A stretch of 49,635 nt of DNA from Burkholderiales bacterium (GCA_043775155.1 JAYVSR010000025.1:1-49635); one strand, 5' to 3'. Numbered from the stretch's first letter, positions 1 through 49,635 are shown. The notes: generated by a model not told the origin, from the letters alone. Made by a program: numbers and translations.

Positions 1-229
1 CGTAGAGCACGGTTTTCGCGGCTGAGAATGAAGTCATGCCAGCCGGGCGTTTGTTGCGGACGTAGACCTCGATGCCGGGGGTGCTGGGGACGCGGAATTC
101 TTCCATCGTGATTGGCGCTGTCGTGACTGGCACTGAAGTGCTCCCGGAGGTGGCTGTTGAGGTTGTGGCGCAGCCCGGCAGAATGGCGGTGGCGGCGAGT
201 AGTGCGAGAGTGGCGAATTTTTTTAGCAT
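1..229 (-). CDS. putative lipoprotein, N-terminal 76 codons only (gene runs off the window start); possibly an alpha/beta-hydrolase
   Basis: Not in the ORF track because it is open at the window edge. Manual reverse-strand translation from the ATG (complement of 227-229) gives MLKKFATLALLAATAILPGCATTSTATSGS...IEVYVRNKRPAGMTSFSAAKTVLY with no stop down to position 1. There is a lipobox L-P-G-C after a hydrophobic signal. GGAG lies a few nt upstream (complement of 235-238). Confidence 0.5.
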   Translation of the reverse strand, partial: MLKKFATLALLAATAILPGCATTSTATSGSTSVPVTTAPITMEEFRVPSTPGIEVYVRNKRPAGMTSFSAAKTVLY

Positions 230-279
230 GTTGGTCTCCGTGATGTTCGTGTCTTTGTGGGAACTGCACTTCGTGGGCC

Positions 280-331
280 GAAAGGGGACAGAGCGCAGCG
301 GCGCTTTGCGCCGGGCGGTCTGTCCCCTTTC
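280..331 (-). other. intergenic compound stem-loop (REP-like or RNA-stability hairpin)
   Basis: The arms GAAAGGGGACAG (280-291) and CTGTCCCCTTTC (320-331) are perfect reverse complements. They enclose a second GC hairpin (GGCGC-TTT-GCGCC). There is no U-tract on either strand, so this is not a classic terminator. Confidence 0.4.
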
Positions 332-336
332 TCGTT

Positions 337-1101
337 CTAGTAAACCGCGCGGCCACCCGACGCATCGAACACCGCGCCCGTGGTGAACGAGCACTCCTCA
401 CTCGCCATCCACGCAATCAACGCCGACAACTCTTCGACTTTGACGAAGCGGTTCATCGGAATTTTTGAGAGCATGAAGTCGATGTGCGCTTGGGTCATCT
501 GCGCAAACATTTCGGTCTGCGCGGCGGCTGGCGTGATGGCGTTAACGCGAATGCCGGTTTGCGCGAGTTCTTTGCCGAGCGATTTGGTCAGGCCAATCAC
601 CGCCGCCTTCGAGGCCGAGTAGGCGGAGGCGTTGGGGTTGCCGTCTTTGCCGGCGATCGAGGCGATGTTGACGATGCGGCCATAGTCGGCCTTCATCATC
701 GGCCCGACGACGGCCTTGCAGCAGTGGAAGGTACCCATCAGGTTGACTTCCTGCACTTGGCGAAAGTCCTTCGACGAATACTCCCAGACCTTGCCAACGG
801 GCCCGGTGATACCGGCACTGTTGACCAGAATGTCGATCTTGCCGAGCGACTTCACCGCTGCGTCGGTAGCGGCGAAGACTTGCGCTTCGTCGGTAATGTC
901 GAGCGTGCAGGTCTCGACCCCGGCCAGAGCGGGAAATGCGTTCGACAACGCCGCCTGCGAAGTCATGAGACGATCCGCCGTCATGTCCCACAACATCACA
1001 CTCGCGCCAGAGGCCAAGAAGCGCTCGGCTACCGCGTAGCCGATGCCGCGCGCGCCGCCGGTGATCACCGCAACGCGGCCTTTCAAATCAATCTGGTTCA
1101 T
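337..1101 (-). CDS. SDR-family NAD(P)-dependent oxidoreductase (FabG-like)
   Basis: ORF 337..1404 trimmed to the ATG at 1101 (MNQIDLKGRVAVITGGARGIGYA...). It has the Rossmann TGGxxGIG motif, NSAGI, and the catalytic YSASKAA. The discarded 101 upstream codons are Arg/Ala-rich and overlap the next gene. Confidence 0.9.
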   Translation of the reverse strand: MNQIDLKGRVAVITGGARGIGYAVAERFLASGASVMLWDMTADRLMTSQAALSNAFPALAGVETCTLDITDEAQVFAATDAAVKSLGKIDILVNSAGITGPVGKVWEYSSKDFRQVQEVNLMGTFHCCKAVVGPMMKADYGRIVNIASIAGKDGNPNASAYSASKAAVIGLTKSLGKELAQTGIRVNAITPAAAQTEMFAQMTQAHIDFMLSKIPMNRFVKVEELSALIAWMASEECSFTTGAVFDASGGRAVY

Positions 1102-1544
1102 GTCTGTTTCGCTTTCTGTTTGGATAATTTTTTCAACGGCCGCAAGTAAAACGCAGTGCAGAGGAAATACACAATGCTCAACAACAACTCGATCAATGCC
1201 AACTGTGCAGACAGACCATTGTCGCTCGCAGCGCGCACGATGCCTTCGGTGAAGTAGAACCACACGAGCAGCGTAGACCATTGCAGAGTGTAGTTGTCGG
1301 CCTTCAACACGCCGCGCAATACGAACAACAGCGGCACCACTTTCAACACCAGCCAGGAGCCGCCGGGGCGCAAGGGCGCGAGCGCAAGCTCCCATGCGGT
1401 ACATAGCGAAATCAGGCCAAGAATGGCTACCAGAGCCACTTTCAGGAGAGTCGCATTGGGTCGGAGGATTGCCGTTTCAACAGCGGTCAGTTCAACAGCA
1501 GCCGTTTCAACCGCGACCGGTTTAGCGTTGCGCACTTCAGTCAT
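1098..1544 (-). CDS. DUF2069-like small integral membrane protein
   Basis: Several hydrophobic helices (LVAILGLISLCTAW, VVPLLFVLRGV, LLLSIVYFLCTAFYL) and a basic tail KKLSKQKAKQT. It has a 4-nt ATGA overlap with the SDR start and the usual position just downstream of wrbA. ATG 1544 has GAGG about 8 nt upstream; GTG 1559 is an alternative start. Confidence 0.6.
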   Translation of the reverse strand: MTEVRNAKPVAVETAAVELTAVETAILRPNATLLKVALVAILGLISLCTAWELALAPLRPGGSWLVLKVVPLLFVLRGVLKADNYTLQWSTLLVWFYFTEGIVRAASDNGLSAQLALIELLLSIVYFLCTAFYLRPLKKLSKQKAKQT

Positions 1545-1555
1545 CGCCGCCTCGA

Positions 1556-2149
1556 TCACCTGGCCAGCTTCAGCGCCACTTGCGCCAGCCGCCGGCCCAG
1601 CGCGCGGGCAATCGTCTTCTCATCATCACTGACCGGCGCATTGCTGCCGCTGCCGGCCACGTGGCTGGCGCCATAAGGCGTACCACCCGTGGTCGTGGTG
1701 GTGAGCGCGGGTTCGGTAAACGGCACGCCCGTGATCAACATGCCGTGATGCAACAGCGGCACCATCATCGTCAACAGCGTCGATTCCTGTCCGCCGTGCA
1801 TGCTGGACGTAGAGGTGAATACGCAAGCCGGTTTGCTCGCCAGCGCGCCGTTCTGCCACTCGGCGCCGGTGGTGTCCCAAAAATATTTCATCGGCGCGGC
1901 CATATTGCCAAAGCGGGTCGGCGAGCCGAGGGCGAGGCCGATGCATTCGGTGAGATCGCGCTTCTCGACATAGGGCGCGCCGCTGTCGGGTACTGGAGGT
2001 GCCGCAGTCTGGGTAATTGGCGCGACCGGCGGTACGGTACGCATGCGTGCTTGCGCACCCGGCACGCTCTCGATGCCTTGTGCAATGCATTCAGCGAGCG
2101 CTTTCACCGAACCGTTGCGGCTGTAATAAAGAATCAGAAGGTCAGACAT
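1556..2149 (-). CDS. wrbA: NAD(P)H:quinone oxidoreductase, WrbA-type flavodoxin-fold protein
   Basis: 197 aa. Starts MSDLLILYYSRNGSVKALAECIAQG (flavodoxin-like FMN loop), then ...CVFTSTSSMHGGQESTLLTMMVPLLHHGMLITGVPF..., which is typical of WrbA. Confidence 0.8.
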   Translation of the reverse strand: MSDLLILYYSRNGSVKALAECIAQGIESVPGAQARMRTVPPVAPITQTAAPPVPDSGAPYVEKRDLTECIGLALGSPTRFGNMAAPMKYFWDTTGAEWQNGALASKPACVFTSTSSMHGGQESTLLTMMVPLLHHGMLITGVPFTEPALTTTTTGGTPYGASHVAGSGSNAPVSDDEKTIARALGRRLAQVALKLAR

Positions 2150-2208
2150 ACGGACATTCCAAGAGGGGAAAGGTATTATACGAAGCCCTCAAGCATACAG
2201 TCCGACCG

Positions 2209-3072
2209 TTGAATTTCACCCGTCTGATTTCGCGTTTTTCAAGCCATCCGGCCAGCGATTTTTTGCGCCGGCTGCTCGATCGCGCACGCGAGGCGAATCT
2301 GGATCAAGTCGCCGGCAGCCTTACCTTCACCACCCTGCTGTCACTGGTGCCCATGATGACGCTGGCCTTGAGCCTGTTCGCGGCGTTTCCGGCCTTCAAC
2401 GACTTCAAAGCCTCGCTCGATGACTATCTGGCCGAGAGTTTTTTGCCGGAAGAAGCGGGCGCGGCGATCATGAAGCACATCGGCGATTTCGCCGCGAATG
2501 CGACTGGCCTCACTGCTGCGGGTTCAATCTTGCTTCTGCTCACTGCCTATTTTTTGTTGCAGACGATTGACCGCGCGTTCTCGGCGATTTGGCGCGTTCG
2601 CCGCTCACGTTCGATGGCGCGCCGCATGGCGCTCTACAGCGCCACCGCCATCGCCGGGCCGCTGGTGGTCGGCGCCAGTCTGGCCGCTACTACTTTTTTC
2701 GTCACCACGTCGATGGGCTTGCTACCCGAAGCACTCTGGCTGGATAAATTGTTGGTATCAGCCGTACCGGCACTGCTGACCACGCTCGGCCTCACCGTGC
2801 TCTATAAAGTCGCCCCCAGTTGCGTGGTGCGCTGGCGCCACGCGCTCTTTGGCGCAGTGTGTGCAACCGCCGGTTTCGAAGTGGTCAAACACCTGTTTGG
2901 CCTCTATCTCGCGGCGTTCCCGTCCTACCAGGTGATCTACGGTGCATTCGCTGCGATTCCGATTTTTTTGATCTGGATCTATCTGTCGTGGACCGTCGCG
3001 CTGGCCGGTGCGCTGCTCGCCGCCGTACACGCGCCGCCGGCCGAGGATTTGCTGGCGTGGCCGGTACTGTAG
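2209..3072 (+). CDS. YihY/BrkB-family inner-membrane protein
   Basis: LDQVAGSLTFTTLLSLVPMMTLALSLFAAFP plus about 6 TM helices and the IYGAFAAIPIFLIWIYLSW motif. The track ORF (from 2017) overlaps divergent wrbA. The first plausible in-frame start after wrbA is TTG 2209, so the start is uncertain. Confidence 0.75.
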   Translation: MNFTRLISRFSSHPASDFLRRLLDRAREANLDQVAGSLTFTTLLSLVPMMTLALSLFAAFPAFNDFKASLDDYLAESFLPEEAGAAIMKHIGDFAANATGLTAAGSILLLLTAYFLLQTIDRAFSAIWRVRRSRSMARRMALYSATAIAGPLVVGASLAATTFFVTTSMGLLPEALWLDKLLVSAVPALLTTLGLTVLYKVAPSCVVRWRHALFGAVCATAGFEVVKHLFGLYLAAFPSYQVIYGAFAAIPIFLIWIYLSWTVALAGALLAAVHAPPAEDLLAWPVL

Positions 3073-3122
3073 GCGTAACCCTGTAGGCGTAACGCCTTCA
3101 GCCGATACCCTAAAATCGGCGT

Positions 3123-3974
3123 ATGACGAACACCACAAACAACACCAGCTTCAGCACCAAACTTAACCAGGCGTGGCAGACAAACGATTCGCTCCTGTGC
3201 GTCGGCATTGACCCCGACATCAAGCGCTTCCCAAAACAATTCACCGGGCGCAAACAGGCGATCCTCGAATTTGGCAAGGCGATTGCCGACGCCACCGCCG
3301 ATCTGGTCTGCGCATTCAAGCCGCAGATCGCCTACTTCCACGCCGAGCGCGCCGAAGACCAGCTCGAAGAATTGATCGCCCACCTGCGCGCCAAGCACCC
3401 GGCAGTGCCGGTGATCCTCGACGCCAAGCGCGGCGACATCGGCTCCACCGCCGAGCAGTACGCGCGCGAAGCGTTCGAGCGCTATCAGGCCGACGCCGTC
3501 ACGATCAGCCCGTTCCTCGGGCGCGACTCAGTCACGCCGTATACCGACTATGCCGACAAGGGCGTGATCATTCTGTGCCGCACCTCGAACCCCGGCGGCA
3601 GCGACATGCAATTTTTGAAAGTCGAAGGCCCGCAAGGCGAAGAGTTGCTGTATCAACGCATCGCCCGCGTCGTCGCCACTGAATGGAACGACAACGACAA
3701 CTGCGCCCTCGTGGTCGGCGCAACTTTCCCGAATGAGCTCGCCGAAGTGCGCCGCATCACCGGCAACATGCCGCTGCTGGTGCCGGGCATCGGCGTGCAA
3801 GGTGGTGATATTGAAGCGACAGTAAAAGCCGGGCGCTCGCCGGATGGTGCCGGCCTGATGATCAACTCGTCACGCGCGATTTTGTACGCGTCGGGCGGCG
3901 AGGATTTCGCCGAGGCGGCGCGGCGGGTGGCGGATCAGACGCGGGTAGCGATTAATCAATACCGCCACGTGTGA
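3123..3974 (+). CDS. pyrF: orotidine-5'-phosphate decarboxylase, type 2
   Basis: 283 aa with [38 protein letters not shown] and [11 protein letters not shown], the long-form PyrF signature. Confidence 0.9.
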
Positions 3975-3995
3975 CAAGCGGCAGAGGAAAGAACC

Positions 3996-4916
3996 ATGAT
4001 CATCGAAAACCATCAAGACGTCACCCGCGCCGTTTTGGCCGAGATGCACCGCACACCGGACGCCCGCACCAAAGAAATTCTTACGTCCCTCGTCACCCAT
4101 TTGCACGGCTTTGTGCGCGACGTAAAGCTGACCGAACGCGAGTTCCAAAACGCCATCGGCCTGATCGCCGAACTCGGGCAGCGCACCACGGCGAGCCACA
4201 ACGAAGTGATGCTGATCAGCGGCGCACTCGGCGTCTCGAATCTGGTGTGCCTGCTCAACAACGGCGCGATGGGCACGCGCGAGACGCAAGCCAACAACCT
4301 CGGGCCGTTCTGGCGGCAAGGCTCACCGGCAGTTGAAAACGGCGGCACGCTGCTGCGCTCGGCCACGCCGGGCGATGCGCTGTTCGTCACCGGGTGGGTG
4401 CGCGATGCCGAAGGCAAACCGGTGGCCGACGCGAAGGTCGATGTCTGGCATTCATCGACCACCGGCTTGTACGAGAATCAAGACCCGTCGCAAGCCGAGA
4501 TGAATCTGCGCGGCACTTTCACGACAGATGCAAACGGTGGTTTCAATTTCCGCAGCGTCAAACCGGCGGGCTACCCGGTGCCGATTGACGGCCCGGCCGG
4601 CAAACTGCTCGCGGCGCAACAGCGCCACAACATGCGCCCGGCACATTTGCATTTTTTGATTTACAAAGAAGGTTTCAAGACCATCGCGTCGCAGGTCTAC
4701 ACGCAGGACGATCCGTATCTCGACACCGATTCGCAGTTCGGCGTGACTAAGGCCTTGATCGGCCACTACGTGCGGCATGAGAATGAAGCGGCACCAGCAG
4801 ACACACCGGCAGCCGACGTGAGCGGTGGCTGGTGGTCGATTGAACACAGTTTCACGCTGGAGCCGGGCGAGAGCCGCCTGCCGAAACCACCGATCACCGG
4901 CAAGGCGACGGCGTAA
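3996..4916 (+). CDS. intradiol ring-cleavage dioxygenase (hydroxyquinol/catechol 1,2-dioxygenase family)
   Basis: N-terminal dioxygenase_N helix bundle (TKEILTSLVTHLHGFVRDVKLTEREF), GPFW..., YENQDP, GYPVPIDGP, and the iron ligands in MRPAHLHFLIY. AGAGGAAAG Shine-Dalgarno upstream. Confidence 0.85.
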   Translation: MIIENHQDVTRAVLAEMHRTPDARTKEILTSLVTHLHGFVRDVKLTEREFQNAIGLIAELGQRTTASHNEVMLISGALGVSNLVCLLNNGAMGTRETQANNLGPFWRQGSPAVENGGTLLRSATPGDALFVTGWVRDAEGKPVADAKVDVWHSSTTGLYENQDPSQAEMNLRGTFTTDANGGFNFRSVKPAGYPVPIDGPAGKLLAAQQRHNMRPAHLHFLIYKEGFKTIASQVYTQDDPYLDTDSQFGVTKALIGHYVRHENEAAPADTPAADVSGGWWSIEHSFTLEPGESRLPKPPITGKATA

Positions 4917-4958
4917 GCGAATTGTTTTTTGCCTTCACCACCTCCTGAAAGAAATCCC

Positions 4959-6503
4959 ATGAACGGCGCAGAAAGCCTGGTTCGCACCCTGATCGCGAGC
5001 GAAGTCGAAGTTTGTTTCACCAACCCCGGCACTTCCGAGATGCACTTTGTCGCTGCACTCGACAAGATCGAGGGCATGCGCAGCGTGCTGGGCTTGTTTG
5101 AAGGCGTGGTCACGGGGGCGGCCGATGGCTACTACCGCATGACCGGCAAACCCGCGTCTACCCTGTTGCATCTCGGGCCAGGCCTCGGCAACGGCCTCGC
5201 CAATTTGCACAACGCCAAAAAGGCGCGCTCAGGGATAGTCAACATCGTCGGCGAGCACGCTGCGCATCACATCAAGCACGACGCGCCTTTGACGGCTGAC
5301 ATCGAGGGGATTGCGCGCCCGATGTCGCATTGGGTGAAGACGTCGCGCTCGTCGAAAGACATTGCGGCGGATGGCGCAGCAGCGGTGGAAGCGGCACGCG
5401 CTGCACCGGGGCAGATTGCGACCTTGATTCTCCCTGCCGATACGGCGTGGAACGAAGGCACCGATCCGGTCGCAGCGAAAGCACCGGAACCGCGCACCTG
5501 CATCGCGTCAGACAGCGTGCGCGCCGCCGCGCAAGCGCTCAAGCAGCCGAACGCGGCGTTGATGCTTGGCGGCATCGGCGTGCGCAACCCGGCGCTCGAT
5601 CTGGCTGGCCGTATCGCCGCCGCTACCGGCTGCCGGCTGATGAGCGAATACAACAGCGCGCGCACCGAGCGCGGCGCGGGGCGGGTGATGACGACGCGCG
5701 TGCCCTACGTGGTCGATCTCGCGTTGAAAACGCTCGGCGAGTTGCGCCAAATCGTCCTGGCCGGCACCAAAGCGCCGGTAAGTTTTTTCGCCTACCCGAA
5801 CAAGCCTTCGACACTTGCACCGCCTGAGTGTGCGTTCACCACTTTAGCCACCGTCGAAGACGATATTGTTGGCGCACTCCAGGCCTTGTGTGATGAATTA
5901 GGAGCAGGCGGCTCAGCGCCGACAAACGTCGCCAATCTTGCGCCACCGGCTCTGCCGACCGGCAAAGTCACGCTCGATGGCATTGCGCAAGTGGTCGGTG
6001 CCATCATTCCGGAAAACGCTATCGTCGTCGACGAATCGGTATCGAGCGGACGCGGCTTCGCGCCGTTCACCGCGCACGCGCAGCCGCACGACTGGCTCAC
6101 CACCATGGGCGGCTCGATCGGCTTCGGTCTGCCCACCTCGGTCGGTGCCGCGATTGGCGCGCCAGGCCGCAAGGTGATCACGCTCGAAGGCGATGGCAGC
6201 GCGATGTATACCTTGCAGTCGCTATGGACGATGGCGCGCGAGCAGCTCGACGTGACAATCATCATCTTCGCCAACCGCAGCTACAACATTTTGCGCGGCG
6301 AGTTGGCCGCTGTCGGGGCCGGCACACCGGGCCAGCGCGCGACCGACATGCTCACGCTGGATCGGCCCAATCTCGACTGGCAAGCGATCGCGCGCGGGCA
6401 GGGCGTCGAGGCGGGGCAGGCGACGACACTCGATGAACTCGCGGTACAGCTCAGGCGTGGTCTTGCCAGTTCGGGGCCGTATTTGATTGAGTTGGTGTTT
6501 TGA
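4959..6503 (+). CDS. thiamine-diphosphate enzyme, acetolactate-synthase large-subunit-like
   Basis: MNGAESLVRTLIASEVEVCFTNPGTSEMHF (TPP N-domain) and the C-terminal TPP-binding motif GGSIGFGLP...LEGDGSAMYTLQSLWT...IFANRSYNIL. Start moved to ATG 4959. Confidence 0.85.
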   Translation: MNGAESLVRTLIASEVEVCFTNPGTSEMHFVAALDKIEGMRSVLGLFEGVVTGAADGYYRMTGKPASTLLHLGPGLGNGLANLHNAKKARSGIVNIVGEHAAHHIKHDAPLTADIEGIARPMSHWVKTSRSSKDIAADGAAAVEAARAAPGQIATLILPADTAWNEGTDPVAAKAPEPRTCIASDSVRAAAQALKQPNAALMLGGIGVRNPALDLAGRIAAATGCRLMSEYNSARTERGAGRVMTTRVPYVVDLALKTLGELRQIVLAGTKAPVSFFAYPNKPSTLAPPECAFTTLATVEDDIVGALQALCDELGAGGSAPTNVANLAPPALPTGKVTLDGIAQVVGAIIPENAIVVDESVSSGRGFAPFTAHAQPHDWLTTMGGSIGFGLPTSVGAAIGAPGRKVITLEGDGSAMYTLQSLWTMAREQLDVTIIIFANRSYNILRGELAAVGAGTPGQRATDMLTLDRPNLDWQAIARGQGVEAGQATTLDELAVQLRRGLASSGPYLIELVF

Positions 6504-6536
6504 AACTGCGCGACTGGCGGCGCTTGACTGGTTGTG

Positions 6537-6564
6537 TTGCATCTGTATACACAGACGATATAAT
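6537..6564 (+). promoter_or_regulatory. sigma70-type promoter of the toxin-antitoxin pair, with an embedded palindrome
   Basis: TTGCAT (6537-6542), 16-nt spacer, TATAAT (6559-6564). The spacer contains the palindrome TGTATACA, a likely autorepressor operator. It lies about 90 nt upstream of the antitoxin ATG. Confidence 0.55.
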
Positions 6565-6582
6565 CGGGTGACTCGACACGCC

Positions 6583-6616
6583 GTTTAGTCGCATTGTTTA
6601 GCCGCATTGTTTAGCT
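6583..6616 (+). repeat. 13-bp direct repeats in the TA leader
   Basis: GCATTGTTTAGCC / GCATTGTTTAGCT (6591-6616), preceded by a partial GTTTAGTC (6583-6590). Confidence 0.7.
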
Positions 6617-6652
6617 GCGGCACCGCTCATCTTCGCGCCCAACTATCTCATC

Positions 6653-6934
6653 ATGACTGCCGCCACCCTGTCCCGTCCAACTGTCATTAATCTGCGTGCG
6701 CCCGCTTTTCGCCGCGATGAAATTGATCGTGCTGCGCGCGTGCAAGGAAAAAGCCGCACCGAATTCATGCTCGATGCAGCGAGCGAAAAGGCACAGCAGG
6801 TATTGCTGGATCGAACCGACTTTACGCTCAGCGCTGCGCAGTACCGGCGCTTTGTCGAACTGCTGGACGCGCCGCTCGCTAATCCTAAAGCGGTGAAACG
6901 TTTGCTGTCGCGAAAAGCCCCTTGGGACAAATGA
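6653..6934 (+). CDS. DUF1778 (TacA/AtaR-like) type II antitoxin
   Basis: 93 aa. INLRAPAFRRDEIDRAARVQGKSRTEFMLDAASEKAQQVLLDRTDFTLSAAQYRRFVELLD is the canonical RHH DUF1778 pattern. The stop is 7 nt before the GNAT gene. Confidence 0.85.
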   Translation: MTAATLSRPTVINLRAPAFRRDEIDRAARVQGKSRTEFMLDAASEKAQQVLLDRTDFTLSAAQYRRFVELLDAPLANPKAVKRLLSRKAPWDK

Positions 6935-6941
6935 GGGCGCA

Positions 6942-7451
6942 GTGACCGCTCCACTGCTGACGGCACCGGCGCCGCTCGCGCGCGCTCACCGCCTCGACAA
7001 TTTTCATTGCAGCCACTCCGCGCTTGAGTTCTGGCTCAAACAGCGCGCGCTCAAAAATCAGGAAGAAGGTGGATCGAGAAGCTTTGTCGTTTGCTCTGGA
7101 GCGGACGTCGTTGGCTATTACGCGCTGGCGGCTGGTTCACTGACACACGAGCAAGCCACCGGCTCGATTCGCCGCAACATGCCCGAGCCAATTCCGGCAG
7201 TCGTGCTCGGGCGGCTCGCGGTTGATTTGCAATGGGCAGGGCGCGGCATCGGTGCATCGATGCTCAAAGATGCGGTGTTGCGCACCGCGCGTCTGGCCGG
7301 TGAGTTGGGGGTGCGCGCGTTGCTGTGTCACGCGATTGACGAAAATGCAAAGCGTTTTTATCTCCATCAAGGCTTTATTGAATCCCCAGCGGCACCGTTG
7401 CTGATGATGTTCAATATCGCAAAAATTCCAACTGGTTTTTCCTCTCAATGA
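6942..7451 (+). CDS. GNAT-family acetyltransferase toxin (TacT/AtaT-like)
   Basis: 169 aa, GTG start. FHCSHSALEFWLKQRALKNQEEGGSRSFVV...YYALAAGS...LGRLAVDLQWAGRGIGASMLKDA...FYLHQGF, with the acetyl-CoA loop RGIG. Always paired with DUF1778. Confidence 0.85.
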   Translation: MTAPLLTAPAPLARAHRLDNFHCSHSALEFWLKQRALKNQEEGGSRSFVVCSGADVVGYYALAAGSLTHEQATGSIRRNMPEPIPAVVLGRLAVDLQWAGRGIGASMLKDAVLRTARLAGELGVRALLCHAIDENAKRFYLHQGFIESPAAPLLMMFNIAKIPTGFSSQ

Positions 7452-8203
7452 TCACCATCGCGACTCGCTTGGGCTGCCCTCGTTTAGGTTTCCTCATCCC
7501 ACCCGGCAACCCGACCACCGAGCCGGAAATCATTCGCATGACGCCGCCCAGCGTGACCGTGCATTTCACCCGCATGGTGGCGCATGGCGTCACCGGTAGC
7601 CTCGATGGGCAAGAAGAGCGCAACCGCACGCAGATCGCGCATCTGCCGGAGAACATCGCGCTGCTCGCGATGGTCAAGCCTGCGGTGATCGTGCTGGCGC
7701 ATACGGCGAGTAGCTACACGCTTGGCACGGCTGGCGAGCAGGCGTTGATCGAACAGGTCGAGGCATCGCAACGCGACGCGGGCATCCGCTTCATCACCGC
7801 GTTTGGCAGCGTGATCGCCGCGTGCCGGCATCTCGGTGTGCAGCGCATCGCGGCGGGCACGCCGTATAGCGCGGCCTCGACGCTGCAATGCAGGGCCAAT
7901 CTCGAAGCCAATGGCCTGACGGTCGCGCACATCGGCCGCCTCGACGGCGTGACGAACATTTACGACGAGACACCCGAGCGTGCGTATCAACTCGGTCGGC
8001 AGGTCGATACGCCGGACGCACAAGCGGTGTTCCTCTCTGGCGTCGGCATGCCCACCGTTGAGATCATCGAGCGGCTGGAGCAGGATTTGGGCAAGCCGGT
8101 GATTTCCAGCGCAGCGGCGATGATGTGGAATGCTCTGCGCGTAGCTGGCGTGCAAACACCGGTCAACGGGTACGGCAGTTTGCTGGCGCAGGGCAAGAGG
8201 TAA
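7448..8203 (+). CDS. Asp/Glu/hydantoin-racemase superfamily protein (maleate-isomerase/arylmalonate-decarboxylase-like)
   Basis: LGFLIPPGNPTTEPEI..., ...RIAAGTPYSA..., ...GKPVISSAAAMMWNALR are typical of the maleate cis-trans isomerase family. ATGA overlap with the toxin stop. Confidence 0.7.
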   Translation: MITIATRLGCPRLGFLIPPGNPTTEPEIIRMTPPSVTVHFTRMVAHGVTGSLDGQEERNRTQIAHLPENIALLAMVKPAVIVLAHTASSYTLGTAGEQALIEQVEASQRDAGIRFITAFGSVIAACRHLGVQRIAAGTPYSAASTLQCRANLEANGLTVAHIGRLDGVTNIYDETPERAYQLGRQVDTPDAQAVFLSGVGMPTVEIIERLEQDLGKPVISSAAAMMWNALRVAGVQTPVNGYGSLLAQGKR

Positions 8204-8234
8204 CACAGCAGGTAACACAGCGGGTAACACCGCA
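8199..8234 (+). repeat. 12-bp x3 tandem repeat spanning a stop codon
   Basis: GGTAACACAGCA GGTAACACAGCG GGTAACACCGCA. The TAA stop of the preceding gene (8201-8203) lies in the first unit. Confidence 0.8.
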
Positions 8235-8257
8235 ACATTGACAACCGGAGCATCACT

Positions 8258-9280
8258 ATGCATTGCGCAATTTTTTATCGCCGCCGTTTGCCCGCCGCTA
8301 CGTTATCGGCATTCATCACCGTGGCCGCAGCGACGCTCGCCACCCTCGCCACCGTCGCGCCGCCCGCGTCCGCGCAATCCAAAGCCTTTCCCGATCACGC
8401 GATCAAATTGATCGTGCCGTTCACCCCCGGCGGCAATGCCGATGTCGTCGCGCGCATGGTGGCGCAGGGCATGACCGAGCAACTCAAGCAGTCCGTCGTC
8501 GTCGAGAACCGCCCCGGTGCCAACGCGATGATCGGTGCTGAAGCGGTGGCGCGCGCGCCCGCCGATGGCTACACCATGCTGCTCGCCACCGCCGAGAGCC
8601 ACGCGATCAACCCGCACATTTACAAGAAGGTGAACTACGACGCGATCAAGGACTTCACGCCGGTCGGCGTGATCGGCCATTTTCCGTTTGCGCTGGTGAT
8701 CAACCCGAAACTGCCGGCGCAAAACTTGGCCGAGTTCGTCGCCTACGCCAAAGCCAACAAGGGCAAACTCAACTTCGCTTCATGGGGCGTCGGCAGTACC
8801 TCGCAGATCGCGTTTGAGCAGTTCAAGCAGACGACAGGCATCGACGGCGTGCATGTGCCGTTTCAGGGCGCGGCACCGGCCATCACCGCGGTGGCAGGCG
8901 GGCAGGTCGATGCGTTCATGGTGCCACTCGCAGTGGCGGTGCCGCAATCAAACAGCGGGCGAGTGCGCTTGCTCGGCGTCACCACCGCTCAGCGCGTCAC
9001 TACGTCCCCCGGCATTCCCACGTTGAGCGAGCAAGGCGTCGCCGTGGTCAGCGGCGGCTGGCACGTGCTGGTCGCGCCGAAAAACACGCCGAAAGAAATT
9101 GTCGCGCAGCTAAACGCGGCGTTGCTCGCAACCACATCAGCACCGGCCATGCGCGAGGGCTTGCTCAAGGTGGGCATTGACCCGGCCAACACCAGCCCGG
9201 CCGACGCTGAAAAAATGCTGCTGGCCGAATGGCAGCGCTGGGGCAAGGCGGCGCGTGATGCGGCGGTTACGGCTGAGTGA
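8258..9280 (+). CDS. Bug-family (TctC-like) tripartite tricarboxylate transporter substrate-binding protein
   Basis: Signal peptide, then FPDHAIKLIVPFTPGGNADVVARMVAQ...ENRPGANAMIGAEAVARAPADGYTMLLAT, the hallmark Bug motif. Confidence 0.9.
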   Translation: MHCAIFYRRRLPAATLSAFITVAAATLATLATVAPPASAQSKAFPDHAIKLIVPFTPGGNADVVARMVAQGMTEQLKQSVVVENRPGANAMIGAEAVARAPADGYTMLLATAESHAINPHIYKKVNYDAIKDFTPVGVIGHFPFALVINPKLPAQNLAEFVAYAKANKGKLNFASWGVGSTSQIAFEQFKQTTGIDGVHVPFQGAAPAITAVAGGQVDAFMVPLAVAVPQSNSGRVRLLGVTTAQRVTTSPGIPTLSEQGVAVVSGGWHVLVAPKNTPKEIVAQLNAALLATTSAPAMREGLLKVGIDPANTSPADAEKMLLAEWQRWGKAARDAAVTAE

Positions 9281-9321
9281 GTGCATAAACCGGCGCACGC
9301 TCACGCACTGTAGATAGCCTC

Positions 9322-9346
9322 AAGAATGGCTCCCAGAGCCATTCTT
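9322..9346. terminator. bidirectional hairpin between convergent genes
   Basis: AAGAATGGCT (9322-9331), 5-nt loop, AGCCATTCTT (9337-9346): a perfect 10-bp stem. The U-tracts are weak. Confidence 0.45.
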
Positions 9347-9353
9347 ATACAAA

Positions 9354-11036
9354 TTAACCGCCGAAACCATCCTCCACCTGCACATCGATCAAGCATGGCC
9401 CGCCACCGGCCTGCGCGCCTGCCATCATGCGTTTGATGGTGGCGTCAATGTCGCCCGGTTTGCTCACACGTGCGGTGCGTAAGCCGAGGCTTTCGGCCAG
9501 CTTGACGTAGTCGATCTCCGGGTTTTTCAAATCCATCGCGACAAATGCGTCGGTGTTGCGCAGGGCGACTAGGCGATCTTTGATGATGCGGTAACTGCGG
9601 TTGTTGACGATGATGTAGGTGATGGCGAGCTTGAGATGCGCGGCGGTCCACAGCCCCTGAATGCTGTACATCGCACTGCCGTCGCCGATTACCGCGACCA
9701 CGGGGCGGTCTGGATGCGCGAGGGCAACGCCGATCGCGCCGGGCAGGCCGAAGCCGAGTCCGCCGCTCGATAGACCATAGAAGCTGTTGGCATCGTTGGC
9801 GCGCAACACCTTGGCCAGCCCACCGGCTGAGCTGATTGCTTCTTCGACCACGATGGCGTTGGCGGGGATCGCTTCACTGATTCGTGCCATCAAATACTCG
9901 GTCCAGATCGGCACAGCGTCTTTTTTCGCTTCGAGCGCGGTCATTTGCTGCGCGCGGTTGACTGACCAGTTTTTGTTGCTGATGGCTACGCGCCGCTCTG
10001 CTGCTGCAACTTTGTCCGCGCTCGATTGCGCGCCCTCGATGGCCGGCAGCAGCGCACGCAGGGTCTCTTTGACATTGGCGCAGATCGCGGTTTCGGTCGG
10101 GTAGTTCTTGCCCAGCTCCCAATCGTTTTCGGAGACATGCAGCACCGGCAAGGTGTCGGGCAATGGCTCGGTTGGGCTGAAAGGCGACATGCGCAGCAGG
10201 TCGCCGCCGAGGCAGATGAGCAGGTCGTACTCTGTCAGCGTGGCACGCACTCGTTTTTGATTGCGGCCAATGTCGCCCAGGTTGAGCGCGTGATCAGAGG
10301 GAAAGCGGGCGTTCAATTGCACGGTGCCGAGGTATACGGCGGCACCGATCATCTCGGCGAAGCGTGTCGCTTCATCGAATGCATGATGATCAGCGATCTC
10401 CTTACCTGCCACGATGACGGGACGCTTTGCTTTCAAGATGCGCGCCGCCATCGCCGCGACAACGCTATCGGCCGGGCGCGTCTGGCGCTCGATGCGCGTC
10501 GGTGCGCCCAAGTCAATCTCGGCTTCGTCATCGAGAATGCTGCCGGGCAGGCTGATGAACACCGGCCCCATCGGCGGCGTGAGAGCGATCTTGGCGGCGC
10601 GGCGCACGATACGCGGCAGGTCTTGGATCCGCTCGACTTCGACTGCCCATTTCACCAGCGGCGCGGCGATTGGCACCAGTGGTTCGTAGAGCAAGGGTTC
10701 GGTCAGGCCATGCCCGATCTCATACTGGCCTGCCGTGACGATCACCGGCGAGCCGGAAAATTTCGCGGTGTAGAGCGCCCCCATCGCGTGGCCCAGACCC
10801 GGCGTGCAGTGCAAGTTGACGGCGGAGAGCTTGCCCGTGGCGCGCGAGTAGCCGTCAGCCATCGCCAGCACGACCGACTCTTGCAGGCCCAGCACATAGC
10901 GCAACTGCGGATACTTTGAAATCACCTCCATCACCGGCAACTCGGTGGTGCCGGGATTGCCGAAGAGATGCGTGACGCCTTCGTCAATCAGCAGTTCGAG
11001 GAAGGCCGAGCGGCCGTTGATTTTTGTTTTTGCCAT
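9354..11036 (-). CDS. thiamine-diphosphate enzyme, benzoylformate-decarboxylase (MdlC)-like
   Basis: Track ORF trimmed to ATG 11036: MAKTKINGRSAFLELLIDEGVTHLFGNPGTTELPVMEV...LQESVVLAMADGYSRATGK. C-terminal TPP motif GLGFGLPGAIG...IGDGSAMYSIQGLWTAA...NNRSY. Confidence 0.85.
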   Translation of the reverse strand: MAKTKINGRSAFLELLIDEGVTHLFGNPGTTELPVMEVISKYPQLRYVLGLQESVVLAMADGYSRATGKLSAVNLHCTPGLGHAMGALYTAKFSGSPVIVTAGQYEIGHGLTEPLLYEPLVPIAAPLVKWAVEVERIQDLPRIVRRAAKIALTPPMGPVFISLPGSILDDEAEIDLGAPTRIERQTRPADSVVAAMAARILKAKRPVIVAGKEIADHHAFDEATRFAEMIGAAVYLGTVQLNARFPSDHALNLGDIGRNQKRVRATLTEYDLLICLGGDLLRMSPFSPTEPLPDTLPVLHVSENDWELGKNYPTETAICANVKETLRALLPAIEGAQSSADKVAAAERRVAISNKNWSVNRAQQMTALEAKKDAVPIWTEYLMARISEAIPANAIVVEEAISSAGGLAKVLRANDANSFYGLSSGGLGFGLPGAIGVALAHPDRPVVAVIGDGSAMYSIQGLWTAAHLKLAITYIIVNNRSYRIIKDRLVALRNTDAFVAMDLKNPEIDYVKLAESLGLRTARVSKPGDIDATIKRMMAGAQAGGGPCLIDVQVEDGFGG

Positions 11037-11294
11037 GATGGGGATGTGCGAGATGAGTGCGAAGTGAGCGTGAAGATCAGGCGCGAGGTTATCCAATCGG
11101 GATCGAGCCGAGAGCAGCCGCCAGCATCTTACCCGCGTGGTGGGATGCTTAACTTCGCTGCGGCTGCGGCGCGGCGGTGAAGAAGGCCGGGGAGCGTGCG
11201 CTGGCTGAAGGGTTCTTGCTGCCGGAAGATGCTGCCGCGCTGGTGTCGGCGGCGGACAAGAGCGCGGTGTTGCGTTAGACACAATTAATGCCCT

Positions 11295-11321
11295 GAAGCG
11301 TAAATAGCATTTTTACGCTTC
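11295..11321. other. isolated perfect 10-bp hairpin
   Basis: GAAGCGTAAA (11295-11304), 7-nt loop, TTTACGCTTC (11312-11321). No flanking U-tract and no gene ends here. Confidence 0.4.
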
Positions 11322-11371
11322 GTCTACCTCTGGCAATTACCCCACAGGCCGCAGCTCACCCACCGCGCAAA

Positions 11372-11407
11372 CGAAGTGCAAGCGAAGTGCAAGCGGCGAA
11401 GTACAAG
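11372..11407 (+). repeat. three 11-bp direct repeats (iteron-like)
   Basis: CGAAGTGCAAG at 11372-11382 and 11383-11393, and CGAAGTACAAG at 11397-11407, in non-coding DNA. Confidence 0.7.
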
Positions 11408-11535
11408 CGGCGGTTTCCGCTGCGCTTCTCGCGCAAGGCAAGCTCTTTGGCATAGCGCACCGGCTAAGCGGGAGAACGGCGAAAAGGCGGTCGGTGGCAT
11501 TTGCAATGAGGGCTAAGTTGCAATAAAGTGACAGC

Positions 11536-11630
11536 ATTAAAAATCCGTTTGCGGACGGTATGGCAGCCGTGTAACATCATGCTACTGGGACTATGTACTG
11601 CCATGAAAAGCCGCACTCAGTGCGGCTTTT
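11536..11630 (+). ncRNA. candidate small RNA (promoter + structured about 95 nt + intrinsic terminator)
   Basis: TTGCAA (11501-11506), 17-nt spacer, TAAAGT (11524-11529). Internal hairpins are TCCG-TTTG-CGGA and GGCAG...CTGCC. It ends in AAAAGCCGCAC-TCA-GTGCGGCTTTT (11606-11630). No credible ORF ends here. Confidence 0.3.
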
Positions 11631-11650
11631 GTGCTGTTGAAGCAGACGAA

Positions 11651-11697
11651 CGCACCGAAAATGAGCAAAACACCGGCGCCGCACAAAAGCAGTGCAG
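11651..11697 (+). promoter_or_regulatory. two NtrC-like enhancer sites
   Basis: CGCACAAAAGCAGTGCA (11680-11696) fits GCAC-N7-GTGC, the core of the TGCACC-N5-GGTGCA consensus. A weaker site, GCACCGAAAATGAGCA, lies at 11652-11667. They sit 55-100 nt upstream of the sigma54 promoter. Confidence 0.5.
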
Positions 11698-11749
11698 TCC
11701 TGCCTTCGTAGTGATCTGTAATTATGGTCAGTAATTTCTTTTTCAGATG

Positions 11750-11765
11750 TGGTACGAAACCTGCA
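11750..11765 (+). promoter_or_regulatory. sigma54 (-24/-12) promoter of the TorF-family porin gene
   Basis: TGGTACGAAACCTGCA against the consensus TGGCACG-N4-TTGCW. GG and GC are at the correct 12-nt register. It is 56 nt before ATG 11821. Confidence 0.65.
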
Positions 11766-11820
11766 ACGCATTTAAATCAGTCATCGCAGTTTTTCTTGGT
11801 TTTTTAACGAAAGGTTCATC

Positions 11821-13195
<1,375 letters not shown>

Positions 13196-13203
13196 AGGGG
13201 CGC

Positions 13204-14766
13204 ATGATGAAAAAACTGTTATCGATTTTGGGGCTTGCCGCTGTGCTGGGCGCAGGTAGCGTCATGGTACCGTTCGCCGGTAATGCAATGGCGCAGGACA
13301 AGGCGGCTCCGGCTGCTGAGATGAAGAAAGACGCTGCACCGGCTGCTGATGCGAAGAAAGATGCTGCGCCTGCCGCCGCTGGTGCTGCCGCACCTGCAGC
13401 CCCTGCCACCGCTGGCGCGGCACCGGCCGCAACCGCCACCCCTGCTCTCCCTGCACCGAACAAGGGCGACACGACCTTCATGTACATCGCCACCATCCTC
13501 GTCATCCTGATGACGATCCCCGGTTTGGCGCTGTTCTACGGCGGCTTGGTGCGCTCGAAGAACATGCTCTCAGTGCTGATGCAGGTGTTCGTCACCTTCT
13601 GCCTGATCGCGATTCTGTGGGTGATCTACGGTTACAGCATCGCCTTCACCGGCGGTAGCCCGTTCTTTGGCGGCTTCTCCAAGCTGTTTCTCGACACCGT
13701 GTCGCTAGACGGCGGCGGCGCGACTTTCTCCAAGGGCGTGTATATCCCCGAGATGATGTTCGCGCTGTTCCAGTTGACGTTTGCTGCGATCACGCCGTGC
13801 CTGATTGTCGGCGCGTTTGCCGAGCGGATGAAGTTCTCCGCTGTGCTGTGGTTCATGGCGCTGTGGTTTACCTTCGCCTATCTGCCGATGGCGCATATGG
13901 TGTGGTATTGGGATGGCCCGGACTCGATCAAGGACGCCGCCACTCTCAAATCAGTGACTGACGCAGCCGGCTGGCTGTGGGCCAAAGGCGCGCTCGACTT
14001 CGCCGGCGGCACCGTGGTGCATATCAACGCCGGTATCGCCGGTCTGGTCGCCGCGTTCGTGGTTGGCAAGCGGATTGGTTACGGCAAAGAAGCGATGACC
14101 CCGCACAGCCTGACGATGACGATGATCGGTGCTTGCTTGCTGTGGATCGGCTGGTTCGGTTTCAACGTTGGCTCGAACCTTGAAGCCAATGGCATCGCCG
14201 GGCTGGCCTTCGTCAATACGCTGGTTGCCACCGCAGCAGCAACATTGGCTTGGCTGTTTTTCGAGAATCTTCTCAAAGGCAAGCCCTCGATGTTGGGTGC
14301 AGCTTCGGGCGCCGTCGCTGGCCTGGTGGCGATTACTCCGGCTTGTGGCACGGTAGGTATCAAAGGCGCGTTGGTCATCGGCCTCGTTGCCGGCGGCTTG
14401 TGCCTGTGGGGTGTGACTGGTCTCAAGCGCATGCTCGGCGCCGACGACGCCCTCGACGTATTTGGCGTGCATGGTATTGGCGGCATCTGGGGCGCGATTG
14501 CCACTGGTATCTTCACCGCACCGTCGCTCGGCGGCCAAGGTCTGGTTGACTGGGTCAAAGGCGCAGCCTCGACCGACCCCTACGACATGATGGGCCAAGT
14601 GGTCATCCAGTTCTGGGCGATTGGCACTGCGGTCGTTCTGTCAGGCATCGTGTCCTTGGTCGCGCTCAAAGTGATCGACTTGGTGATTGGCCTGCGGGTG
14701 GCGGAAGACGAAGAACGCGAAGGTCTTGACCTGTCGTCGCACGGTGAGACTGCGTATCACATGTAA
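13204..14766 (+). CDS. amtB: ammonium transporter AmtB with a long Ala/Pro/Lys-rich N-terminal extension
   Basis: Core: FMYIATILVILMTIPGLALFYGGLVRSKN...AGGTVVHINAGIAGLVAAFVVGKR...DALDVFGVHGIGGIWGAIATG. About 55 residues of low complexity lie between the signal peptide and TM1. Confidence 0.95.
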   Translation: MMKKLLSILGLAAVLGAGSVMVPFAGNAMAQDKAAPAAEMKKDAAPAADAKKDAAPAAAGAAAPAAPATAGAAPAATATPALPAPNKGDTTFMYIATILVILMTIPGLALFYGGLVRSKNMLSVLMQVFVTFCLIAILWVIYGYSIAFTGGSPFFGGFSKLFLDTVSLDGGGATFSKGVYIPEMMFALFQLTFAAITPCLIVGAFAERMKFSAVLWFMALWFTFAYLPMAHMVWYWDGPDSIKDAATLKSVTDAAGWLWAKGALDFAGGTVVHINAGIAGLVAAFVVGKRIGYGKEAMTPHSLTMTMIGACLLWIGWFGFNVGSNLEANGIAGLAFVNTLVATAAATLAWLFFENLLKGKPSMLGAASGAVAGLVAITPACGTVGIKGALVIGLVAGGLCLWGVTGLKRMLGADDALDVFGVHGIGGIWGAIATGIFTAPSLGGQGLVDWVKGAASTDPYDMMGQVVIQFWAIGTAVVLSGIVSLVALKVIDLVIGLRVAEDEEREGLDLSSHGETAYHM

Positions 14767-14844
14767 TTGAAGTAAGCGTCAGCAAAATCAAGCTCCTCCC
14801 GATGCCGATGCCGCTGTCAACCCAGCGCATCAGCATCCTTGAAG

Positions 14845-14869
14845 CCCCTCCGCGCGAGGGGTTTTTTTT
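14845..14869 (+). terminator. rho-independent terminator after amtB
   Basis: CCCCTC-CGCGC-GAGGGG followed by T8. Confidence 0.85.
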
Positions 14870-14989
14870 CGTCGCTTGAATTGAGGCAAAACGGCCCAAG
14901 CTCTGCGGATTGTCCTTACCGCGCAATCACCCCCGCAATCCCCACGAAATCACTACGCATTTTCACCAAGCGCGCGCAGCCCTGTCTGT

Positions 14990-14998
14990 TGTTAGAAT
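14990..14998 (+). promoter_or_regulatory. possible extended -10 promoter for gshA
   Basis: TGT-TAGAAT (TG-n-TAnAAT) about 95 nt upstream of the gshA ATG. No good -35. Confidence 0.3.
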
Positions 14999-15092
14999 CC
15001 ACCGCCCAAGTTGCACCGTACCGTTGTGGTGCCCGCCGTTGCGAGCGCTGGTTGTTGCGTGAACCGTTCGCGCGAAAGAAAGGTTCGATCCT

Positions 15093-16379
15093 ATGTCAGT
15101 GCCCCATCTCAAAACCACGCTGTCCGGCCCGATGCGCGACGTCGAGCGCAAGATTCTCGATCACGCGACCGAGATCGAGCGCTGGTTCCGCCTTGAGTGG
15201 CAAGAGCACACGCCGCCGTTTTATTCCTCGGTCGACTTGCGCAATTCCGGCTTCAAAATCGCCCCGGTCGATACCAATCTCTACCCCGGCGGCTTCAATA
15301 ATCTGTCAAAAGAAATGCTTCCACTAGCAGTGCAAGCGGCGCAGTCGGCGATTGAAAAATACTGCGCCGATGCAAAGAACCTGCTGCTGATTCCCGAGAA
15401 TCACACACGCAATTTGTTCTATCTGCAAAACGTCTCGCGCCTGCAAACCATCTTGAAGCAAACCGGTCTCACGGTGCGGCTTGGCTCACTCAACCCGGAA
15501 GTGAAAGAACCCACCCGCATTGAGTTGCCCGACGGCAGCGCGATAACCGTCGAGCCGCTGGTGCGCGAGGGCAATCGTGTCGGCCTCGCCGGCTTCGACC
15601 CCTGCGCAATTCTGCTCAACAACGATTTGTCCTCTGGGATTCCGGCGATCCTAAAAAATCTCGGCGAGCAAATCTTGTTGCCGCCACTGCAAGCGGGCTG
15701 GGCAGTGCGGCGCAAGTCGCATCACTTTCACGCCTACGACCAAGTGGTGGAAAAATTCGCCCGTGAAATCGGCATCGACCCCTGGCTCGTCAATCCCGCG
15801 TTCAGCGTCTGCGGCAAAGTCAATTTTCATGAGCGCGAGGGTGAGGAATGTCTCGAAGCCAACGTCGGTGCGGTGCTCGAAGAAATGCGCGTTAAGTACG
15901 CCGAATACAAGATCGACGATGAGCCTTTCGTGATTGTGAAAGCCGATGCCGGCACCTACGGCATGGGCATCATGAGCGTCAAATCGCCGGCTGAAGTGGT
16001 CGGCCTGAACCGCAAGCAACGCAACAAAATGTCGGTAGTCAAAGAGGGCCTTGAAGTCAGCGAAGTGATCGTGCAAGAAGGCGTACACACGATCGAGCGC
16101 GTCGGCAGCGCCACTGCGGAGCCTGTGATCTACATGATCGACCGCTTCGTCGTCGGCAGTTTTTATCGCGTCAACACGCTGCGCGGCATCACCGAAAATC
16201 TGAACGCGCCAGGCGCGCATTTTGAGTCGCTCGGGTTTGAGTCGGCTTGCTCGACGCCTGATCCAGAGGGCGACCCCGCCGCCGAGAACAACCGCTTCTA
16301 CACCTACGGCGTGGTCGCACGGCTGGCGAGTTTGGCCGCTAGTTATGAGTTGGAGCAGACCGCTGGCGCAGCGGATTGA
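15093..16379 (+). CDS. gshA: glutamate--cysteine ligase (betaproteobacterial/Acidithiobacillus-type GshA)
   Basis: 428 aa. FYSSVDLRNSGFKIAPVDTNLYPGGFNNL...FVIVKADAGTYGMGIM... Followed directly by gshB. Confidence 0.85.
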   Translation: MSVPHLKTTLSGPMRDVERKILDHATEIERWFRLEWQEHTPPFYSSVDLRNSGFKIAPVDTNLYPGGFNNLSKEMLPLAVQAAQSAIEKYCADAKNLLLIPENHTRNLFYLQNVSRLQTILKQTGLTVRLGSLNPEVKEPTRIELPDGSAITVEPLVREGNRVGLAGFDPCAILLNNDLSSGIPAILKNLGEQILLPPLQAGWAVRRKSHHFHAYDQVVEKFAREIGIDPWLVNPAFSVCGKVNFHEREGEECLEANVGAVLEEMRVKYAEYKIDDEPFVIVKADAGTYGMGIMSVKSPAEVVGLNRKQRNKMSVVKEGLEVSEVIVQEGVHTIERVGSATAEPVIYMIDRFVVGSFYRVNTLRGITENLNAPGAHFESLGFESACSTPDPEGDPAAENNRFYTYGVVARLASLAASYELEQTAGAAD

Positions 16380-16442
16380 GCGGCAGCGCCGCAACACCTC
16401 GCTACCCGCGTTCACGACCGCCCCACGAATTTGAAAGCCCGC

Positions 16443-17573
16443 ATGCGCATCCTCTTCATCGCCGACCCGCTCGAATCGTTCAAGATTTATAAGGACTCGA
16501 CATACGCAATGATGGCCGAGGCCGGCACGCGCGGCCACGCGTTGTCGGTGTGCCAGCAGCACGATTTGTTCGTCAAAGATGGGCTGGTGCAAGCCACTTC
16601 TGCCAGCATCACTCTCGTGAAACCCTTGGGGGACAAGCTTCTTCACTGGTTCAATCCCGGAGATCCGCTCCCAGAGCGCCTCTCCGCGTTTGACGCCATC
16701 GTGATGCGCAAGGATCCGCCGTTCGACATGGAGTACGTTTACTCCACCCACCTGCTGGAGCGCGCCGCTGCCCAAGGCGCGCGCGTCTACAACTCGGGCC
16801 GCGCGATCCGCGATCACAGCGAGAAACTCTCGATCCTCGAATTCCCGCAGTTCACCGCGCCGACCCTGGTCGCGCGCGACGCCGTGCACCTGCGCGCCTT
16901 CATCGCCGAGCACGGCGACACCATCTTCAAACCGCTCGACGGCATGGGCGGGGCCGGGATTTTCCGCGTCCGCAAAGATGACCCGAACACCGGCTCGATC
17001 ATCGAAACCCTGACAGACAACGGCGCGCGAACCATCATGGCGCAAAAATATCTGCCGGCGATCAAGGACGGCGACAAGCGGGTGCTGCTGATCAACGGCC
17101 GGCCGGCACCCTACTGCCTCGCGCGCATCCCGATGGCTGGCGAGACGCGCGGCAACCTCGCGGCGGGCGGCACCGGCGTCGCCCGCGAGTTGACGAAACG
17201 TGACCGCGAAATCGCCGAAGCGCTCGGCCCGACACTCGCCGCACGCGGCCTGATGCTGGTTGGCCTCGACATCATCGGCGAACACCTCACCGAGATCAAC
17301 GTCACCAGCCCGACCTGCTTTCGCGAGATCACTGCACAGAGTGGGTTCAACGTGGCGGGGATGTTTATTGATGCGCTTGAAGCGGCGGGGCGGCGTGGAA
17401 AATCTGCGGTCAAGAATCCAAGCAAAGCCTTCAAAGCGTTTGCCCGCGCTGGCTTGATCGGCGCAGTTCCGGCGGATTTACCGGGCGCAAAAGGCCAACG
17501 GGTTGCGGATAAAGACACGGTGCGCAAAACAGTACTGGCGGCGCTGAAAGCAAAGAGCACCGGCAAGCGCTAA
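16443..17573 (+). CDS. gshB: glutathione synthetase with an about 60-aa basic C-terminal extension
   Basis: [24 protein letters not shown]..., [54 protein letters not shown]. Start moved to ATG 16443. Confidence 0.92.
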
Positions 17574-17644
17574 CGGGATGCGTTGACATCTAGCGCACGC
17601 TGTTCTTGTCGTATAGTCGGAGTTCGTCAATTCACGCGATTCCG

Positions 17645-18061
17645 ATGATCGGCATTCTTCTCATTACGCACGGCACTCTCGGCGAAGCCCTGCTCGCCAA
17701 CGCCGCCCACGTGTTGGGCGGGATGCCGCCCAACGCTGGCGCGATGAACATCGCGCCGGCCGACCGCACCGATGGCCGGCTGGCCGAGGCGCGCGGACTG
17801 GCGGCAGCGCTCAATGACGGTGATGGCGTGCTGGTATTCACCGATATTTTTGGCGCGACGCCGGCCAATCTGGCGGGGTGTTTGTTGACCTCGGAAAAAA
17901 TTGAAGGCATCGCTGGCGTGAGTCTGCCGATGCTGGTGAAGGCGCTGGCCTATCGCGCGTTACCGCTGGCGGAAGTGGTGGGCAAGGCGCTCGATGGCGG
18001 CACCCAGGGACAAATCAGAATCAAGGAGGACTGCTGTCATGCCGCACAAGGAGGAAGTTGA
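17645..18061 (+). CDS. PTS EIIA component, mannose/fructose family (PtsM-like, no cognate EIIB/C/D)
   Basis: MIGILLITHGTLGEALL (phosphorylatable His in ITHG), ...VLVFTDIFGATPAN... Start moved to ATG 17645. The 3' end overlaps ptsH by 23 nt. Confidence 0.85.
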   Translation: MIGILLITHGTLGEALLANAAHVLGGMPPNAGAMNIAPADRTDGRLAEARGLAAALNDGDGVLVFTDIFGATPANLAGCLLTSEKIEGIAGVSLPMLVKALAYRALPLAEVVGKALDGGTQGQIRIKEDCCHAAQGGS

Positions 18062-18311
18062 GATCGTCAATCAGCTCGGGCTGCACGCGCGCGCGTCGGC
18101 AAAGCTGACGCAACTGGCGGCGCAGTTCAAGAGCGAGGTGTGGCTGACGCGCAATGGCCGCCGGGTGAATGGCAAAAGCATCATGGGCGTGATGATGCTG
18201 GCGGCGGGCATCGGCTCGAAGGTGGAACTTGAAGTCAATGGCGCCGATGAAACAGCAGCGCTCGCAGCGTTGAAAAAACTGATCGCCGATAAATTTGGCG
18301 AGGGCAAATGA
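18039..18311 (+). CDS. ptsH: phosphocarrier protein HPr
   Basis: 90 aa. VEIVNQLGLHARASAKL (active-site His) and GKSIMGVMMLAAGIGS. Confidence 0.92.
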   Translation: MPHKEEVEIVNQLGLHARASAKLTQLAAQFKSEVWLTRNGRRVNGKSIMGVMMLAAGIGSKVELEVNGADETAALAALKKLIADKFGEGK

Positions 18312-18318
18312 GCCGCGC

Positions 18319-20073
18319 ATGAGCTTCACCCTGCACGGCATTCCCGTCTCGGGCGGCATCGCGATTGGCCGCGCGCATCTGATCACGCCGGTCGCGCTGA
18401 ATGTCGCGCACTACCGCATCCTGCCCGATCAGGCCGCCGCTGAAGTTGCGCGCTTCGACATCGCCGTGCAAGAAGTGCAAACCGAACTCAAGATGCTGCA
18501 TGGTGAGCTGGCCACGTCTTCGCCGGGCGACCTCGGCGCGTTCATTGATCTGCACTGGTTAATTCTGTCTGACCCAATGCTCTCCAAAGAGCCGGTGCGG
18601 ATCATCGAAGAGCGCCTGTGCAATGCCGAGTGGGCGCTGATCCAGCAGATGGACGCACTGGTCGCACAGTTCGACGCGATTGAAGACGAATACCTGCGCG
18701 AACGCCGCCACGATGTCACGCAAGTGGTCGAGCGCGTGTTGAAGCGCCTGATGGGCGCGATGACGCCGATGCAGTCGGCGCTCAACAAGGCGCGCTCGCA
18801 AGAAGGCGAGATGCTGGTGGTGGCGCATGATTTGTCGCCGGCCGACATGCTGATGTTCAAGCGCCACCAGTTTGCCGGTTTTGTCACCGATGTTGGCGGC
18901 CAGACCTCGCACACTGCAATCATGGCGCGCAGCCTCGCGCTGCCGGCCATCGTCGCGCTGCATCACGCGCGCGAGCTGATCGCCGAAGATGATTGGTTGA
19001 TCCTCGACGGCACCGCGGGCGTCCTGATCGTCGCACCGGATGCAGCGGTACTCAATGAGTATTTGCTCAAACGGCGCAGCTTCGCGCTGGAGAAAAAGAA
19101 ACTCAAACGCATCGCCACTGCGCCGACCACGACGCTCGATGGCGTCGACATCGAACTGCACGCCAACATCGAGTTGCCGGACGACGCCAAAGCGGCGCTG
19201 GCCTGTGGCGCGACTGGCGTGGGCTTGTTCCGCACCGAGTTTTTATTCATGAACCGGAAGGACTCGCCGTCGGAAGAAGAGCAGTTCGATGCCTATCGCG
19301 CAGTGGTCAAAGCAATGCGCAGCCATCCGGTGACGATCCGCACGCTCGATATCGGCGCGGACAAACAACTCGACCCCGACAGCAGCGCCGGGCATCACGG
19401 CGTATCGTCGCTCAACCCGGCGCTCGGTTTGCGTGCGATCCGCTATTGTCTCGCCGAACCGCAATTGTTCCTCACCCAATTACGCGCCATATTGCGCGCA
19501 TCGCATTTCGGTAAAGTAAAAATTTTACTGCCGATGATTGCCCACGCGCACGAGGTGACGCAGGCGCTGGAGTTCATCGCCCAAGCCAAGGCGCAACTCA
19601 CGGCAGCAGGCAAACCGTTCGATGCGAACGTCGATGTCGGCGGCATGATCGAGATTCCCGCCGCCGCGCTGTCACTCGGCTTGTTCATCAAGAAGCTCAA
19701 GTATTTTTCGATCGGCACCAACGACTTGATTCAGTACACCCTAGCGATCGACCGCACGGATGACGAAGTGGCGAGCTTGTACGACCCGCTGCATCCGGCC
19801 GTGCTGTACCTGATCTCGCAGACCATTCGCAGCGGCCTCAAAGCCGGTGTCCCGGTGGCCGTGTGTGGCGAGATGGCGGGCGAGGTGACGATGACACGCC
19901 TGTTGCTCGGCATGGGCTTGCGCCAGTTTTCGATGCATCCGGCGCAATTGCTGACGGTAAAGCAAAAAATATTGCAGTCGTCCCTGGCTGACTGTGAAGA
20001 AACGGTCAAGCGCATGTTGCGCACCGAAGAACCGGACAAACTGCGCGAGCAGTTGGCAGCGTTGAATGCGTAG
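18319..20073 (+). CDS. ptsI: phosphoenolpyruvate-protein phosphotransferase (Enzyme I)
   Basis: GIPVSGGIAIGRAHL, VTDVGGQTSHTAIMARSLALPA (active-site His), GLFRTEFLFM, FFSIGTNDLIQYTLA, CGEMAG. Confidence 0.95.
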   Translation: MSFTLHGIPVSGGIAIGRAHLITPVALNVAHYRILPDQAAAEVARFDIAVQEVQTELKMLHGELATSSPGDLGAFIDLHWLILSDPMLSKEPVRIIEERLCNAEWALIQQMDALVAQFDAIEDEYLRERRHDVTQVVERVLKRLMGAMTPMQSALNKARSQEGEMLVVAHDLSPADMLMFKRHQFAGFVTDVGGQTSHTAIMARSLALPAIVALHHARELIAEDDWLILDGTAGVLIVAPDAAVLNEYLLKRRSFALEKKKLKRIATAPTTTLDGVDIELHANIELPDDAKAALACGATGVGLFRTEFLFMNRKDSPSEEEQFDAYRAVVKAMRSHPVTIRTLDIGADKQLDPDSSAGHHGVSSLNPALGLRAIRYCLAEPQLFLTQLRAILRASHFGKVKILLPMIAHAHEVTQALEFIAQAKAQLTAAGKPFDANVDVGGMIEIPAAALSLGLFIKKLKYFSIGTNDLIQYTLAIDRTDDEVASLYDPLHPAVLYLISQTIRSGLKAGVPVAVCGEMAGEVTMTRLLLGMGLRQFSMHPAQLLTVKQKILQSSLADCEETVKRMLRTEEPDKLREQLAALNA

Positions 20074-20079
20074 CTACTT

Positions 20080-20544
20080 GTGTTGAGAGAAATCAATCTC
20101 TCGCGGCACGACGACCCGGCGATCAAGAAGCGCTGGTTTGAAGACGGCTTCTTCGATTTGTTCCTCTGGTTTCGGGCTGACCAATTTTCGACCGGCCAAC
20201 CCTTCCACATGCAGCTTTGCTACGGTAAGCCGGCGCGCGAAAAAGCGGTGAGCTGGCGCGAGGGCCACGGCTATTTCCACGACGGTGTGCTGTCGAATCA
20301 GCCTGGTGAAATGGTAGCCAAAAGTTCGATCCTCGAAGCTGGCGGTGCGTTTGATTTCTCGAAAGTGAATGCGCGATTTCTGCGTGACTCAGCAAATCTC
20401 GACATTGGTGTGCGCAAGTTTGTGCTTGAAAAGCTGCATCACTTTGCGCTGAACGGCCCGACCAATTCGGCTCGTCCGGGGCGCGAAATGGTGCGGCGCG
20501 AAGGGGTCGATGACGCGGATAACGCGCCGGAATCACCGTCTTAA
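20080..20544 (+). CDS. hypothetical protein (no family recognised)
   Basis: 154-aa ORF with host-like GC3 bias, 7 nt after the ptsI stop. GTG/TTG start, so the start is uncertain. Sequence ...KKRWFEDGFFDLFLWFRADQ...GYFHDGVL... matches no motif I can name. Confidence 0.5.
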   Translation: MLREINLSRHDDPAIKKRWFEDGFFDLFLWFRADQFSTGQPFHMQLCYGKPAREKAVSWREGHGYFHDGVLSNQPGEMVAKSSILEAGGAFDFSKVNARFLRDSANLDIGVRKFVLEKLHHFALNGPTNSARPGREMVRREGVDDADNAPESPS

Positions 20545-20564
20545 GAGACGCTATAATTCTCCCC

Positions 20565-20640
20565 AGCGCCGATTTGTCGATCAGATTGCGGGCGCCCGAA
20601 CACTCAAAGCTTCGCCGGATTTTGTTCCGGGCCGCCCTCA
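20565..20640 (+). ncRNA. candidate SAM-II-like riboswitch aptamer in the metX leader
   Basis: Perfect TATAAT at 20552-20557. This is followed by the stem GCGCC...GGCGC enclosing GAUUUG...AUUGCG, and then CAAAGCUU (20605-20612), which can pair with the loop UUUG. The order GAUUU / UUGC / AAAGCU resembles the SAM-II (metA/metX leader) pseudoknot as I remember it. Confidence 0.35.
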
Positions 20641-20690
20641 AGTGTGACGAATAAATGCGGCTAAAAGGTGAGGGCGAGATTCCCGCTACA

Positions 20691-20728
20691 AAACCCGATT
20701 AGCCAATGCTGGTCGGGTTTTTGTTTTT
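20691..20728 (+). terminator. intrinsic terminator/attenuator 12 nt upstream of the metX start
   Basis: AAACCCGATTAG (20691-20702) pairs with CTGGTCGGGTTT (20709-20720), including 2 G-U pairs, around a 6-nt loop. It is followed by TTGTTTTT. Confidence 0.7.
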
Positions 20729-20739
20729 CGACGGTACCT

Positions 20740-21909
20740 ATGTCAGCCTCCACCTCAGTTTCCACTTCGGTTTCCGCGCCATCAGCCACCTCCGTCGGCC
20801 GCACCACGCCGCAGCTGGCGCGCTTCGACGCGCCCTTTGCGTTCAAAAGCGGTAAGTCGATCCCTTCGTTCGAATTGATGTACGAGACCTACGGCAGGCT
20901 CAACGCAGACAAATCAAATGCCGTGCTGGTGTGCCATGCGCTCAACGCATCACATCACGTGGCCGGCATCGACGCCGACGGCAACGAGGGCTGGTGGGAC
21001 AACATGATCGGGCCGGCCAAGCCGCTCGACACGGACAAATTCTTCGTCATCGGCGTGAACAATCTGGGTGGCTGCTTTGGCACCACCGGGCCGAAAGACG
21101 CAAACCCCGTCACCGGCAAACCGTACGGCGCTGATTTCCCGGTCGTCACGGTCGAAGACTGGGTCAACGCGCAGGCGCGGCTGGCGGATCAACTTGGCAT
21201 TCAATGCTTCGCCGCAGTGATGGGCGGCTCGCTCGGCGCGATGCAGGCGCTGCAATGGGCCATCGCGTATCCGCAACGGCTGAAGAATGCGCTGGTCGTG
21301 GCGTCGACACCGAAGCTGTCAGCGCAGAACATCGCCTTCAACGAGGTCGCGCGGCAAGCCATCGTCACCGATCCGGATTTTCACGGCGGGCATTACTACG
21401 AACATGATGTGGTACCGGCCAATGGCCTGCGTGTCGCGCGCATGGTCGGTCACATCACTTATTTGTCCGACGACGTAATGGGCGAAAAATTTGGCCGCGA
21501 TCTGCGCGACGGTCTGCAATATGGCTACGGCGCCGAGTTTCAGATCGAGAGCTACCTGCGCCATCAGGGCGACAAATTCTCTGGTTACTTTGATGCCAAC
21601 ACCTATCTCTTGATCACCAAGGCGCTGGACTATTTCGACCCGGCGTCGAGCACTGGCGGCGATCTGGCGGCCGCGTTAAAGCCAGCCAGCGGCGTCAACT
21701 TCCTCGTCGTCTCGTTCACCACCGACTGGCGTTTCTCACCCGCGCGTTCGCGCGAGATCGTTGCCGCGCTGACTGCCAATCGCACCCCGGTGAGCTACGC
21801 CGAGATCGACGCGCCACACGGACATGATGAGTTTTTGCTCACCGACGCGCGCTATCACGCGCTGGTGCGTGCCTGGTACGGGCGGATTGATGCGGAGGCG
21901 GCGCGATGA
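20740..21909 (+). CDS. metX: homoserine O-acetyl/succinyl-transferase MetX
   Basis: [65 protein letters not shown] (nucleophile elbow G-S-L-G), DWRF, HGHDEFL. Start moved to ATG 20740. Confidence 0.93.
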
Positions 21910-22583
21910 CCACGAACGAGCAGCTGAACACGAATCAGGGCGCGAACCCGCCTCTGACCCCGCCGCTGACCTCGGGTGAAAGCCACACCCGCGGCCAGTC
22001 GCAGTTGCGCGCCGACTTCACCATCTTCGCCAACATGCTGCGCCCCGGCGCGCGCGTGCTCGACTTGGGCTGTGGCGACGGCGCGCTGCTGAAGTTTTTG
22101 CATGGCACGCGCGGCGTCAAAGGCTACGGCATCGAGATCGACGATGCGAACGTACTTGCGGCGCTCACCAACGGCATCAACGTAATTCAGAGCGACTTGG
22201 AGCGCGGCCTCAATAGCTTCGGTGACGCCAGTTTCGACACCGTGCTGCTGTCACAAACCCTGCAAGCGATGCGCAACATCGAAGGATTGATGAAGGAAAT
22301 GGCGCGGGTCGGGCGCGAAGTGATCGTCAGCTTTCCGAACCTGCGCTATCAGCCCAACTTCGCGCAACTCGAAGCCGGGCGCATGCCGGTGTCCGACGTA
22401 CTGCCGCATCAATGGCACAACACACCGAACATCCACCTGTGTACCTTGCTCGATTTTGAAGATCTGTGTGCGCAGTTGCAGCTGTCTATCGTCGAGCGCG
22501 TCGCGCTGGCGCAGGGCCGGCCAGTGACGGAGAATCCCAACGTCAGTAGCGAGCTGGCGATTTACCGCGTCAAGCGCGGCTGA
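21906..22583 (+). CDS. metW: methionine biosynthesis protein MetW
   Basis: ATGA overlap with met[17 protein letters not shown]...GYGIEID...[10 protein letters not shown]...[13 protein letters not shown]. Confidence 0.9.
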
Positions 22584-22682
22584 CCGCGCGGGGCCGCGCG
22601 CGGGCCGTGCCCGTTCCGGCGCGCAGCCTGATCTCCCGCATAATTTGCGCATCGATTCTTCAACTCTTAAGGAGCCTAGTCT

Positions 22683-23489
22683 ATGTCGTCCGCCGCCTCG
22701 AACTGCATCGCCGCCGTTCTGCTCGCCGGATTCGCCGGGTTTGCCAGTGGCCAGAATCAAAGCGCGCCGACCCCGCCGGCCGAACCCTACGCACCGCAAT
22801 CGGGACAGCCCGGAAAAGACGTCGTCTGGGTGCCGACGCCGCAAGTGGCTGTGGACAAGATGATGGAACTGGCCAAGGTCACCGCTGTCGATATCGTGAT
22901 CGATTTGGGATCGGGCGATGGCCGTACCGTCATCACCGCCGCCAAATTGGGCGCGCGCGCGATGGGCATCGAATACAACCCGGAGATGGTCGAACACGCG
23001 CGCCAGAACGCGGCGGCCGCAGGTGTGACGAAGAACGCCAGCTTCGTTAAAGCCGACTTGTTCGAGGCCGATTTCAGCGAGGCGACAGTGATCACGATGT
23101 TCCTGCTGCCAGACATCAATCTGCGTCTGCGGCCCAAACTGCTTGATCTCAAACCCGGCACTCGAATTGTCTCGAATACCTTCACCATGGGCGAATGGGA
23201 ACCGGATGCACAGGTCAATCTGTATGGCGACGCCGGGTGCGAGAACTCCTACTGCAAGGTGTTGTTCTGGCTGGTGCCGCAACGTGTGGCCGGCACTTAC
23301 GTCGTGCCACAGGGTGAAGTCACCTTAAAGCAAGAGTTTCAGATGCTCACCGGGACGCTCAAGACCGGTGGCACGACAGTGCAGGTGCAAGGGCGCGTAG
23401 CGGGCGGCGAGATTGAGATTTCAGCTGGCAGCAAGCGTTATCGCGGTCTCCTCAAGGGCCGCACGCTGGAGCTGCGCGACGCCGGCTAG
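22683..23489 (+). CDS. class I SAM-dependent methyltransferase with an N-terminal signal peptide
   Basis: IAAVLLAGFAGFASGQ (signal-like), then VIDLGSGDGRTVITAAKLGARAMGIEYNPEMV (motif I and post-I), VITMFLLPDIN, RIVSNTF. Confidence 0.75.
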   Translation: MSSAASNCIAAVLLAGFAGFASGQNQSAPTPPAEPYAPQSGQPGKDVVWVPTPQVAVDKMMELAKVTAVDIVIDLGSGDGRTVITAAKLGARAMGIEYNPEMVEHARQNAAAAGVTKNASFVKADLFEADFSEATVITMFLLPDINLRLRPKLLDLKPGTRIVSNTFTMGEWEPDAQVNLYGDAGCENSYCKVLFWLVPQRVAGTYVVPQGEVTLKQEFQMLTGTLKTGGTTVQVQGRVAGGEIEISAGSKRYRGLLKGRTLELRDAG

Positions 23490-23505
23490 CGCGCTGCGCC
23501 AAAGC

Positions 23506-23552
23506 TGGTCAGGCGCACGCCGGCAGGCCCTGCGCTGAGGCAACTTTTTTTC
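23506..23552 (+). terminator. probable terminator after the methyltransferase gene
   Basis: Imperfect GC stem (CAGGCGCA...TGCGCTG) followed by a T7 run at 23545-23551. Confidence 0.4.
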
Positions 23553-23727
23553 TCACCGGTGCTGTCATTTCGGCAGCCGGATTGGCTCGAATCAGTACGC
23601 GGCATCGTCAAGCCAATCGCCCGCGGCCTGCGCAATACACCGCGCCCGAATAATTTCTTGGCGAGAACGGCACCGTCCGCTCCGGCCGGTTTTCACTCGG
23701 CGTCATCACCTATCAAATGGCTTACCG

Positions 23728-23755
23728 GCTCCCACCAATGCTCTCAGGCCGATGG
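23728..23755 (+). repeat. 28-bp repeat, left copy (flanks the EPS/sensor block)
   Basis: GCTCCCACCAATGCTCTCAGGCCGATGG. Matches 32468-32495 at 25 of 28 positions, in the same orientation. Confidence 0.8.
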
Positions 23756-23778
23756 CACAGATGAATCTGCATGCCGCA

Positions 23779-25185
23779 TCAACCCGCCCTGCCAATCCGT
23801 TTCATCTCGCCCCATTGCCCTTGCTTGCCACGCAACCACTGCCACATGCCGCGCACGCGCCAAATCAGATTGATCTGGCGATAGCCAAAGTTTTCCAGAC
23901 AGGCAACGCCAAACAAAATCATCAGATCGGCCGGCTTCGGATTGATCCGGAACGCCATTTCGTCAAGCCATAACGACAGCGTCGAGAGCAGCATGCCGAA
24001 GCCGAACGCGGCGAGCAGCAACAGGAGCATGGTGTCCATGCGTACCGCACCGGCCAGGAACGCGTAGCCAAGCAGCAGGTAGCCGCCCATTTCCACCAGC
24101 GGCGAGGCCCACTCGAACAGGAGGAAATAGGGGAACGCAAGCCAGCCGGCCCGGCCACCGCGCCGGTGAAACAGCAGACGGCGGTTCAGCCACAAACTTT
24201 CACACAGGCCGCGCTGCCAACGGATGCGCTGGTTTCGCAGGGTTTTCAGGTCTTCCGGCGCTTCGGTCCAGCAGACCGGATCGGGGACGTAGGCGATCCT
24301 GTAGGGTATCCCGCGCGTGCTCAGATAGTGATGCATGCGTACGATCAGTTCCATATCTTCGCCGATCGTGTCGTTGCGGTAGCCACCGGCTGCCACTACG
24401 GTGTCTTTGTGCAGCAGACCGAAAGCGCCCGAAATGATCAACAGCGCGTCGAGGCTGGACCAGCCCATCCGCCCGAACAAAAAGGCGCGCACGTATTCGA
24501 CCGTCTGGAACAGCGCCAGCGGATGGCGTGGCAGGCGCGTCTCGACAATGTGGCCGTTCTGTACAGTGCAGCCGTTGCTCAAGCGGATGGTGCCGCCGCA
24601 GGCCACGGTGCGCGCGTCTTCGATGAACGGCTGCACCACCCGCAACAGGGCGTCGCGCTCCAACAGCGAGTCGGCATCGACACAGCAGAACAAGGGGTTG
24701 CGCGACGCGTTGATGCCAGCATTGATCGCGTCGGCCTTGCCGCCATTGACTTTGTCGACCACGCGCAATTGCGGGTAGGTGGTGGAGCGGTAGACGCCGC
24801 GCACCGCCTGGCTGGGCACGTGGAGCGGTACCACCTCGGGAAACGGCGTCAGACCGAAGGTCTTGGTCAAGGCATCAAGCGTCCCGTCTTTTGATCCGTC
24901 ATTGACCACCACCACTTCGTAGGCGGCATAGCGCAGTTGCAGCATCGAACGCACCGAGGCGACGATGGTCTGCTCCTCGTTGTACGCGGGCACGATGATG
25001 CTGACGGGCGGCTCGAACCCGGTAAGCAGAAACTCGCGCACCTCGGCGCGGCGGTAGCGCCGCTCGTAATTAATCCGTTTCCAGGTCAACAGGCTGATCA
25101 CCACCTGACAGCAGGTGTAGATCAGCAGATAGGCGAACAGGCCGCAGGTCAGCCAGTCGATCACGCCGGGCCAGAAGCTGTTCAT
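23779..25185 (-). CDS. processive family-2 glycosyltransferase (membrane-embedded polysaccharide synthase, PgaC/IcaA/BcsA-like core)
   Basis: N-terminal TM helices, then PVSIIVPAYNEE, VVVVNDGSKDGT, NGGKADAINAG, VDADS (DxD), GAFGLL, IGEDMEL, QRIRWQRG (QxxRW), then a bundle of 3-4 C-terminal TM helices. ATG 25185 overlaps the upstream stop (ATGA). Confidence 0.88.
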   Translation of the reverse strand: MNSFWPGVIDWLTCGLFAYLLIYTCCQVVISLLTWKRINYERRYRRAEVREFLLTGFEPPVSIIVPAYNEEQTIVASVRSMLQLRYAAYEVVVVNDGSKDGTLDALTKTFGLTPFPEVVPLHVPSQAVRGVYRSTTYPQLRVVDKVNGGKADAINAGINASRNPLFCCVDADSLLERDALLRVVQPFIEDARTVACGGTIRLSNGCTVQNGHIVETRLPRHPLALFQTVEYVRAFLFGRMGWSSLDALLIISGAFGLLHKDTVVAAGGYRNDTIGEDMELIVRMHHYLSTRGIPYRIAYVPDPVCWTEAPEDLKTLRNQRIRWQRGLCESLWLNRRLLFHRRGGRAGWLAFPYFLLFEWASPLVEMGGYLLLGYAFLAGAVRMDTMLLLLLAAFGFGMLLSTLSLWLDEMAFRINPKPADLMILFGVACLENFGYRQINLIWRVRGMWQWLRGKQGQWGEMKRIGRAG

Positions 25186-26456
25186 GTAGCCGGCTGCCAA
25201 GCGAATTCAGCCACCGCGAACGCCATCGCGTCGCGCGCAAAACGGTCCTCGATTTTCGCCAGCACGGCATCCAGCACCGCCTGATCGCCACGCGCCAGAC
25301 GCAGAATCGCCTGCGCGGCGCGATAGCGTACCCACCATTCCGGATCGCTGAGCAAGCGTCCTAGTACGTCAAGGTCTGGCGGCAGGCCGAGCATGCCCAG
25401 CGCATAAGCGGCATGCATCCGCACCACCCAGCGTTTGTCGGCAATCAAGCCCAAGGCGGTATCGCGATCTTCAGCGCTGCCCAGACGGCCGAGCGCGTGC
25501 AGCAACGCGCCGGTTTCGGCGTTGTCGCGATTGTTCGCCAGGCGCAGGCGCAGGGCCGGCACTGCGTGCAGGCTCTCGATCAATTCGAGCAGCCGGATCA
25601 CCGGGGTAGCCTGGCCAGCCGGGATCGCGGCCAGCGCTTGTTCGAGCGCCCGCCGGGTCGCGTCCGGATTGGCGGTAGCAGCCGCAGCCATCGCAGCGGG
25701 TGACCAGCCGCCGCGCAGCACCAGCGCACGAAAGCTCTGGCGCCCCTCTGCGGGGGCGATTTTCAGCAATGCTTCAGCGGCGGCCAGCGCCAGTTTCGGT
25801 GCGGCGTTTGCGGCCAAGCGCGCCAACGCTGACTCGATGCTGGCACCAGTGATCCCGAGCAGCGCTGCGGCACGAATGGCGAGCAGCAGTTGCCACGGGG
25901 CGGCGGTGGTGCTGCCGAGCAGCGCCAGAACACGGCGTTCCACCCCGAGTTCGGCGCCGGCCGAACGCAAGCCCTCTTCACCTTCGTCGCGCACATAGCC
26001 CGCCAAATGAAGCCATAGCAGCAGGAACCGTACTTCGTCGCCCCGCGCCAGCGCTGGCAGCGGTTCGCGGTCGCCCGCCATCCGGCCATGCAGTAGCGGC
26101 TCCCAGCGGGCGGCAAACCGGTCGCGCCGCGCACGCTCGCGCACACGCGCCCAGCGGGTCAGAAAGCCGGCCGCGAGAAACACCACGATCCAGCCAGCCA
26201 GGATCAAGTTTAGTCCGGCCAACCCGACAATAATGCTGGTGTCCGCAGCGGCACCGGCGGTGGCAAAGCGCAGCGGCGCATCGAGCACGGTCGTCAGCCA
26301 CGCCGGTGCTGCCCGCGCGGACACCGGGGCAGAAATCAGCAGGACTGCCGGCAGCGCCGCCGGCAGTCCCCCTGCGCGCCGCTTAAAAACGAAAGCGCAG
26401 CCCAAGGCTGAGCGACTCACGGGTGGTGGTGCCCTGGCGCGTGCGGCCGGCCCCAT
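25182..26456 (-). CDS. membrane-anchored HEAT-repeat protein
   Basis: TM helix IIVGLAGLNLILAGWIVVFLAAGFL followed by Ala/Leu-rich helical repeats, including the classic HEAT_2 units DKRWVVRMHAAYALGMLG and DPEWWVRYRAAQAILRL. The start is ambiguous: ATG 26456 overlaps the porin gene by 74 nt; TTG 26405, GTG 26420 and GTG 26324 are alternatives. Confidence 0.7.
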   Translation of the reverse strand: MGPAARARAPPPVSRSALGCAFVFKRRAGGLPAALPAVLLISAPVSARAAPAWLTTVLDAPLRFATAGAAADTSIIVGLAGLNLILAGWIVVFLAAGFLTRWARVRERARRDRFAARWEPLLHGRMAGDREPLPALARGDEVRFLLLWLHLAGYVRDEGEEGLRSAGAELGVERRVLALLGSTTAAPWQLLLAIRAAALLGITGASIESALARLAANAAPKLALAAAEALLKIAPAEGRQSFRALVLRGGWSPAAMAAAATANPDATRRALEQALAAIPAGQATPVIRLLELIESLHAVPALRLRLANNRDNAETGALLHALGRLGSAEDRDTALGLIADKRWVVRMHAAYALGMLGLPPDLDVLGRLLSDPEWWVRYRAAQAILRLARGDQAVLDAVLAKIEDRFARDAMAFAVAEFAWQPAT

Positions 26457-27828
26457 AAACCACGCCCCACTCCGGGCTTAAGGCGTGATGGCCGAACAGC
26501 GCTACGCTTTTTACATCCGTAGCGATGACAGTATTCGCGGCGCTCGGCCGGTCCACCTCGCGGCCGGCCGCGACGAGCACCTGCACTGAGCTCAGATCGG
26601 AATAAAAATAGCCGAACTGAAGCCGCTGTCCGACCGCATCGCCCGCCACTGACGAGCGGCTTGGGTTGATGGTCCATGCCGCGCGAAACGGGCCAAAGTA
26701 GCGCTCCACCGTGAGATCAAGCGTATCAATCGACGCGGTGTTGTACTTGAGACGCTTCCAGCCCGCTTGCAAGCCCCAGCCGTCGGGCAGCGACTGGCTG
26801 GCCTGGACGTGAAGGGTGTGCTGCGGCAGCACCTGATGGGTCGGGCTAACCGACACTTCGGCCCACATCGATGTCTTCGCCGCCACCGGGGTGTAGGCGG
26901 TTAAATGCATCTGCGTGTCCGAAATGCCGAAGCGGGTGACCGACGCGAGCCGGCCTTGCCAGCCGCGCTTACCCTCGAGTTGCTGGTGGTACTGCACGTA
27001 GGCATCGCGCCAGTCCGGCGTGCCGGTCGAGAGCGTTTCGCGCACGATGCCGGACTCTATCGAGCGCATCAACGGGGGTGGTACCAACGTTGCCGAAGCA
27101 GCCGCGGTTACCGCTGCGGTTACAGCCGCAGTTACAGCTACGGTACCCGCTACACCGGCCGCAGCGGGTGCCGTTGCGGGTGCCGTTGCGGGTGCCGTTG
27201 CGAGAACTGCGGCCGGCACTGCTGCTGCTACGACAGGTGCGGCCGGCTCCGCCGCGATGGCGGTCGCGCCGGGCGCGGGGTCCGGTGGTGCTGACCGGCC
27301 TGGCAGACTTGCTGGTGCATCGAGTGCGGCCAATCCCTGGCGTGCCCAATCGGGCTGATGGAAGCGGCGTAGCGCCCCTGCATAGAGAGTGCGCGCGTCG
27401 GCGGTGCGGCCGGTGGCGGCCAGCGCTTGCCCCAGAAATCGCTGGACATCCTGATACGCCGGGGCGATGCGCTGCGCCCGTTGCAGGGGTGCCAGCGCGC
27501 GCTTTGGGTCGTTGCCCCAGAGCCAGTTGCGGCCTTGACCCAGCAGGTAATCGGCGTTGTCCGGATAGACCGCGAGGATGCGCGCGTACTGGCGCGCCGC
27601 TTCACCGGTACGCCCTTGCTGCGAAAGCTGCTGCGCCAGTTGAAACACCAAATCGGCATCGTCCGGATCTTTTTTGAGGCGATCACGCAACGCCCTGACT
27701 TTCGCTTCCATCAGGCGTTGTTCTTCGGCAGTGGGCGCGCCGCAGGCTGGCTGCGCCAGCGCGGCCAACAGCGCAAATACCGCACTCGCCACGACACGGC
27801 GCTGAACGCTGCTCTGATCGCGCAACAC
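26383..27828 (-). CDS. outer-membrane protein: signal peptide + TPR domain + low-complexity linker + YaiO-family beta-barrel
   Basis: GTG start. Signal VVASAVFALLAALAQPA. TPR units (FQLAQQLSQQGRTGEAARQYARILAVYPDNADYL...). Linker with ATAPATAPATAP and AVTAAVTAAVTAA. The C-terminal 250 aa resemble E. coli YaiO as I remember it (GWKRLKYN...VERYFGPF..., terminal LSLGLRFRF). Confidence 0.8.
   Translation of the reverse strand: MLRDQSSVQRRVVASAVFALLAALAQPACGAPTAEEQRLMEAKVRALRDRLKKDPDDADLVFQLAQQLSQQGRTGEAARQYARILAVYPDNADYLLGQGRNWLWGNDPKRALAPLQRAQRIAPAYQDVQRFLGQALAATGRTADARTLYAGALRRFHQPDWARQGLAALDAPASLPGRSAPPDPAPGATAIAAEPAAPVVAAAVPAAVLATAPATAPATAPAAAGVAGTVAVTAAVTAAVTAAASATLVPPPLMRSIESGIVRETLSTGTPDWRDAYVQYHQQLEGKRGWQGRLASVTRFGISDTQMHLTAYTPVAAKTSMWAEVSVSPTHQVLPQHTLHVQASQSLPDGWGLQAGWKRLKYNTASIDTLDLTVERYFGPFRAAWTINPSRSSVAGDAVGQRLQFGYFYSDLSSVQVLVAAGREVDRPSAANTVIATDVKSVALFGHHALSPEWGVVYGAGRTRQGTTTRESLSLGLRFRF
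27104..27199. repeat. two blocks of 12-bp tandem repeats inside the porin linker
   Basis: 27104-27151: four imperfect units GCGGTTACCGCT-like. 27164-27199: three perfect units GCGGGTGCCGTT. Confidence 0.85.
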
Positions 27829-27838
27829 TATTCCCGTC

Positions 27839-28213
27839 TCAGCCCAGGGCTTTACGCACGCGCGCGACCAACTCTACCGGCCGAAACGGCTTGATCAAGT
27901 AATCGCAGGCACCGCCTTCGAGGCCGCGCACCACGTCCTGTTCGCGTGCCATGCTGCTCAACATCAGCACTGGCACGTCGCGCCAGGCGGCGCGGCTGCG
28001 CATGCTGGCCAGCAGTTCAAAACCGTTGTGATAAGGCATCATGACATCGAGAATCACCAGATCGGGAATCGCGCCACTCTCAAACTCAAGCATGCCCTGT
28101 TCACCATCGGCAATCAGGCGCACGATGAAGCCTTCACGGGCAAGCTTGAACTCGATCAGCTTTGCCATGTCCGGATCGTCGTCGATCACAAGAATGGTTT
28201 TTGTCGGATGCAT
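27839..28213 (-). CDS. stand-alone CheY-like receiver (single-domain response regulator)
   Basis: 124 aa. ILVIDDDPD (acidic pocket), LVILDVMMP (phospho-Asp), VLMLSS, YLIKPF. No output domain. The stop is 10 nt before the porin start. Confidence 0.9.
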   Translation of the reverse strand: MHPTKTILVIDDDPDMAKLIEFKLAREGFIVRLIADGEQGMLEFESGAIPDLVILDVMMPYHNGFELLASMRSRAAWRDVPVLMLSSMAREQDVVRGLEGGACDYLIKPFRPVELVARVRKALG

Positions 28214-28280
28214 GCTGCAAGGCTCGCCGGATTTCCATTCCCGCAGTTCACACGCCGGGCTGGCTTACGCCTGGCGGCGG

Positions 28281-28315
28281 GTCAATTTGACTGACGTTGT
28301 CGGGGCAGTTAATTT
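28281..28315 (+). promoter_or_regulatory. palindrome overlapping a candidate promoter in the divergent control region
   Basis: GTCAA-T-TTGAC (28281-28291). TTGACT (28287-28292), 17-nt spacer, TAATTT (28310-28315). Confidence 0.4.
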
Positions 28316-28425
28316 ACCTACTCGCAATGATTCTATCTCATCGAACCTGCAGGGCCAGACGCATCGGCTGGCAAATTCCCCCAATGCCGTCAAATCGGGC
28401 ATCGCGCGCGGCGGGGGATCGAACG

Positions 28426-29916
28426 ATGCCCGATAATCCGCCATTCGTTCGCAGTTGGCGGACAGCATTGGGTGCCGTCATGATTCAAAAACATCGGAAT
28501 ACCAAATTTGGCATCGCCGGGCTGGCAGTCTGCGCCGCCGCAGTGGTCGGCTGGTGGTGGTTTTTCGGTATGTCGCGAGAGCAAACTGCCGAGCTCGTCA
28601 GTGTTCAGGGCGCGATCAACATCGACGGCGCAGCAGTCACAGAACCGGGATGGAAAGGGCCGGCCAAGGGCCGCCAGATTGCCGCCGGCGCGGACGGTTT
28701 TGCGACGATCCGCTTGGCCGATGGCAGCCTGACGCAGTTAACCCCTGGTACCCGCCTCACGGTGGCGGCGGCGCGCCAGAGTGCCGATGGCACGCAATTC
28801 CGGGTTGATCTCAAGCTCGATGGGGGCGAAGTGTTGCGCGATGTGCCGTCCCCGGCGCCGGGTGTGACACGTGAGTCGAATTTGGTCACGCCGGTCGCAA
28901 ACATTGGTGTGCGCGGTACTTACTACCTGGTGCGCAGCGACGCCGGTGCCAGCCGCGTGATGGTGCATCGTGGCGCGGTGGTGCTGGGCAACGGCGCAGA
29001 TGCCGCCAAACTAACGGAAAACTACGGCACCGTCGCCGCCTTGGCGAAGGCCCCCGAGCCGCCCAGCGTGTTGTTGCCGCCACCGGGCTTGGCCGAACCG
29101 GCGGGGTCGCAGCAACAAACTGCCGCTGCGATTCAATTCACATGGCAGGTGGTGCCGCAGGCGAAAGCCTATGTCCTTGAGATCGCGCGCGACGCGCAGT
29201 TTCGCGATCTGGTGTTGCGGCAACGGGCCAGCCTGCCGACGGTTTCGCTCACTGCGCCACTCCCGCATGATGCGCGCTTTTATTGGCGCGTTGCTTCGCT
29301 TGACGGGCGCGATCTACTCGGGCGCGGCTCGGAGCCGCGTCTGATGCATTACAAATATTTTCATACGGCCGGCAAAGCGCGGGTAAAAACCGGTGATGCG
29401 AAAGGCGCGCTCGAGTTGTATCAGCGCGCCGAGACCGGCTACAACAGCGACCCCGTATTGCTCAAGGAAATTGGCTGGGCCCACTATCTGGCGTCGAATC
29501 TGCCGGCGGCGCGCACCTACTTTGACCGCGCGATTACGCTCGACGGCACCGACCTTGAAGCACGGATTCAACGCGGCCGCGTGCTGTATTGGCTCAAAGA
29601 CTTGGCAGCAGCACAGGCGGACTACGACAAGGTGCTGGCCACCGCTCCCGATGATCTCGATGCGGTGTGGGGCTTGGCAGAGGTAGAGCGCGCGCAGGGC
29701 CGCCAGATTGAAGCGCTGGCCCATCTTGACCGCGTGCTGGCCAAGTTTCCGCAACACGAATATGCGTTGTTCGGTGCCGCGCAGGCGGCGCTGGCCCTCG
29801 GCCAAAAAGACCGCGCGCGCGAATTGCTGGCGCGCGAACTCAAGCTGCGGCCCGCTCACGCCAACGCCGCCGCGCTGTACAGCCAGTTGCAGCGTAAACC
29901 GCTGCCGCCGGAATAG
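28426..29916 (+). CDS. FecR-domain / TPR protein, single-pass membrane
   Basis: ATG 28426 with GGGGGA Shine-Dalgarno. TM FGIAGLAVCAAAVVGWWWFF. FecR-like beta-sandwich (GFATIRLADGSLTQLTPGTRLTV...GEVLRDV...IGVRGTYYLV...VHRGAVVL). Ig-like segment (IQFTWQVVPQAKAYVLEIARDAQF...YWRVASLD). Four or more TPRs at the C-terminus. Confidence 0.8.
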   Translation: MPDNPPFVRSWRTALGAVMIQKHRNTKFGIAGLAVCAAAVVGWWWFFGMSREQTAELVSVQGAINIDGAAVTEPGWKGPAKGRQIAAGADGFATIRLADGSLTQLTPGTRLTVAAARQSADGTQFRVDLKLDGGEVLRDVPSPAPGVTRESNLVTPVANIGVRGTYYLVRSDAGASRVMVHRGAVVLGNGADAAKLTENYGTVAALAKAPEPPSVLLPPPGLAEPAGSQQQTAAAIQFTWQVVPQAKAYVLEIARDAQFRDLVLRQRASLPTVSLTAPLPHDARFYWRVASLDGRDLLGRGSEPRLMHYKYFHTAGKARVKTGDAKGALELYQRAETGYNSDPVLLKEIGWAHYLASNLPAARTYFDRAITLDGTDLEARIQRGRVLYWLKDLAAAQADYDKVLATAPDDLDAVWGLAEVERAQGRQIEALAHLDRVLAKFPQHEYALFGAAQAALALGQKDRARELLARELKLRPAHANAAALYSQLQRKPLPPE

Positions 29917-29918
29917 CG

Positions 29919-32429
29919 ATGCCGATGTTCAACCGCTATGCCTGGCGCGGCGCAGCCCTCGCGCTGGCCGGCGTGGTGTTTACTGCGCTGGCGGCGCTGC
30001 TGCCGGTGTCGCAGCAGATCGATCTTGCGCTCGGTGACGCACTCGCCCGGCTGACTGCGCCGTCGGTGGATCTGCGGGACAGCGTGGTCGTCGATGTCGA
30101 TGAAGAGTCGATGCGTCTGCTGGCCCCGCAACTCGGTGCCTGGCCGTATGACCGCGACGTCTATGCGCTGGTGAACCGCTATTTGCTCGATGCCGGCGCG
30201 GCTGTGGTGACTTACGACATTTTGTTTTCCGAAGCCCGCCGCGGCGACGATGCGTTCGCAGCCACACTCAATCAGAAGGTGGTGTTGGCGGCAGTCGCGC
30301 TGCCGCAGAATGGCGTGGCGCGCGATGCCGCGTATCAACGCCGGCTGGCGGCGGCCGCTTGGGCGGGTGCAGCAGACTGGCCAGCCCAGGCATGGGATGA
30401 CATGACACTGCCGCTGGAAATATTCAGCGCGCGCGCACAAACCGGTGTGATCAGTGTATTGCCTGACGCCGATGGCGTGCTGCGCAGTGTGCCGCTGCTG
30501 CACCGGATTCAGGGGCAGGTGCTGCCCAGCGCAGCCCTGGCCGGGTTGCGCGCCGCCGGTGTGACGGTACAGACCGATCCGGCCGGGGGCAGTGTGACGG
30601 CCGGCGCGACGCGCCTGCCGGTCGATCAAGCCGGGCGGGTCAGGCTGCGCTACCCGAATGAATTTCGCGGGTTGCGGGTGCTGCCGTTTTATCAGGTAGC
30701 GCTGGCCGCCAGCGGCGCGCGTCAGTATGCACAGATGGGCGCTTCGCTGCGCGGCAAGCTGGTGCATGTCGGGAGTTCCAGCGCGGTGCTGGGCGACTTC
30801 ATCCAGTCGCCGGTTGGCCGCATGGCCGGCGTGTTTTTGGTCGGGCTGTTACCGGCCATGCTCAAAGATGGCTTGGTGCTAACGCCGCGCCACTGGTTCT
30901 CCGACGGCATCTTGATGCTTGCAGTGCTGGCGCTGGCGCTAGCGGCGGCGCATCCGCGCGCGCAGAACCTGGTCTGGGTGCAGGTGTTGGCGCTGCCGGT
31001 CTTGCTGCTGGCGGTCGCGGCGGCGGTGACCGGCCTCAATGCAGCCGGACGCGGCTCGGCGGTGCTGCTGCCCGCCCTGCTCGGCACCTTTATTCATTTG
31101 TCTGCCGTGTTCTGGCGCCAGGTGCATTTGTTTCGCAAGAGCCAGCAACTGCTGCTCGAAAAACTCGCCGCCGAAGATGCGGCGCGGCTCAAGAGCCAAT
31201 TTTTGTCGCACATGACGCACGAGCTGCGCACCCCGCTCACTGCGATCATGGGCTTCAACAACATCAATTGGCACAGCGATGACCTCGGGCGCGCCCAGCG
31301 TACCGGCAACAGCGAGGTGATCGACCGCAATGGCCGCCACCTGATGGCGCTGATCAACAACATTCTCGATCAGGCCAAGCTCGAAGCCGGGCAGGTGCGC
31401 ATCATGATGCAGCCCGAAGCGGTGCGCGCGGTAGTCGACGATGTGGTCGCCTCGCTGCAGCCGCTGGTGCGGGATAAACCGGTGCTGCTTTCGGCCGAGT
31501 ATGCCGCCAGCGTACCCGAGGCGCTCGAGCTCGACGCGTTCCGCCTGCGTCAAATTTTGCTCAACCTGACCAGCAACGCGATCAAATTTACCGAGCGCGG
31601 CAGCGTCGTGCTCAAGGTTGACTGGGCCGCTGACCGGCTGTCGATCGCGGTGGCGGACACCGGCTCCGGGTTGAGCCCTGAAGGCCTGGCGCGGCTATTC
31701 GTCGCATTTCAGCAGGCCGACGACAAGGTCGCGTCGACCCACGGCGGCACCGGACTCGGCCTGACCATCAGCCGCGACCTGGCGACGCTGATGCAAGGCG
31801 AGATCACGGTGACCTCGGAGCTGGCGGTGGGCACGGTGTTTACTTTGCGGATTGCCGCGCCGCTGGCGCAGCTGGCAGCGGCTGATGCGCTGGCAGACCC
31901 ACTGAACTCCGCATCCAACAGCGCATCAAGTACCGGTTTGAACGCCGCCGTGGGTACCTCAAAGTCCCCCCCGGCCAGCGCGGCGGGTGCCGGTGCGGCT
32001 GGGGCCTCGCTTGGGGCAGCAGCAGGGCCGGCAGTGCCAGAGGTGGCAACCCTCCACGGCACCGTGTTGCTCGCTGAAGATACGCCCGACCTGCGCAGTC
32101 TCGCCGTGATGTACCTGAAGCGTCTCGGCCTTGACGTGATTGAAGCGGTCAACGGCCAGGAGGCGGTTGATCTGGCGTTGCTCCATCGTCCCGACGCGAT
32201 ATTGATGGACCTCGAAATGCCGGTATTGCACGGCCTCGAAGCGGTCAAACAGTTACGCGGGCGCGGCTTTGGCGGCCCGATCCTGGCGATGACCGCGCAT
32301 ACCGGCGACGACCAGCGCGCACTGGCGCTGGCGGCCGGCTGCAACGATATGCTGTCCAAGCCGGTGTCGCGCACGGGCTTGCGCACGGCACTCGACGGCG
32401 TGCTCAGCGCCCAGCGGCGCGCGAGTTGA
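29919..32429 (+). CDS. CHASE2-sensor hybrid histidine kinase (CHASE2-TM-HisKA-HATPase-REC)
   Basis: VVVDVDEESMRLLAPQLGAWPYDRDVYALVNRYLLDAGAAVVTYDILFSE (CHASE2). TM bundle. FLSHMTHELRTPLTAIMGF (H-box). NLTSNAIKFT (N-box). DTGSGL, GGTGLGLTISRD (G-boxes). Ala/Ser/Gly linker. REC (VLLAEDTPD...AILMDLEMP...ILAMTAH). Starts 2 nt after the FecR gene stop. Confidence 0.9.
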   Translation: MPMFNRYAWRGAALALAGVVFTALAALLPVSQQIDLALGDALARLTAPSVDLRDSVVVDVDEESMRLLAPQLGAWPYDRDVYALVNRYLLDAGAAVVTYDILFSEARRGDDAFAATLNQKVVLAAVALPQNGVARDAAYQRRLAAAAWAGAADWPAQAWDDMTLPLEIFSARAQTGVISVLPDADGVLRSVPLLHRIQGQVLPSAALAGLRAAGVTVQTDPAGGSVTAGATRLPVDQAGRVRLRYPNEFRGLRVLPFYQVALAASGARQYAQMGASLRGKLVHVGSSSAVLGDFIQSPVGRMAGVFLVGLLPAMLKDGLVLTPRHWFSDGILMLAVLALALAAAHPRAQNLVWVQVLALPVLLLAVAAAVTGLNAAGRGSAVLLPALLGTFIHLSAVFWRQVHLFRKSQQLLLEKLAAEDAARLKSQFLSHMTHELRTPLTAIMGFNNINWHSDDLGRAQRTGNSEVIDRNGRHLMALINNILDQAKLEAGQVRIMMQPEAVRAVVDDVVASLQPLVRDKPVLLSAEYAASVPEALELDAFRLRQILLNLTSNAIKFTERGSVVLKVDWAADRLSIAVADTGSGLSPEGLARLFVAFQQADDKVASTHGGTGLGLTISRDLATLMQGEITVTSELAVGTVFTLRIAAPLAQLAAADALADPLNSASNSASSTGLNAAVGTSKSPPASAAGAGAAGASLGAAAGPAVPEVATLHGTVLLAEDTPDLRSLAVMYLKRLGLDVIEAVNGQEAVDLALLHRPDAILMDLEMPVLHGLEAVKQLRGRGFGGPILAMTAHTGDDQRALALAAGCNDMLSKPVSRTGLRTALDGVLSAQRRAS

Positions 32430-32467
32430 TTGGCTTGTCGTCTGAGTAGATCGGGGGCGTGAGAATC

Positions 32468-32495
32468 GCTCCCACCAAGGCTTTCAGGCCGGTGG
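32468..32495 (+). repeat. 28-bp repeat, right copy (flanks the EPS/sensor block)
   Basis: GCTCCCACCAAGGCTTTCAGGCCGGTGG. Overlaps the last 4 codons of convergent ampG. An extended version, CGTGAGAATCGCTCCCACCAAGG (32458-32480), also matches 47424-47446 at 20 of 23 positions. Confidence 0.8.
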
Positions 32496-33767
32496 TGATA
32501 GTGATGGTGATGGCGGATTGTCCACCTGCTCGTTCAGCCGATCAATGTTCTCCCGCTGCAGCCACAACAACACCAGCCCCGGCAGCGCGATCAGCACGGT
32601 GACAATAAAAAAATGTGCCCAGCCAAACGATTCGACCATCAGGCCTGACAACGGCCCAGCGAGATAGGTACGCCCGACTGCCGCCAAGGCCGAGAGCAGC
32701 GCGAACTGGGTCGCCGAGTAACGCACACGGCACAGCGCCATCAAAAACGCGACGAACGCCGCCGTGCCCATGCCACCGGCCAGATTCTCCAGGCCAACGA
32801 CTGTCGCCATCGACCAATAAGCTTTCGGCGTTACCGCGAGAAACCAGAAACCGAGATTGGTCACCGCCTGCAACACGCCGAACAACATCAGCGCGCGATA
32901 CAACGACAGACGCGTCATCAGCGCGCCACCGGCCAGCGCGCCGATGATGGTGGCGACGAGACCGAGAATCTTGTTGATCGCACCGACCTCGGTCGCTGAA
33001 AACCCCGCTCCGCGAATCAAAAACGCGGTGGACAAACTACCGGCGAAGGCGTCGCCCAGTTTGTAGAGCACGATCAACACCAGCACCAGCACCGCGCCGT
33101 CGCGCGAAAAAAAATCTTTCATTGGGCCGATCACCGCCTCATTGAGCGTGCGCGGCGGCGGCACGATCACTTCCGGCTCGGGCGCGAACCAGGTGGCAAT
33201 GATGCCGATCAACATCAGCGCCGCCATCAGCCAGTAGGTTGCCTGCCAGCCGAGAAAGCTGTCGGCCAGCACCAGCGCAAGGCCGCCGGACACCAGCATT
33301 GCGAGGCGGTAGCCCAGCACCGACACCGCCGCACCCGCGCCGCGCTCTTCTTTGCGCAGCACGTCGGTGCGGTAGGCGTCGAAGGCGATGTCTTGCGAGG
33401 CCGAGCAGAACGCCACGACCACTGCGATCATTGCCAGCGCGAGGATCGCGTCCTTCGGCGATTGCGTCCCCATCAGCGCGATGCCGGCCACGAGCAGGAG
33501 TTGCGTCGCCACCATCCACCCACGCCTGCGTCCGAGCAGCGGCGGCACAAACCGGTCCATCAACGGCGCCCACAAAAACTTCAGGGTATAGGCGCTGCCA
33601 ACGAGCGTCAAAAAACTGATGGTCTTGATGTCGAGGCCATCGACCGTGGCCCAGGCTTGCAGTGTGCCGGTGGTGAGCGCCAGCGGCAGGCCGGACGAGA
33701 ACCCCAGCAGCAGCATGAACGCGACGCGGCGCTGGGTGAAGATGGTGGTGTAGGTGCTGAACGTCAT
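32484..33767 (-). CDS. ampG: AmpG-family muropeptide MFS permease
   Basis: RRVAFMLLLGFSSGLPLALTTGTLQAWATVDGLDIKTISFLTLVGSAYTLKFLWAPLMDRF, the canonical AmpG N-terminus. 12-14 TM helices. Confidence 0.9.
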   Translation of the reverse strand: MTFSTYTTIFTQRRVAFMLLLGFSSGLPLALTTGTLQAWATVDGLDIKTISFLTLVGSAYTLKFLWAPLMDRFVPPLLGRRRGWMVATQLLLVAGIALMGTQSPKDAILALAMIAVVVAFCSASQDIAFDAYRTDVLRKEERGAGAAVSVLGYRLAMLVSGGLALVLADSFLGWQATYWLMAALMLIGIIATWFAPEPEVIVPPPRTLNEAVIGPMKDFFSRDGAVLVLVLIVLYKLGDAFAGSLSTAFLIRGAGFSATEVGAINKILGLVATIIGALAGGALMTRLSLYRALMLFGVLQAVTNLGFWFLAVTPKAYWSMATVVGLENLAGGMGTAAFVAFLMALCRVRYSATQFALLSALAAVGRTYLAGPLSGLMVESFGWAHFFIVTVLIALPGLVLLWLQRENIDRLNEQVDNPPSPSLSPPA

Positions 33768-33834
33768 CGCGGCGAATTATCGCTTATGCTTTGCGCATGC
33801 TTAATTTTCGATGCAATTCCCTTCTATCCCGGCG

Positions 33835-34665
33835 ATGAAAAAACTTCTGACTTTCACTTTCACAGCAGCACTCGCTGTGACATCTGCATTTGCCAAAGAC
33901 GAGCCGCCGAAAGAGGGCGTTGACGTTGGCAAGCGTTCCGGCTTTACCAAGCTGGTATCGGCTGAGCAAGTCGAGCGCAGCGCCGCCCAGCAGTACGAAC
34001 AGCTCAAGGCCCAAGCGTCCCAACAGCGCGCGCTCGGCGCCGACGACAATCCGCAAGTGCAACGTCTGCGCGCGATTGCCAAAAGACTGCTGCCCTTCAC
34101 CGCCAAGTGGAACGAGCGTGCGAGTACCTGGAAGTGGGAGGTCATTCTGATCGGCAGCAAGCAGATCAACGCGTTCTGCATGCCGGGCGGCAAGATCGCT
34201 TTTTATACCGGCATTCTAGATACGCTCAAGATGACCGACGATGAAGTCGCGGCCGTCATGGGACACGAGATCGCGCATGCGCTGCGTGAACACTCGCGCG
34301 AACGAATGGGTAAACAGGCTGCGACGAACATTGGCGCGAATATCTTCTCTCAGGTGTTTGGCCTGGGCAATCTGGGCAACGCCGCGCTCGGCGCAGGCGC
34401 CAATCTGCTCACACTCAAGTTTTCTCGCGACGATGAAACCGAGGCCGATCTGGTCGGGCTTGAGTTGATGGCGCGTGCCGGCTACGATCCCCGTGCCGGC
34501 ATTACCCTGTGGCAAAAAATGCAGGCTGCCAGCAAAGGCGCGCCGCCGCAGTGGATGTCTACCCACCCGGCGAGCGATACCCGGATCAAGGAAATTCAAA
34601 AGCACCTGCCCGAGGTGATGCCGCTCTACGAGCGGGCGAGGAAGACGCAAGGCAAAGGCGGCTGA
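33835..34665 (+). CDS. M48-family zinc metallopeptidase (secreted or lipoprotein-like)
   Basis: MKKLLTFTFTAALAVTSAFA signal. INAFCMPGGKIAFYTGIL. HEIAHALREH (HExxH). EADLVGLELMARAGYDP. STHPASDTRI. Confidence 0.88.
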   Translation: MKKLLTFTFTAALAVTSAFAKDEPPKEGVDVGKRSGFTKLVSAEQVERSAAQQYEQLKAQASQQRALGADDNPQVQRLRAIAKRLLPFTAKWNERASTWKWEVILIGSKQINAFCMPGGKIAFYTGILDTLKMTDDEVAAVMGHEIAHALREHSRERMGKQAATNIGANIFSQVFGLGNLGNAALGAGANLLTLKFSRDDETEADLVGLELMARAGYDPRAGITLWQKMQAASKGAPPQWMSTHPASDTRIKEIQKHLPEVMPLYERARKTQGKGG

Positions 34666-35864
34666 TGACCAAACCCGCGGGCGCACTTGACGGCATCCGC
34701 GTCATCGACATGACCGCCGTCGGCATGGGGCCGTGGGCGACGCAGATGCTCGGCGACATGGGCGCTGACGTAATCAAGATCGAGTCGCCCGATGGCGGCG
34801 ATATTTTTCGCCACGTCGCGCCGCAGCGCCACACCGGCATGAGCCATGCGTTCCTCAATCTCAATCGCAACAAGCGCAGCGTCGCGCTCGATGCGAAGGA
34901 TGCGGCGCAGCGTGCAGCGTTGCTGGCGCTGATTGAGCGGGCCGATGTGTTTGTCTCCAACGTTCGGCCGCAGGCGCTCGAACGGCTGGGGCTGGATTAC
35001 GCGTCTTTGCGCGAGCGCAATCCGAAGCTGATCTATTGCGGCTGCTACGCTTATTCGGAAGCTGGGCCTTACGCCGGGCGCGGCGGCGTTGACGACACGA
35101 TTCAGGCGGCCAGCGGGCTGGCGTGGTTTCAGGGTGGCGGCGCGGCTGGCGAAAACGATCAGTCCGGCGCGCCGCGCTATGTCAAGAGCATCATCGCTGA
35201 CAAGGTGGCCGCGTTGTGGGTGGCGCAGTCGATTGCGATGGCGCTGTTTGCGCGCGAGCGCTCGGGCGTGGGCCAGTCGATTGAGGTGCCGATGTTCGAG
35301 AGCCTGGTCGCCTTCATGATGGTCGAGCACCTGGCCGGACGGACGTTTGATCCGCCGATCGGCCCGGCCGGCTACAACCGCATCACCGCCGACAGCCGCA
35401 AGCCGTTTCGCACCCGCGATGGCTACATCGCCGTGGTGCCGTATACCGATGCGCAGTGGCAGCGCTTCTTTGTGCTCGTTGGCCGGGCGGAGATTGGGGC
35501 CGACGCGCGCTTTGCGCGGCTCGCCGAGCGTGCGCGCCACATCGGCGCGCTGTATGCGTTGATCGAGCCGGTGCTGAGGGAGCGCACCACCGCCGCTTGG
35601 TCTGCTGCATTTGCCGACGCCGATCTGCCGTTCGCCCCGGTCAACTCGGTCGATGATCTGCTGGTTGATCCGCATCTCGCAGCGGTCGGTTTTTGGCACA
35701 AGATGGAGCATCCGGCCGAGGGGCAACTTACTTTGCCCGGCATTCCGGTAAATTATTCTGCAACACCGGGCAGCATTCGCCGCCCGCCACCAGCCCTCGG
35801 GCAACACACGATTGAGGTGCTGGCTGAATTGGGCATCACGCTCGAACGAAAGGACACCGGATGA
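34665..35864 (+). CDS. CaiB/BaiF family III CoA-transferase
   Basis: LDGIRVIDMTAVGMGPWATQMLGDMGADVIKIESP...FLNLNRNKRSV...DVFVSNVRP. Start ATG 34665 shares one nucleotide with the upstream TGA stop (TGATG). Confidence 0.88.
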   Translation: MTKPAGALDGIRVIDMTAVGMGPWATQMLGDMGADVIKIESPDGGDIFRHVAPQRHTGMSHAFLNLNRNKRSVALDAKDAAQRAALLALIERADVFVSNVRPQALERLGLDYASLRERNPKLIYCGCYAYSEAGPYAGRGGVDDTIQAASGLAWFQGGGAAGENDQSGAPRYVKSIIADKVAALWVAQSIAMALFARERSGVGQSIEVPMFESLVAFMMVEHLAGRTFDPPIGPAGYNRITADSRKPFRTRDGYIAVVPYTDAQWQRFFVLVGRAEIGADARFARLAERARHIGALYALIEPVLRERTTAAWSAAFADADLPFAPVNSVDDLLVDPHLAAVGFWHKMEHPAEGQLTLPGIPVNYSATPGSIRRPPPALGQHTIEVLAELGITLERKDTG

Positions 35865-36895
35865 AACCTCACTGCATGAAATTCCAACTGATCCGCCAAT
35901 CCATCGCACGGGCGCGCTGCGCCGCACGCGCGCCCTGTGCCGTTGCGCTCGTTGGGTGCAGCGTGCTCACGACGTTCGCGCCGCTCACTGCGACTGCACA
36001 AGACTATCCCGCCAAACCAATCCGTTTCGTCGTGCCGTTCCCCGCTGGCAGCGGCATCGACACCATGAGCCGGGTGATGCTCGACGAGATTCGCAAGGCC
36101 AGCGGCGCCACCATCGTGATCGACTACAAGCCCGGCGCGCTCGGCCAGATCGGCACTGAATTCACTGCGCGCTCGCCGGCCGATGGCTACACCGTGATGG
36201 TGTCGTCCAGCGCAACCCACTCATCCGGCCCGCATCTGGCGAAGAGCCTTCCCTACGACGCGTTGCGCGACTTCACCCACATTGGCCGCCTGTCGCGCTT
36301 TGACGTGGCGATGGTGGTCAGCCCGCAGGCGGGCTACAAGTCGGCGAATGATCTGGTCGCGGACGCCAAGCGCCGCCCCGGCAAATTGAGTTTTGGCTAC
36401 GGCTCCGGCACCGCGCAGGTGGTGGCGGCGAGTTTTAATCGTGCGGCGGGTATCGATGTGCTCGGTGTTCCCTACAAAGGCCAGCCGCCCGCGCTCACCG
36501 ACCTCATCGGCGGGCAGGTGCAGTTCGTGATGGCCGATCTCGCCGTGATCATGCCGCAGGTAAAAGGCGGGCGCCTCGACGCGCTCGGTGTCGCCTCGGC
36601 CAAACGCTCGACTCTGCTACCGAACGTACCTACCTTCGCCGAACTCGGAATTCGCGATGTCGTGCTCACCGGCTGGGTTGGCATTTCCGGGCCGGCCGGC
36701 ATGCCGCAGCAAGCGGTGGCGTGGTGGAGCGCGCAAATGAATCGCCTGCTCGCCTCGAAGGACTACATCGAACGCCTGGTTGCCTTGAGCATCGAAGGCG
36801 AGCCGAACGAAGTCGATAGCTTCAACCAGTATGTGCGCGAGCAGCATCAGGTCTGGGGTCAGCGGATCCGCGATGCCGGGATCAAGCCGGAGTGA
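35861..36895 (+). CDS. Bug-family (TctC-like) substrate-binding protein
   Basis: YPAKPIRFVVPFPAGSGIDTMSRVMLDEI...DYKPGALGQIGTEFTARSPADGYTVMVSS. ATGA overlap with the CoA-transferase gene. Confidence 0.9.
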   Translation: MKPHCMKFQLIRQSIARARCAARAPCAVALVGCSVLTTFAPLTATAQDYPAKPIRFVVPFPAGSGIDTMSRVMLDEIRKASGATIVIDYKPGALGQIGTEFTARSPADGYTVMVSSSATHSSGPHLAKSLPYDALRDFTHIGRLSRFDVAMVVSPQAGYKSANDLVADAKRRPGKLSFGYGSGTAQVVAASFNRAAGIDVLGVPYKGQPPALTDLIGGQVQFVMADLAVIMPQVKGGRLDALGVASAKRSTLLPNVPTFAELGIRDVVLTGWVGISGPAGMPQQAVAWWSAQMNRLLASKDYIERLVALSIEGEPNEVDSFNQYVREQHQVWGQRIRDAGIKPE

Positions 36896-36897
36896 AA

Positions 36898-36946
36898 CAG
36901 CCCGGACGGGCGTGCTGAGATGAAGCAGGCCGGACGGGCGTGCTGA
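36898..36946 (+). repeat. 21-22 bp direct repeat upstream of the paa promoter
   Basis: CAGCCCGGACGGGCGTGCTGA (36898-36918) and CAGGCCGGACGGGCGTGCTGA (36926-36946), with a 28-bp period. Confidence 0.8.
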
Positions 36947-36982
36947 AGGGCGGGCTGGTTGCTTCATTGCTCGCATTATTAA

Positions 36983-37011
36983 TTGACCAACCGGTCGGCT
37001 TATTATAAAAT
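36983..37011 (+). promoter_or_regulatory. paaA promoter with an embedded TetR(PaaR)-type operator
   Basis: TTGACC (36983-36988), 17-nt spacer, TAAAAT (37006-37011). The near-palindrome CCAACCGGTCGG (36987-36998) overlaps the -35 and the spacer. Confidence 0.55.
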
Positions 37012-37053
37012 GGGGTTTCGCGCGACGCTTTGAACCCGCGCAGGAGGCGATCC

Positions 37054-38064
37054 ATGTACACCCAGGCAATGGATTTACCCGGCGGCGCGAAGCTTGAAGT
37101 CGCTGTTGTCACCAGCACACCGCAAGAATCTGCATTCAACGCCCGCATCGCCATCGACAAAAAAATCGAGCCGCGCGATTGGATGCCCGAGGCTTATCGC
37201 AAAACGCTGGTGCGGCAAATCTCGCAGCACGCGCACTCTGAGATCGTCGGCATGCTGCCGGAAGGCAACTGGGTCACCCGCGCGCCGTCGTTGAAGCGCA
37301 AGGCGATCTTGCTCGCCAAGGTGCAGGACGAAGGCGGTCACGGTCTCTATCTCTACGCCGCCGCCGAAACCCTTGGCACCTCGCGCGATCAGATGATCGA
37401 GGCGCTGCACAGCGGTCGCGCCAAGTATTCCTCGATCTTTAACTATCCGACGCTCACCTGGGCCGATATGGGCGCAATCGGCTGGCTGGTCGATGGCGCG
37501 GCGATCATGAATCAGATTCCGCTGTGCCGCTGCTCCTACGGGCCGTATGCGCGCGCGATGATCCGCATTTGCAAAGAAGAGTCGTTTCATCAGCGCCAGG
37601 GCTTCGACATCATGCTGTCGCTCTGTAATGGCACGGCGGCGCAAAAAGCGATGGCGCAGGATGCGCTCAACCGCTGGTGGTGGCCGGTGGTTCAGATGTT
37701 CGGGCCGTCCGACAAGGAGTCGATCCACAGCGGGCAGTCGGGGGCGTGGGGGATTAAGCGGATTTCGAACGACGACTTGCGGCAAAAATTTATTGATGCG
37801 ACTGTGCCGCAGGCGGCGTTGCTCGGGCTGACGATTCCTGATCCAGATTTGAAATGGAATGAAGAGCGTCAACACCACGACTACGGCGCGATTGATTGGG
37901 ATGAATTTTGGCGCGTGGTCAATGGTGACGGGCCGTGCAACCGCGAGCGTTTGGCGACGCGGGTGAAGGCGTATGACGAAGGCGCGTGGGTGCGCGAGGC
38001 GGCGTTGGTGTATGCGGAAAAAGCGGCAGGTCGCACGCGCGCGCAAACCCTGAAGGCAGCGTAG
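37054..38064 (+). CDS. paaA: 1,2-phenylacetyl-CoA epoxidase, catalytic subunit A
   Basis: [36 protein letters not shown]...[14 protein letters not shown]...EESFHQRQG (di-iron ligand motifs). Confidence 0.95.
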
Positions 38065-38068
38065 CGCG

Positions 38069-38533
38069 ATGGCCCATCAATACACCGCAACGGTGGCGTG
38101 GGCGCGCAATGGCGCGGCCTTCACCGACAATCAATACAGTCGCGCGCATGAGTGGCGCTTCGATGGTGGTGCCGTGGTGCCGGGGTCGAGCGCGCCGCAA
38201 TCGGTACCGCTGCCGTACTCGGATGCAGCGGCAGTCGATCCGGAAGAAGCGCTGGTGGCCGCGCTGTCGAGCTGCCACATGCTGTTCTTTCTCGCCTTCG
38301 CGACGAAGAAAGGCTGGGTGGTCGATAGCTACACCGACAACGCCGCTGGGACGATGGAGAAAAATACCGACGGCAAAACCGCGATCACGCGCATCGTGCT
38401 GCGCCCGCGCGTGATGTTCGCCGGCAATCCACCTCCACAAGCCGAGATCGATCACGTCCACCATCGCGCGCACGAAGAGTGCTACATCGCCAATTCGATC
38501 AAGGCTGATGTGGTGATCGAATCGGTCGCTTAA
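38069..38533 (+). CDS. OsmC/Ohr-family protein (two-Cys, peroxiredoxin-like) inserted between paaA and paaB
   Basis: 154 aa. TATVAWARNG..., EEALVAALSSCHMLFFLAF, ...HHRAHEECYIANSIK, with the two Cys in the positions typical of OsmC-fold proteins. 4-nt gap after paaA and 14 nt before paaB. Confidence 0.75.
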   Translation: MAHQYTATVAWARNGAAFTDNQYSRAHEWRFDGGAVVPGSSAPQSVPLPYSDAAAVDPEEALVAALSSCHMLFFLAFATKKGWVVDSYTDNAAGTMEKNTDGKTAITRIVLRPRVMFAGNPPPQAEIDHVHHRAHEECYIANSIKADVVIESVA

Positions 38534-38547
38534 AGCAGGAGAGCAAC

Positions 38548-38862
38548 ATGAGTCAAACCGCAACGCCGCAGCAATCCGGAAAAACCGAATGGCCGCTGTG
38601 GGAAGTGTTTCTGCGCAGCAAGCAGGGTCTCGATCATCGCCACGCCGGCAGCCTGCATGCGGCCGACGCGAAACAGGCGCTGCAAATGGCGCGTGATGTC
38701 TACACGCGCCGCATGGAAGGCGTGTCGATCTGGGTCGTACCGTCGGACGCCATCACCGCGAGCGACCCGGATGACAAAGCGGAAATGTTCGAGCCGATGG
38801 CAGACAAGATTTATCGCCACCCGACGTTTTACAAATTGCCCAAAGAAGTGGAGCACATGTGA
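38548..38862 (+). CDS. paaB: 1,2-phenylacetyl-CoA epoxidase subunit B
   Basis: EWPLWEVFLRSKQGLDHRHAGSLHAADAKQALQMARDVYTRR...FYKLPKEV. Confidence 0.95.
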   Translation: MSQTATPQQSGKTEWPLWEVFLRSKQGLDHRHAGSLHAADAKQALQMARDVYTRRMEGVSIWVVPSDAITASDPDDKAEMFEPMADKIYRHPTFYKLPKEVEHM

Positions 38863-39674
38863 TGGTGGTGGCCGATTCGCCAGTCTCGCCCGTCTCACAT
38901 GAGCACCTTGACTACCTGCTGCGCCTCGGCGACTCGTCGCTGGTGCTGGGGCAGCGCTTGTCCGAGTGGACCGGCCATGGCCCGGTGCTCGAAGAAGACA
39001 TCGCCATGGCCAACGTCGCGCTCGACCTGATTGGTCAGGCGCGGCTGCTGCTTTCCCACGCTGGCCGGATCGAAGGCGCGGCGCGAGATGAAGATGACCT
39101 AGCCTACCTGCGCGATGCCCGCGCCTATCGCAACTTCACGATTTGCGAGTTGCCCAACAGCGGTATTGAAAAGGGCAAGACGCAAAGCAGCGACTACGCT
39201 TTTACCGTCGTGCGCAATCTGTTGTTCTGTGCGTGGCAAGCGCAGTTGTGGGGGGCGCTCAAAACGTCGAGCGATACGGAACTCGCCGCCATCGCTGCCA
39301 AGTCGGCGAAAGAAACCGCGTATCACCTGCGCCACGCTGCCGACTGGGTGATCCGCTTCGGTGACGGCACAGACGACAGCCACGCCCGCGCACAGCGCGC
39401 GCTGAACCAGTTGTGGCCATACACCAACGAGCTATTCGCGGCCGACGCAGTGGAAGACGCAGTCGTCGCGCAAGGCATTGGTGCGCGCAGTGCGCAATTG
39501 CATATCGGCTGGAAAGCGTTGGTGCAAGCCATTTTTGACGAAGCAACCCTGAAAACGCCCGCCCAGAGCGGGTTTCAGAGCAATGGCAAGTCAGGAATCC
39601 ACAGCGAGCATCTCGATTTCCTTTTGGTAGAAATGCAAAGCCTCGCGCGCGCGCATCCGGGAGCGCGCTGGTGA
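38859..39674 (+). CDS. paaC: 1,2-phenylacetyl-CoA epoxidase subunit C
   Basis: LDYLLRLGDSSLVLGQRLSEWTGHGPVLEEDIAMANVALDLIGQARLLL. GTG 38859 or ATG 38862 overlaps the paaB stop. Confidence 0.92.
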   Translation: MMVVADSPVSPVSHEHLDYLLRLGDSSLVLGQRLSEWTGHGPVLEEDIAMANVALDLIGQARLLLSHAGRIEGAARDEDDLAYLRDARAYRNFTICELPNSGIEKGKTQSSDYAFTVVRNLLFCAWQAQLWGALKTSSDTELAAIAAKSAKETAYHLRHAADWVIRFGDGTDDSHARAQRALNQLWPYTNELFAADAVEDAVVAQGIGARSAQLHIGWKALVQAIFDEATLKTPAQSGFQSNGKSGIHSEHLDFLLVEMQSLARAHPGARW

Positions 39675-40252
39675 TGCTGGAGAAAAATAAGTGGGGTCAG
39701 ACCCCATTTAATTCACCGGTTTCGCATGCGCAATCGGTCATCGTCGAACGTGCCTGGGAAATTCTCGCGACCGTCAGCGACCCAGAAATCCCGGTGATCT
39801 CCGTGCTTGATCTGGGCATCGTGCGCGACGTGATTGCGACCCAAGCCGGTGTTGACGTACACGTCACGCCAACCTACGCTGGCTGCCCTGCCGTGCAAGT
39901 GATCGAGCAAGACATCGTCGCCGCGCTGCGGGCAGCAGGCATCGCCGCGCGCGCCGTCACTACCCTCGGCCCGGCATGGAGCACGGACTGGATTACGCCA
40001 GAGGGCCGCGCCAAGCTCAAGGAATACGGCATCGCCCCGCCCGGCCCGGTGAATCCGCAGAGTGCGCAAGTAGTGCAATTCAAATTAAATGGGGTCAGAC
40101 CCCATTTAACGCATTTAACTGAGGCACCGCACTGCCCGCTCTGCGATTCGGCCAACACCGAACGTCTCTCGCAATTCGGCTCGACCGCTTGCAAGGCGCT
40201 GTATCGCTGCATCGATTGCCGCGAGCCATTCGACTATTTCAAGCCGCTCTGA
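39671..40252 (+). CDS. paaD: phenylacetate-CoA oxygenase subunit PaaD (DUF59 domain + C-terminal Zn-ribbon)
   Basis: WEILATVSDPEIPVISVLDLGIVRDV, TPTYAGCPA, and the C-terminal CPLCDS...ACKALYRCIDCREPFDYFKPL. About 25-30 aa longer than I expect for PaaD because of two palindromic insertions. Confidence 0.9.
   Translation: MMLEKNKWGQTPFNSPVSHAQSVIVERAWEILATVSDPEIPVISVLDLGIVRDVIATQAGVDVHVTPTYAGCPAVQVIEQDIVAALRAAGIAARAVTTLGPAWSTDWITPEGRAKLKEYGIAPPGPVNPQSAQVVQFKLNGVRPHLTHLTEAPHCPLCDSANTERLSQFGSTACKALYRCIDCREPFDYFKPL
39692..39711 (+). repeat. palindromic element copy 1 (inside paaD, codon phase 1)
   Basis: TGGGGTCAGACCCCATTTAA, with arms TGGGGTC/GACCCCA around a central A. Translated as WGQTPF. 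Confidence 0.85.
40085..40109 (+). repeat. palindromic element copy 2 (inside paaD, codon phase 3)
   Basis: TTAAATGGGGTC-A-GACCCCATTTAA, a perfect 12+1+12 palindrome. The 20-mer 40090-40109 is identical to 39692-39711. Translated as NGVRPHL. It is followed by the duplicated CATTTAAC (40103-40110 and 40112-40119). Confidence 0.85.
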
Positions 40253-40274
40253 TTTTTGCTGCGATGACGCAACC

Positions 40275-41417
40275 ATGACTCCGCAATTCCACTCCCTCAC
40301 GATCAGCGATGTGCGGCGCGAAACCGCCGACGCCATCTCGGTGCGCTTCGCCGTGCCCGCCGCCCTGCGCGATGTCTATCGCTTCACGCAAGGCCAGTTC
40401 GTCACGCTAAAGGCCAATGTAGATGGCGAAGAAATCCGCCGCTCCTACTCGGTCTGCTGCGCCGTATCGGACTACGCGCGCGACGGCGAGTTGCGCGTTG
40501 GCATCAAAACCATCGACGGCGGACGCTTCTCCACTTTCGCCAATCGCACGCTACAAGCCGGTATGGCACTCGATGTGATGACGCCCGATGGCCGTTTCTT
40601 TACGCCGCTCGACGCCGCGCAGTCAAAGCACTACGCCGCCTTCGCCGGTGGCAGCGGCATTACGCCGGTGCTGTCGATCATCAAGACCACTCTCGAAACC
40701 GAGCCGCGCTCACGCTTCACGCTGATCTACGGCAATCGCGCGGTTCAAGCGATCATGTTTGCCGAGGAACTCGAAGAGTTGAAGAATCGTTACCTCGGTC
40801 GCCTGAGTCTGTATCACGTGATCAGCGACGAGCCGCAGGAAGTTGAGTTGTTCAATGGCCTGCTCAATGCGGACAAGTGCGCGCAGTTTCTCGCTGCTCT
40901 GGTGCCGCCCGCAACCATCGACGAAGCCTTCATCTGCGGCCCGGCACCGATGATGGATGCCGCCGAAGCCGCGCTGTTGCAAGCGGGCATGGCCAAAGGA
41001 AAAATTCACGTCGAACGCTTTGGCACGCCACCGCAGGGTGGCGCCAATACGGGACTTCCACAAGCGGGCGCAATCAAACCGAAAGCTGCTGATTCAAATG
41101 TGCCGAGCGCCGAAGTCCACATCATTCTGCACGGCAAGGCGCGCGTGCTGCGCGTGCCGCTTAGCGCCACGCCCAATGCGGACGGCACGCCGAATGGCGA
41201 AGCGGTGCTCGACGCCGGCCTGCGTGCCGGACTCGACCTGCCCTACGCCTGCAAAGGCGGCGTCTGCTGCACCTGCCGCGCGCGCGTGCTCGAAGGCGAA
41301 GTGCGGATGGACAAGAACTACACACTGGAAGACCAGGAAATGAAGCAGGGTTTTGTGCTGACCTGCCAGTCGCATCCGGTCACATCGAAAGTAGTGATCA
41401 GCTATGACGAGCGCTAA
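40275..41417 (+). CDS. paaE: phenylacetyl-CoA epoxidase reductase subunit (FNR-like + plant-type 2Fe-2S)
   Basis: FHSLTISDVRRET, RSYSVC (FAD RxYS), AFAGGSGITP (NAD), and the C-terminal CKGGVCCTCRARV...LTCQS ferredoxin cluster. Confidence 0.93.
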   Translation: MTPQFHSLTISDVRRETADAISVRFAVPAALRDVYRFTQGQFVTLKANVDGEEIRRSYSVCCAVSDYARDGELRVGIKTIDGGRFSTFANRTLQAGMALDVMTPDGRFFTPLDAAQSKHYAAFAGGSGITPVLSIIKTTLETEPRSRFTLIYGNRAVQAIMFAEELEELKNRYLGRLSLYHVISDEPQEVELFNGLLNADKCAQFLAALVPPATIDEAFICGPAPMMDAAEAALLQAGMAKGKIHVERFGTPPQGGANTGLPQAGAIKPKAADSNVPSAEVHIILHGKARVLRVPLSATPNADGTPNGEAVLDAGLRAGLDLPYACKGGVCCTCRARVLEGEVRMDKNYTLEDQEMKQGFVLTCQSHPVTSKVVISYDER

Positions 41418-41466
41418 GGTGCGGGGAAACCGCAACGCGCGTCAACCATAGTGCGAGCGCGATAGC

Positions 41467-42063
41467 ATGGCCCGCACCCAAGCCGCCGACTACGAAGCGC
41501 AACGCGCGGCGATTCTCGATCACGCCGCCGAAGCCTTCGCCGCCGCCGGTTACGCCGCCTGCACCATGGCCGATGTCGCGCAGCGCAGCGGCGCATCGAA
41601 AGCGCGGCTCTACCACTACTACGAGAGCAAGGAAGCGATTCTCTACGACCTGCTCGACCGCCACACCCAGCACTTGCTCGACATTGCGCAGGAAGTACGC
41701 GGCGCAGCCAAGCGCGACAAAGCCAAACCGCGAGACGAATTGAAGACCATGATCGCGCGCTTTCTCGACGCCTATCAAACCGCGCGCACGCGCCACATCG
41801 CGCTGCTCAACGACGTGAAGTTCCTTGGCGACGAGCAGCGCGAGCGGATCATCGAACGCGAGCGCGCTCTCGTCAACGCGTTTGCCACTGCGTTAAAGCG
41901 CACCTTCCCAAGGCGCGTCACCATCGCCAATCATCGCGCTCTCACGATGATGCTGATGGGCGCAATGAACTGGACTTTCACGTGGCTCAAGCCCGGTGGC
42001 CCGCTCAGTTACGCTGATTACGCCGACGAAGTAACGCGCGTCATCGTCAAGGGTCTTGGGTAA
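41467..42063 (+). CDS. TetR-family transcriptional regulator (PaaR-like by position)
   Basis: ILDHAAEAFAAAGYAACTMADVAQRSGASKARLYHYYESKEAILYDLL, the TetR HTH. Confidence 0.85.
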   Translation: MARTQAADYEAQRAAILDHAAEAFAAAGYAACTMADVAQRSGASKARLYHYYESKEAILYDLLDRHTQHLLDIAQEVRGAAKRDKAKPRDELKTMIARFLDAYQTARTRHIALLNDVKFLGDEQRERIIERERALVNAFATALKRTFPRRVTIANHRALTMMLMGAMNWTFTWLKPGGPLSYADYADEVTRVIVKGLG

Positions 42064-42164
42064 GCGGCGCATTACAATTCCTCACCACTCCCGCGCGCAA
42101 CGTTACGCCCTCCTTGCGACCTGGCGCCACCTCGCGCCACCTCGCCCAACCCTCAGGACACACC

Positions 42165-43112
42165 ATGAGCAAAGCATTCGCCTCCAAAGCCGACATGACG
42201 GCCAAGGTCACCACCTTCGAGCAACTTTCCGAACACGGCTGGGCTTACACCGCCGAGGGCGACCCGAACTCGGGCGTGATCGTCGGTGACGATGGCGTGA
42301 TGGTGATCGACGCCACCGCCACGCCGGTGATGGCGCAAGACCTGATCGGCAAAATTCGCGCAATCACCGACAAGCCGATCAAGTACGTCACGCTGTCGCA
42401 CTATCACGCGGTGCGCGTGCTCGGCGCATCGGCCTACAAAGCCGAACAAATCATCGCTTCGCGCCCCACCTTTGAGTTGATTGTCGAGCGCGGCAAAGAA
42501 GATTGGCAGAGCGAGTACGAACGCTTTCCGCGCCTGTTCCAGAACGCCGACAGCGTGCCGGGTCTCACGTGGCCGACGATGGTGTTCGACAAGCAGATGA
42601 CGGTCTACATGGGCAAGCTCGAAGTGCAGTTGATCCAGATCGGCCCCGGCCACACGCGCGGCGACACGATTGCCTGGCTGCCCGGCGAAGGCACGCTGTT
42701 CTCCGGCGACCTGGTCGAGTACAACGCCGGCATCTACACCGGCGATGCGCAACTCGAAGAATGGCCGGACACGCTCGACAAATTGCGCGCGTTGAAACCG
42801 AAAGCGCTGGTACCGGGCCGAGGCCCGGCATTGAAGAACGCCGCCGACTCAATCAAGGCAATCGATTTCACACAAAATTTTGTGCGCCAGTTGCTGGCCT
42901 GCGCGAAGGAAGGCGTTGCCGCCGGCAAAGACCTGAAGCAGGTTTACACCGACACGCGCGCCGCGCTCGACCCGGTGTACGGCAGCTTCCCGATTTACGA
43001 GCACTGCATGCCGTTCGATGTGTCACGCGCCTACGACGAAGCCCGTGGCATCAAAAACCCGCGTATCTGGACGGCAGAGCGCGACATGGAAATGTGGAAC
43101 ACGATTGCGTGA
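42165..43112 (+). CDS. MBL-fold metallo-hydrolase
   Basis: GVIVGDDGVMVIDATATP...YVTLSHYHAVRVLG...GPGHTRGDTIAWLP...LFSGDLV. Start moved to ATG 42165. Confidence 0.8.
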   Translation: MSKAFASKADMTAKVTTFEQLSEHGWAYTAEGDPNSGVIVGDDGVMVIDATATPVMAQDLIGKIRAITDKPIKYVTLSHYHAVRVLGASAYKAEQIIASRPTFELIVERGKEDWQSEYERFPRLFQNADSVPGLTWPTMVFDKQMTVYMGKLEVQLIQIGPGHTRGDTIAWLPGEGTLFSGDLVEYNAGIYTGDAQLEEWPDTLDKLRALKPKALVPGRGPALKNAADSIKAIDFTQNFVRQLLACAKEGVAAGKDLKQVYTDTRAALDPVYGSFPIYEHCMPFDVSRAYDEARGIKNPRIWTAERDMEMWNTIA

Positions 43113-43129
43113 GTTTGGCGCGAACCAAC

Positions 43130-43384
43130 ATGAGCAGCGTTCCGCACATGACCGACGACGAAATCCGCGCATTGAAAGCGCGCATGGAGTATGCGTCGAA
43201 GCGGATCGAAGCCGAGCAGGCGGATACCCCGGTAGATCCGATCCGCAACCGGATGATCGCCGATGCCTTGGCCGTTAGCGCTTGGGAGCGCGGCTGGCGG
43301 CCGCAGCACGATGCCGAGCGTGTCGCGGAGAAAATCAGCATTCTGAGGCGTCTGCATGGATCAACTGTTCAATCCACTGCTTGA
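43130..43384 (+). CDS. small hypothetical protein (84 aa), candidate partner/antitoxin of the downstream nucleotidyltransferase
   Basis: Last 84 codons of track ORF 42503..43384, from ATG 43130: MSSVPHMTDDEIRALKARMEYASKRIEAEQADTPVDPIRNRMIADALAVSAWERGW... GC3 is host-like. It overlaps the next gene by 29 nt. Confidence 0.45.
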   Translation: MSSVPHMTDDEIRALKARMEYASKRIEAEQADTPVDPIRNRMIADALAVSAWERGWRPQHDAERVAEKISILRRLHGSTVQSTA

Positions 43385-43931
43385 GCGGCTCGCCGCAACG
43401 CTCGATGCGGCTGCCGTTCCTTACATGGTGATCGGCGGCCAGGCCGTCGTGCAATACGGAGAATCGAGGCTCACTCAAGACATCGACCTGACGCTGGGCA
43501 TCGGCATCGATGACTGGCGCCGTGGCGACCGCTTGCTGCGGACCGCCGGGCTGGTCCCGCGAGTGATTGACTACGAGAAAACGGCCGAGAACGGACACAT
43601 CCTGCTTCTCAGGGACGCTGCGTTATCGATTCCGGTTGACGTAAGCCTGTCCGGCTCGCCGATGGAAACGTCTGCGCTTGCGAGAGTGACGCACCACTTG
43701 GTCGGATCAACCCAGGTGGCGTTCGCGTCATTGGAGGATTTGCTGATCCAGAAAATCTTCGCCGGGCGCGAACACGATCACGTTGATGTGCGGCGCTTGC
43801 TACGCAAGCAAAAAACGTTTGACCACGCTTACGTCGAGGAATGGTTACGGCGCTTGGGGCCGGCATTTGACCGTGATTTGCTGAGCGAATACAAATCTTT
43901 CCTGCCGGCCCCAAGAACGCCGCCGGATTGA
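43356..43931 (+). CDS. nucleotidyltransferase-fold protein (AbiEii/DUF6036-like minimal NTase)
   Basis: VPYMVIGGQAVVQYGESRLTQDIDLTL fits the hGGxAxxxYGxxRxTxDIDh NTase motif. 191 aa with a C-terminal helical region. Confidence 0.6.
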   Translation: MDQLFNPLLERLAATLDAAAVPYMVIGGQAVVQYGESRLTQDIDLTLGIGIDDWRRGDRLLRTAGLVPRVIDYEKTAENGHILLLRDAALSIPVDVSLSGSPMETSALARVTHHLVGSTQVAFASLEDLLIQKIFAGREHDHVDVRRLLRKQKTFDHAYVEEWLRRLGPAFDRDLLSEYKSFLPAPRTPPD

Positions 43932-43970
43932 AGCGCAAGCTGGCTACGTTGAGCGGCTACGCGGCGCGCT

Positions 43971-44000
43971 TGCTTGGCGCTGCTTGGCGCTGCTTGGCGC
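43971..44000 (+). repeat. 10-bp x3 perfect tandem repeat between convergent genes
   Basis: TGCTTGGCGC x3. The last base is part of the stop codon of the minus-strand gene. Confidence 0.85.
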
Positions 44001-44620
44001 TACTCAATCTTCGCCGCCACATCAATCGCCACAATCACCGCAGTCGTCCCCAGCATCATCCAGCCGCCGGCCAGCCACGCGCCGGTGGCGATGGCGGCGT
44101 AAAACGCGCGCCAGCCGCTGCGGTAGAGCTGCGCCGCTCTTGTGAGTTCGCTGATTGCCGCCGCTTCTGCTGCCGCAGCCGCGTCACTGCTGCCCTGCGA
44201 TAGACCAAACGGCAGGCCAAGCGAGTAGCCAGTGCGGTGATACAAACGCACCGCTTTTGAAAACAGCACCGCACACGCCGCCAGCAGCGCCAGCGGCAAA
44301 AACAATTTGACCTGCGCGCCACCCTGTAGCCAGTCCACTTCGGCGGGCGCATTTAACTGGCCATGGCCAATCGAAATCACCCCCATCAGTGCCAGCACGG
44401 CAGTCGTCGCCATCAGCGTCGCCGCCATGATCGAGTTGCGCACGGTTTGGATCGCCAAAATTTCCGCGCCGGGTGCGGCGAGAATCCGCTTGACCCAGGC
44501 GCGGCGCAATTCCATCGACTGCTTCGCTTCCTCACCCTTCAGCGCAACCCAGACGAAGCGGCCCGCCAGCAGCAGCAGCGCGAGCGTGACAGGCAGCAGG
44601 TCAGTGATTGATGAAGACAT
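44000..44620 (-). CDS. DUF599-like integral membrane protein
   Basis: 206 aa, 4-5 TM helices. ...ELRRAWVKRIL...ILAIQTVRNSIMAATLMATTAVLAL... resembles DUF599 as I remember it. Starts 3 nt after the upstream stop (same operon). Confidence 0.5.
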   Translation of the reverse strand: MSSSITDLLPVTLALLLLAGRFVWVALKGEEAKQSMELRRAWVKRILAAPGAEILAIQTVRNSIMAATLMATTAVLALMGVISIGHGQLNAPAEVDWLQGGAQVKLFLPLALLAACAVLFSKAVRLYHRTGYSLGLPFGLSQGSSDAAAAAEAAAISELTRAAQLYRSGWRAFYAAIATGAWLAGGWMMLGTTAVIVAIDVAAKIE

Positions 44621-44623
44621 GAT

Positions 44624-45031
44624 TCAACCAAACCGCCGCGTCAGCCACACGCCCGCCGCCATCGCTGGCACAAACACCAGCGCATCGAGATTGAATGCGC
44701 CCAGCGCGGTGAGCGCCGGGCCGGGACAATAACCAGCCAGCGCCCAGCCCGCACCGAACAGAGCGGAGCCGACGATCAGCCGAACATCAAGATCATCGCG
44801 GGTTGGCCAATTGAATTTGCCACCGGCCCACGGCGCGCCGATCTTGCGCGCTACCGCGTAAAGCACAAATGCGACCGCGACCGCCGTGCCGAGCACCGCG
44901 AGCAATTGCGGCCGCCAGGCACCGGCCAGATCGAGAAAGCCTTGCACATTGGCCGGGTCGGTCATGCCGCTCACCATCAATCCGAGCCCGAACACTGCAC
45001 CAGAAATAAACGCCAAAATGAATCCGAACAT
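44624..45031 (-). CDS. YeeE/YedE-family sulfur-transport membrane protein (second half-size subunit)
   Basis: Trimmed to ATG 45031: MFGFILAFISGAVFGLGLMVSGMTDPANVQGFLD...GSALFGAGWALAGYCPGPAL. Confidence 0.85.
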   Translation of the reverse strand: MFGFILAFISGAVFGLGLMVSGMTDPANVQGFLDLAGAWRPQLLAVLGTAVAVAFVLYAVARKIGAPWAGGKFNWPTRDDLDVRLIVGSALFGAGWALAGYCPGPALTALGAFNLDALVFVPAMAAGVWLTRRFG

Positions 45032-45033
45032 GA

Positions 45034-45456
45034 TTACGCGCTCCCAATCAAATGACGCAATACGTAGGTCACCACGAAGCCGGTGCCAAGGAAGGTGGCG
45101 ACTGCGGTGAGCGAGCGCACCGACAGGCGCGCGATGCCACAGACGCCGTGGCCCGAGGTGCAGCCGTTGGCGAGGGTGGTGCCGATGCCGACCAGCAAGC
45201 CGGCGGCGATCACCAGCGGCAACGATTGCCGTTGGGGCGCGGGCGTCCAGGCACCGAATGCCATGAGCAGCATGCCTGTTGCGATCAAGCCGAGTACAAA
45301 CGCGAGCCGCCACGCGGTGTCGCCGGCCAGTGGTTTGACGAGTCCACCAAATGCACCCGACACACCGGCGATGCGTCCGGTGCCGAGCATCAGGCCGCCG
45401 CTCGCCAGGCCAATCAGCGCGCCGCCGATGATGGCGTTGATCCATAGGGCATTCAT
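45034..45456 (-). CDS. YeeE/YedE-family sulfur-transport membrane protein (first half-size subunit)
   Basis: IIGGALIGLASGGLMLGTGRIAGVSG...GIGTTLANGCTSGHGVCG (conserved Cys motif). Confidence 0.85.
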   Translation of the reverse strand: MNALWINAIIGGALIGLASGGLMLGTGRIAGVSGAFGGLVKPLAGDTAWRLAFVLGLIATGMLLMAFGAWTPAPQRQSLPLVIAAGLLVGIGTTLANGCTSGHGVCGIARLSVRSLTAVATFLGTGFVVTYVLRHLIGSA

Positions 45457-46505
45457 GTTTGTGTCTCCGGTTGGTTGGGTGTGGGTGTGAGAGGAAGGTT
45501 ATGAGTCACGGGCAAACCGGCCTCGCGCCAGGCCTGCATGCCACCGGCGACGTTGACTGCGTTGCCGACGCCGCGCGCGGCGAGATTGCGCGCCGCCAGC
45601 ATCGAGCGTTTGCCGCTGCGGCAGATTAAATAGAGATGGCCGCAACCGGCTGCCAGCGCTGCCATGTGCGGGTAGTCGTCGTGGGTGACGCGCACGGCGC
45701 CGGGCGCTTTGCCTTGTTCAAATTCTGCGGCGTCGCGCAGATCAAGCAACAGCGCGCGATCCGAGCGCAACGCTGGCGGCACGGCGGTAACCGGCACCGA
45801 GGCCCACGGCGTGTCGTGCTCATCGACCAGCCCGCCGATGCGGTTGAGCGGCACCGCCTCGTCGAGGCGCTTCGGAGGTGGCAAGTTGAGTGCCGCCATC
45901 AGCGCGACGAAATCGTCTTCGCTGTGGCCTGCGAGGCGCGGGTTGGCGGCGCGCTCAGTGCCAATCGTGCTATCGGTGCGGCCCTGGTAGTCGTGTGCCG
46001 GATAGACGATGGTCGCATCCGGCAGAGCGAATAAGGTTTGCGTAATGCTGGTGTAGAGCGCATGCGCATCGCCATTCTGAAAATCAGCCCGGCCACAGCC
46101 GCCGATCAACAGCGTGTCACCGGTGAACACCTGATTGCGCCAAACCAAGCTCATGCTGCCGGGTGTGTGACCGGGGGTTGCCAGCGCGTCAAGGCGCTCA
46201 GCGCCAAAGGTGATCGAGTCGCCCTGCTGCAGACTGCGGTCGTACCCCACTGCGCCGCAGGCTGCACCCACCGCAGTGCAGGCGCCGGTGGCGGCCTTGA
46301 GCGCGTTTGCACCGGTGACGTGATCGGCATGCACATGCGTGTCGATGATCCACTGGAGCTTGAGATTGCCGGCGCGCAGCACCGCCAGATCACGCTCGCG
46401 CTGCTCCAGCACCGGGTCGATGATCACTGCGTCCAGTGACGTATCGTCAGCCAGGATGTAGGTGTAAGTCGATGAAGCGGGGTCGAACAGTTGATGGAAT
46501 GTCAT
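45453..46505 (-). CDS. persulfide dioxygenase (ETHE1/Blh-type MBL) fused to a rhodanese domain
   Basis: Trimmed to ATG 46505 (GGAGG Shine-Dalgarno). FDPASSTYTYILAD, IDTHVHADHVTG, TPGHTPGS, GDTLLIGGCGRADF, YPAHDY. C-terminal rhodanese with the active-site loop CRSGKRS. Confidence 0.88.
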   Translation of the reverse strand: MTFHQLFDPASSTYTYILADDTSLDAVIIDPVLEQRERDLAVLRAGNLKLQWIIDTHVHADHVTGANALKAATGACTAVGAACGAVGYDRSLQQGDSITFGAERLDALATPGHTPGSMSLVWRNQVFTGDTLLIGGCGRADFQNGDAHALYTSITQTLFALPDATIVYPAHDYQGRTDSTIGTERAANPRLAGHSEDDFVALMAALNLPPPKRLDEAVPLNRIGGLVDEHDTPWASVPVTAVPPALRSDRALLLDLRDAAEFEQGKAPGAVRVTHDDYPHMAALAAGCGHLYLICRSGKRSMLAARNLAARGVGNAVNVAGGMQAWREAGLPVTHNLPLTPTPNQPETQT

Positions 46506-46565
46506 GTGTCGCCTCCGGTGAAGGGGAAGAATGGCCGCATTGTGCGCGGCGTGCGCCGGAGCGTC

Positions 46566-46581
46566 TGTAACAATCGTCACA
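46566..46581 (-). promoter_or_regulatory. CRP/FNR-family binding site upstream of the sulfur operon
   Basis: TGTAACAATCGTCACA equals TGTGA-N6-TCACA with one mismatch. Its centre is about 68 nt upstream of the dioxygenase ATG. Confidence 0.5.
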
Positions 46582-46697
46582 CAACGAGGTGCGGCGGCGG
46601 AACGACGGGCGGCGGCAACACGGCGTGCGGTCGACAAACGGCGCGCAGCAGCAGTCGTTGCTGCCGCGCCATCAGCCTGCCTGCCGCTGCCGCGCCC

Positions 46698-47363
46698 TCA
46701 GCCCGCCTGCCGCTCCAGCGAGGCCGGCTCGATCACCAGCACCGCCTCGCGTTGTTGCTCGATCAGCCCGCGATCGGCAAAGCTGCGCAGCACGCGGCTG
46801 ACCATCTCGCGCGCTACGCCGAGTTCATCGGCCAGCGCTTGATGCGTCGCCGTCACCCGCGGGCCACGTTCCACCAGCAGGCGCGCGAGGCGTTGATCGA
46901 GTTTTTGAAACGCGACGGCTTCGACCAAGCCGATCAAATCGGCAATCCGCTCGCCGTAGAGGCGAAAAATGAAGGTGCGAAAGGCCGGCTCGGTAGCGAC
47001 CAGTTGATCGACCACCTCGGCCGGTACCGCCGCCAATTCGACATCGGTGGCGGCGATGCCGGTCGCATCGAACGGCAATGCGCCGAGCAGCGCGCCGTTC
47101 GACACCACACAGGCTTCGCCGGGCAAGATGGTGTAAAGCTGGATCGACTTGCCCTCGGGCGTCGTGCGCAATACGCGTACCTGGCCGGCCAGGAGAAACG
47201 GCAGCGCCGCGCACGGGTCGCCGCGCGTGAACAGCGTGGTGCCGCGCGGCGCACTGCGCGTCAGCGCCGAATCAGCCAAGCGCTGAAACACATTGGCGGG
47301 CAGGGCGCGCAGCGCGGGGAACGCGGCGGCCAAGCGTTGTGCGGTATCGTTTGAAGCGGACAT
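46698..47363 (-). CDS. Crp/Fnr-family transcriptional regulator
   Basis: cNMP-binding-like barrel (LFTRGDPCAALPFLLAGQVRV...SIQLYTILPGEACV) and a C-terminal HTH (THQALADELGVAREMVSRVLRSF). There is no FNR-type N-terminal Cys cluster. ATG 47363 preferred over 47384. Confidence 0.85.
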   Translation of the reverse strand: MSASNDTAQRLAAAFPALRALPANVFQRLADSALTRSAPRGTTLFTRGDPCAALPFLLAGQVRVLRTTPEGKSIQLYTILPGEACVVSNGALLGALPFDATGIAATDVELAAVPAEVVDQLVATEPAFRTFIFRLYGERIADLIGLVEAVAFQKLDQRLARLLVERGPRVTATHQALADELGVAREMVSRVLRSFADRGLIEQQREAVLVIEPASLERQAG

Positions 47364-47423
47364 GATCGGGCTATTATGCAGCATCGCGCGCTGGAATCAT
47401 TTGCAATGGAGCGATGCCAATGC

Positions 47424-47446
47424 CATGAGAGCCGCTCCCACCAAGG
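47424..47446 (+). repeat. third (partial) copy of the GCTCCCACCAAGG repeat
   Basis: CATGAGAGCCGCTCCCACCAAGG against 32458-32480, CGTGAGAATCGCTCCCACCAAGG. Confidence 0.6.
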
Positions 47447-47544
47447 GTTTTATCGATGTCGCCAGTTGCATGCGCAAGCACGGCAGTCTGATCGGCAGGC
47501 ACCCAGCCTGCCTCGGCAAAAGAGAATTTAACCAAGAGGATCAC

Positions 47545-48237
47545 ATGAGCCAGTCGCCAGTCGCACCCCGGCCAGTCTCACCCCGGCCAGTCTCACCCCG
47601 GCCAGCCGCACCCCGCAAAACCCACGCGCAGGCACTCGAACGCTGGAATGGCCGCTACAGCGCGCCGGGCTTTTTGTTTGGTGAAGCGCCAAACGTGTAT
47701 CTCACCCGGCACGCCTCCCGCTTGCCCGCGCGTGGCCGTGCGCTTTCCGTGGCTGATGGTGAAGGGCGCAACAGCGTGTGGCTGGCGCAGCGGGGCCTCA
47801 CGGTGGACGCGATGGATTTCTCGCCAGTCGCTGTTGCCAAGGCACGAGCCTTCGCCAACGCGCGCGGCGTGAATGTGAATTTTGCTGAAGCCAATGTCGT
47901 CGAGCTGGCTTGGCCCACGGCTACCTACGACGTGATCGCCGCGATCTTCATCCAGTTCGCTACGCCCGCCGAGCGCGCGCAATTGTTCGCGTGGTTCAAG
48001 CGGGCGTTAAAGCCGGGCGGCTTATTGATCCTGCAAGGCTATCGTGTCGAGCAGCTCACCTACGGCACCGGCGGCCCGCCGGAGCGCGATCATCTCTACA
48101 CCACTGCGATGCTGCGTGATGCGTTTGCCGATTGCGAGATTGACGAGTTGTTGTCGTACGACGCCGACATTCAGGAGGGCAGCGGCCACAGCGGCATGTC
48201 GGCGTTGCTCGGCATGGCAGCGCGCACGCGCAAATAG
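47545..48237 (+). CDS. class I SAM-dependent methyltransferase (TehB-like) with a Pro-rich repeat N-terminus
   Basis: ATG 47545 with AAGAGGA Shine-Dalgarno. RALSVADGEGRNSVWLAQRGLTVDAMDFSP (motif I variant), LKPGGLLILQGY. A 15-bp tandem repeat CACCCCGGCCAGTCT x3.5 (47564-47616) encodes PRPVSPRPVSPRPAAP. Confidence 0.8.
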   Translation: MSQSPVAPRPVSPRPVSPRPAAPRKTHAQALERWNGRYSAPGFLFGEAPNVYLTRHASRLPARGRALSVADGEGRNSVWLAQRGLTVDAMDFSPVAVAKARAFANARGVNVNFAEANVVELAWPTATYDVIAAIFIQFATPAERAQLFAWFKRALKPGGLLILQGYRVEQLTYGTGGPPERDHLYTTAMLRDAFADCEIDELLSYDADIQEGSGHSGMSALLGMAARTRK

Positions 48238-48247
48238 CGCGTTCGTC

Positions 48248-48805
48248 TTACGTCACATCGCCCGGCTGCGGCGCGCGCTTGTTGCCCGACAGCATTGCGG
48301 CCGGCAGATTCTCGCGGTGCCGCCAACTGGCGAAGAGCGCGCCGGCCACATGCAACGCCGCCAGCACAAGCAGCGCGTGAGCGAGCCCATCATGTAATTT
48401 CTCGACCCACTCGATGCCCCAGAAACGATCCGTGGTGTAAAGCCAGCCGGTCGCCGAGGCCAGCGCCGCGCACAGCAGCAAGGCGACGATCATCCAGGCG
48501 CCCAAGGGGTTGTGGCCGATGTGGCGCGGCTCGGCATGCGCCGCCACTTGTTTGGCGTAAGCGAGCGTGGGCAACGGGCCGCGCACAAACTGTGAAAAGC
48601 GTGCGTAGCGCGGGCCGCAAAAGCCCCAGATCAAACGCAGCGCCACCACGGCCAGCACGACGTAGCCGGCCCACTCGTGCAGTTTCGCGGCGTTGGCACC
48701 TTGCAGCTTGGTAGTGACCCACGCGGTGAACACGCCTGCCACCAGCGCCCAATGCAGGATGCGTAGCAGCGGATCCCAGACGCGCATCACGCTCTGCGGG
48801 TGCAT
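48248..48805 (-). CDS. cytochrome b561 / Ni-hydrogenase-cytochrome-b-type membrane protein
   Basis: VWDPLLRILHWALVAGVFTAWV...HEWAGYVVLAVVALRLIWGF...HNPLGAWMIVALLL...LHDGLAHALLVLAALHVAGALF (four-helix, bis-His pattern). Start is ATG 48805 or 48787. Confidence 0.8.
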   Translation of the reverse strand: MHPQSVMRVWDPLLRILHWALVAGVFTAWVTTKLQGANAAKLHEWAGYVVLAVVALRLIWGFCGPRYARFSQFVRGPLPTLAYAKQVAAHAEPRHIGHNPLGAWMIVALLLCAALASATGWLYTTDRFWGIEWVEKLHDGLAHALLVLAALHVAGALFASWRHRENLPAAMLSGNKRAPQPGDVT

Positions 48806-48853
48806 TGCGCAATCACGCGGCGCGTCCTGCCGCTCAGCCTCAATCAACTGCGC

Positions 48854-49168
48854 TCAACCCTTGTGATCTTTCGCCCCTACCGGCACCGGCGCAAACGTAC
48901 GCGGATGAAAATACGCTTCGACGCGCTCGCCTTTTTCGTTCAGCGCATACACCTCGTAGCAGCCGCCATCGACCTTGATGCGGCGCACCTGCCAGCCCTT
49001 TTCTTTCAGCTGCGCTTCGAGCTTTTCTTGCGGTTGCCAGGAATCCCGATTGCCGGAGTCGCAGCTAGCCAGGCCGGTGGCAGCGGCGGGCGCGGAGAAT
49101 GCAACGAGCACTACGGCAACCAGCGCGGCCGCGCTGATGTTCAAACAAGAGTTGATACGAGAATTCAT
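48854..49168 (-). CDS. PepSY-domain periplasmic protein (usual partner of the cytochrome b gene)
   Basis: Signal peptide, then SWQPQEKLEAQLKEKGWQVRRIKVDGGCYEVYALNEKGERVEAYFHP. Confidence 0.75.
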   Translation of the reverse strand: MNSRINSCLNISAAALVAVVLVAFSAPAAATGLASCDSGNRDSWQPQEKLEAQLKEKGWQVRRIKVDGGCYEVYALNEKGERVEAYFHPRTFAPVPVGAKDHKG

Positions 49169-49260
49169 GGGAGTCTCCGTTGGATTTGAAATGACGGCAG
49201 AAGCATAGCAGCAGGCTGCGGTGGGCCCGGGTTCTCACCCCTGCTCAGCGTGTCAGAGCA

Positions 49261-49299
49261 AAGCAGTAATGTCCGGTATCTCCCAAGCAGTAATGTCCG
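49261..49299 (+). repeat. 15-bp direct repeat
   Basis: AAGCAGTAATGTCCG at 49261-49275 and at 49285-49299. Confidence 0.8.
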
Positions 49300-49347
49300 C
49301 TTTTGGAAAGCGCGGAGGCAAGGCAAGTGGAGAAAGCGGAGATCGAG

Positions 49348-49635
49348 ATGGGTCTGAGAGAAGCGAAACGGCTGGAGGTAGTGGTTCAAGCGGAAGCAGG
49401 GGCGGTCAGTTGCAAAGAAGGAGCAAGGCGGCTGGGAGAAGCGGTCAGGCAAGCGATCTCGGCGCGCTACAAGCAGACGGCGGGGTTTGCCAAGGCGCAG
49501 GTCAACACGCGTTGACGGGCGTTTAGTAAGAGCGCGAAACGTCGCCTCGCTCGCGAGTACGACAGCGCATCGATTGCGTACAACCGGCTAAGCCGGCACT
49601 CGCGCAATCAACGACACCGTCACGCGCGAGATCGA
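49348..49635 (+). mobile_element. possible IS transposase N-terminal (HTH) fragment, interrupted by an in-frame TGA; runs off the window
   Basis: MGLREAKRLEVVVQAEAGAVSCKEGARRLGEAVRQAISARYKQTAG resembles the N-terminal HTH of ISNCY/IS1202-type transposases (xKRLxVxxQxxxGxxxxxEAAxxLGxSxRQxxR). TGA at 49513-49515, after which the frame stays open to the window end. Codon usage (AGA, GTA, GTT, CAA, GGA, AGG, AGT) is unlike the host genes. Confidence 0.3.

What the first reader, a model, noticed from the sequence alone, without database searches (positions are those of the whole stretch)
23779..28213. Uncharacterised YaiO-type synthase-dependent exopolysaccharide operon headed by a stand-alone receiver
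Four same-strand genes are packed with almost no spacing. (1) A single-domain CheY-like receiver (27839-28213), whose stop is 10 nt before the next gene. (2) An outer-membrane protein (26383-27828) built from a signal peptide, TPR repeats, an Ala/Pro/Thr/Val linker and a C-terminal YaiO-like beta-barrel ending LRFRF. (3) A HEAT-repeat protein with one N-terminal TM helix, whose start abuts or overlaps the porin stop. (4) After an ATGA overlap, a multi-TM family-2 glycosyltransferase with the full processive-synthase signature (VNDGS, VDADS, GEDMEL, QRIRWQRG). This pairing of an inner-membrane synthase with a TPR-porin is the logic of the Pga, Bcs, Alg and Nfr systems. The usual accessories are absent from what I can read: no PilZ, GGDEF/EAL, MshEN or PelD-like c-di-GMP receptor; no PgaB/BcsZ-type periplasmic enzyme; no PgaD/BcsB; no Wzx/Wzy/ABC exporter. 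Instead the operon opens with a receiver domain and faces a FecR/CHASE2 hybrid kinase pair. That suggests the synthase is switched by phosphorylation, with the receiver and/or the HEAT protein docking on the GT. From memory, E. coli yaiO (the family founder) also lies beside an unstudied GT2 (yaiP), so YaiO+GT2 may be a widespread unstudied pathway. I know of no characterised representative of the RR / TPR-YaiO / HEAT / GT2 arrangement.
Basis: partly seen in the sequence, partly recalled or inferred. Interest (0 to 1): 0.8.

Follow-up and report, generated by a model that had tools for sequence, protein, structure and literature searches.

The report
Receiver-linked HEAT/GT2 exopolysaccharide secretion operon
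This four-gene operon appears to encode an unstudied but very widespread machine for making and exporting a sugar polymer, in which the membrane synthase is always paired with a HEAT-repeat membrane protein and usually with a phosphorylation-switch protein rather than the usual c-di-GMP sensor.

Summary
Four tightly packed minus-strand genes encode a stand-alone receiver with a phospho-accepting Asp, a signal-peptide/TPR/YaiO-barrel protein, a single-TM HEAT-repeat protein, and a 468-aa GT2 with D/DAD/GEDMEL/QRIRW motifs. The GT2's predicted fold best matches hyaluronan, chitin and cellulose synthases.

The GT2 is not an orthologue of any characterised synthase I could test: 27% identity to E. 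coli PgaC, and all NCBIfam hits fall far below cut-off. No PilZ, GGDEF, EAL or MshEN domain is present.

In 80 species genomes from about 15 phyla or classes, the HEAT gene accompanied the GT2 in 77 of 77 testable loci. A receiver lay directly upstream in at least 64. A YaiO barrel occurred in about 35, all in bacteria with an outer membrane and none in Clostridia, Rubrobacter or Actinomycetes. The exact RR-YaiO-HEAT-GT2 order occurred in 26.

So the invariant core is HEAT+GT2. The receiver is a near-constant regulator and YaiO is the outer-membrane module of some diderm lineages. The kinase partner varies.

Phospho-control of the synthase through the HEAT protein is the best reading but remains inferred. 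The polymer is unknown. A link to Xanthomonas xagABCD could not be tested. I judge this a new variant of synthase-dependent exopolysaccharide secretion.

The parts
27839..28213 (-). Stand-alone receiver (124 aa) of the OmpR/PhoB-like type, with the DDD pocket, phospho-acceptor D56 and K108. First gene of the operon.
   Evidence: Pfam Response_reg E = 7e-26, with no other domain. The best NCBIfam matches are the receiver halves of MtrA and PhoB. Across receiver domains taken from 69 related loci, D56 is conserved in 94% and K108 in 100%. Operon-linked receivers score a median 89 bits against the window receiver, versus 33 bits for other REC domains in the same loci.
26383..27828 (-). Outer-membrane protein (481 aa). 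Signal peptide at about 27736-27828. TPR region, residues about 35-165, at about 27334-27726. Ala/Pro/Thr/Val linker at about 27079-27333. YaiO-type beta-barrel, residues about 251-481, at 26386-27078, ending in LRFRF.
   Evidence: PF19413 YaiO E = 1.5e-16. TIGR04390 scores 108.6 bits against a cut-off of 32. Several TPR models also match. There is an N-terminal hydrophobic segment. About 13 alternating-hydrophobicity segments were found in an alignment of 35 YaiO domains. The linker holds tandem repeats.
26341..26370 (-). A 13-bp GC-rich hairpin just after the OMP stop codon. It is intergenic if the HEAT gene starts at the GTG at 26324. It may be an intra-operon attenuator or an mRNA-stability element.
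   Evidence: Found by the terminator-like scan. The 76-nt stretch around it (26315-26390) folds at -41.6 kcal/mol, z = -2.3. It is not conserved in L087 or L088, so its significance is unclear.
25182..26324 (-). Inner-membrane HEAT-repeat protein (380 aa from the GTG at 26324; alternative starts lie up to 26456). One N-terminal TM helix is followed by an Arg-rich stretch, so the solenoid is predicted to be cytoplasmic. It has about 9 HEAT-like repeats and the family signature DPEWWVRYRAAQA...DRFARD.
   Evidence: HEAT_2 E = 6e-12. TM segment at residues 25-59. The AlphaFold2 model has pLDDT 92.9, with a long helix 29-82 and an alpha-solenoid 94-376. Only generic solenoid matches were found in the PDB. 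The family has 2025 representatives at E <= 1e-30, nearly all about 350 aa and stand-alone. It is present in 77 of 77 testable GT2 loci.
23779..25185 (-). Membrane-integrated processive family-2 glycosyltransferase (468 aa). It has one N-terminal TM helix, a cytoplasmic GT-A domain (NDGS, DAD, GEDMEL, QRIRW) and a C-terminal bundle of TM and interface helices. Its start overlaps the HEAT stop codon (ATGA).
   Evidence: Pfam Glycos_transf_2, Glyco_tranf_2_3 and Glyco_trans_2_3 all match. The AlphaFold2 model has pLDDT 88.6. The best fold matches are hyaluronan synthases (TM about 0.67), then chitin synthases and BcsA. Identity to E. coli PgaC is 27%. All NCBIfam hits fall below cut-off.
28214..28296 (.). 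An 83-bp divergent intergenic region between the receiver gene and the FecR/TPR gene. It presumably holds the promoters of both transcription units.
   Evidence: Sequence. No sigma-70 consensus match was found, so the promoters are not identified.
28297..32429 (+). Divergent candidate sensory module: a FecR+TPR protein (28297-29916) and a CHASE2-HisKA-HATPase-REC hybrid histidine kinase (29919-32429).
   Evidence: Pfam. The same divergent pair occurs in the close relative L088, and the FecR/TPR gene alone in L087. The pair is not conserved in more distant loci. No Hpt protein was detected in the window.

Best explanation
The operon encodes a trans-envelope, synthase-dependent polysaccharide secretion system of a so far uncharacterised type.

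- **Synthase.** The GT2 sits in the inner membrane. It polymerises a UDP-sugar on its cytoplasmic face and threads the chain through its own TM channel, as hyaluronan, chitin, cellulose and PNAG synthases do.
- **HEAT protein.** Its obligatory partner is the single-TM HEAT protein. I infer that its TM helix packs against the synthase and that its cytoplasmic alpha-solenoid acts as a docking and gating platform. In this it would be a functional analogue of PgaD or of the BcsA PilZ module, not a homologue.
- **Receiver.** The stand-alone receiver is phosphorylated on D56 by a lineage-specific sensor kinase. Here the candidate is the neighbouring CHASE2 hybrid kinase with its FecR/TPR accessory, probably acting through an Hpt protein encoded elsewhere. 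I infer that the phosphorylated receiver binds the HEAT solenoid and/or the synthase and switches polymerisation on. Phosphorylation would thus replace c-di-GMP as the post-translational signal.
- **Outer-membrane protein.** In the periplasm the TPR domain receives the chain, and the YaiO barrel passes it across the outer membrane.

**Shown here:** domain content, motifs, predicted folds, membrane topology signals, and cross-phylum synteny.

**Inferred:** physical contacts, the direction of control, pore function, and the polymer. The polymer is most likely a simple homopolymer of a common UDP-sugar, since no precursor or modification genes are linked in the window.
For: **Synthase.** The GT2 has the full processive-synthase motif set. 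It gives a confident model whose best structural neighbours are HAS, chitin synthases and BcsA.

**HEAT-GT2 coupling.**
- The two genes overlap translationally (ATGA).
- HEAT was found in 77 of 77 testable loci, spanning Proteobacteria, Nitrospirota, Acidobacteriota, Gemmatimonadota, Bacteroidota, Myxococcota, Clostridia and Rubrobacter.
- The HEAT TM helix is followed by a strongly basic stretch, which places the solenoid in the cytoplasm with the GT domain and the receiver.

**Receiver.**
- A receiver lies directly upstream in at least 64 loci.
- These receivers form a coherent group, with a median of 89 bits against 33 bits for other REC domains in the same loci.
- The phospho-acceptor Asp is conserved in 94% and the Lys in 100%.
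- Sensor kinases, Hpt proteins and extra receivers of varied types flank the cassette in other genomes.
- The four proteins contain no c-di-GMP-binding or other known regulatory domain.

**Outer-membrane module.** YaiO barrels occur only in diderm lineages and in none of the five monoderm loci. They are often fused to TPR repeats, as in PgaA, BcsC and PelB.

**Genomic setting.** Housekeeping genes surround the operon and no other EPS genes are nearby.
Against: - No interaction, phosphorylation, product or phenotype has been measured.
- No HEAT-REC or HEAT-GT2 fusion protein was seen that would prove contact.
- Xanthomonadales and Sulfuricaulis loci lack the receiver altogether, yet keep the conserved HEAT motifs. 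The receiver is therefore dispensable for the machine itself.
- In Gemmatimonadota and Myxococcota the orthologous REC is the C-terminal domain of REC-(degenerate GGDEF)-REC proteins. This hints that nucleotide signalling may take part.
- The neighbouring kinase is a hybrid and no Hpt protein was found in the window.
- Many diderm loci show no YaiO within 6 kb.
- A domain of about 230 aa is small for a polysaccharide porin.
Confidence: 0.55

Rival explanations
1. The HEAT protein, or the HEAT-GT2 interface, is itself a receptor for c-di-GMP or another small ligand, so the system is nucleotide-controlled like other synthase-dependent systems. The receiver would only feed into that signal or fine-tune it.
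For: - Receiver-less variants exist that keep all conserved HEAT residues.
- In several phyla the receiver orthologue is fused to GGDEF-like domains.
- The juxtamembrane region of the HEAT protein is Arg-rich, and R57 is invariant.
- In the Pga system c-di-GMP binds at a PgaC-PgaD interface that has no recognisable domain (established knowledge: Steiner et al. 2013).
Against: - The fused GGDEF domains are degenerate (GGDDF, GGGDF, AGGEF, GGGKF), so they probably do not make c-di-GMP.
- No PilZ, MshEN or I-site-type domain was detected.
- No GGDEF or EAL domain was found in the four operon proteins or in the roughly 30 other larger ORFs of the window that were scanned against Pfam.
Confidence: 0.2
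2. The receiver does not touch the synthase. It is a phosphorelay intermediate, a phosphate sink, or a connector that controls expression or another process, and it is merely co-transcribed. The HEAT protein would be a structural co-subunit only.
For: - Many loci carry several receivers, Hpt proteins and hybrid kinases next to the cassette, which is typical of multi-step relays.
- The window kinase is a hybrid and no Hpt protein lies nearby.
Against: - The receiver keeps a fixed position directly upstream of (YaiO-)HEAT-GT2 across distant phyla while the kinases change.
- It has no DNA-binding or enzymatic output domain.
- It forms a distinct orthologous group.
Confidence: 0.2
3. The GT2/HEAT pair does not make a secreted exopolysaccharide. 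It glycosylates a membrane lipid, or makes a periplasmic or cell-wall-associated glycan, and YaiO has an unrelated role.
For: - Some relatives are auto-annotated as monoglucosyl-diacylglycerol synthase-like (for xagB-like genes).
- HEAT-GT2 occurs without any detectable porin in many diderm loci.
- The YaiO barrel is small.
Against: - The QRIRW and GEDMEL motifs, and a HAS/chitin-synthase/BcsA-like TM architecture, are typical of processive, translocating synthases.
- The fusion of TPR repeats to an OM barrel in the same operon is the hallmark of polymer export.
- YaiO is absent exactly where there is no outer membrane.
Confidence: 0.1
4. The operon is a receiver-equipped orthologue of the Xanthomonas xagABCD biofilm-polysaccharide operon. 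If so, it is already genetically characterised, though not biochemically.
For: - Xanthomonadales relatives (Stenotrophomonas, Lysobacter) carry HEAT-GT2-TPR/YaiO followed by a fourth gene. This matches the published A-B(GT2)-C-D gene order.
- xag mutants lose biofilm polysaccharide (PMC3609779).
Against: - No Xanthomonas protein appeared among the 120 best relatives of the Stenotrophomonas GT2, although Dyella, Rhodanobacter, Lysobacter and Thermomonas did.
- The published 'xagB-like' Sfz2 proteins are about 690 aa, with an N-terminal T2SS-E/MshEN-like domain and a BcsB-like partner. That is a different architecture.
- In a published table of KEGG and COG assignments, XagA is given no COG, whereas a HEAT protein would be expected to receive one (weak evidence).
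Confidence: 0.15

Closest known systems
PgaABCD / HmsHFRS / IcaADBC poly-beta-1,6-GlcNAc systems
   Same: - An inner-membrane GT2 synthase; PgaC is the closest characterised relative tested (27% identity over 349 aa, E = 6e-34).
- The synthase needs a small membrane partner (PgaD).
- A TPR + beta-barrel outer-membrane exporter (PgaA).
- Post-translational activation.
   Different: - The GT2 scores far below the PgaC_IcaA cut-off (136 vs 422 bits).
- The partner is a 380-aa HEAT solenoid protein, not PgaD.
- There is no PgaB deacetylase.
- The porin is of YaiO type and shows no similarity to PgaA.
- A receiver stands in place of c-di-GMP.
Class I hyaluronan synthases, chitin synthases, BcsA (structural neighbours)
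   Same: The predicted fold of the GT2 matches these membrane-integrated processive synthase-translocases (TM about 0.5-0.68). It shares the D, DxD, ED and QxxRW motifs.
   Different: - Sequence identity is only 14-18%.
- There is no PilZ domain and no BcsB.
- HAS works alone, whereas this GT2 is never found without the HEAT protein.
E. coli yaiS-yaiP-yaiX-yaiO operon (founder of the YaiO family, unstudied)
   Same: A YaiO-type outer-membrane barrel is encoded in one operon with a membrane GT2. No functional literature was found.
   Different: - YaiP is only 24% identical and has RWRRW instead of QRIRW.
- Its partners are a deacetylase and an acyltransferase, not a HEAT protein and a receiver.
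- YaiO there has no TPR domain.
- BLASTP detects no similarity between the two barrels; they are linked only through the family profiles.
NfrA/NfrB/YbcH exopolysaccharide system of E. coli
   Same: The logic is the same: a GT2 synthase plus a TPR-containing outer-membrane protein, with local signal control.
   Different: - NfrB carries a C-terminal MshEN c-di-GMP domain, which is absent here.
- Sequence similarity is negligible.
Xanthomonas xagABCD (KEGG K20326-K20328)
   Same: A four-gene, GT2-centred operon needed for biofilm polysaccharide. Xanthomonadales relatives of the window system have the same A-B(GT2)-C-D layout.
   Different: Homology could not be tested because no Xanthomonas sequence was reachable. 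Indirect evidence points to a different GT2 architecture. No receiver gene is named among xagA-D in the papers read.

Membership tests
Synthase-dependent exopolysaccharide secretion systems (Bcs, Pga, Alg, Pel, Nfr kind) | An inner-membrane processive glycosyltransferase that also forms the translocation channel. | tested here: met
   GT2 domains plus the NDGS, DAD, GEDMEL and QRIRW motifs. The AlphaFold2 model best matches HAS, Chs and BcsA. Activity was not measured.
Synthase-dependent exopolysaccharide secretion systems (Bcs, Pga, Alg, Pel, Nfr kind) | An outer-membrane beta-barrel porin coupled to periplasmic TPR repeats. | tested here: met
   Signal peptide, TPR repeats and a YaiO barrel in one protein. 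Pore function and barrel size were not modelled.
Synthase-dependent exopolysaccharide secretion systems (Bcs, Pga, Alg, Pel, Nfr kind) | A c-di-GMP receptor domain or subunit (PilZ, PelD-type GGDEF I-site, MshEN, or the PgaCD interface). | tested here: not met
   No such domain in the four proteins at E <= 0.01. An unrecognised site on HEAT or GT2 cannot be excluded.
PgaABCD (PNAG) | The GT2 reaches the PgaC_IcaA equivalog score (TIGR03937, 422 bits). | tested here: not met
   136 bits. Identity to E. coli PgaC is 27%.
PgaABCD (PNAG) | PgaD, the PgaB deacetylase and the PgaA porin are present. | tested here: not met
   None was detected in the operon or its neighbours. The OMP shows no BLAST similarity to PgaA.
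Nfr system | The GT2 is fused to an MshEN domain, and an NfrA-type OMP is present. | tested here: not met
   No MshEN domain. Only spurious short matches to NfrB and NfrA.
YaiO family outer-membrane beta-barrel (TIGR04390 / PF19413) | Scores above the curated cut-offs across the whole domain. | tested here: met
   TIGR04390 scores 108.6 bits against 32, covering profile positions 9-230 of 230. PF19413 scores 61.4 bits against 23.9.
Two-component receiver domains (phosphorylatable) | An acidic pocket, a phospho-acceptor Asp, a conserved Ser/Thr and a conserved Lys. | tested here: met
   D11-D13, D56, S86/S87 and K108 are present in the sequence. D56 is conserved in 94% and K108 in 100% of operon-linked orthologues. 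Phosphorylation itself is not testable here.
HEAT (PBS-lyase-type) repeat proteins | An alpha-solenoid of paired-helix repeats that matches HEAT_2. | tested here: met
   HEAT_2 E = 6e-12. The AlphaFold2 solenoid has pLDDT 92.9. It matches alphaRep/PBS-HEAT structures.
Xanthomonas XagABCD | Orthology of the GT2 to XagB and of the flanking genes to XagA and XagC. | not testable with these tools
   No Xanthomonas sequence could be fetched. An Xoc xagB primer gave no metagenome hit. Indirect evidence leans against orthology.

The most novel reading that the evidence does not exclude
This would be a fifth architectural class of synthase-dependent polysaccharide secretion. It would be present in well over a thousand protein clusters across most bacterial phyla, including monoderms. 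In it a membrane-anchored HEAT solenoid is the obligatory co-subunit of the synthase. A phosphorylated stand-alone receiver, not c-di-GMP, would be the allosteric on-switch, which would give two-component systems direct, transcription-independent control of matrix production.
Probability: 0.35. Interest if true: 0.8.

Novelty: new variant of a known kind. Interest (0 to 1): 0.62.

Why it matters
Synthase-dependent exopolysaccharides (cellulose, PNAG, alginate, Pel) are central to biofilms. Textbooks describe them as switched on post-translationally by c-di-GMP.

This cassette would add a large, phylogenetically broad family:
- about 2000 HEAT-partner clusters at 50% identity;
- GT2 relatives in Nitrospira, Burkholderiales, Xanthomonadales, Stutzerimonas, Halomonas, Gemmatimonadota, Acidobacteriota, Bacteroidota, Myxococcota, Clostridia and Rubrobacter.

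It has a new obligatory co-subunit, a new type of outer-membrane exporter and apparently a different control logic. The family includes environmentally important groups, among them nitrifiers and soil and wastewater bacteria, whose matrix polymers are poorly known. It also gives a first functional context to the YaiO family.

Cultured hosts carry the cassette: Stutzerimonas kunmingensis and S. marianensis, Massilia suwonensis, Luteimonas deserti and Clostridium caldaquaticum. The hypothesis is therefore directly testable.

Tried and rejected
1. **Orthology to known synthases.** NCBIfam, PDB sequence search and direct BLAST against E. coli PgaC, NfrB and YaiP gave only distant similarity. Orthology is rejected.
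2. **Link to Xanthomonas xagABCD.** I read five papers that mention xag genes and extracted the Xoc primers. I then searched with a Stenotrophomonas GT2 to pull in Xanthomonas proteins, looked up the unnamed clusters and scanned the metagenomes with an xagB primer. No Xanthomonas sequence was obtained, so the link is untested.
3. **Functional clue from the HEAT protein's structure.** Only designed alphaRep, importin, AP2 and PP2A solenoids matched. This was uninformative beyond showing a protein-binding scaffold.
4. **Rosetta-stone fusions of HEAT with REC or GT2.** None was found among the top 150 representatives. Three of the longer ones and one of ordinary length, checked against Pfam, carry only HEAT domains.
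5. **An Hpt protein in the window, to connect the hybrid kinase to the receiver.** No hit was found, but the phmmer search used only two seeds and has low sensitivity.
6. **Promoter and terminator scan of the operon.** No sigma-70-like promoter was found, and terminator-like hits were at the chance level apart from one strong hairpin.
7. **Conservation of that hairpin in close relatives.** It is not conserved.
8. **Literature on YaiO, yaiP, HEAT+GT2 and HEAT+PgaC.** There is nothing functional.

Full report
**1. What is in the window**

Four ORFs on the minus strand occupy 23779-28213. Their translations and profile searches give the following.

- **Receiver, 27839-28213.** A 124-aa protein that is nothing but a receiver domain (Response_reg E = 7e-26). 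It has the acidic pocket D11-D13, the phospho-acceptor D56 and K108.
- **Outer-membrane protein, 26383-27828.** A 481-aa protein with an N-terminal signal-like hydrophobic segment and TPR repeats at about residues 40-162.
  - A low-complexity Ala/Pro/Thr/Val linker carries 12- and 24-nt tandem repeats.
  - The C-terminal YaiO domain passes both curated models: PF19413 at 61 bits against 24, and TIGR04390 at 109 bits against 32 over the full profile.
  - The protein ends in LRFRF, an aromatic C-terminus typical of barrels assembled by BAM (established knowledge).
- **HEAT-repeat protein.** It has one TM helix followed by RWARVRERARRDR. By the positive-inside rule this puts the solenoid in the cytoplasm.
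- **GT2, 23779-25185.** A 468-aa protein with NDGS, DAD, GEDMEL and QRIRW.

The receiver stop codon is 10 nt from the OMP start. The HEAT stop and the GT2 start overlap as ATGA. The HEAT start is ambiguous: ATG at 26456, GTG at 26420 (the collection's 412-aa gene call) or GTG at 26324. Homologue lengths (about 350 aa) favour 26324. That choice leaves a 58-nt spacer holding a 13-bp GC hairpin.

**2. Surroundings**

Divergently transcribed from an 83-bp spacer are two genes:
- a FecR+TPR protein (28297-29916);
- a CHASE2-HisKA-HATPase-REC hybrid kinase (29919-32429).

Downstream of the GT2 the strand changes, at a methyltransferase gene (22683-23489, + strand). The rest of the window is ordinary Burkholderiales-like housekeeping: TctC/Bug receptors, GshA/GshB, MetX/MetW, PtsP, Paa genes, an ammonium transporter and an MFS transporter.

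It contains no sugar-nucleotide, Wzx/Wzy, ABC-exporter or polymer-modifying genes. The only REC domains in the 49.6 kb are the stand-alone receiver and the one in the hybrid kinase. No Hpt protein was detected (low sensitivity).

**3. The GT2**

The family is very large. A word-indexed search saturated at 8000 hits, and the named hits carry only generic names such as 'glycosyltransferase family 2'.

- The best NCBIfam model is PgaC_IcaA at 136 bits, far below its 422-bit cut-off.
- Direct comparison gives 27% identity to E. coli PgaC, 24% to E. coli YaiP, and almost nothing to NfrB.
- No solved structure is a close sequence relative.
- An AlphaFold2 model built on 66 homologues is confident (pLDDT 88.6, pTM 0.89).
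- Its best PDB neighbours are Chlorella-virus and Xenopus hyaluronan synthases (TM about 0.67 over about 480 columns). Chitin synthases and BcsA follow.

This places the enzyme among the membrane-integrated, processive, self-translocating beta-glycan synthases. It is not an orthologue of any characterised one I could test. The sugar cannot be read from the sequence.

**4. The HEAT protein**

A profile of 24 homologues (alignment A2) shows a family signature, DPEWWVRYRAAQAL followed by DRFARD. R57 in the juxtamembrane helix is invariant.

The AlphaFold2 model is very confident (pLDDT 92.9). It has a 54-residue helix (TM plus cytoplasmic extension) and then about nine HEAT-like repeats.

Sequence and fold searches against the PDB return only designed alphaRep proteins, importins, AP2 and the PP2A-A subunit. 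All are protein-binding scaffolds, and none has a known role in glycan synthesis.

An exhaustive profile search of 1.84 billion cluster representatives found 2025 proteins at E <= 1e-30. The best 150 are almost all stand-alone proteins of about 350 aa aligned end to end. No fusions to REC or GT2 were seen.

**5. Conservation of the arrangement**

Three look-ups already showed the pattern:
- RR-YaiO-HEAT-GT2 in Massilia sp. TS11;
- the same order in an unrelated MAG;
- 3xRR-HEAT-GT2 with an Hpt protein and a giant hybrid kinase in a Nitrospiraceae genome.

A scan of one genome per species (GTDB) with the GT2 profile returned 80 loci at 44-60% identity. They came from Beta-, Gamma-, Alpha- and Deltaproteobacteria, Nitrospirota, Nitrospinota, Acidobacteriota, Gemmatimonadota, Bacteroidota/Rhodothermales/Ignavibacteria, Myxococcota, Lentisphaeria, Neomarinimicrobiota, Clostridia, Rubrobacter and Actinomycetes.

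I translated all ORFs of these loci and searched them with the window proteins and with iterated HMMs. The results were as follows.

- **HEAT.** The gene is present in 77 of the 77 loci that include upstream DNA. It lies directly upstream of the GT2 on the same strand in 72.
- **Receiver.** A receiver lies directly upstream of HEAT, or of YaiO-HEAT, in at least 64.
- **Exact order.** RR-YaiO-HEAT-GT2 occurs in 26 loci.
- **YaiO.** A strong hit lies within 6 kb in about 35.
  - It lies between the receiver and HEAT genes in most Proteobacteria and some Acidobacteriota.
  - It lies downstream of the GT2 in Xanthomonadales and Sulfuricaulis.
  - None was found in the five monoderm loci (Clostridia L063 and L085; Rubrobacter L076 and L079; Actinomycetes L074). 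This is a natural control supporting an outer-membrane role.
- **Receiver conservation.**
  - The operon-linked receivers score a median 89 bits against the window receiver. Other REC domains in the same loci score a median of 33 bits.
  - In an alignment of receiver domains from 69 of the loci, the phospho-acceptor Asp is conserved in 94% and the Lys in 100%.
- **Kinases.** They are not conserved. CHASE2, CHASE3-PAS, dCache-PAS, PAS/GAF hybrids and Hpt proteins all appear. The FecR/CHASE2 pair recurs only in the closest relatives (77-79% GT2 identity).

**6. Variants that bear on mechanism**

Stenotrophomonas, Lysobacter and Sulfuricaulis carry HEAT-GT2-TPR/YaiO with no receiver. In Stenotrophomonas ginsengisoli an 809-aa multi-TM sulfatase-family protein and a 315-aa secreted protein follow. 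The HEAT signature is intact there. The receiver is therefore a regulatory add-on and not part of the machine.

In Gemmatimonadota and Myxococcota the orthologous REC is the C-terminal domain of larger proteins. These are REC-GGDEF-REC or REC-REC, and their GGDEF motifs are degenerate: GGDDF, GGGDF, AGGEF, GGGKF.

One close relative has REC-guanylate-cyclase and REC-Ser/Thr-kinase genes right after the GT2. Signalling input is thus diverse, but it always converges on a receiver next to HEAT-GT2.

**7. Most likely mechanism**

*Shown:* a processive synthase fold; a cytoplasmic solenoid anchored by one TM helix that is never separated from the synthase gene; a phosphorylatable receiver with no output domain fixed next to them; and a TPR-barrel protein found only in organisms with an outer membrane.

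*Inferred:*
- the HEAT protein is a stoichiometric co-subunit, playing a role analogous to PgaD or the BcsA PilZ module;
- the phosphorylated receiver docks on the solenoid and/or the GT domain to open or stabilise the active complex;
- the TPR domain and the YaiO barrel guide the chain out.

My estimates of likelihood for each step are:

| Claim | Estimated probability |
|---|---|
| GT2 is a processive synthase-translocase with an obligatory HEAT partner | about 0.85 |
| YaiO is the exporter | about 0.65 |
| The receiver acts post-translationally on the complex | about 0.45 |

The rivals are listed separately with their tests: a cryptic nucleotide receptor in HEAT or GT2; the receiver as a mere relay component; a non-secreted product; and orthology to xag.

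**8. Comparison with what is known**

Functionally this belongs with the synthase-dependent systems (Bcs, Pga, Alg, Pel, Nfr). It is not a member of any of them.
- The PgaC equivalog threshold is missed.
- PgaB and PgaD, BcsB and PilZ, and MshEN are all absent.
- The porin is of a different family.

E. coli K-12 does encode yaiO in an operon with a GT2, yaiS-yaiP-yaiX(IS2-disrupted)-yaiO. However, YaiP is a different GT2 clade, and that operon has neither a HEAT protein nor a receiver.

Literature searches found YaiO only as a PCR marker and as a predicted barrel of the E. coli OMP-ome. Nothing was found on yaiP or on HEAT-GT2 systems.

The one characterised system that might be related is Xanthomonas xagABCD, which is needed for biofilm polysaccharide (PMC3609779). 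I could not obtain any Xanthomonas sequence. The published 'xagB-like' Sfz2 proteins of iron oxidisers have an N-terminal T2SS-E/MshEN-like domain and a BcsB-like partner (PMC8250860). This argues for a different system, but the question stays open.

**9. Verdict**

The feature is real, conserved and, as far as I could establish, uncharacterised. It is best called a new variant of synthase-dependent polysaccharide secretion. It is defined by a HEAT-repeat co-subunit, is usually headed by a dedicated receiver, and is equipped with a YaiO-type porin in many Proteobacteria.

It needs re-centring on HEAT-GT2 rather than on YaiO, and the phospho-switch remains a hypothesis. Interest is moderate to high: a specialist would not be astonished by another GT2 operon. 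What makes it a worthwhile target is the breadth of the family, the invariant new partner and the apparent replacement of c-di-GMP by a receiver. It is also directly testable in cultured hosts.

Noticed in passing
window 26341-26370 (- strand): A strong 13-bp GC hairpin lies immediately after the OMP stop codon and before the probable GTG start of the HEAT gene. The 76-nt stretch around it (26315-26390) folds at -41.6 kcal/mol, z = -2.3. It could lower expression of HEAT and GT2 relative to the receiver and OMP. It is not conserved in two close relatives.
   Followed up: partly
window 27099-27202: Perfect and near-perfect 12-nt and 24-nt tandem repeats encode the ATAP and AVTA repeats of the linker between the TPR and barrel domains. 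The linker length may be variable.
   Followed up: no
window 25182-26456: The start of the HEAT gene is ambiguous. The collection's gene call gives 412 aa, overlapping the OMP gene, whereas homologue lengths (about 350 aa) favour the GTG at 26324 (380 aa).
   Followed up: partly
window 29919-32429 and the whole window: The neighbouring CHASE2 kinase is a hybrid (it has its own REC domain). No Hpt protein was found anywhere in the 49.6 kb, so the phosphotransfer route to the stand-alone receiver is unexplained.
   Followed up: partly
L049:12779-16152 (Stenotrophomonas ginsengisoli): In the receiver-less Xanthomonadales variant, the TPR-YaiO gene is followed by an 809-aa multi-TM sulfatase-family protein. 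This resembles BcsG or OpgB-type transferases and is a possible polymer-modifying enzyme. A 315-aa secreted protein with no Pfam match comes next.
   Followed up: partly
L057:2692-4164, L060:7132-8901, L053, L077, L084:6812-8758: In Gemmatimonadota and Myxococcota, the receiver orthologue is the C-terminal domain of REC-GGDEF-REC proteins. Their GGDEF motifs are degenerate (GGDDF, GGGDF, AGGEF, GGGKF).
   Followed up: partly
L088:11458-13901: In a close relative (77% GT2 identity), the GT2 gene is followed directly by a REC-guanylate/adenylate-cyclase gene and a REC-Ser/Thr-kinase gene. A second PAS/GAF kinase lies beyond the CHASE2 kinase.
   Followed up: no
L086:4070-8617 (E. coli K-12 380069-384616): The E. 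coli founder operon yaiS-yaiP-yaiX-yaiO encodes a deacetylase, a GT2, an acyltransferase and a barrel. In K-12 it is disrupted by IS2 in yaiX, which may be one reason it has never shown a phenotype.
   Followed up: partly
L006, L015, L019, L023, L029, L038, L039 (Nitrospira): In Nitrospira the RR-HEAT pair is separated from the matched GT2 by 2-7 kb, or lies on the other strand. A large TPR protein on the opposite strand lies between them and gives weak YaiO-profile hits. This may be a different porin type or a rearranged locus.
   Followed up: no
L018 (contig labelled MAG: Klebsiella pneumoniae): A complete RR-TPR/YaiO-HEAT-GT2 cassette, 53% identical in the GT2, sits on a contig binned as Klebsiella pneumoniae. 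This looks like a mis-binned contig.
   Followed up: no
window 11821-12687: A Gcw_chp family protein (PF09694, function unknown) is encoded about 500 bp upstream of an ammonium-transporter gene (13204-14766), with another ORF between them. It is unrelated to the finding.
   Followed up: no
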